Positions 1 through 28,364 of a stretch of 28,364 bases of DNA are shown in pieces. Position numbers and translations under genes: made by a program. This stretch comes from Oligoflexales bacterium (lineage in GTDB: Bacteria > Bdellovibrionota_B > Oligoflexia > Oligoflexales > RGVZ01): assembly GCA_044236265.1 (NCBI GenBank), contig JBIIGV010000030.1, forward strand, positions 1 through 28,364, written 5' to 3'. Within the stretch, counting starts at the first letter, position 1; every line of letters begins with the position of its first letter. Under the pieces are notes generated by a model, which was given only the letters and a program-made list of their open reading frames with translations, ran no database searches and had not been told where the DNA came from.

Positions 1-681
1 GCCCGCGCAGAAGCGGGAGATGTTATGAGGAAAATGATACTTGAAGTGGATCCAATTGCTCCGGCCTCGTCGGCGTACGAGCAGTCAATCAATGGGATCA
101 CAACAAGCAAGTACGGCGCTGGGGTTGATTTTAATTTGGGGACGACTGTGTCGACAGGTCCAGAAATTTGGTCAGGTACATTTGTAGCGCGCGGTGATGA
201 CAGCGGAGCATCGTATCGGCGAGAAGATTTGTGGCCAGGTGAGCGTCATAAAATTGATGCCATGCGTTTTCGATGGTCCGTCGGTGTCTGGGAACAAGGA
301 CAATCCATGCGCGGATGGTATTTTAAAGCTGCATATAATTGGACACGCATCAACAGCCGTGCCAATCGATTCACGGAGACAATCTCCGATGGCCTTAGTG
401 CATCAGTAAATGACAGTCCAAATGATGAAACGGATTTGATCACTGATATGCGTCACGGGATCAGTCTTGCCTTCGGAAATCGTTGGGTCATTGGCGAAAA
501 CTTTATGGCCGGAATTGGCGCAAGTGTGACTCACAATTTCCGACGCGCCGTGGCAGTTGATAGTAAGGATCCTATGGCTAAGGCTGATTATGAGGATCTC
601 ATCAATCATGCACTGCCTGATACGAGAATGGCTGTAAGACCAACGCCTGAAGTGAATATTGGTCTTGGTTACAGTCTGTAG
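1..681 (+). CDS. Putative outer-membrane beta-barrel protein, 5'-truncated by the window edge
   Basis: Frame is open from base 1 (ARAEAGDV precedes the ATG at 25; ARA resembles a signal-peptidase site). Amphipathic aromatic/Gly strands (GWYFKAAYNW, GISLAFGNRW) and a beta-signal-like C-terminus VNIGLGYSL. Confidence 0.6.
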   Translation, partial: ARAEAGDVMRKMILEVDPIAPASSAYEQSINGITTSKYGAGVDFNLGTTVSTGPEIWSGTFVARGDDSGASYRREDLWPGERHKIDAMRFRWSVGVWEQGQSMRGWYFKAAYNWTRINSRANRFTETISDGLSASVNDSPNDETDLITDMRHGISLAFGNRWVIGENFMAGIGASVTHNFRRAVAVDSKDPMAKADYEDLINHALPDTRMAVRPTPEVNIGLGYSL

Positions 682-708
682 TTTTTTTGTTTTAAACTTA
701 CACCCTCC

Positions 709-746
709 GGGCAATCGATCGAAAGGTTGATTGCCCAATTTCTTTT
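709..746 (+). terminator. Intrinsic terminator-like hairpin
   Basis: GGGCAATCGATC-GAAA-GGTTGATTGCCC: 12-bp stem with two G:U pairs and a GNRA loop, followed by AATTTCTTTT, just after the stop at 681. Confidence 0.65.
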
Positions 747-764
747 GTATGATATAAACGCGAG

Positions 765-1691
765 ATGTCGATTATCTGGTTTTTACCTTTTATGCTTTTT
801 GCTGCCAGTCCGTGGTGTGACTCCTCATGGGCTCTGGCGCTTGGACTTTTCGTAAGTCTTTTATTGCAGTGGCCGCTTCCAACTCAACTTCGCAACGGTG
901 GCAAGTGGCTCATGCAAATTTCTATCGTTGGTTTGGGCTTTGCTTTGGACCCGTCCGCCGTCCAGCGTGCCGGCACACAGTCTGTAGTTGTGACCTTGGT
1001 TGGCCTGATTGGAATTATGGCGGTAGCATTTGTCGTAGCAAAGCCTCTCAAAATTAATGCTTCAACGGGCTCTCTGATTGCTGCAGGAACTGGGATTTGT
1101 GGCGGTAGCGCCATTGCGGCGATGTCCCCGGTTGTCGGTGCTTCAAGCGCTGAAACGGCTGTCGCATTGGCCACAGTTTTTTCACTGAATGCGATCGCGC
1201 TTTTTGTGTTTCCACCCTTAGGGCACTTGTTTGCTTTAAATCCTGAGCAATTTGGGCTTTGGTCTGCGATAGCAATTCATGACACCAGTTCTGTCGTGGG
1301 AGCCGCAACTCAATTTCATCCGGACAGTGTAGCTGTTGCTGTGACAACCAAGCTTACGCGTGCCTTGTGGATTGTTCCCATGATTTTTGTGACGACATAT
1401 GTTGTTCGTCGCAATGGATCTGTTGATGGCCAGGGGAAGGCTAAAATTCCAGTATTCATTTTTTTATTTGTGTTGGCTGTGATCATTCATGCGCTGCTCC
1501 CCGAGATGCCCCAAGTTTATAAAGCGATCGATACTGCAGGTAAGTCGTTATTGAGAGTGGCTATCTTTCTTATCGGAGCTCAATTATCGAGGTCGATGAT
1601 CAAAAGTGTCGGAAGCCGGGCGCTGGCAATGGGAGTCATCCTGTGGGTGGTCATGGGGACGGGGTCACTGCTATGGGTGAGGACTTTGTAA
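765..1691 (+). CDS. YeiH/UPF0324 family membrane protein (putative sulfate exporter family)
   Basis: Polytopic hydrophobic protein with family motifs LIAAGTGICGGSAIAA, FGLWSAIAIHDTSSVVGA and KLTRALWIVP. Confidence 0.9.
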   Translation: MSIIWFLPFMLFAASPWCDSSWALALGLFVSLLLQWPLPTQLRNGGKWLMQISIVGLGFALDPSAVQRAGTQSVVVTLVGLIGIMAVAFVVAKPLKINASTGSLIAAGTGICGGSAIAAMSPVVGASSAETAVALATVFSLNAIALFVFPPLGHLFALNPEQFGLWSAIAIHDTSSVVGAATQFHPDSVAVAVTTKLTRALWIVPMIFVTTYVVRRNGSVDGQGKAKIPVFIFLFVLAVIIHALLPEMPQVYKAIDTAGKSLLRVAIFLIGAQLSRSMIKSVGSRALAMGVILWVVMGTGSLLWVRTL

Positions 1692-1707
1692 CAGATTTAA
1701 AAGCGAA

Positions 1708-1737
1708 CAGCCCGCCCTTTATAGTCAGGGCGAGCTG
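1708..1737. terminator. Hairpin between convergent genes (probable bidirectional terminator)
   Basis: CAGCCCGCCCT-ttatagtc-AGGGCGAGCTG, 11-bp stem with one mismatch, between the stops at 1691 (+) and 1756 (-). Confidence 0.55.
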
Positions 1738-1755
1738 CTGATGATTGCCAAAAGA

Positions 1756-3111
1756 TCACTTGAACTTTACGAAGCAGACCACTCCGTGCTTTTCACCTGG
1801 TTTGATGTCTTTGGCTGAACGAAATGTACCGGTCGCCATGTTGAAAACGCGTCCACCAGCCATCCAGAACGTGGTGGTCTGTGCTCCTAATTTTGGTGCG
1901 TCGCCGAATACGAGGTCCTTGATGTTGCGATCATAAGCGGCCTTCATGTCTGCTCCGTAAGGTAGCAGGCGTTTACCCGCTGGTTCATCCGCGTTGGCGG
2001 CAGGACAGAGTTTGAAACGTTGGCCTGCAGTGACTTTTTCCATCGATGGACGAACCCAGACGTTACAGTTGGCTGTATCCTGCCAGCGACCACGGCCAGT
2101 TGTAGTGTTTGTAGCCAGCAGTACAAAGTTGGCGCGATCTCCTTGCGGCACACAGACTGGGTTAGCCGCTAAGCTATCTGCATTCATGCGAACAAAGCCA
2201 TAGGAGTATGAATCCTGATTGGCAATGACAACCAGGTAAACCTTCGAGTCAGCGAGGCCAGTAATATTTATGCCCAATTGTTTTTTTGCATCAATTGTCG
2301 AAGTCATGGTCGAGAAAAGCTTACCAGATTTAGAAATGGCGGTTGATAGATCAGTTTTTGTAGGATTTGTTTCATCGTTGCGTGTTACCACGGCGATCTT
2401 CATAGATTTGACAGCATCACCAGCGCACGTCATTTGATCCATCGCTGTACCTACGAAGCCAGCAGCATCTTTACAGATGAGCTTGAGATTCAATGCGTTT
2501 GCAAGAAGTTTCGCAGACGCCACTTTTATCTCTGGGGCTTTTGCCCCGGAAGAACCCACTACGTTATCAACTCCATCTCGGGTTCCAACAACGGTCTCAA
2601 AGGCTTGAACGTTTGAATAGTCGTACTCAACAGTTGCATCCGCTTTCAGCGGAGATGGAAGTTGTTTTTTGACTCGTACGTAAAGCTGATCGTTGGCGTC
2701 TTTTTCGTTTACGAACTTCCCAACTTCATTGACCGCATAGTTGGTATAGCCAGAGCCACCAGCTGCTTCAATATAGTTCTTTTCACCAACTTTGATGGAC
2801 TTTAGTTTTGCTACACAGTTTACGGCGCCGATCGGGATTTCAAATGGTGCGGCTTCCACATCCATGGCTTCAACATCGTCGCACTCAACCTGAAGTTTGT
2901 AAGCAACGACAGGTTGCGCATCATCACCATCGGCGAGAGATAGCGAGTTTTGATCGTGTTCGGCGTTTCCTGCCTCAAAATCAACGGACGCCCAACCACT
3001 GTTGCTGCTACTGCTGCGTTTTCCGCGCGAGCTTCCCTGGTCTCCTTGGCAGGAGGTTATCGTAACCCCTAAAAGGGCGACTAACGCAGGAAAATAAAGC
3101 TTCGAGTTCAT
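1756..3111 (-). CDS. Lipoprotein (451 aa) with a C-terminal Lcl/DUF1566-like C-type-lectin-fold domain
   Basis: Start reassigned to ATG 3111 (SD GGGAGG upstream). Lipobox signal MNSKLYFPALVALLGVTITS-C and a Ser-rich linker. C-terminal pattern WQDTANCNVW...CP...RLLP...FW...VFNMATG...GVVCF resembles DUF1566. Confidence 0.7.
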   Translation of the reverse strand: MNSKLYFPALVALLGVTITSCQGDQGSSRGKRSSSSNSGWASVDFEAGNAEHDQNSLSLADGDDAQPVVAYKLQVECDDVEAMDVEAAPFEIPIGAVNCVAKLKSIKVGEKNYIEAAGGSGYTNYAVNEVGKFVNEKDANDQLYVRVKKQLPSPLKADATVEYDYSNVQAFETVVGTRDGVDNVVGSSGAKAPEIKVASAKLLANALNLKLICKDAAGFVGTAMDQMTCAGDAVKSMKIAVVTRNDETNPTKTDLSTAISKSGKLFSTMTSTIDAKKQLGINITGLADSKVYLVVIANQDSYSYGFVRMNADSLAANPVCVPQGDRANFVLLATNTTTGRGRWQDTANCNVWVRPSMEKVTAGQRFKLCPAANADEPAGKRLLPYGADMKAAYDRNIKDLVFGDAPKLGAQTTTFWMAGGRVFNMATGTFRSAKDIKPGEKHGVVCFVKFK

Positions 3112-3149
3112 GATGCGGCCTCCCAAACCTTGGTCCAATGTCAGAAGAT

Positions 3150-3177
3150 TCTTCGGAGTAAAGCGATCCATTCTTGA
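3150..3177 (-). promoter_or_regulatory. sigma28 (FliA)-like promoter
   Basis: Minus strand TCAAG-N15-TCCGAAGA, about 40 nt upstream of the lipoprotein ATG. Similar motifs at 10217 and 21032. Confidence 0.4.
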
Positions 3178-3319
3178 GCTAAATTTAAAAATATCTGATT
3201 TTATTAAATAAAATTTTAACCTTTCAAATGTCGTGCTAACGCCTCGGTCTGGCTGACAGGGCAAAAGCTGATGAAATTTTTGAAGTTTGTGTCTCTGTTT
3301 ACAGGCTAGTGCATTAAAG

Positions 3320-3895
3320 TCATTTAAATAGAAGAGAACGATATTGCTTCAACTCTTCAATGCTCTCCTTGATATCATCGAGGGCGCGATGTGAGCTTCT
3401 TTTCTCAATGAGGCTTGCTAGAGCGCCAGGTTGCCAAATCTTTCCTAAAATTTTGACCGTGCTGACGTCTACTAGTCTATAGTGAAGGTACGCGTCGAGC
3501 TGTTTCATGTGCTTGGCAATAAAGCGACGATCCTGCCAAATACTGTTACCGCAGAGTGGACTCTCCCGCGGTCCCACGTGTTTTTTAATAAAATCAACCG
3601 TCATGGTCTCTGCCTGTTTTTGAGAGACCGTCGATTTTAGTACTTTATCCCAGAGTCCACTTTTTGTGTGATGCTCTTGATTCCATGCGTCCATCGACTG
3701 GAACATCGATTCGGGTTGGTTGATGACGATCTCAGGACCTTCAGCGACGATGGAAAGATCCGTATCTGTTATGAGCGTTGCCATCTCGATAATGACATCA
3801 CGATCGGGATCCAACCCTGTCATCTCGAGATCCATCCATACAAGTTTCAAGGGAGCGTCATTTTTCTTTTTTTCGGTCACGATTCTTTCTCTCAA
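3320..3895 (-). CDS. orn: Oligoribonuclease (DEDDh exonuclease)
   Basis: LVWMDLEMTGLDP, IIEMATLITD, WNQEHHTKSGL, PLCGNSIWQDRRF, HYRLVDVST, HRALDDIKESIEELK. The start could instead be GTG at 3880. Confidence 0.96.
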   Translation of the reverse strand: MRERIVTEKKKNDAPLKLVWMDLEMTGLDPDRDVIIEMATLITDTDLSIVAEGPEIVINQPESMFQSMDAWNQEHHTKSGLWDKVLKSTVSQKQAETMTVDFIKKHVGPRESPLCGNSIWQDRRFIAKHMKQLDAYLHYRLVDVSTVKILGKIWQPGALASLIEKRSSHRALDDIKESIEELKQYRSLLFK

Positions 3896-3914
3896 TCTCT
3901 CTTATTACGATTTT

Positions 3915-4649
3915 TCAGTTAGCGCGAAACTCAAAGATTTTCTGCCTATCTGCAATCCATTCAAAAATAGAGTTTACTTGCACATCCTGCAAAATGTCTT
4001 TGTTTGATTTTATGGCTTGCCTAGCCACCTGCGTCTCTTCAAATGGGTTGCAAGAAGCAATGTAATAATCCTTACCCTCGTGAGTAGCTGAAATTGCGCC
4101 TGCCTGCATCAACGAATCGATGACTGCAGATGGTGTTGAGCCAGTGCGAGCTTTGGCGAGAATTTTAGATGGGCGATGGCCAAAAGATGACGGATAGAGA
4201 TTAGAATCGAGTATGCCTGTTGATGAATCTTGAAAGACCCAGTCCGCATGGCGTGGATCAAAAGAAAAGACAACGTTACCGCGGCTTGTTTTTACTAGTG
4301 CACGGCCTTGTGCTGCAAGGGGGTTTGATTCTGGCACTGACAACCATATCTGAATTTCGGTATCGGGAACCAGTTCGCTACTCGGCTGTCTTGTTGCAAG
4401 CCAGTGTCGAGCCGCTTCCTGTATGCGATCCTGGAATGAGTGTTTGCTGTAAATAAACGTTTCGTCTCCGAGGCGTATTTCATAATCACTCTCTAATTCA
4501 CATGCTTCGACAATTGGGTTTGGACTGCCCTGGGGAAATCCGGTGCAACTTATTTCGGCGATGGCCACCTCTGACATGCTAAAACCGAGAGCGATAGCAG
4601 TAAGACGAACCCAATTATGTTTTAAAAACCTGATCAAAGAGGCCCCCAT
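3915..4649 (-). CDS. Secreted hypothetical protein; C-terminal part resembles a subtilase (S8) prodomain
   Basis: Signal-peptide-like N-terminus (…LTAIALGFSMSEVAIA). 244-aa ORF ending 19 nt before orn on the same strand. Confidence 0.65.
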   Translation of the reverse strand: MGASLIRFLKHNWVRLTAIALGFSMSEVAIAEISCTGFPQGSPNPIVEACELESDYEIRLGDETFIYSKHSFQDRIQEAARHWLATRQPSSELVPDTEIQIWLSVPESNPLAAQGRALVKTSRGNVVFSFDPRHADWVFQDSSTGILDSNLYPSSFGHRPSKILAKARTGSTPSAVIDSLMQAGAISATHEGKDYYIASCNPFEETQVARQAIKSNKDILQDVQVNSIFEWIADRQKIFEFRAN

Positions 4650-4859
4650 CTCAACATCGGCAAGTGCCGAAGATTAAGGGGGTGCTCGGACGGTTTTTGT
4701 GAAAAGTTAAGGATCATTTGCGAAAAACAAACGCTGCCGTTGCGAAGCGTCCAAAATTTAAAGCTTTTTTCTTTGGGCTAGGGGTTTTAAGTTGCTTATT
4801 CATGGCCCCCATGGTCAGATAAGTCCGAAGTCTTTCACCCATTTGGAGAGTTATTCTTT

Positions 4860-5921
4860 ATGAAGCTGACGGCATTGAGATGTTTGGTTGGTCTTACTGC
4901 GATCGTATTCACCGGTCTGGCGCAAGCAGCCGAGCCTGCGTTTAAGGTTTTCGGTACGACAGTGACCATGGATGAAGTTGCCAAGGAAAAGCAGGGCGAC
5001 TTTTATGAGATTGATAAGAAAAAATATGAACTGATCGAGAGTATGGCTTTTGAAAAGTACCTCGAGAAGTTTTGGGAAAAGAAAGCTGCTGACCAAAAAA
5101 CGACGGTCTCAGAGGCGCGACGCGTTTACATGGAAAAAAACGCCAAAGTTTCCGAGTCTGAAGTACGTCAGATGGTTGAGAAGTACAAAGATAATCCCCA
5201 GTTTGCTAAATTCAGCAAAGACGAACAGCAAAAGCAGGTTCGTGAATTTTTGCGTGATCGCGCGTCTCGAAACATCGAGATGGACATCATCAAACAAGGA
5301 AAAAAGAGTGGCGATTTGGCGATTTCATTTCCAGAGCCAAAGGAACCTGTTTTTGCAATTGTCTTGAAAGACACAGACCAAACTCGTTATGGACCTGGCA
5401 TGGATGACATCAAACCGCTTGGTTGTGAGAGAAAGGCGTGCCCAATTACTATTGTTGAATACAGCGAATTTCAGTGTCCTTTTTGCTCCAAAGTTATGCC
5501 AGCCGTTAAGCGCATCTTGACCGAATATCGTGGTAAGATCAGTTGGACGGTTAGGGACTTCCCGCTCAGCTTTCATGATCGCGCCCGTCCGGCGGCCGTG
5601 GCTGCGCACTGTGCCGGTGACCAAGGAAAGTATTGGGGTATGTACCAAGCTATGTTTGATAACCAAACGGAGCTTCAGGACGAACATCTCAAGAAGTACG
5701 CACTAAAACTTGTGCCAAACAAGCCAAAGTGGGAAGAGTGCTTCAAAAATGCCTCTGCTAAGTACGCACTGATCGATGCCAATATGGAATCTGGGATGAA
5801 AGTTGGTGTGTCTGGGACCCCTGCGTTTTTTATTAATGGCCGGCGTCTCAGTGGGGCCTTGCCCTACGAGGAGTTTAAACGGGTGATTGATGACGAGCTT
5901 TCTCGTCGAAAAAAGAGCTAA
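4860..5921 (+). CDS. DsbA-family (Thioredoxin_4) periplasmic oxidoreductase with an N-terminal helical extension
   Basis: Signal peptide (…GLAQA), ITIVEYSEFQCPFC (CXXC), RDFPLSFH, cis-Pro loop GVSGTPAFFING. SD GGAGAG. Confidence 0.9.
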   Translation: MKLTALRCLVGLTAIVFTGLAQAAEPAFKVFGTTVTMDEVAKEKQGDFYEIDKKKYELIESMAFEKYLEKFWEKKAADQKTTVSEARRVYMEKNAKVSESEVRQMVEKYKDNPQFAKFSKDEQQKQVREFLRDRASRNIEMDIIKQGKKSGDLAISFPEPKEPVFAIVLKDTDQTRYGPGMDDIKPLGCERKACPITIVEYSEFQCPFCSKVMPAVKRILTEYRGKISWTVRDFPLSFHDRARPAAVAAHCAGDQGKYWGMYQAMFDNQTELQDEHLKKYALKLVPNKPKWEECFKNASAKYALIDANMESGMKVGVSGTPAFFINGRRLSGALPYEEFKRVIDDELSRRKKS

Positions 5922-5949
5922 TTTTAGATTGTTTGAACGTATAGAATTT

Positions 5950-5985
5950 CGGGAGCTTCGCAGGAAGCTCCCGTTTATTTTTTTA
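5950..5985 (+). terminator. Rho-independent terminator
   Basis: CGGGAGCTTC-GCAG-GAAGCTCCCG, perfect 10-bp stem followed by TTTATTTTTTT. Confidence 0.9.
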
Positions 5986-6128
5986 TTTAATTTTAAATAG
6001 TTAGCTGGTTGGCGGGATAGTAAAGGTTGACACTCCATCGTATCGCTGGCAAAAGGACCCAACTTCTATGTCTTTTATTTAATCAGATGAGTTGCATGCA
6101 ACTGATCAACGCGATCGAGGTTGGATAG

Positions 6129-7226
6129 ATGAAGTATTTTGAAAGCGCGCGTGCCGTTGCGGCATGGTCCATTGGATGTGTGATGTTTTTCAGTGCCTTT
6201 GCAGGGGACAGCCGGGCCTGCACGACCTTCAAGTTTTCGACCGAGGGACGTTCTTTTGTTGCAAAAAACTATGATTGGGACAAAGAGCAGGGGATGCTTT
6301 ACGTCAATAAACGTGGCGTTTCCAAACAATCTCTAAAAGTTTTTGCCAATGACCAGGTCCTTGAGTGGACGTCAAAATTTGGAAGTCTAACTTTCAATCA
6401 ATATGGACGCGAGTTGCCGAATGCGGGAATGAACGAGGCAGGTCTTGTAGTTGAAGTGATGGAGCTCGGAACATCAAGATTTGAAACAGCAGGTGCCAAG
6501 TCATCAGTTAACGAAAGTCAGTGGGTTCAGTTCATGTTGGATAATGCCGCATCCGTTGAGGATGTGAAAGCTTTGTCCAAAAATATTAGGATTTCGAAGA
6601 TCCTGGTGCCATTACATTATATGGTTTGTGACACCGACGGGAGCTGCGCTGCTTTTGAAAGTTTAAACGGCCGGCTTCTAATAACAGATCAGGTCCAACC
6701 TGACACCGCAGTTCTGACTAATCACACATATGCCGAGTCTATGACATACCTCGGACAGTTTGCAGGTTTTGGTGGCTCAAGAAATCCTCCGGCTGGAGAT
6801 GGGTCTCTTGAACGATTTGCTCGTGCCGCTACCTTTGTAAAAAATTCGCAGTTGGCCCGAGTCTCATCTTTTGATGTTGAAGACGGTTTTGAAGGTTTGA
6901 GTGCGGTTGAAACCTCAATAACCCAATGGAGTATCGTTTATGATTTGGGGCGCCGTCAGATCGCTTTCAAATCTCGTTCGTCAAGGGCGTTAAAAAGCGT
7001 GCAATTGAACAACTTCGACCTTGGTTGTTCCAGCCCTGTGATGGGCTTCCCGATCATTTCGCGGGACTCAGGCGATGTTTCAGCAATGTTTAGGCCCTAC
7101 AGTGATCAGCTTAATCGGCAGTTGGTTGAGAGCTCGCTAGCGGGCGATGTGCCTCGTCAGCTCATCGAGGCCGCAGCGAATCTTCCTGGTTCCACTCAAT
7201 GTGTATCGTCGATGGATCCTAATTAA
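6129..7226 (+). CDS. Secreted Ntn-hydrolase, choloylglycine hydrolase/penicillin V acylase family (C59)
   Basis: Signal peptide ending SRA, followed by nucleophile CTTF. Motifs KNYDW, GMNEAGL, LHYMVCD, LTNHTY, SLERFAR, TQWSIVYDL. Confidence 0.88.
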   Translation: MKYFESARAVAAWSIGCVMFFSAFAGDSRACTTFKFSTEGRSFVAKNYDWDKEQGMLYVNKRGVSKQSLKVFANDQVLEWTSKFGSLTFNQYGRELPNAGMNEAGLVVEVMELGTSRFETAGAKSSVNESQWVQFMLDNAASVEDVKALSKNIRISKILVPLHYMVCDTDGSCAAFESLNGRLLITDQVQPDTAVLTNHTYAESMTYLGQFAGFGGSRNPPAGDGSLERFARAATFVKNSQLARVSSFDVEDGFEGLSAVETSITQWSIVYDLGRRQIAFKSRSSRALKSVQLNNFDLGCSSPVMGFPIISRDSGDVSAMFRPYSDQLNRQLVESSLAGDVPRQLIEAAANLPGSTQCVSSMDPN

Positions 7227-8529
7227 ATAAGTCGATGATTGCTTTTACACTTCGGTTTATTGATTGCTCGGCTTGGTCGCTAGCGGGCTGGATGACCCCC
7301 GAAATTCCGTCAGAGACCCGATCACCGATAATTGATTTTTGAATAGCTTCGAGAGGATTGAAAGGTCGCACATTGCGTTTTGTGTCGATCGTTTTCCATC
7401 CAAATGTGTAGGTTTTTACCATGACTGGAAGCTCTGAAGAGCTGGAATCAACAGCAAGTGTTTTTAAGTCAATTCCTAACGATGAGATCATCATTTTAAA
7501 TTGATTCAGACTCAGCGCAGATGCGAAAGCCTTTTTGTACCAGCTGCCTGTCATGACAGCGGTAATTGTGGGAATCGTCTCGAGTCTCGGCATACAGGCG
7601 TCACCTGTACATACGGAGCTTGTCATGGTTGATGGGTCAAGCGGCCCAAAACTGACCTGAACAATCGCAGGTTGGGTGTTCCCTCCTGACGGGCTATAAG
7701 TGCGCTGTGTGGATATCTGAAGGATGTCTGCATTTTCTTTCTTTGGCTGATAAATTACAGATTCAATCGATATTTCGTCCATGGTGTCTTTTGGAAGTGA
7801 AAAGCCAACTGGAATCATGCTGACCATGAAACTTGTTTTAACGGTCTTCGTTCGGTCTATGCTGATTCCAGCCTTGAAATATAGTGGCAGCCATGCGCCT
7901 TGATTCAAGTCTCTAAGTTGGCTGTAGGCGGATTTTGACTCTGCCGCCAAAGAATCCATTCCTCCTTGAATCTCCGCTTCACGAGCCGTCTCTAGACCCA
8001 TTAGCTGCGAGCCTAGTTGAATGGCAAACGGATTGATGGCATTTGAGTCTTTATTGGGTGAAGGAGTCAGGATCTTAAATAGCATTCCGACGATACTGCT
8101 GTTGATTGGAAGGACTTTCGATCCAAAGGTTCGAGTTGTCCAATAAAAGTGGATGGCGTTGTCTGCGTTGTCTGTCGCTGGTGCCTTCAAGTTGTGGTGA
8201 ATACTGCGAATGCGGGTTGCCATCATCAAATCCATGTTCAACAGCATTTTTCGAAGTGAACTAATTGGTCCTGGGGTTGCGGACCCTGAGTATCCAAATG
8301 ATTTGTCGGTTCCGTAGAATTGCTGGCCTAAGGTTTTCAACGAGCTTTCTCTGATTGCAGATGAGAAATTTTCAACGAGGATTCGCCGAGTTTCTGGGTC
8401 CACGTATCCTGATTTCGATGTAATCAATACGGGGTGCAAATTTTTGGTTGACTGTGCCAGCGCAACGCTGGGAATCCACAATCCGAGGAGCGTGATGGCG
8501 ATTATAAAATTTAGCCTCTCTCTATTCAT
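7219..8529 (-). CDS. Secreted hypothetical protein (436 aa)
   Basis: Signal peptide (…LLGLWIPSVALA-Q). Start overlaps the stop of the upstream hydrolase gene (ATGA at 8526-8529). The 3' end overlaps the convergent Ntn-hydrolase gene by 8 nt. Confidence 0.75.
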   Translation of the reverse strand: MNRERLNFIIAITLLGLWIPSVALAQSTKNLHPVLITSKSGYVDPETRRILVENFSSAIRESSLKTLGQQFYGTDKSFGYSGSATPGPISSLRKMLLNMDLMMATRIRSIHHNLKAPATDNADNAIHFYWTTRTFGSKVLPINSSIVGMLFKILTPSPNKDSNAINPFAIQLGSQLMGLETAREAEIQGGMDSLAAESKSAYSQLRDLNQGAWLPLYFKAGISIDRTKTVKTSFMVSMIPVGFSLPKDTMDEISIESVIYQPKKENADILQISTQRTYSPSGGNTQPAIVQVSFGPLDPSTMTSSVCTGDACMPRLETIPTITAVMTGSWYKKAFASALSLNQFKMMISSLGIDLKTLAVDSSSSELPVMVKTYTFGWKTIDTKRNVRPFNPLEAIQKSIIGDRVSDGISGVIQPASDQAEQSINRSVKAIIDLFN

Positions 8530-9998
8530 TGAATCCCCATGCGAGTTAAAGCGGAATCTAAAATAGCATCCACTATGGCGGTGCGAGGGAGGTTTGGGCC
8601 TGGCGCAGACTCAAGCGCATCTAATCTTCGAGAGAATCCCAAGGCCATGTGATCTAGGGCTAAAACGCCGAGAAGGCTTGCCTTCGCTCCTTTGGGTACA
8701 ACATCAACGGGTAGAACAGAGTGTTCCAAGGCGACACAAGAGTCACTGATCGGGTGGCGTCGGAAATTTATGATTGAGGTGAGCTCACCCATATGACTTA
8801 AATCCTGGGTTCCCGATTGGAATACAATATTTCCATCGCTATCGGTGCTGAGTAACGGGAATGCCTCCAGTTTTGCAACATCGAGAGCCGCTGCAACGTG
8901 AAAAATCGGAAACTCTCTGGTGCCTGTCATCGGATCAGGTTCGCTTCGGGAGAGATCCCAGTTTTTGACTTTTTCGAATAGAAAATTTTTTCTTTGACTT
9001 GGTAAAAGTGAGCGAATCCCCGCTCTCACTGTTTCAAACTCTGGTCCCGTGTACATAGGTAATATTTTTTGAGCTACGGAGGCACTGTTTCCTAAAGAGG
9101 CGCCAGCACCGAATGAGAGCATCGTTCCCAGGAGGCCTCGGTTAAACTCGGTCATCTCGCTTCGATTTTTTGCTAAAGACTCCACTAGAGGGTGAATCAT
9201 GACCATCGGCAGCCCTCCACCAAATGGCGATCCCACGGTAATGAGCGCAAGAGTGCGTTCTCGAATATCGGGAAAGCTGGCCAGGGCCTGCAGCATGCTG
9301 GTGCCCCCTTTAGAGTAGCCCCAGAATAGGTAGCGATGCTCCTTGGTTTTGTTGGCCTCAAGTTCCAAAAACTTCGTGTGGATTTTCGGAGCGCACTCAT
9401 CGTCAGTTGCAAAGGAGTTAGGCTGACATTCGTGCCGGAGTATGCGTAAGTCACCTCTTTTTATTTCGTCGGCAAAAGCTTTGCTCCAAAGATCTCTGCT
9501 GTCATATAGAGCTCCAGATTCAGTTAAATGACTACCGAAACCGCCAGCCATGATAAAGGTCAGACCAAGGTTCTTTTGTCTGGCAGCAGATATCAGTTTC
9601 CGCATCCCGGTTAATTCAGATTCGACAGATTTTTTTGACTGAGGGGCGCACTGAGATATGCGACTCCCCGGATTAAACAGTTGCTCCAGTAAAAATTCGT
9701 ATGGATAGGGAGATTGATAGGTCCCAGTAACTGTTTTTTTCAATGATCCTGACGCTGGTAAAACAACAAGCTCAGCTGCTGCTTTACAGTCAATTCTTGA
9801 GGACAGTGTTTTCAGTAGCAGATTGTCGGTTTCGTACTGAAAATCTCGCAGAGAAATAACGTCCTGCTCGTCGCCGGCAAGGCTTGAGCCTGCGGTACGC
9901 CGCTTGGCAGCAGTTTTGCAATTTGAGAGAACAACCGCAAAAAAAAGTACTGCCAAAATGATTCTGGAGCGAAAGCGTAGTAAAGATAATGCGGTCAT
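8526..9998 (-). CDS. Lipoprotein alpha/beta hydrolase (lipase/esterase-like)
   Basis: Lipobox-like LFFAVVLSN-C, oxyanion segment FIMAGGFGS, nucleophile elbow WGYSKGG, LITVGSPFGG, candidate triad Asp (SDSCVAL) and His (LDHMALG). Confidence 0.8.
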   Translation of the reverse strand: MTALSLLRFRSRIILAVLFFAVVLSNCKTAAKRRTAGSSLAGDEQDVISLRDFQYETDNLLLKTLSSRIDCKAAAELVVLPASGSLKKTVTGTYQSPYPYEFLLEQLFNPGSRISQCAPQSKKSVESELTGMRKLISAARQKNLGLTFIMAGGFGSHLTESGALYDSRDLWSKAFADEIKRGDLRILRHECQPNSFATDDECAPKIHTKFLELEANKTKEHRYLFWGYSKGGTSMLQALASFPDIRERTLALITVGSPFGGGLPMVMIHPLVESLAKNRSEMTEFNRGLLGTMLSFGAGASLGNSASVAQKILPMYTGPEFETVRAGIRSLLPSQRKNFLFEKVKNWDLSRSEPDPMTGTREFPIFHVAAALDVAKLEAFPLLSTDSDGNIVFQSGTQDLSHMGELTSIINFRRHPISDSCVALEHSVLPVDVVPKGAKASLLGVLALDHMALGFSRRLDALESAPGPNLPRTAIVDAILDSALTRMGIQ

Positions 9999-10216
9999 GG
10001 TGACGCTCTTGTTGCTGCAAAAAGTATCCCACCGCAGTCTCTAGTGACAAGAAATAACCGCGGAGCTGTCTGATAGACTTAATTTTATCATATTCGACTG
10101 GGGTGGCGTGGAGGCTTATAGAGGTTAAAAGAGACCTAATACCTGGTCATTGGGGAGTAAGTCCAATGTCATGAATTTTTAACTAACTAAAATTAATGAA
10201 TATTTTAAGTTTTTTC

Positions 10217-10243
10217 TTAAGTTTGCCATCGTCGCTCCGACAC
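10217..10243 (+). promoter_or_regulatory. sigma28 (FliA)-like promoter
   Basis: TTAAGTTT-N11-TCCGACAC versus consensus TAAAGTTT-N11-GCCGATAA, 45 nt upstream of the PilZ ATG. Confidence 0.55.
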
Positions 10244-10288
10244 CCCTCTTGTAGGTGGTGACGTTTAATCACTATTAGGGGTTTATCG

Positions 10289-10690
10289 ATGTCAGAAGGG
10301 CGGCGCGAAAATAGAAAAATGGTTAGGTTGATCCTTGATCATCCGCTCAAGGTATCAATTGGCTCCCTAGGCGCTGACGTCCGCTATGATCTTAAAACTC
10401 GTAACGTGTCATATACCGGTTTTTTTCTTGATTTTGAAAAGCCAGGACGATTTCCTTTCACTCCAGCCTCGATCATGGAGATCTGGATTGATCTAGAGCC
10501 AAATAACCGTATTTTCTTTAACGGAAAAATGGTGCGAAAAGTTATGCCAGGCGATCCTGGTTCCGAGATTACAGGCCCAGGTATTGCTGTTCGAATTATT
10601 CAGATGGATTCTAAAACCGAGCATCAGCTCAAAGAATTCATTGACCGGAAAATTTCTGAAAAAAACTCCAATTCGATCAAGTCAGCATAA
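10289..10690 (+). CDS. Stand-alone PilZ-domain protein (c-di-GMP receptor)
   Basis: RxxxR (RRENR) and (D/N)xSxxG (NVSYTG) motifs, plus GKMVR, GIAVRI and a C-terminal helix LKEFI. Confidence 0.82.
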   Translation: MSEGRRENRKMVRLILDHPLKVSIGSLGADVRYDLKTRNVSYTGFFLDFEKPGRFPFTPASIMEIWIDLEPNNRIFFNGKMVRKVMPGDPGSEITGPGIAVRIIQMDSKTEHQLKEFIDRKISEKNSNSIKSA

Positions 10691-10743
10691 TCGTCTTTAG
10701 GCCTGCAGACTTGAGATAATATGAATGCACTTTAAACACTAAA

Positions 10744-11313
10744 TTAATAACGGGGCTCGTGTCCCGGCTTCCATTTGATATTGCACCCAAGGCTAGGTTT
10801 TTGCTCAGATGGTAGTCTTGCATTTGCCAGCAAAGCGTCGAGCGCTAACCTAAGGTCCTTCCCCGTGACTGGAATTTGATTGGATGGACGACTGTCATCC
10901 AGCTGACCTCGATAGACCAGGCGATGACTTCTATCAAAAAGAAAGATGTCCGGGGTGCATGCAGCTTTAAAGGCTTTTGCTACATCTTGCGTTTCGTCAA
11001 AAAGATAGGGGAATACATAGCCTGCTTTTGCTTTTTCAATTTTCATCTTTTCAGGTGAGTCATCTGGATGGCTTATGACATCGTTGCTATTTATTGCGAC
11101 TACTCCAATACCTTTTGATGTGTAATCGCGACCAAGTGCAGCAAGCTGATCGCGGACATGGATCACAAAAGGACAGTGATTACAAATGAACAATACAAGT
11201 AACGGCTTACCGCTGAAATCTTGACTGCTGATCTTGTTGCCGTCGGTATCCGGAAGACAAAAGCTTGGTGCCGAGGTGCCTAATTCGAGCATATATGATG
11301 GAGTGCGTGCCAT
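10744..11313 (-). CDS. Thioredoxin-fold AhpC/TSA (PRX-like1) family protein
   Basis: Start at ATG 11313 (SD GGAGA). APSFCLPDTDG, FICNHCPFV, YLFDETQDVAKAFKAACTPD, YRGQLDD, SLGCNIKW. Confidence 0.9.
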   Translation of the reverse strand: MARTPSYMLELGTSAPSFCLPDTDGNKISSQDFSGKPLLVLFICNHCPFVIHVRDQLAALGRDYTSKGIGVVAINSNDVISHPDDSPEKMKIEKAKAGYVFPYLFDETQDVAKAFKAACTPDIFLFDRSHRLVYRGQLDDSRPSNQIPVTGKDLRLALDALLANARLPSEQKPSLGCNIKWKPGHEPRY

Positions 11314-11369
11314 TGTTGGTTCTCCCGCGCGAGGTTCGACTTCGGTTGTGTCACAAAGACACGGGTAGG

Positions 11370-12155
11370 TCAATCCGGGATCACGATTTCCATGCCATCA
11401 TAAGCGAGCTCTACACCGGCAGGTAGCTTGGGCGTTTCAACGTCGTAATCAATCTCGTGATTCATGTGGGTTATAATTCCGCGTTCAACGTCGAGCTTAC
11501 GAAACAAATCAATCGTTTCGCCAATTGTTGAGTGGGTTTTGTGATCTCGCCATCTGAGGCCGCTGGCGACCATCGTGTGAACTTTGCCGCGCCATGCTCT
11601 AATGATGTTGTCACCGAGAGTCTTAAAGTCGGTTGCATAAGCAAAGCGTCCAAAACGAAATACATTCGTAAAGGTGTTGCCATGGGGTGCTAGAAACGTC
11701 TCGACCTCAAGACCAGCAATTTGTGTCGCACCTTGATTCGCGGGTAGTGGGCATAGTTTCAAGTTTGGTCGTCCACCCAGATACCCAGTGTCTTCAAAAG
11801 CGTAGTGGAATCTTAGTTTTAATTCCTGGATGAGATCGGGGTGTAGCCAACACTCTATTTGTTTTTGACTGTTGAAATAAAGTCCACGTAGATCATCAAA
11901 GCCATGGCAGTGATCAGCATGAAGGTGACTGTATATAACATGTTGAAGTGATGAGATGCCTGCTCTCAAGGCCTGGAGTCGAAACTCCGGTCCTGTGTCG
12001 ATCACAATTGGTACTTGATTAGGACCCCATACTGCGATTGACGCGCGCCATCTTTGATTTCGCGGATTCGTGCTTTTGCAAACTGCACAAGAACAACCCA
12101 ACACAGGAACGCCTGTTGAGGTGCCGCAACCCATAATCTTGACTAAATACGTCAT
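11370..12155 (-). CDS. Metallo-beta-lactamase-fold hydrolase, PhnP-like phosphodiesterase
   Basis: GCGTSTGVPVLGCSCAVC (Zn motif), IDTGPEFRLQ, HLHADHCHGFDDLR (HxHxDH), YATD, THMNH, LAYDGM. Confidence 0.9.
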   Translation of the reverse strand: MTYLVKIMGCGTSTGVPVLGCSCAVCKSTNPRNQRWRASIAVWGPNQVPIVIDTGPEFRLQALRAGISSLQHVIYSHLHADHCHGFDDLRGLYFNSQKQIECWLHPDLIQELKLRFHYAFEDTGYLGGRPNLKLCPLPANQGATQIAGLEVETFLAPHGNTFTNVFRFGRFAYATDFKTLGDNIIRAWRGKVHTMVASGLRWRDHKTHSTIGETIDLFRKLDVERGIITHMNHEIDYDVETPKLPAGVELAYDGMEIVIPD

Positions 12156-12164
12156 AGTTCAATT

Positions 12165-13679
12165 TTAAGATCGTATGAGACTTCTCAGAAGGCGGGCACG
12201 ATCACCCTCTTTTGAGGTAAAATCTCGCATTTTGTCCAGTCTTGTTACGTGATCGATTTTTCTAAGTGGGTACTCGTGCCAAAAATTAGCCTCTTCCTCT
12301 AAGGATACCGAGAAGGCGACGTGGTCGATCCCCGAATCCTGATCTGGCAACTTTTCTAGAAGACCCTCACGGAACATGACCTGGAGACATTGGGACACGT
12401 CTTCATCTGGATAAGGAGTAGCCATCTTGATGTGCGCACTCAAGGTTTCCAGCGATACAGCTGACTTGCTTCCAAACACATCCTTGACACCCTGGAAACA
12501 AGCACGCATCAATAATGCATCTGGATAGTTTTTATCAATGGAGAAACGATGGTGAAAGTAGTCTTTTTCCCCGCAGATTACGACAGTGCGAATAAATCCA
12601 GAATCTTCAACTCCAAAAATTTCACGAGCCAAAGTTTCGGTGCTATCAGTCATGCCGTTGAAAATCACAAATTCAACACATCGAGTGTTTTCAATTTCAC
12701 TCAGAAATGGCCCAATTGATATAACAATGCGGACGTCTCCAGTTTCAAACTGTTGCCGGGCTTTGTTGGCTGAAAACTCATCTGTTCCAGGTCGGATAAT
12801 GGCGAATTCTTCGCCTTTTTTTTCCAATAAGTCGGCAGTATCGTAAAGCTGTTTGATAGAATTGCAGTAAATGACGCCTTGGCCCGCTGAGCGGTTAAGC
12901 TCTAAATCGAGAATATTCAGCCGATCCAAGTCGTTTGTTGCCGTGATACACTCCACTCCAAATCCTGGGACGGTCTCAGGAGAGAGTCGTCCTTGGAATG
13001 GTTCGTTTAGACATAATAGTTTAGTGAGATCGTGTGTGACTCTAGCACTAGGATTCCATACGATCGCAATTTTTTGGGGGCGCTTTATTTGGCTTTGTAA
13101 AGACGCCAAAAAACTTCCAACAAATCTGTAGTTGGGTAAAAACTTATGTGACCAAGGGCTCATAAGCTGTGCCTGGTCAATGATCACTATTCCAATATCA
13201 CGACGGCGAAGCCGTTCACGGAATCGTTGACTCGACAGTCGACCAGGGGTAACCAGAAGAATCTGAACGTCTCCGTGATCCATCCTGTCCCAAATGATCT
13301 TTTTTTCAGCTTTGGTCGGTGCCAGGTCGAAAGACTCTGAGTTTATATTCAGAGCGCAGAAACGCGCTTTCATGCGTCGAATGCTTTGAATAGAGTGCGT
13401 CACCACAAGGACCAGGCCACAGCCGGCGGCAGCTGGTAAAGCTGCACAGGTGATCGAGGCCAGACGATCAGGCCCGCTGACAATAATGTCTCGGCCCTTA
13501 CCAAGATGTTCAATAACTTCAAGGTTTTCCGAGGATACGTAGGTAAGTCCAGGTATGCTGGTGGACGCATCCACAAGTCGACCGAGGATATCCTGCCCTC
13601 GAGAGGAGCTATCCAAACTTTCGGCACTGTAGCTGGCATCGCCAGGAGAACAGCTTGCTGCGTTAAGGTCCATGCTCAT
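12165..13679 (-). CDS. RecQ-like protein with degenerate helicase motifs (probable pseudo-helicase)
   Basis: Collinear with RecQ (LPAA…GLVLVV, ILLVTPGRL, IIDQAQLMSPWSHKFLPNY vs IDEAHCISQWGHDFRPEY, GVIYCNS), but Walker A, DEAH and motifs III and VI are substituted. Uninterrupted 504-aa ORF. Confidence 0.8.
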   Translation of the reverse strand: MSMDLNAASCSPGDASYSAESLDSSSRGQDILGRLVDASTSIPGLTYVSSENLEVIEHLGKGRDIIVSGPDRLASITCAALPAAAGCGLVLVVTHSIQSIRRMKARFCALNINSESFDLAPTKAEKKIIWDRMDHGDVQILLVTPGRLSSQRFRERLRRRDIGIVIIDQAQLMSPWSHKFLPNYRFVGSFLASLQSQIKRPQKIAIVWNPSARVTHDLTKLLCLNEPFQGRLSPETVPGFGVECITATNDLDRLNILDLELNRSAGQGVIYCNSIKQLYDTADLLEKKGEEFAIIRPGTDEFSANKARQQFETGDVRIVISIGPFLSEIENTRCVEFVIFNGMTDSTETLAREIFGVEDSGFIRTVVICGEKDYFHHRFSIDKNYPDALLMRACFQGVKDVFGSKSAVSLETLSAHIKMATPYPDEDVSQCLQVMFREGLLEKLPDQDSGIDHVAFSVSLEEEANFWHEYPLRKIDHVTRLDKMRDFTSKEGDRARLLRSLIRS

Positions 13680-13792
13680 ACAATGATTGTACTGTGATTT
13701 CGAAGAAAACTGGTAATTTTTTTTTATTTTTTTAGTAAATCACACAACACATCCTATTATTCTTGGGCTTTGTTTTATGGGATTGCTCTTTA

Positions 13793-15004
13793 ATGGCTTC
13801 GATTTCAAGTACAAGCGGTAAGTTGGTCATTCAAAAATATGGCGGGACCTCAGTGGGCTCGATCGACCGTATTAAGCACGTGGCTGCCCATATAGCCGAC
13901 ACGGTCAGGCGGGGTGAGCAGGTGGTTGCCGTAATTAGTGCCATGGGCGATCAGACCGACGACTTGCTGGCTATGGCTCATGCAATTTCCAAGACCCCTC
14001 CTCGCAGGGAGCTGGATATGCTTTTGACCGCTGGCGAGCGTATTGCAATGGCGCTGGTCACGATTGCTCTGAATGAAATAGGGCAAAAAGCTGTCTCGCT
14101 GACTGGTTCTCAAAGCGGCATCATCACAGATACAGTCCATGGGAACGCAAGGATCAGTCGGGTTGGGCCTCATCGGATTGAAGAAAATTTAAAGCTCGGA
14201 AATGTGGTTATCGTAGCTGGGTTTCAGGGCGTGAGTGCTGAATCAAAAGAAATTACAACTTTAGGTCGAGGTGGCAGTGACCTGAGCGCCATTGCCTTGG
14301 CTGCAACATTGAAAGCCAGGACTTGTCAGCTATATAAGGATGTCGATGGCGTTTGTTCGGCGGATCCCAGAGTCGTCACGAGTCCGCTCGTCCATAAAAC
14401 GCTAACATGGGACACGATGACCCAGATGGCGTGGGCTGGCGCATCGGTGCTGCATCCACGCGGCGCCCATCTTGCACAGAAATTCAGTATTCCGATAGAG
14501 ATTCGGAGCAGTTTCAATTTAAACCTGCCAGGAACACTGGTTAGCGGGAGCGAAAAGATGGAGTCATATGCTGTACAGGCTATAACGCAACGATCAAAAA
14601 TGGCTCTGATAAAGGGTACTCTTCCAACGCAGTCCCGAAGTCTATTGGATGATTTGCGGGCATGGCTTTGGCAGCAAGGTGAGTCATCTCAGATCCAAAG
14701 TCTGGCAGTCTCAAAAACTGGCATAGAGTTTTTCCTGTCGGTTCCGCAATCCATGGCCCAAAGTGTGGCTCAACGTCTTGTGGCCTCCTCTTCAAGTCAA
14801 GCGGCTCCTCAGGTTGAAGAGTGTGCAATTATCTCTATTATCGGTAGTGGTTTTTGGCAGAGTCCAGAAACGATGATCGATATCGGTAAAGTTGTTCAAG
14901 AGCCGCAATTTATTGACGTTAAAAATAATGCGATCACGATCGCAGTCAACAATGACGTTGCAGATACGATCGTGAAGGAGCTGCATCGAACGCTTATCGC
15001 GTGA
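13793..15004 (+). CDS. lysC: Aspartate kinase
   Basis: VIQKYGGTSVG, VISAMGDQTDDL, RELDMLLTAGE, VAGFQG, ITTLGRGGSDLSA, DVDGVCSADPR, GASVLHPR; divergent C-terminal ACT region. Start taken at ATG 13793. Confidence 0.93.
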   Translation: MASISSTSGKLVIQKYGGTSVGSIDRIKHVAAHIADTVRRGEQVVAVISAMGDQTDDLLAMAHAISKTPPRRELDMLLTAGERIAMALVTIALNEIGQKAVSLTGSQSGIITDTVHGNARISRVGPHRIEENLKLGNVVIVAGFQGVSAESKEITTLGRGGSDLSAIALAATLKARTCQLYKDVDGVCSADPRVVTSPLVHKTLTWDTMTQMAWAGASVLHPRGAHLAQKFSIPIEIRSSFNLNLPGTLVSGSEKMESYAVQAITQRSKMALIKGTLPTQSRSLLDDLRAWLWQQGESSQIQSLAVSKTGIEFFLSVPQSMAQSVAQRLVASSSSQAAPQVEECAIISIIGSGFWQSPETMIDIGKVVQEPQFIDVKNNAITIAVNNDVADTIVKELHRTLIA

Positions 15005-15015
15005 GAGTGCTACGC

Positions 15016-15855
15016 TTACTTAATGTTGATCAGGAGTCCAGCGCCAATCGAGGTGAACGATTTACCGGCTAAAATTCCAGGTGCAAATCCACCTTCGATC
15101 TGCCAACCGTCAAATCTGTAGCCTGCCATTAGCGCACCCCGAACGTGCGGTGCAAAGCCTGTGTTGACCTCGTAACCCCACTCTTCAGATTTCGCTGCTG
15201 ATACTTTGTTGTCAATCTTTGCAAGGGTGTATGACAGTCCAAGGCCAGCTTCAGTTCGAATTAAAAAATCATTTTGAGAGAATAAAGTGTACGCAACACC
15301 TCCAAGTGCTGCCAATGAGGTTGCGCCAAATGCTGCTTGCTCGGAATCTGCATAGACGTTTGTTGCAGTGCCTGAGAATGAATAGATACTGCCTCTTGCA
15401 AATCCATCTACACGACCAAGAAATTTGCGTCGAATCATTTCTCCGGTGGCTTCATAGCCTTTGGCGGTAGCTCCGGCACCAAGTGTGGCGATGCCTATAT
15501 GCCCCCCCACCGCTATCGGTGACGGTTGTTTATAAATTCGATATTGCTCCTGACTTATTGCTGATGGTCCGTCGAGCATTGCGTAGGTTTCAGCTTGGGC
15601 GCTTACAGGGCCCATGACTTGCTCAAGTTGAACTGCTCGAGCGTTCCCATGCATTTTAGTTACTTGACCGGTAGCAATGAGTTCACCACGATCAGTAAAA
15701 AATCCAACTTTGTCGCCGGTTACAGCGCCTCGATCATAGATCACGCAGGTGTTGTTTCGGGAGCCACACTTAAAATCGCGCTCCGCGATTGCGGTGCTCG
15801 GCGCAAGATACAGAACCGTAAAAGCTACGAGGTTGATGTAGTTTTTTGATTTCAT
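15016..15855 (-). CDS. Secreted protein with a small N-terminal beta domain and a C-terminal outer-membrane beta-barrel-like region
   Basis: Start ATG 15855 (SD GGGAG/AAGGA), signal peptide …APSTAIA. Gly/aromatic amphipathic strands (GGVAYTL, EAGLGLSY, MAGYRF). Confidence 0.65.
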   Translation of the reverse strand: MKSKNYINLVAFTVLYLAPSTAIAERDFKCGSRNNTCVIYDRGAVTGDKVGFFTDRGELIATGQVTKMHGNARAVQLEQVMGPVSAQAETYAMLDGPSAISQEQYRIYKQPSPIAVGGHIGIATLGAGATAKGYEATGEMIRRKFLGRVDGFARGSIYSFSGTATNVYADSEQAAFGATSLAALGGVAYTLFSQNDFLIRTEAGLGLSYTLAKIDNKVSAAKSEEWGYEVNTGFAPHVRGALMAGYRFDGWQIEGGFAPGILAGKSFTSIGAGLLINIK

Positions 15856-15897
15856 GGTCCTTAGACTCCCTTTCAATAAAATACCTGCCGCTAACTG

Positions 15898-15913
15898 AGC
15901 AATACTCATGCCA
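15898..15913 (-). promoter_or_regulatory. sigma54 (RpoN) -24/-12 promoter
   Basis: Minus strand TGGCATGAGTATTGCT: exact GG-N10-GC spacing, near-consensus TGGCAYR-N4-TTGCW, 42 nt upstream of ATG 15855. Confidence 0.75.
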
Positions 15914-16034
15914 CTGCTAAAATCATGAATTATGCAGTAAAGTTAGTGGCATAAGCTGTCACGGGGGTGTTGGAGTTTTTGACACTATTGGCATATCCTT
16001 ATAGGGGTTCGATGGTACTTAATGGGGGGCTTTT

Positions 16035-17372
16035 GTGGACTTGAAAAGCTTGCGCAGTGAGCTGGATCGACGCCGCGTCGCGGTGTGGAGTGCAGGTGAA
16101 AAAATCTGGAAGCCCATACCCGTAGCCCTGACACCAACCATTGTCATGAGATCCGAGTGGCAGGACGTGGTCAGCGATGCGCGTCGAATTTTTAATACTT
16201 TTCCAAAAGTCTTAAGCTGGCTCCAAAGACCGGAGCAGGCCCATTTGAAAGAGGGTGTTTTCGCAGGCCTGTCTTCGATCGAGCGGGCGGTGATTGATAT
16301 TGATCCTCTGGCTCAATGGGGACACGTCACCGCTAGATTTGACTTATTTTGGGATGGCGATCAGATCAAAATTATTGAGGTCAATTGTACGATTCCAGCT
16401 ATGCAGTCGTACAGTGATGGAGTTCTCAATGCTTGGCTGAAAGCAAGCGGCCAGGATGTTTTGACTCGTGGAAATATGGGGCAGCTTTTGGAAAGCTTAC
16501 TGTCAGCCTACCGAAGAAATGGAGGGCGGACCGAGTCGCCTAAGGTGGCCATCTTGCACCGGGCAGGAGACAGCCAGTTGGGTGAACTCATGTCATTGCA
16601 GGAGGAGTGGGGAAAGTACGGTGTTCAGGCGGTGTTGGCAACACCTTCGATGGTTGCGCGATCTGCTAATCAATGGTTTGTCGGTGAAATGCCTGTCGAT
16701 CTCATTTATCGACACATCTTTGCGTGGCGTTTGGAGGACAGTCCGTTTGCAAATTGTCTCATCAACAATCGTCAAACGCATATTTACAATCCTGTTTCGG
16801 CCCATTATGAGTCCAAAGCATTTTTGGCGTTGGTGAGTCACTTAGTTTCCGATACGCATCGCGCGCGAGACGTTGGATTTAGCAGTGATGAGATGGCTGC
16901 GGTAAATCTGCGTGTGCCTTGGAGTCGTATTCTTGACCAGGGCCCCTTGTCGGTGCCATTTGAAGAGGTAAAAGAACGGCTTCCAGATTTGGTATTCAAG
17001 CGAAGCGTAGGTTACGGTGGGCATCAAGTTATCATGGGGCAAGATTGGGAGACCCAAGAGACCCAAGCTAGACTTCAACAATTGACAGGTCATTTAGGTC
17101 ATGTTGATTTTAATCATTTTGCTTCATGGATTTTGAAGCAAGACACAAGTCTTTGGATTGCACAAAATCGCATGTCAGGGGCTCAGCGAAGGACGCAAGT
17201 GCTCTGCGGTGATCAAGTAGAAGAATGGGATGGTTGGTTTGACGCGTCCGTTTTTATTGACAGCGGAAAAAGCCCTGTTTGTTCTGGTGGCGTAAGCCGC
17301 ATTTCCAAGTCTCCCATCGTCAATATTGGCACTGGAGGCGGACTTGCACCGTTTCAAATTATTGACAACTAA
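16035..17372 (+). CDS. Circularly permuted ATP-grasp / glutathionylspermidine-synthase-like amide ligase
   Basis: ARFDLF…IKIIEVN (R-x-D, E-x-N metal ligands), DLIYRH, ESKAFLA, VPWSR, LVFKRSVGYGGHQV, C-terminal VNIGTGGG. GTG start. Confidence 0.8.
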   Translation: MDLKSLRSELDRRRVAVWSAGEKIWKPIPVALTPTIVMRSEWQDVVSDARRIFNTFPKVLSWLQRPEQAHLKEGVFAGLSSIERAVIDIDPLAQWGHVTARFDLFWDGDQIKIIEVNCTIPAMQSYSDGVLNAWLKASGQDVLTRGNMGQLLESLLSAYRRNGGRTESPKVAILHRAGDSQLGELMSLQEEWGKYGVQAVLATPSMVARSANQWFVGEMPVDLIYRHIFAWRLEDSPFANCLINNRQTHIYNPVSAHYESKAFLALVSHLVSDTHRARDVGFSSDEMAAVNLRVPWSRILDQGPLSVPFEEVKERLPDLVFKRSVGYGGHQVIMGQDWETQETQARLQQLTGHLGHVDFNHFASWILKQDTSLWIAQNRMSGAQRRTQVLCGDQVEEWDGWFDASVFIDSGKSPVCSGGVSRISKSPIVNIGTGGGLAPFQIIDN

Positions 17373-17442
17373 CGTCCCACCCTTGAATTGACGATTCATG
17401 GGGGGAAGCTCTTGACTGAGATTGCAACCTAGGAACGATTTC

Positions 17443-17493
17443 TTAGAAGTTCATGTCAAATGCAACTTCGCCAGTAACGCCTACTTGATAGCT
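17443..17493 (-). pseudogene. nrdB: Out-of-frame C-terminal tail of nrdB (SYQVGVTGEVAFDMNF*)
   Basis: Minus strand reads …CCT TTT ATG T|AGC TAT CAA GTA GGC GTT ACT GGC GAA GTT GCA TTT GAC ATG AAC TTC TAA. This matches the YQV…FDxxF tail of actinobacterial/myxobacterial-type NrdB, shifted +1. Confidence 0.85.
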
Positions 17494-18424
17494 ACATAAA
17501 AGGGAATGGATTTTTGCTTCCAAATATTTGTCCAAGACCCAGGGTTCTTAGTCTTTGGTCAGCAATGAACTCCAAATATTGCCTCATGTTTTCGACAGTC
17601 ATTCCGGCTACATTTTTACCCAAGACGTCCTGAGCGAACTGCGTCTCGCAATCTACAGCTTCAACGAGCATTTCTTTAACGCGCTCAGCTAAAGTTGCAT
17701 CGAATAAGTCGGGCTCTTCTTCTCGAATGTTTCTGATAACCTCGAACGCAAACGCCATGTGCCCGCTTTCATCTCGGAAGACCCAGTTTGTTCCAGCTGC
17801 GAGACCGTGCAAGAGGCCACGATTCCTGAGGAAGTAGACATAAGCGAAGGCTGCGAAGAAGAATAGGCCTTCAATGCACGCAGCAAAGCAGATTAGATTT
17901 AATAAAAACCGCTGACGGTCTTCGCGCGTATGCAATTCATTAAGGTCGTTAATAGAGTCGATCCAGCGGTGACAGAAATCACCTTTCTTTTTGATCGATG
18001 GGATATTTTCGATAGCAGCAAATGCTTTAGCACGCTCCTCGTGATCCGGAACATATGTGTCCAGAAGCGTGAGGTAAAATTGTACGTGTAGTGCCTCCTC
18101 ATAAAGTTGTCGCGACAGATACATGCGCGCTTCAGGGGCGTTAATATGCTTGTAGAGATTTAGGACAAGATTATTTGAGACGATGGAATCGCCGGTAGCA
18201 AAAAATGCGACCAAGCGATTGATCAAGTGACGATCACCCTCGCTCATCTTGAGGCTTAGGTCAGCAAGATCCGTTGAAAAGTCAATTTCATCAACCGTCC
18301 AAGTGTTTTTAATTGCATTCTTGTACATTTCAAAAAACACCGGATACTTCATCGGGCGAAGAGTTAAATTGAATCCTGGGTTCAACAGGTTTGTACTATT
18401 TGGGGTAGTTTGTGTGTTCATCAT
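17492..18424 (-). CDS. nrdB: Class I ribonucleotide reductase beta subunit, C-terminally truncated by a premature TAG
   Basis: FFATGDSIV, EEALHVQFY, IEGLFF and RDESGH give the full di-metal ligand set and radical Tyr. Start overlaps the nrdA stop (ATGATG). ORF ends abruptly at KNPFPFM*. Confidence 0.93.
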   Translation of the reverse strand: MMNTQTTPNSTNLLNPGFNLTLRPMKYPVFFEMYKNAIKNTWTVDEIDFSTDLADLSLKMSEGDRHLINRLVAFFATGDSIVSNNLVLNLYKHINAPEARMYLSRQLYEEALHVQFYLTLLDTYVPDHEERAKAFAAIENIPSIKKKGDFCHRWIDSINDLNELHTREDRQRFLLNLICFAACIEGLFFFAAFAYVYFLRNRGLLHGLAAGTNWVFRDESGHMAFAFEVIRNIREEEPDLFDATLAERVKEMLVEAVDCETQFAQDVLGKNVAGMTVENMRQYLEFIADQRLRTLGLGQIFGSKNPFPFM

Positions 18425-20730
18425 TGACATGCCTCGCATGCTTCAGGGTTTTCGAGAGAACAAGCCAAAGCTTGCTCTGGAGTGAAAGATTTTTTTGGAC
18501 TTTCGCTTGGATTGCCGACAGTCGTATCAACGTTTACTTTGGCAATGCGGGTAGCCGGACGAGAGCGGAGATAGTACGTGGTTTTTAGGCCCTTTTTCCA
18601 GGCATACATGTACATCGATGAAAGAACCCCGATGTTCGGACTCTCTACAAAAAGATTCAGTGATTGACTTTGGTCGAGAAACGCCCCGCGATCGGCGGCC
18701 ATGTCGATCAGGCTGCGCATGGGGATTTCCCAAGCCGTGCGATAAATCGCCTTGAGATCAGCTGGAACTTCCTCGATCGTTTGGACTGAACCTTCGGCCA
18801 TTTTAATTTTGCTTCGGACGTCATCGTTCCAGAGTCCGCGCGCCTTCAAGTCCGAGACCAGGTAGCGATTTACCTGCAGGAACTCACCGGAAAGAGTTTC
18901 TCTTTTAAAGAGATTGCTGACTTGTGGTTCGATGCATTCGTAACTACCGACGATGGAGCCAATAGTGGCTGTTGGTGCGATTGCCAATAGTAGGCTATTG
19001 CGCAGTCCGCTTTTCATAATTCTCGAACGTAGCGTATTCCATTGTTCCGCTTTGTCCGAGGATGGCGACACGCCCCAACTGTCAAACTGCAGTTCGCCAC
19101 GAGCTGCTCTCGTTTCGGCGAAGGCGTCATGCGCTCCGAGTTGCTCAGCTAGCTCGACACTGGCCGTCAAAGCGGCAAGGTAAATTTCCTCCTGGACCTT
19201 TTTGTTAAATGCACGCGCGGCTTCACAGTCAAAAGGCCATCCCATAAGAAAATAAACGTCCTGTAGTCCCATGACTCCGAGGCCTACCGGGCGCCATCGC
19301 ATGTTTGAAGATTTGGCTGTCGGAATCGGATAAAAATTAAGGTCAATGACTCGATCAAGGTGCCGGATTGCAATTTTGACATTGCGGGTCAGCTTGCTCC
19401 AGTTGAAGGTTTTGTCTTTTTCTACATATGCAGAAAGATTGATGGATCCAAGATTGCAGACCGCGGTTTCGTCTTTATTGGTGACCTCAATGATTTCGGT
19501 ACATAGATTCGACAAATGTACTGTTCGGCCCCTCAGCGCGGTTTGGTTACACTTCTGATTGCTAGCGTCTTTGAATGTCATCCAGCCATTTCCGGTCTGA
19601 GCAAGTGTTCTCATCATGCGTGCATAGAGGTCCCGTGCTTTGACCTGCCGTGTGAATTTTCCGGATTTTTCTAAGGCGAGATAGGCCTCCTCGAATTCTT
19701 TTCCGTAAAGATCTACAAGCTCAGGAGCGATGGCTGGATCAAACAGACTCCACGTTTGATCGTCGGCAACGCGCTTCATGAAGAGGTCGGGTATCCAGTT
19801 GGCAAGATTTAAATTGTGAGCTCTACGCGCCTCGTCACCAGTATTTTCGCGTAGCTCCAGGAATTCCTCGATGTCAGCATGCCAGGTTTCAAGATAAACA
19901 CAGCAGGCTCCTTTGCGTTTACCTCCCTGGTTCACAGCGTTGACGCTTGAATCCAGCGTCTTTAGCCAAGGAATCACGCCATTGCTAAAGCCATTTGTAC
20001 TTTTGATCAGCGAGCCGCGACTTCTGACGCGACTGTATGACAGGCCGATACCTCCGGAAAACTTACTGAGTAATGCAGCGTCCTTGTATTTGTCGTAAAT
20101 ACTGAGGAGACTGTCTTCCGGAGAGTCCAATAGAAAACAAGATGATAGTTGTTCATGCGTTGTTCCTGCATTGAACAAAGTGGGTGAACTCGACATGAAC
20201 TCAAAGCTTGAATAGATGCCGTAGAGTTCGATGGCTTCCTCAAGAGTTTGTGACAGAGCACAGGCAACGCGCATGAAAAAATATTGCGGGGTTTCAATCA
20301 CCTCACGTGTGTGTGGGTGTTTTAAAAGATATCGGTCGTAGATGGTTCGTATGCCAAAATATTCGAAGCGGTAGTCCTGCTCCGGAATAATGGCAGCATT
20401 TAGAACATCGCAATACTGTTCCGCAAAGTTCATGAGGCGTTCATTCACAAGTCCGTGTGATCTGCCCGCCATCAAACTGTCTTTAAATGACATAATGCCC
20501 TGAAGGCTTACTTCTTCGGAAATCCAAGCAGAAAGCTTTTGAGCGGCGATCTTGCTGTGGGAGGGGTCTTCGAAAATCAAACCTGCATGATGCTGAATGT
20601 CCACCATTACGGTGTCTTTTCGCTGCTTACGTTCGGATAGAGATGAAGATGGTTGGGCCTGATCCTCTTTTGGAGGATTTGGGCGGCTTGTCGCTCTTGT
20701 CTGAACGGAAGAAACGTCGAAATTTTGCAT
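18421..20730 (-). CDS. nrdA: Class I ribonucleotide reductase alpha subunit (769 aa, no complete ATP-cone)
   Basis: SSPTLFNAG, LSSCFL, SNLCTEI, AVCNLGS, AIAPTAT, KTTYYLR, C-terminal CSLENPEACEACQ. Start reassigned to ATG 20730 (SD GGGGAGGG). Confidence 0.96.
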   Translation of the reverse strand: MQNFDVSSVQTRATSRPNPPKEDQAQPSSSLSERKQRKDTVMVDIQHHAGLIFEDPSHSKIAAQKLSAWISEEVSLQGIMSFKDSLMAGRSHGLVNERLMNFAEQYCDVLNAAIIPEQDYRFEYFGIRTIYDRYLLKHPHTREVIETPQYFFMRVACALSQTLEEAIELYGIYSSFEFMSSSPTLFNAGTTHEQLSSCFLLDSPEDSLLSIYDKYKDAALLSKFSGGIGLSYSRVRSRGSLIKSTNGFSNGVIPWLKTLDSSVNAVNQGGKRKGACCVYLETWHADIEEFLELRENTGDEARRAHNLNLANWIPDLFMKRVADDQTWSLFDPAIAPELVDLYGKEFEEAYLALEKSGKFTRQVKARDLYARMMRTLAQTGNGWMTFKDASNQKCNQTALRGRTVHLSNLCTEIIEVTNKDETAVCNLGSINLSAYVEKDKTFNWSKLTRNVKIAIRHLDRVIDLNFYPIPTAKSSNMRWRPVGLGVMGLQDVYFLMGWPFDCEAARAFNKKVQEEIYLAALTASVELAEQLGAHDAFAETRAARGELQFDSWGVSPSSDKAEQWNTLRSRIMKSGLRNSLLLAIAPTATIGSIVGSYECIEPQVSNLFKRETLSGEFLQVNRYLVSDLKARGLWNDDVRSKIKMAEGSVQTIEEVPADLKAIYRTAWEIPMRSLIDMAADRGAFLDQSQSLNLFVESPNIGVLSSMYMYAWKKGLKTTYYLRSRPATRIAKVNVDTTVGNPSESPKKSFTPEQALACSLENPEACEACQ

Positions 20731-20825
20731 AAAGGAACCCTCCCCTGGGTAAGCCCAAAGATTGAACAGAATGACTTGCGATGATGGGCTGTTACACCCA
20801 AATTTGAGATCGTGCTCTAAGGAAA

Positions 20826-20855
20826 AGGATAAGGCAGATAGTGTTTTAATGTCAA
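20826..20855 (-). promoter_or_regulatory. sigma70-type promoter of nrdAB
   Basis: Minus strand TTGACA-N18-TATCCT, about 95 nt upstream of the nrdA ATG. Confidence 0.6.
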
Positions 20856-20861
20856 CGTCAG

Positions 20862-20877
20862 ACACTACCGGTAGTGT
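20862..20877. promoter_or_regulatory. NrdR box (plus a degenerate second box at about 20829-20844)
   Basis: Perfect 16-bp palindrome ACACTACCGGTAGTGT versus consensus acaCwAtATaTwGtgt, just upstream of the -35. A half-matching ACACTATCTGCCTTAT (minus strand) lies 33 bp away in the promoter spacer. Confidence 0.7.
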
Positions 20878-21031
20878 TGTGGAATTGGGCAGCAGTGTAT
20901 GAAGTGCCCGGTATTTATGGCTTTGCACAACTCAAAAAAATTTTTGTCCACAGGTTACCCCAAGGTCCCTTCACCATGGAGGATGTGTGGGATTTTTGAT
21001 CCTATTGAAAGAGTTTCCCGTTTTTTTGGCT

Positions 21032-21058
21032 TCAAGGTGTGCTCTGCATTGCCGATAC
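21032..21058 (+). promoter_or_regulatory. sigma28 (FliA)-like promoter
   Basis: TCAAG-N14-GCCGATAC, 33 nt upstream of ATG 21092. Confidence 0.72.
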
Positions 21059-21091
21059 CGTCAAAGGATTCCAATGAGTTAGGAATATTTG

Positions 21092-22738
21092 ATGAGTCAT
21101 CCGGCAGCCAATTTGTATTTTGCCAGTCCACACCCATGGTCTTCGGCCATCCGCTCGTTCGCGGAACTGTCGTTTTTGGCTTTGGTCGTTCAAATTGAAG
21201 ACGCGGAGCACGCGTTTGCCCAATTACGATATGCCAATCACAAAGGGATGGATGAGTCCGAGCATATGGCTGTGGCGCAGCGTCTGAAAAGTGTTTTCTC
21301 CCGATGCGTGGTTATCGACGCCACTCCAACGTTTTTACAATCGATAGATAGAAAAACTCTGCACGCAGCAACGATTCACATACGCAAGCAGTTGATGGAT
21401 CTGAGTGTGCCAAAAGGAGTGGATTTACTAAGAGGTTTGATCACTGGAACGCCTATGCCCAACTGCATATTGCCGAATACGGTACGCACGCCAAAGATGC
21501 GATTGACTATTCATGCTCGCGATGGGCAGTCCGGACACCTGCAGATTCTTCTGACGTCCTCGCTCGATGTTGACACCAACCCTCCTCTGATCGGAAGCAA
21601 CTTGCTACTTTCATTGCTCGATTCATCAGCGCCTTTGCTGGTCTGCATCGGTCTTGATGGACAGATCTCGTACTTGAACCATGGCATGGCAGAGATAACC
21701 GGGGCTCAGATTTTTGGTAGAAAAACTCAGATATCAGACATCCTCACTCACGAAAGCGCAGTGAGGTTTACCCAAGTTTCAACCATGATTTCCATGTCTG
21801 GCCGACCTTGGCATGGTTTTCTTGAGGTTATGCGTCCTGACACCGGTGCGACAACGTTCGTCCAATGTCGTGTCGACTTAGTCAGGGATCATGCGGAGCA
21901 AAGGACTTTGGGCTATGTGATCTCCGGACAGAAGGCCCCTCATACCGGGCGCAGTTCAAGCATGGAGTCGCAAAATGCCGAAGCGATCAGCCAAAGCGCC
22001 CGTTTTGAAATTGTCGGTAAAATCGCTGCTGACATGATTTATGACGCAACCGGTTCACTTGGAGTCATACAGAATGCGTCCGAAGAACTGAAATTACTCG
22101 CTAAGGAGAATACGACACAGGATCTGAGTTTTATTAAAGATCCGGTGCGTCATCAGGCTCAGCGTATTTCTATGATGAGTCATAGGGTTCAAAGTATTGT
22201 CGATGTCATTGATGGATTAGCCCGCGATGGAGCGCAAGAAAAGAACGATCACGTAAGTTTGAACGATCTCCTCGCTGAGGTGTCAGACATTGTTCAGCAC
22301 TTTGCAAAAAATATCGGCGTTTCCGTGGAAGTAGAACGTCCTCAGCAGGTGTTGACGGTTCCTATGCAACGTTTACGTATCGGCCAAGTGCTTACAAATT
22401 TGCTCATAAACGCGTGTGAGGCTGTAAAAGGTGGCCCTGGCTGCCTGGTTAAGCTGGCCATCATTTGTGATGAAGAGTGGATTTATATTGCGGTAACCAA
22501 TGCTGGACGACCGATTCCAGCTGAGACAAGGATGAGGCTGTTTGAGCCCGATTTTTCAACAAAAAAAGGCGGTCTTAGAACCGGGGTTGGCCTTTTTGCC
22601 TCCCGTCAAATCGCTCGTGAGCACGGCGGAGATTTGTACTTCGATGATACGAGCGAGCTAACCCGCTTTGTTCTTGAGCTGCCATTGCTCAAACCGACCA
22701 CAGCAAATCAAGATGATGATAGCTGGGAGGAAATTTGA
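21092..22738 (+). CDS. Cytoplasmic PAS-domain histidine-kinase-like protein lacking the phospho-acceptor His
   Basis: PAS segment (LLDSSAPLLVCIGLDGQISYLNHGMAEITG) and HATPase boxes (QVLTNLLINACEA, LFEPDFSTK, TGVGL, AREHGG). H-box region reads VGKIAADMIYDATGSL. No obvious TM helices. Confidence 0.85.
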   Translation: MSHPAANLYFASPHPWSSAIRSFAELSFLALVVQIEDAEHAFAQLRYANHKGMDESEHMAVAQRLKSVFSRCVVIDATPTFLQSIDRKTLHAATIHIRKQLMDLSVPKGVDLLRGLITGTPMPNCILPNTVRTPKMRLTIHARDGQSGHLQILLTSSLDVDTNPPLIGSNLLLSLLDSSAPLLVCIGLDGQISYLNHGMAEITGAQIFGRKTQISDILTHESAVRFTQVSTMISMSGRPWHGFLEVMRPDTGATTFVQCRVDLVRDHAEQRTLGYVISGQKAPHTGRSSSMESQNAEAISQSARFEIVGKIAADMIYDATGSLGVIQNASEELKLLAKENTTQDLSFIKDPVRHQAQRISMMSHRVQSIVDVIDGLARDGAQEKNDHVSLNDLLAEVSDIVQHFAKNIGVSVEVERPQQVLTVPMQRLRIGQVLTNLLINACEAVKGGPGCLVKLAIICDEEWIYIAVTNAGRPIPAETRMRLFEPDFSTKKGGLRTGVGLFASRQIAREHGGDLYFDDTSELTRFVLELPLLKPTTANQDDDSWEEI

Positions 22739-22830
22739 TTGTGTCAAAAAACGTCACATGGACGTTTTGAGGCTTGTTTGTTAGTATTTAAACCGGCATT
22801 TGATGCTGGGAGTCTTGAGGAGGACTAGAC

Positions 22831-23442
22831 ATGGAAAACAAAACGATAGCGGTAGATGTAGTGAACCAAATTGGCCTAGATCAGATGACCCAGCATCTGA
22901 CCGAGCAGCGGTTGCTTGATAAGCGGACGATTTTCGTCAGTGAAGGCATAAATTCAGCAGTCGCGAAGCGCGTCATCAATCAGCTACTAGCCCTTGAGTT
23001 GGAGAAGCCAAATACTCCGATAAATTTATTTTTGAATAGTCCAGGCGGAGAGGTAAACAGTGGTTTTGCCATCTACGATACAATTCGTTTCCTGTCATCG
23101 GACGTTCGTATTATTAACACCGGACTTTGCGCATCTATTGCAACGATCATTAATATCGCGGCAAAAAAGCAGCATCGATTTTCGATGCCTAACTGTAAAT
23201 TTTTGATCCATCAGCCATTGATACCTGGACAGATTTACGGACAGGCATCGGATATCGAAATTCACGCTCGAGAAATCCTTAAAACTCGTCAGAAAATCAA
23301 TGAGTTACTATCGAAAGAGTGTGGGCAGCCTCTTAACAAAGTTGAGAAGGATACCACTCGCGATTACTGGATGAATGCCGGTGAAGCCCTTGAATATGGT
23401 CTCGTGACAAAAATTATAGAAAACATCTCCGACGTACGCTAA
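22831..23442 (+). CDS. clpP: ATP-dependent Clp protease proteolytic subunit
   Basis: LFLNSPGG, GFAIYDTI, triad motifs GLCASIA (Ser), LIHQP (His), RDYWM (Asp). SD GAGGAGG. Confidence 0.93.
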   Translation: MENKTIAVDVVNQIGLDQMTQHLTEQRLLDKRTIFVSEGINSAVAKRVINQLLALELEKPNTPINLFLNSPGGEVNSGFAIYDTIRFLSSDVRIINTGLCASIATIINIAAKKQHRFSMPNCKFLIHQPLIPGQIYGQASDIEIHAREILKTRQKINELLSKECGQPLNKVEKDTTRDYWMNAGEALEYGLVTKIIENISDVR

Positions 23443-23462
23443 TGTTGCCGGTCTCCAGGTTC

Positions 23463-23547
23463 GCGAAGATGGTGGAATTGGTAGACACGCTGGTCTCAGA
23501 AGCCAGTGCTGAGAGGCTTGGGGGTTCAAGTCCCCCTCTTCGCACCA
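23463..23547 (+). tRNA. tRNA-Leu (anticodon CAG)
   Basis: Acceptor GCGAAGA/TCTTCGC plus ACCA, D-arm GTGGAATTGGTAGACAC, anticodon arm CTGGT-CTCAGAA-GCCAG, long variable arm, T-arm GGGGG-TTCAAGT-CCCCC. Confidence 0.96.
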
Positions 23548-23588
23548 CATTGATTCACGCCGCAGTCACTTGAAAGTGCGGTGACTCA

Positions 23589-25421
23589 TTGCAGATTAAA
23601 TCCATTGATTCTGAAAACTCTAGACTTTCCGCTCGTCAGCAGATCGCTAAGTCTTTGCGACCTTGGCGCCTTCGCGTTTATGCGGCAAATATTGCGGCCC
23701 TGACTCTCGGCCTTTTGGCAGCAACCCTTGGTGTTTTAATTGGACCTGCGTTGAAACTGCTGCTGTCCCCTGAGCTTCAATACTTGACGTGGAGCGATCT
23801 GTTTGGACCCGCATGGGGTTCGTCTATTACGGCTTATTCAGCAAGCCCTGGGGTATCTGCCTCCTCTGTTTACTTTTGGTTGCCGTTTGCACTTTTAACT
23901 ATCGCAACTGTGAAATCGTTTTTGACGTTTTGGCAATGGTACACCTGGGAAAAACTGGGAGAGCTTCTAGCTTATGGCTGGCGTCAAAACTTGGTGGAAT
24001 CTTTTGTGAATGTGAGTTCTGGGCAACGCGATGACGGGCATATTAAAAATTGTGAGATGCAGCTCGGAGGTCTTATGTCACAAGACATCCGCACTTGCCG
24101 CGATTATGTAGTGCATTTTTTTGGCGGATTGCCCCGCGAAGGGTTCCAAGTTGTTTTTCTGGCGACGTCTCTGTGTGTATTATCTCCGAAATTATTTTTT
24201 ATCTTTTTTTTCTGTTTGGCACCGGTTGTGATTCTTTTGAGTCGACTAGGAAAAAAGTTACGTAAACGCGCGTCAGCTGCCTTGGCTGATAACTCCCTGT
24301 TGGGAGAATGGATCCAGCAGCGCCTGCTTGGAATCGAGACTATCAAGCAGTTTCAGACTGAAAAATCCGAGGTGAGTGCGATGCGCTTACTTAGTCAGGA
24401 CTTATTTGAAAGATTTCTCAGAGCAGCACGATTAAAGGCAAGGACGTCACCGCTCATTGAGTTTTTGGGTGTTGCGGGAATGGCTGTTGTACTTGCAATT
24501 GCTTTCTCAGATATTGCTAACAATCAGCTCTCTGGATCTGTGGCCATGTCTTTTTTCTCTAGTTTGGCTTTACTGGGGCAATCTGCGGCCAAGATGGGGC
24601 GCTACTTTAATAGCAATCGTGAGGGAATGGCTGCAGCAGAGAGAATTTTCACTGCAGAGCACGCATTTCGAGTCGCAGGTCAGACCAACTCTTCGCATAT
24701 CGTTTTTAAGGAAACGTCTGATAAATCATTTTTAAAACTTAAAAACGTATCTCTAACCTATGGCAAGACGACGGCCTTGCATCAATTCAGCTATAAATTT
24801 GAATCAGGACGAGTCTATTGTCTCGTTGGCCGGTCTGGTGCCGGCAAGAGTAGCGTGTTTAATGCAATTTTAGGATTAAGGCCTCCAGTGGAGGGTGCTA
24901 TTGAAGGAGCGATCTCGGCACACTTTAAGGATCGCACGTTGGACGTGGCTTATTTGCCTCAAGCGTTACCCGTGATTTCTGCGACGTTGGGTGAGATAGT
25001 CTCCTATCCTCTATTAACGCATGATGTCAAACGAGCTCAACGAGCCCTTGATGTTGCCCATTTCGCTGTGGATCACGATAGGATTTCGCAGGGCCTTCAG
25101 ACGGTCGTCGGCCCTGGTGGGGTCCAGCTTTCGGGCGGTCAACTGCAGCGACTGCAGCTCTCTCGCCTTGTGTATCATCATGCTCCATTTGTACTAGTCG
25201 ATGAGGGAACGAGTGCGCTAGATCCAGAGTTGGAAAGTGTCGTGCTCGATTTTGTTCGAGATTTGGCAAAAAATGGGGCTGTGGTGCTGATGATTGCTCA
25301 TCGGCAGTCAGCGGTTGATGCCTGTGATGAACTTCTTTTGCTTGAGGATGGTCGACTTGTAGCTGCCGGAGATCGGGCAGAGGTTTCAAAAAGCCAGTCA
25401 TTTAAAGACGTCTTCAGATAA
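23589..25421 (+). CDS. ABC exporter, fused permease/ATPase (MsbA-like)
   Basis: N-terminal TM domain, Walker A GRSGAGKS, signature LSGGQ, Walker B VLVDEGTSALD, IAHR. TTG start uncertain. Confidence 0.9.
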   Translation: MQIKSIDSENSRLSARQQIAKSLRPWRLRVYAANIAALTLGLLAATLGVLIGPALKLLLSPELQYLTWSDLFGPAWGSSITAYSASPGVSASSVYFWLPFALLTIATVKSFLTFWQWYTWEKLGELLAYGWRQNLVESFVNVSSGQRDDGHIKNCEMQLGGLMSQDIRTCRDYVVHFFGGLPREGFQVVFLATSLCVLSPKLFFIFFFCLAPVVILLSRLGKKLRKRASAALADNSLLGEWIQQRLLGIETIKQFQTEKSEVSAMRLLSQDLFERFLRAARLKARTSPLIEFLGVAGMAVVLAIAFSDIANNQLSGSVAMSFFSSLALLGQSAAKMGRYFNSNREGMAAAERIFTAEHAFRVAGQTNSSHIVFKETSDKSFLKLKNVSLTYGKTTALHQFSYKFESGRVYCLVGRSGAGKSSVFNAILGLRPPVEGAIEGAISAHFKDRTLDVAYLPQALPVISATLGEIVSYPLLTHDVKRAQRALDVAHFAVDHDRISQGLQTVVGPGGVQLSGGQLQRLQLSRLVYHHAPFVLVDEGTSALDPELESVVLDFVRDLAKNGAVVLMIAHRQSAVDACDELLLLEDGRLVAAGDRAEVSKSQSFKDVFR

Positions 25422-25440
25422 ATGTCATTTGGAATGGAGT

Positions 25441-26301
25441 ATGAGGCAATCGGTTGTTGATATTAAAATGAACCCGGGAACTCGCACCTACGTGATCGGG
25501 GACATTCACGGTTGCTATCAGGAGCTTCTGGCTCTCGAAAAGCGGATTAGAATGCTGGCTGCCCGTTCTAAAATCGAGACAGTCAGGTTTCTGTCACTTG
25601 GTGATTTGTGTGATCGCGGTCCAGACACCAAAGAGGTCATCGAGCACTTTGTAAATGGTAAAGCTGCGGGCACTCATGACGTGATCTTAGGTAATCATGA
25701 AACATTTTTTCTATTGGCATTTGCAGGTCTCAGACGTGATCTTTTAACCGCGGCATCGGTTGAACTGTCCTGGTATCACGAGAGCCTATTCAAGCTTTTT
25801 CGAGCGCAGATGACGAATATCGCAGCTTGGCGCCAAAACGGTGGCCGGTCAGTGTTTGAGAGCTACGGTGCAAATATCGATGATCTGGATTCTTGGGATA
25901 GAGTGCCATCGTCTCATCTCAAACTTCTTTTTGAAGCGCCGCTGGTTTTTCGCGGACCGAATGTTTTGATCAGTCACGCTTTGATGGGCGTCGGAGATCT
26001 TGCTTTGCTTGAAGCAAAGGATCATGGGCAGCCGGTGGATGAGCGTGAGCTACATGCCGCAGTCGTTCGCTGTCTTTGGGAGCGTGAGTATCCGCAAGCA
26101 ATGGTGGTTGAGGGTGGACGACATATTTCAGGTCATACACCGCTGGTCAGAGTTATTCGTGAAAAACAGGCCGGCACCATCCAAATTGACACGGGGGCAG
26201 TTTACGGAGGTCAATTGTCTGCAATTGATCTGAAGTCCCTGCGGGTGACTGCGGTCAAGTCACAGTTTTCTTGCCGAGAAAAAGTCGAGAAAAAAATTTA
26301 A
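25441..26301 (+). CDS. Metallophosphoesterase, PPP/ApaH-PrpA-like family
   Basis: GDIHG, GDLCDRG, GNHE, ISHA, GHTP, IDTGAVYGG. Start could be 25429, 25441 or 25468. Confidence 0.9.
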   Translation: MRQSVVDIKMNPGTRTYVIGDIHGCYQELLALEKRIRMLAARSKIETVRFLSLGDLCDRGPDTKEVIEHFVNGKAAGTHDVILGNHETFFLLAFAGLRRDLLTAASVELSWYHESLFKLFRAQMTNIAAWRQNGGRSVFESYGANIDDLDSWDRVPSSHLKLLFEAPLVFRGPNVLISHALMGVGDLALLEAKDHGQPVDERELHAAVVRCLWEREYPQAMVVEGGRHISGHTPLVRVIREKQAGTIQIDTGAVYGGQLSAIDLKSLRVTAVKSQFSCREKVEKKI

Positions 26302-26349
26302 ACAAGCTTAAGCGACCTCATAAGTTCCCTGACAGTCCTAAAGTTAAAA

Positions 26350-26384
26350 CACCAGGCGACAATTTTAAAAGTTATCGCCTGGTG
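26350..26384. terminator. Hairpin between convergent genes
   Basis: CACCAGGCGA…TCGCCTGGTG, perfect 10-bp stem between the stops at 26301 (+) and 26424 (-). Confidence 0.65.
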
Positions 26385-26423
26385 CTTCTATTCAATCAGT
26401 CATCACAAGAAAAATCAGACGTC

Positions 26424-27440
26424 CTAACGGGACTTTGTGATCAGCTCCATCTTGATGGGGCTTTGAGCGCTATCATCGCGTCCACAGGCAATGCCAACGA
26501 CCTTCTCTCCCGACTGGGCAAGTCTTGATGAGAGTTCTGTTGCTGCCGTGCGACACTCTGCGAGCGATGTATGGGACCCGGGAAGTAACGTCGATCTCAG
26601 GATTAAGTCTGCGCCCAACGAGCGATCCCAGAAAAGAATATTGAGTTGAAAGCCAACCGTAGGGTGTGCAACTGAACATGCAGTAACTCCAACCCACTCT
26701 GTAATTTTTGTCTGTTCAAAAGAAGTCCTAGCTGCTTCGCAGTCTTGGAGTGTTGAGTAGTATCGCAAGCTCTTACTTAAAAGTCTGAATGGTGACTCGT
26801 TTGCCACAGCATAATAAGCAACACTTAAGCCTCTTTGGGACCTCACTGGGCCCTGATACCAAGCGACGGGTCTGAGATTAAGATCTGTAGCTTGTTGATG
26901 AAGGGTCGTAACTGCTGCATTTGCATCCTGAAGGGGATAGTAGGTGACGGCAGAGCTTTCATAACGACGAATATCTGTAGATCCAAGCGCATCGATACGA
27001 GTTCTGTAGCGCGGCGGACCAATTTCAGATGTTTTATGACAAAAGCTAATAAATGGGGTCAAATTCGTGAGTTTGTTGAAAAACTCTACTTCAATCACAA
27101 GTGCATCTTCGCACTGTTGCCTTGAAACGTAGAAGTCGATTTCTTCCCCGTATGTTGTGCTCATAGTGGACCAAGGCATAACGCGCTCTGTTGCTGAGTA
27201 AGCAATAGTTCCCGTCAGACTCCCGAGGACACCGTCTTTTTCGCATCCTGAGCTAATAAGACTTACGCCGGCACCCGCCTGAAACTTAGCTGCCGCGTCG
27301 GAAATCATCGCGCGGCATGACTCTTCTCCAAGGTCCGTGTCAATCGATCGAACCTCGTACGTGTAAACACCAGCGAGGGAGGGCGTGCCTACAATCATCC
27401 CAGCTGAAATGACAAACTGAGCTAAATAAATTTTTTTCAT
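26424..27440 (-). CDS. Secreted Cys-paired repeat protein of unknown function (338 aa)
   Basis: Start ATG 27440 (SD-like AAGGATGG), signal peptide MKKIYLAQFVISAGMIVGTPSLA, recurring S/T-xxx-C-xx-A…C units. Confidence 0.72.
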   Translation of the reverse strand: MKKIYLAQFVISAGMIVGTPSLAGVYTYEVRSIDTDLGEESCRAMISDAAAKFQAGAGVSLISSGCEKDGVLGSLTGTIAYSATERVMPWSTMSTTYGEEIDFYVSRQQCEDALVIEVEFFNKLTNLTPFISFCHKTSEIGPPRYRTRIDALGSTDIRRYESSAVTYYPLQDANAAVTTLHQQATDLNLRPVAWYQGPVRSQRGLSVAYYAVANESPFRLLSKSLRYYSTLQDCEAARTSFEQTKITEWVGVTACSVAHPTVGFQLNILFWDRSLGADLILRSTLLPGSHTSLAECRTAATELSSRLAQSGEKVVGIACGRDDSAQSPIKMELITKSR

Positions 27441-27776
27441 AAGGTAAACCATCCTTTCATTGCGGTCAGTGGCGGGGAGTCTAGTGTCTTTGACTGAAAT
27501 GAAAAATAGATTTTTTAAATTCAAAACATCCAAAAATGCTATGGAGTGGGCGGGCTGAGCGACGGGGTCGATAGGACGCAGAGAGAGGTGCGTGAAAGGG
27601 GCTACGGAGGATTGATTAATAAAATAATAATACTTTCATGGGCTTAAAAGTTTTTAGAAAGCGAATGATTAGCGACTTTTTATCGAATTTTACAATGTTC
27701 TGGATATTGCTACTCGGGCGAGCGAAGAGCAAGTGCGCTTCTTTAAAATTTAACTTCAAGTTTGTGGAGATTGGTT

Positions 27777-28259
27777 ATGTATAAGTGGTTTATCAGTCGG
27801 TGCGCTGTTTTAGTGATTTTTTTACAATCAGGGCAGGCATTAGCCTCAATTCCCTGTACTGCTGAAGATAAATTAAAGCTTCCTAGGCAGATTCAGGCGA
27901 CAACTGCCGTCAACGGTCAGTCGATTAAAATTAAAGTTACAGTGCCAGGTGAGGAGCACATCAGTCGATGCGCTGTGGCTGCTCTCGAATACGGTGATTT
28001 AATCTCTTATTCGTTTGCTCCAGGTTATGAGGCTGTGGTGGATCTTACTGTTGAAAATCCTATGTCTTTGTTTCAACCAACAAAGCGTTCGTTCAAGCTT
28101 AAATTTCTATCCCTTGATCCCACGTTGTTGGCAGATGAGAGAGAGCGGTTTCCACACCATGTTCGCATAAAAGACACTCAAGCCAAGATGGTTCACGATA
28201 TTTATCTAAACCGTGATGGTAGACCCGCAATGACTCGTTCCTACTTTATGAACAATTAA
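27777..28259 (+). CDS. Secreted hypothetical protein (160 aa)
   Basis: ATG 27777 with SD GGAGA, signal peptide …IFLQSGQALA, followed by a strong terminator. Confidence 0.7.
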   Translation: MYKWFISRCAVLVIFLQSGQALASIPCTAEDKLKLPRQIQATTAVNGQSIKIKVTVPGEEHISRCAVAALEYGDLISYSFAPGYEAVVDLTVENPMSLFQPTKRSFKLKFLSLDPTLLADERERFPHHVRIKDTQAKMVHDIYLNRDGRPAMTRSYFMNN

Positions 28260-28269
28260 CTGAGCATGA

Positions 28270-28308
28270 AAAAAAGCCCCCGGAGAGGATATCTCCGGGG
28301 GCTTTTTT
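28270..28308. terminator. Bidirectional rho-independent terminator
   Basis: AAAAAAGCCCCCGGAGA-GGATA-TCTCCGGGGGCTTTTTT, perfect stem with A and T tracts on both sides. Confidence 0.93.
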
Positions 28309-28316
28309 GCGTTTCA

Positions 28317-28364
28317 TTACTTCAACAGATTTTTAAACTGCTCGGTCATTAGTGGCACGACCTT
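28317..28364 (-). CDS. 3' end of a gene entering from the right edge, possibly electron transfer flavoprotein alpha subunit
   Basis: Minus strand reads KVVPLMTEQFKNLLK followed by TAA TGA, right before the terminator. Resembles the EtfA C-terminal helix, but only 15 residues are visible. Confidence 0.4.
   Translation of the reverse strand, partial: KVVPLMTEQFKNLLK

Follow-up and report, generated by a model that had tools for sequence, protein, structure and literature searches.

The aromatic-rich loop of RecQ helicases couples the binding of single-stranded DNA to the motor. Among the closest described systems, RecS of Bacillus subtilis, a RecQ paralogue of smaller size, is present alongside canonical RecQ and is reported to form a stable complex with YpbB, the product of a translationally coupled neighbouring gene (PMC3000357). 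Helicase-fold proteins that work without a motor have been described as well. PriA of Deinococcus radiodurans, a lineage-specific, motif-degenerate and retained orthologue of a bacterial SF2 DNA-repair helicase, is reported to be a pseudohelicase that still binds both DNA and a partner, with neither ATPase nor unwinding activity (PMC4504706). The pseudohelicase MUT-15 is reported to license an associated nuclease (bioRxiv 10.64898/2026.09.04.749402), and both MUT-15 and Utp25p (PMC9539457) are described as eukaryotic helicase-fold scaffolds without motor motifs.

We analysed a RecQ-like gene within a window (the whole stretch of DNA under study) of 28,364 nucleotides from an Oligoflexales bacterium. 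With canonical RecQ (E. coli 1oyw/1oyy and Cronobacter sakazakii 4tmu/6crm), the protein encoded by this gene, here called the window protein, shares the two lobes and the helical part of the Zn subdomain (Z 28.5-29.8, with the model superposing at rmsd 2.6-3.0 Å over 379-381 residues), a collinear sequence (E 1e-20) and the W..F.P.Y pattern of the aromatic-rich loop. It differs in being without the ATPase motifs, the Zn-binding Cys4 cluster, the RQC winged helix and HRDC, and in having an extra winged-helix-like segment of ~70 aa. RecS, which we compare by description only, is described as carrying helicase motifs, and YpbB is, in the same account, not a metallo-beta-lactamase (MBL) hydrolase and is encoded upstream (PMC3000357). 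Deinococcus PriA belongs to the PriA family rather than to RecQ, and its reported inactivity is biochemical (PMC4504706), whereas that of the window protein is read from its sequence. MUT-15 and Utp25p come from unrelated lineages and families and have unrelated partners, so far as described, and resemble the window protein by analogy only.

The window protein can be described as a putative pseudohelicase, i.e. a helicase fold with degenerate motor motifs that is kept under selection. Full-text literature searches, covering journals other than subscription journals, found no RecQ-family pseudohelicase and no literature on RecQ in Oligoflexia. No RecQ/metallo-beta-lactamase operon pair is described, by title and abstract, among the matches listed.

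An intact reading frame with replaced motor motifs

The gene (12165..13679, minus strand, as are all features of the gene given below) is a 504-aa ORF with an ATG start and no internal stops. We annotate its product as a probable motor-dead RecQ-fold protein (pseudohelicase) on the basis of the ORF, RecQ homology, fold and purifying selection. An N-terminal tail (residues 1-29; 13593..13679), which is predicted to be disordered (pLDDT <50) and is variable in sequence, precedes RecA-like lobe 1 (residues ~50-230; 12990..13532), in which motifs 0, I, Ia, II and III are degenerate. In RecA-like lobe 2 (residues ~231-370; 12570..12989), motif IV is partly kept (GVIYCNS), and motifs V and VI are degenerate.

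Every ATP-using motif, namely motifs 0, I, Ia, II, III, V and VI, is replaced in the window protein. The former Walker A, or motif I (residues 68-75; 13455..13478), reads SGPDRLAS as compared with the canonical PTGxGKS, and the former motif II (residues 168-171; 13167..13178) reads DQAQ as compared with DEAH. The former motif III (residues 206-210; 13050..13064) has IVWNP in place of TATAT. At the former motif V (12681..12722) we find ISIGPFLSEIENTR, the aligned reading being ISIGPFLSEIEN where RecQ has VATxAFGMGIDK. The former motif VI (residues 352-361; 12597..12626) reads REIFGVEDSG in place of QEIGRAGRDG, with both arginines gone. Finally, FRPxQ of motif 0 has become SSENLE, and SPLIAL of motif Ia has become THSIQS.

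The original prediction, which had been made from the window alone, gave readings for Walker A and for motifs II, III and VI, with coordinates for the first two, and re-alignment reproduced these exactly. Its description of a full 504-aa ORF collinear with RecQ also agrees with the uninterrupted frame and with a phmmer match to solved RecQ cores. We rejected misalignment as the source of the apparent motif loss, because MAFFT auto, L-INS-i and HMMER against solved RecQ all place identical replacements at the motif sites.

The original prediction had also raised the question whether the loss is shared among orthologues. It is common to all 36 collected family members, which are 39-99% identical and 497-555 aa long, and two more cluster representatives (P0040 and P0041) are likewise dead. 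The motif I site is without Lys and Ser/Thr in 36/36, motif II reads DQAQ in 20 members, DQAH in 11 and something else in 5, and GRAGR occurs in 0/36. Neither GK[ST] nor DExH is found in the aligned motif columns of any member (0/36 for each). The Q-motif, the P-loop Lys and Ser/Thr, the catalytic Glu and the motif VI arginines are absent from every family member. Away from the motif sites, chance matches to GK[ST] are seen in 1/36 members and to DE.H in 3/36. From these replacements we infer that the window protein has probably lost ATP binding, ATP hydrolysis and DNA unwinding.

RecQ homology, predicted fold and C-terminal region

The window protein scores below every relevant family cut-off: 91 bits for TIGR01389 recQ (cut-off 640.2), 70.9 bits for TIGR00614 recQ_fam (219.8), 25.0 for Pfam DEAD (26) and 20.4 for Helicase_C (23.5). 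With phmmer, residues 54-342 match solved RecQ cores (4tmu, E 1.1e-20; 1oyw, E 4.3e-19). The RecQ homology is real, though far under the family cut-offs. An AlphaFold model (pLDDT 87.2, pTM 0.84) has two RecA-like lobes and the RecQ-specific helical subdomain, and Foldseek returned RecQ-family structures only, among the matches listed. VIA-align gave Z 28-32 to the RecQ, BLM, WRN and RECQL5 cores, with Z 32.4 for BLM and, for E. coli RecQ (1oyw), Z 29.8 and rmsd 2.9 Å over 381 residues. This comparison of AlphaFold and Foldseek results, which the original prediction had suggested, thus points to RecQ rather than to a non-RecQ structure.

The C-terminal region bore out the expected features in part. 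A winged-helix-like segment is present at residues 388-456 (12312..12518), with elements in the order H-E-H-H-E-E in the model (DSSP pattern). It is distinct from the RQC winged helix, which in RecQ lies after the Zn domain. Because model residues 28-504 align only to E. coli RecQ residues 6-391 (381 aligned), this piece looks like an insertion within the helical part of the Zn subdomain. It is followed by C-terminal helices (residues 460-502; 12174..12302), which carry the family-invariant FWHEYPLRK and are equivalent to the helical portion of the RecQ Zn subdomain. The window protein stops where the RecQ Cys cluster would start, as had been claimed, and C..C..C is found in 0/36 family members. 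The counterpart of the first Zn Cys is alignment-dependent, being D492 with L-INS-i or R495 with MAFFT auto. The Pfam RecQ_Zn_bind model has no match in the window protein and matches a complete canonical RecQ encoded by a different genome of the same genus (L038).

The aromatic-rich loop, MSPWSHKFLPNYR (residues 173-185; 13125..13163), is retained, in line with the original prediction. Its M, S, P, W, S, F, P and R residues are invariant in the family, and W176, F180, P182 and Y184 are common to active relatives and invariant or nearly so in the family. Mean conservation of the loop is 0.88, compared with 0.66 for the remaining core; the former ATP-site residues, at 0.66, are level with the rest of the core. 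Changes also affect several DNA-contacting motifs of canonical RecQ, namely Ia, motif IV (its TR) and V, and the equivalent of the loop arginine is variable, so DNA binding could be weakened or altered. A further 47 columns, 25 of them in the C-terminal region, are conserved in the dead clade and not in active relatives, a count that is inflated by the shallow depth of the clade.

Distribution and selection

The dead form is restricted to a single genus within an Oligoflexales-like order, and every sequence in the analysis comes from a metagenome-assembled genome. The reading frame is open in 10/10 complete orthologous loci, and 64 columns are invariant across the family. Since dS is saturated in 51/55 pairs, omega values rest on the four pairs with finite dS, for which NG86 dN/dS is 0.097, 0.029, 0.108 and 0.044; the neighbouring MBL gene, as a control, gives 0.019-0.047. 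Constraint extends to all domains: omega is 0.03-0.09 in RecA1, 0.03-0.16 in RecA2 and 0.016-0.073 in the C-terminal region. Across the deepest division within the genus, the dead RecQ-like proteins are 48% identical and the MBL proteins 66%. Measured against the MBL gene, the dead clade has a divergence of 1.43, and active helicases in the same MBL-identity band have the same value.

The original prediction had proposed a selected, repurposed protein rather than a decaying pseudogene, with dN/dS below 1 among orthologues. The shared motif loss, dN/dS of 0.029-0.108 (four pairs), constrained domains and RecQ fold all favour that proposal. Orthologues with intact GKS/DEAH together with relaxed selection on this copy had been named as counter-evidence. 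Such orthologues do exist, as described below, and relaxed selection on this copy was not seen.

Descent from an active short RecQ

Other genera of the order encode a short RecQ of ~480-585 aa that appears to be an active helicase, and all 18 of the relatives fetched keep all motifs. This active short RecQ resembles the window protein in length, in the order of its elements (including the winged-helix-like insert and the terminal helices), in its end point and in its MBL neighbour; the winged-helix-like layout is also seen in a model of the active form. It differs in keeping motifs 0, I, Ia, II, III, V and VI, all of which are lost in the window protein, to which it is 21-28% identical. It also passes the TIGR00614 cut-off (316-358 bits against 219.8). 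Active short RecQ was found in 43 genomes of the order. As far as our searches show, this short, Zn-less RecQ was previously undescribed (e.g. L020:2928-4475, L030:2428-3924).

All 18 fetched active relatives end at the same point as the window protein, without the Cys cluster. At the terminal '..YF..' position of short RecQ, the end point is shared and YF reads IR in the window protein. The missing Cys cluster and the truncation are ancestral to short RecQ and separate from catalytic death.

With canonical RecQ as the root, the phylogeny recovers the dead clade as monophyletic (100/100 support) and places it within the short-RecQ clade in 200/200 bootstrap trees, and short plus dead forms separate from canonical RecQ with support of 100/99. 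The stem of the dead clade measures 1.8 substitutions per site, compared with a median tip of 0.36. Among 27 representatives checked, 25 are active (Walker A and DEAH kept) and 2 are dead, with no partly degraded intermediate. In the window's genus, the dead form occurs without an active short RecQ in 11/12 other genomes and in the window's own. The window gene is the positional orthologue of the active short RecQ of other genera. The motor motifs were lost in the window's genus on one long branch, and constraint then returned to the level of the active helicases.

A canonical RecQ accompanies the dead form in 10/11 other dead-form genomes of the genus, and in the window's own. As a canonical Zn-containing RecQ-family gene is present in the same genome, the term 'paralogue of RecQ' used in the original prediction is correct.

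Gene neighbourhood and the MBL-fold partner

Nine nucleotides past the stop codon of the RecQ-like gene lies a gene for a PhnP-like MBL-fold metallo-hydrolase (11370..12155, minus strand), with its Cys cluster and HxHxDH intact. An AhpC/TSA-type redoxin gene (10744..11373, minus strand), which overlaps the MBL stop by 4 nt and is syntenic in 9/11 dead-clade loci, is the third gene of a likely operon. No terminator-like site was found within the 9-nt gap between the RecQ-like and MBL genes. Upstream, alignment revealed a conserved promoter-like element (13680..13730, minus strand), consisting of an A-run, TTACCA, ~19 nt, TACAAT, 6 nt and the ATG, although a simple promoter scan called nothing upstream of the gene. 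We suspect that the transcript has a leaderless start. The sole RNA element from an Rfam scan is a tRNA (23463-23544).

The MBL gene is directly downstream in 10/10 dead-clade loci that reach downstream (an eleventh, L019, ends inside the gene and is left out of the count) and in 16/18 active loci. Where the start codon is unambiguous, the gap between the two genes is -8 to 51 nt. The metal-ligand motifs of the MBL protein are invariant in both dead and active groups, and this partner stayed catalytically intact. The solved structures closest to it carry only the name 'Beta-lactamase-like protein'. An aspartokinase gene on the opposite strand is syntenic in 9/18 active loci. A PilZ gene is also syntenic near the locus. 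In the MBL tree, the stem of the genus measures 0.34, compared with internal branches of 0.25-0.56; there is no co-acceleration on this stem, and therefore no signal of co-evolution.

A role in a defence system was considered and seems unlikely. The PADLOC models DpdF and PsyrT match the window protein at 77-94 bits, which we attribute to general RecQ likeness because active short RecQ scores far better (334-458 bits). The MBL gene has no PADLOC match, and the neighbours of the locus are housekeeping genes.

Possible roles of the motor-dead protein

The window protein, with its intact RecQ-type fold, replaced ATP motifs and purifying selection, may have a nucleic-acid-binding or scaffold role, as the original prediction proposed. 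The reading that we favour, and to which we give about an even chance, is that the window protein serves the downstream MBL hydrolase as a subunit without motor activity, one that binds nucleic acid or targets the enzyme. Its ancestor was an active short RecQ that already lacked the Zn cluster and that is paired with the MBL gene throughout the order. The window protein would no longer bind or hydrolyse ATP, nor unwind DNA, and may still bind single-stranded nucleic acid via the aromatic-rich loop, motif Ib and the winged-helix-like insert. It would cooperate with the MBL enzyme, a predicted phosphodiesterase or nuclease, which would supply the only chemistry of the pair. Deinococcus PriA, RecS with its partner YpbB, and MUT-15 with the nuclease that it licenses all provide precedents for such a role. 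Adjacency within one order could instead reflect inherited synteny, not a functional link, and aspartokinase is also syntenic.

This last point leads to a reading that we consider somewhat unlikely, in which the protein is a non-motor DNA-structure binder that acts independently of the MBL enzyme, the adjacency being nothing but inherited gene order. Such a protein might serve to mark or shield forks, 3′ tails or G-quadruplexes, or to bring in factors for replication or repair, like Deinococcus PriA, whose reported properties provide a precedent (PMC4504706). The retained RecQ fold and aromatic-rich loop, the lack of MBL co-acceleration on the genus stem, and the synteny of aspartokinase, PilZ and redoxin are all consistent with independence from the MBL enzyme. 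However, adjacency of the RecQ-like and MBL genes is far steadier (26/28 informative loci) than synteny of aspartokinase (17/29 loci overall), and the spacing is often <20 nt or an 8-nt overlap.

A protein scaffold or regulator that does not bind nucleic acid at all seems to us unlikely. It could activate or inhibit the MBL enzyme allosterically, or it could modulate the canonical RecQ or act as its decoy; this canonical RecQ is present in nearly all dead-form genomes, as noted above. The changes in many DNA-contact motifs (Ia, IV, V) and the 47 dead-clade-specific conserved columns would fit such a role, for which the reported licensing of a nuclease by the pseudohelicase MUT-15 is a precedent (bioRxiv 10.64898/2026.09.04.749402). 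Nonetheless, the columns are subject to the inflation mentioned above, and the most conserved stretch of the protein is the aromatic-rich loop, the element that in RecQ links single-stranded DNA binding to the motor.

We regard it as very improbable that the protein still works as an NTPase or helicase by means of non-canonical residues, or as a switch that binds nucleotide without hydrolysing it. The Asp of motif II does survive in 31/36 family members (as DQAQ or DQAH), and conservation at the former ATP site equals that of the remaining core, but no family member has the Q-motif, the Lys and Ser/Thr of the P-loop, the catalytic Glu or either arginine of motif VI, and there is no alternative GK[ST] at the site. 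Lastly, a decaying pseudogene or annotation artefact without function, which could be argued from the scores under the Pfam and NCBIfam cut-offs and from divergence faster than that of the neighbours, is refuted by the invariant columns, the open frames (10/10 complete loci and 36 proteins of 497-555 aa) and dN/dS of 0.03-0.11, as well as being contradicted by the confident predicted fold, and we give it almost no weight.

Implications

Returning to the favoured reading of a targeting subunit for the MBL hydrolase, we propose tentatively, and at less than even odds, that the genus swapped an active RecQ-type helicase for a motor-dead orthologue that is equally constrained, and whose selected job would be to hold nucleic acid independently of ATP and to license or aim an MBL nuclease or phosphodiesterase. 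One practical consequence concerns annotation: some sources name family members 'ATP-dependent DNA helicase RecQ', a label that is probably wrong about activity.

The short Zn-less RecQ and the PhnP-like MBL hydrolase form an undescribed gene pair that is widespread in Oligoflexales-like bacteria. If the interpretation is true, the window protein would be the first natural RecQ-family pseudohelicase, and would offer, already made by nature, a separation-of-function experiment on an undescribed helicase-MBL module for repair or processing. Across one order, a live or a dead helicase stands beside the same intact MBL protein, and comparison of the two arrangements in this natural experiment should reveal what the RecQ-like protein does motor-free.

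A RecQ-fold protein with replaced motor motifs

The 504-aa open reading frame at 12165-13679 (reverse strand) begins with ATG and is uninterrupted. Its homology to RecQ is significant, if very weak: it scores 91 bits with TIGR01389 recQ (cut-off 640) and 71 bits with TIGR00614 (cut-off 220), both below the family cut-off, and the Pfam DEAD and Helicase_C scores lie slightly below their gathering scores. The best phmmer matches among solved structures span residues 54-342, namely Cronobacter sakazakii RecQ (4tmu, E 1.1e-20) and E. coli RecQ (1oyw, E 4.3e-19).

Three independent alignments located the motif replacements identically. Motif 0 (canonically FRPxQ) reads SSENLE, motif I (PTGxGKS) reads SGPDRLAS (residues 68-75; 13455-13478, reverse strand), motif Ia (SPLIAL) reads THSIQS, motif II (DEAH) reads DQAQ (residues 168-171; 13167-13178, reverse strand), motif III (TATAT) reads IVWNP, motif V (VATxAFGMGIDK) reads ISIGPFLSEIEN, and motif VI (QEIGRAGRDG) reads REIFGVEDSG. 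The aromatic-rich loop is retained (MSPWSHKFLPNYR, residues 173-185), and the C-terminus falls at the point where the RecQ Cys cluster would begin. The original prediction of an intact frame with replaced motifs is thus borne out by the ORF call and the agreement of the three alignments, and its motif coordinates were exact.

AlphaFold, given 36 family sequences, produced a high-confidence model (pLDDT 87.2, pTM 0.84) in which only residues 1-29 are disordered, in agreement with the assignment to the RecQ fold. Foldseek returned RecQ-family helicases throughout, among the matches listed, and VIA-align gave Z-scores of 32.4 for BLM, 31.8 for RECQL5, 30.7 for WRN and 29.8 for E. coli RecQ (rmsd 2.9 Å over 381 aligned residues). 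RecQ residues 6-391 correspond to model residues 28-504, so that the chain terminates within the helical portion of the Zn subdomain. A winged-helix-like segment had also been predicted; it is present (residues 388-456), but as an insertion in this helical part, not as the RQC winged helix. The protein lacks the features that define RecQ membership: its scores are below the family cut-off, and the motor motifs and Zn cluster are missing. Its fold, nevertheless, is clearly that of RecQ, and its ancestors were RecQ-family enzymes.

A conserved family under purifying selection

Among 5.8 billion proteins searched, 36 are full-length relatives of this dead form (39-99% identity, nearly all 497-506 aa), beneath which there is a gap and then ordinary RecQs at E 2e-8. 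GK[ST] and DExH at the motif columns, and likewise the Cys cluster, are found in none of the 36, while the aromatic loop pattern M-S-P-W-S-x-x-F-x-P-x-[YF]-R occurs in all of them. The reading frame is open in 10 of 10 complete orthologous loci fetched. Because dS is saturated elsewhere, dN/dS (NG86) was estimable in just 4 of 55 pairs, and the values of 0.097, 0.029, 0.108 and 0.044 depend on these four; those of the neighbouring gene, which encodes a PhnP-like MBL-fold hydrolase (MBL; 11370-12155, reverse strand), are 0.019-0.047. All three structured regions are constrained (omega of 0.03-0.09 in RecA1, 0.03-0.16 in RecA2 and 0.016-0.073 in the C-terminal region). Conservation is the same at former ATP-site residues as in the rest of the core (0.66), and the aromatic loop stands out at 0.88. 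The dead gene is under purifying selection. Motif loss is common to all 36 family members and dN/dS is below 1 in the four estimable pairs, as expected had the gene been selected rather than decaying, which was the original claim.

Every sequence analysed derives from a metagenome-assembled genome, and the organism labels are inconsistent (at 11 loci: Oligoflexales, Pseudobacteriovorax, 'Bdellovibrio sp.', 'Polynucleobacter', 'Deltaproteobacteria', 'Proteobacteria' and plain 'bacterium'), and the window's own genome is 88.7% complete.

Origin from active short RecQs

The dead-family profile was run against the order's 94 genomes. It matched strongly over the full length (780-880 bits) in no genus but the window's own, where 11 of the 12 other genomes had such a match; the twelfth is 85% complete. 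Many other genera gave weaker full-length matches (130-270 bits) in frames of ~480-585 aa, which we call short RecQs, and the canonical RecQ of the window's own genome scored only 53 bits. In all 18 of the weaker matches fetched, motifs 0, I, Ia, II, III, V and VI are present, and the chain ends where the dead protein does, without the Cys cluster. A profile was also searched exhaustively against 1.84 billion cluster representatives; of the 27 top ones checked, 25 have intact Walker A and DEAH, two more are dead (P0040, P0041), and none is a partly degraded intermediate.

Active short RecQs exceed the recQ_fam cut-off (316-358 bits). Pfam RecQ_Zn_bind is absent from them and present in the complete canonical RecQ of another genome of the window's genus (L038). 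In a model of one active short RecQ, the order of secondary structures matches the dead form, and the winged-helix-like insert and terminal helices are both there. Since the active relatives are themselves short and Zn-less, lack of the Zn cluster and small size are ancestral traits of the active short RecQ family, separate from catalytic death. The active-family profile, run against 130 genomes of the phylum, found full-length active short RecQs (at least 545 bits) in 43 genomes, none of them from the window's genus, where canonical RecQ scored 396-426 bits and the dead form 226-238 bits. From the sister order it recovered only canonical RecQs of ~600 aa.

A maximum-likelihood tree was built from 41 rows, with canonical RecQs as the root. 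It recovers the dead sequences as a monophyletic group (100/100 support) and separates short and dead forms together from the canonical ones (100/99). In 200 of 200 bootstrap trees the dead group falls inside the short clade. Its stem measures 1.8 substitutions per site (median terminal branch 0.36), and such long-branch placement is always open to attraction artefacts.

Other RecQ-like genes were also seen. Long open frames (~1200-1480 aa) with a RecQ-like core, which may be fusion proteins, occur in many genomes of the order (for example G023:C330, G022:C78, G061:C65 and G072:C1:1243706-1244809). The window genome's own canonical RecQ-family gene (L001:1415-2677, reverse strand, contig C231) is truncated by the contig end. 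Ahead of it lies a 420-aa ORF of unknown function, with an 8-nt overlap between the end of that ORF and the start of the RecQ gene.

Gene neighbourhood and tempo of change

In the dead clade, the MBL gene is next downstream in 10 of 10 informative loci (an eleventh, L019, breaks off within the gene), an AhpC/TSA redoxin gene follows it in 9 of 11, and an aspartokinase gene lies upstream on the opposite strand in 8 of 11. An orthologous MBL gene (46-53% identity) is directly downstream of active short RecQ in 16 of 18 loci, with aspartokinase on the opposite strand in 9 of 18. The spacing is 6-48 nt in the dead clade and ranges from an 8-nt overlap to 51 nt in active loci (unambiguous start codons). 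This synteny independently supports the dead clade's placement in the tree. Active Zn-less short RecQ with the winged-helix-like insert and MBL hydrolase thus form a conserved order-wide pair (L020-L037, the active loci; for example L020:2928-5259), apparently undescribed so far. In the open-access literature we found no report of a RecQ/MBL gene pair, of RecQ in Oligoflexia or of a RecQ-family pseudohelicase.

With the MBL gene as clock, the RecQ-like/MBL divergence ratio in the MBL-identity band 0.6-0.7 is 1.43 within the dead clade and 1.43 among active helicases. At equal MBL divergence (~0.5), RecQ-like identity is 0.25 between dead and active forms versus 0.40 between active ones. The genus stem in the MBL tree is ordinary (0.34), and the MBL metal sites (N-terminal Cys cluster, HxHxDH motif and later metal ligands) are kept in 26 of 26 sequences. 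The picture is of a single burst of change in the helicase gene only, after which constraint was restored. Among the ancestral positions with at least 80% conservation, the dead clade retains 34, has exchanged the residue for another, again conserved, at 14, and has lost or loosened 59; 47 further positions (25 in the C-terminal region) are conserved only in the dead clade, a count inflated by its shallow depth.

Upstream of the dead gene's ATG (13680-13730, reverse strand), eight aligned loci share a conserved element: an A-run, TTACCA, ~19 nt, TACAAT or TACACT, 5-6 nt and the ATG. Its layout would suggest a promoter from which transcription begins at the start codon or right next to it, giving a leaderless mRNA. 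Over codons 1-49 (13533-13679), dS is 0.19-0.50 in three of four pairs, lower than in the rest of the gene (>1). Beside the redoxin gene, a gene for a 133-aa PilZ-domain protein (10289-10690, forward strand; Pfam PilZ 33.9 bits) is kept in 9 of 11 dead-clade loci. ORFs of 436, 490, 297 and 445 aa (7219-9998 and 15016-15909, reverse strand; 16035-17372, forward strand) are Pfam negative at E 1e-5; the latter two are also NCBIfam negative, and are syntenic in several relatives. The window further holds ribonucleotide reductase small and large subunit genes overlapping by 19 nt (17492-20928, reverse strand) and, as its sole Rfam match, a tRNA gene (23463-23544, forward strand).

Possible function

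Judged from its sequence, the dead protein is very unlikely to bind and hydrolyse ATP, because the P-loop lysine, the Q-motif, the catalytic glutamate and both motif VI arginines are gone. Still conserved are the aromatic-rich loop, motif Ib, part of motif IV, the winged-helix-like insert and a C-terminal helical element. In canonical RecQ, the aromatic-rich loop couples ssDNA binding to the motor. The MBL hydrolase, whose nearest solved relatives are uncharacterised 'beta-lactamase-like' proteins (6b9v, 3py5, 3md7) and then PhnP and PqqB, is the one constant companion across the whole order. Given these remnants and this companion, we favour, at roughly even probability, a reading in which the dead protein would be a non-motor nucleic-acid-binding or targeting subunit of the MBL enzyme. 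Against this, gene order inherited within the one order could account for the adjacency, the MBL gene did not accelerate together with its neighbour, and several DNA-contact motifs are altered.

If gene order is merely inherited, the protein could bind DNA structures independently of MBL; the constant pairing would then be incidental, and we regard this as doubtful. Its analogue would be the Deinococcus radiodurans PriA pseudohelicase, which is reported to be without ATPase and unwinding activity and to keep DNA and DnaB binding (PMC4504706). A pure protein scaffold or regulator would accommodate the altered DNA-contact motifs, leaves the conserved aromatic loop aside, and seems unlikelier still. 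A cryptic NTPase is highly improbable with the ATP-site residues gone, and a pseudogene, given open frames, low dN/dS and constraint in all regions, is scarcely credible.

Pseudohelicases are documented elsewhere: Utp25p is reported as one (PMC9539457), and MUT-15 as one that licenses a nuclease (bioRxiv 10.64898/2026.09.04.749402). A short RecQ paralogue with a coupled partner, B. subtilis RecS, is reported to work as a stable complex with YpbB, the product of its translationally coupled neighbour gene (PMC3000357), and can be set beside the RecQ-like/MBL pair, in which the dead protein would act as the subunit of the hydrolase.
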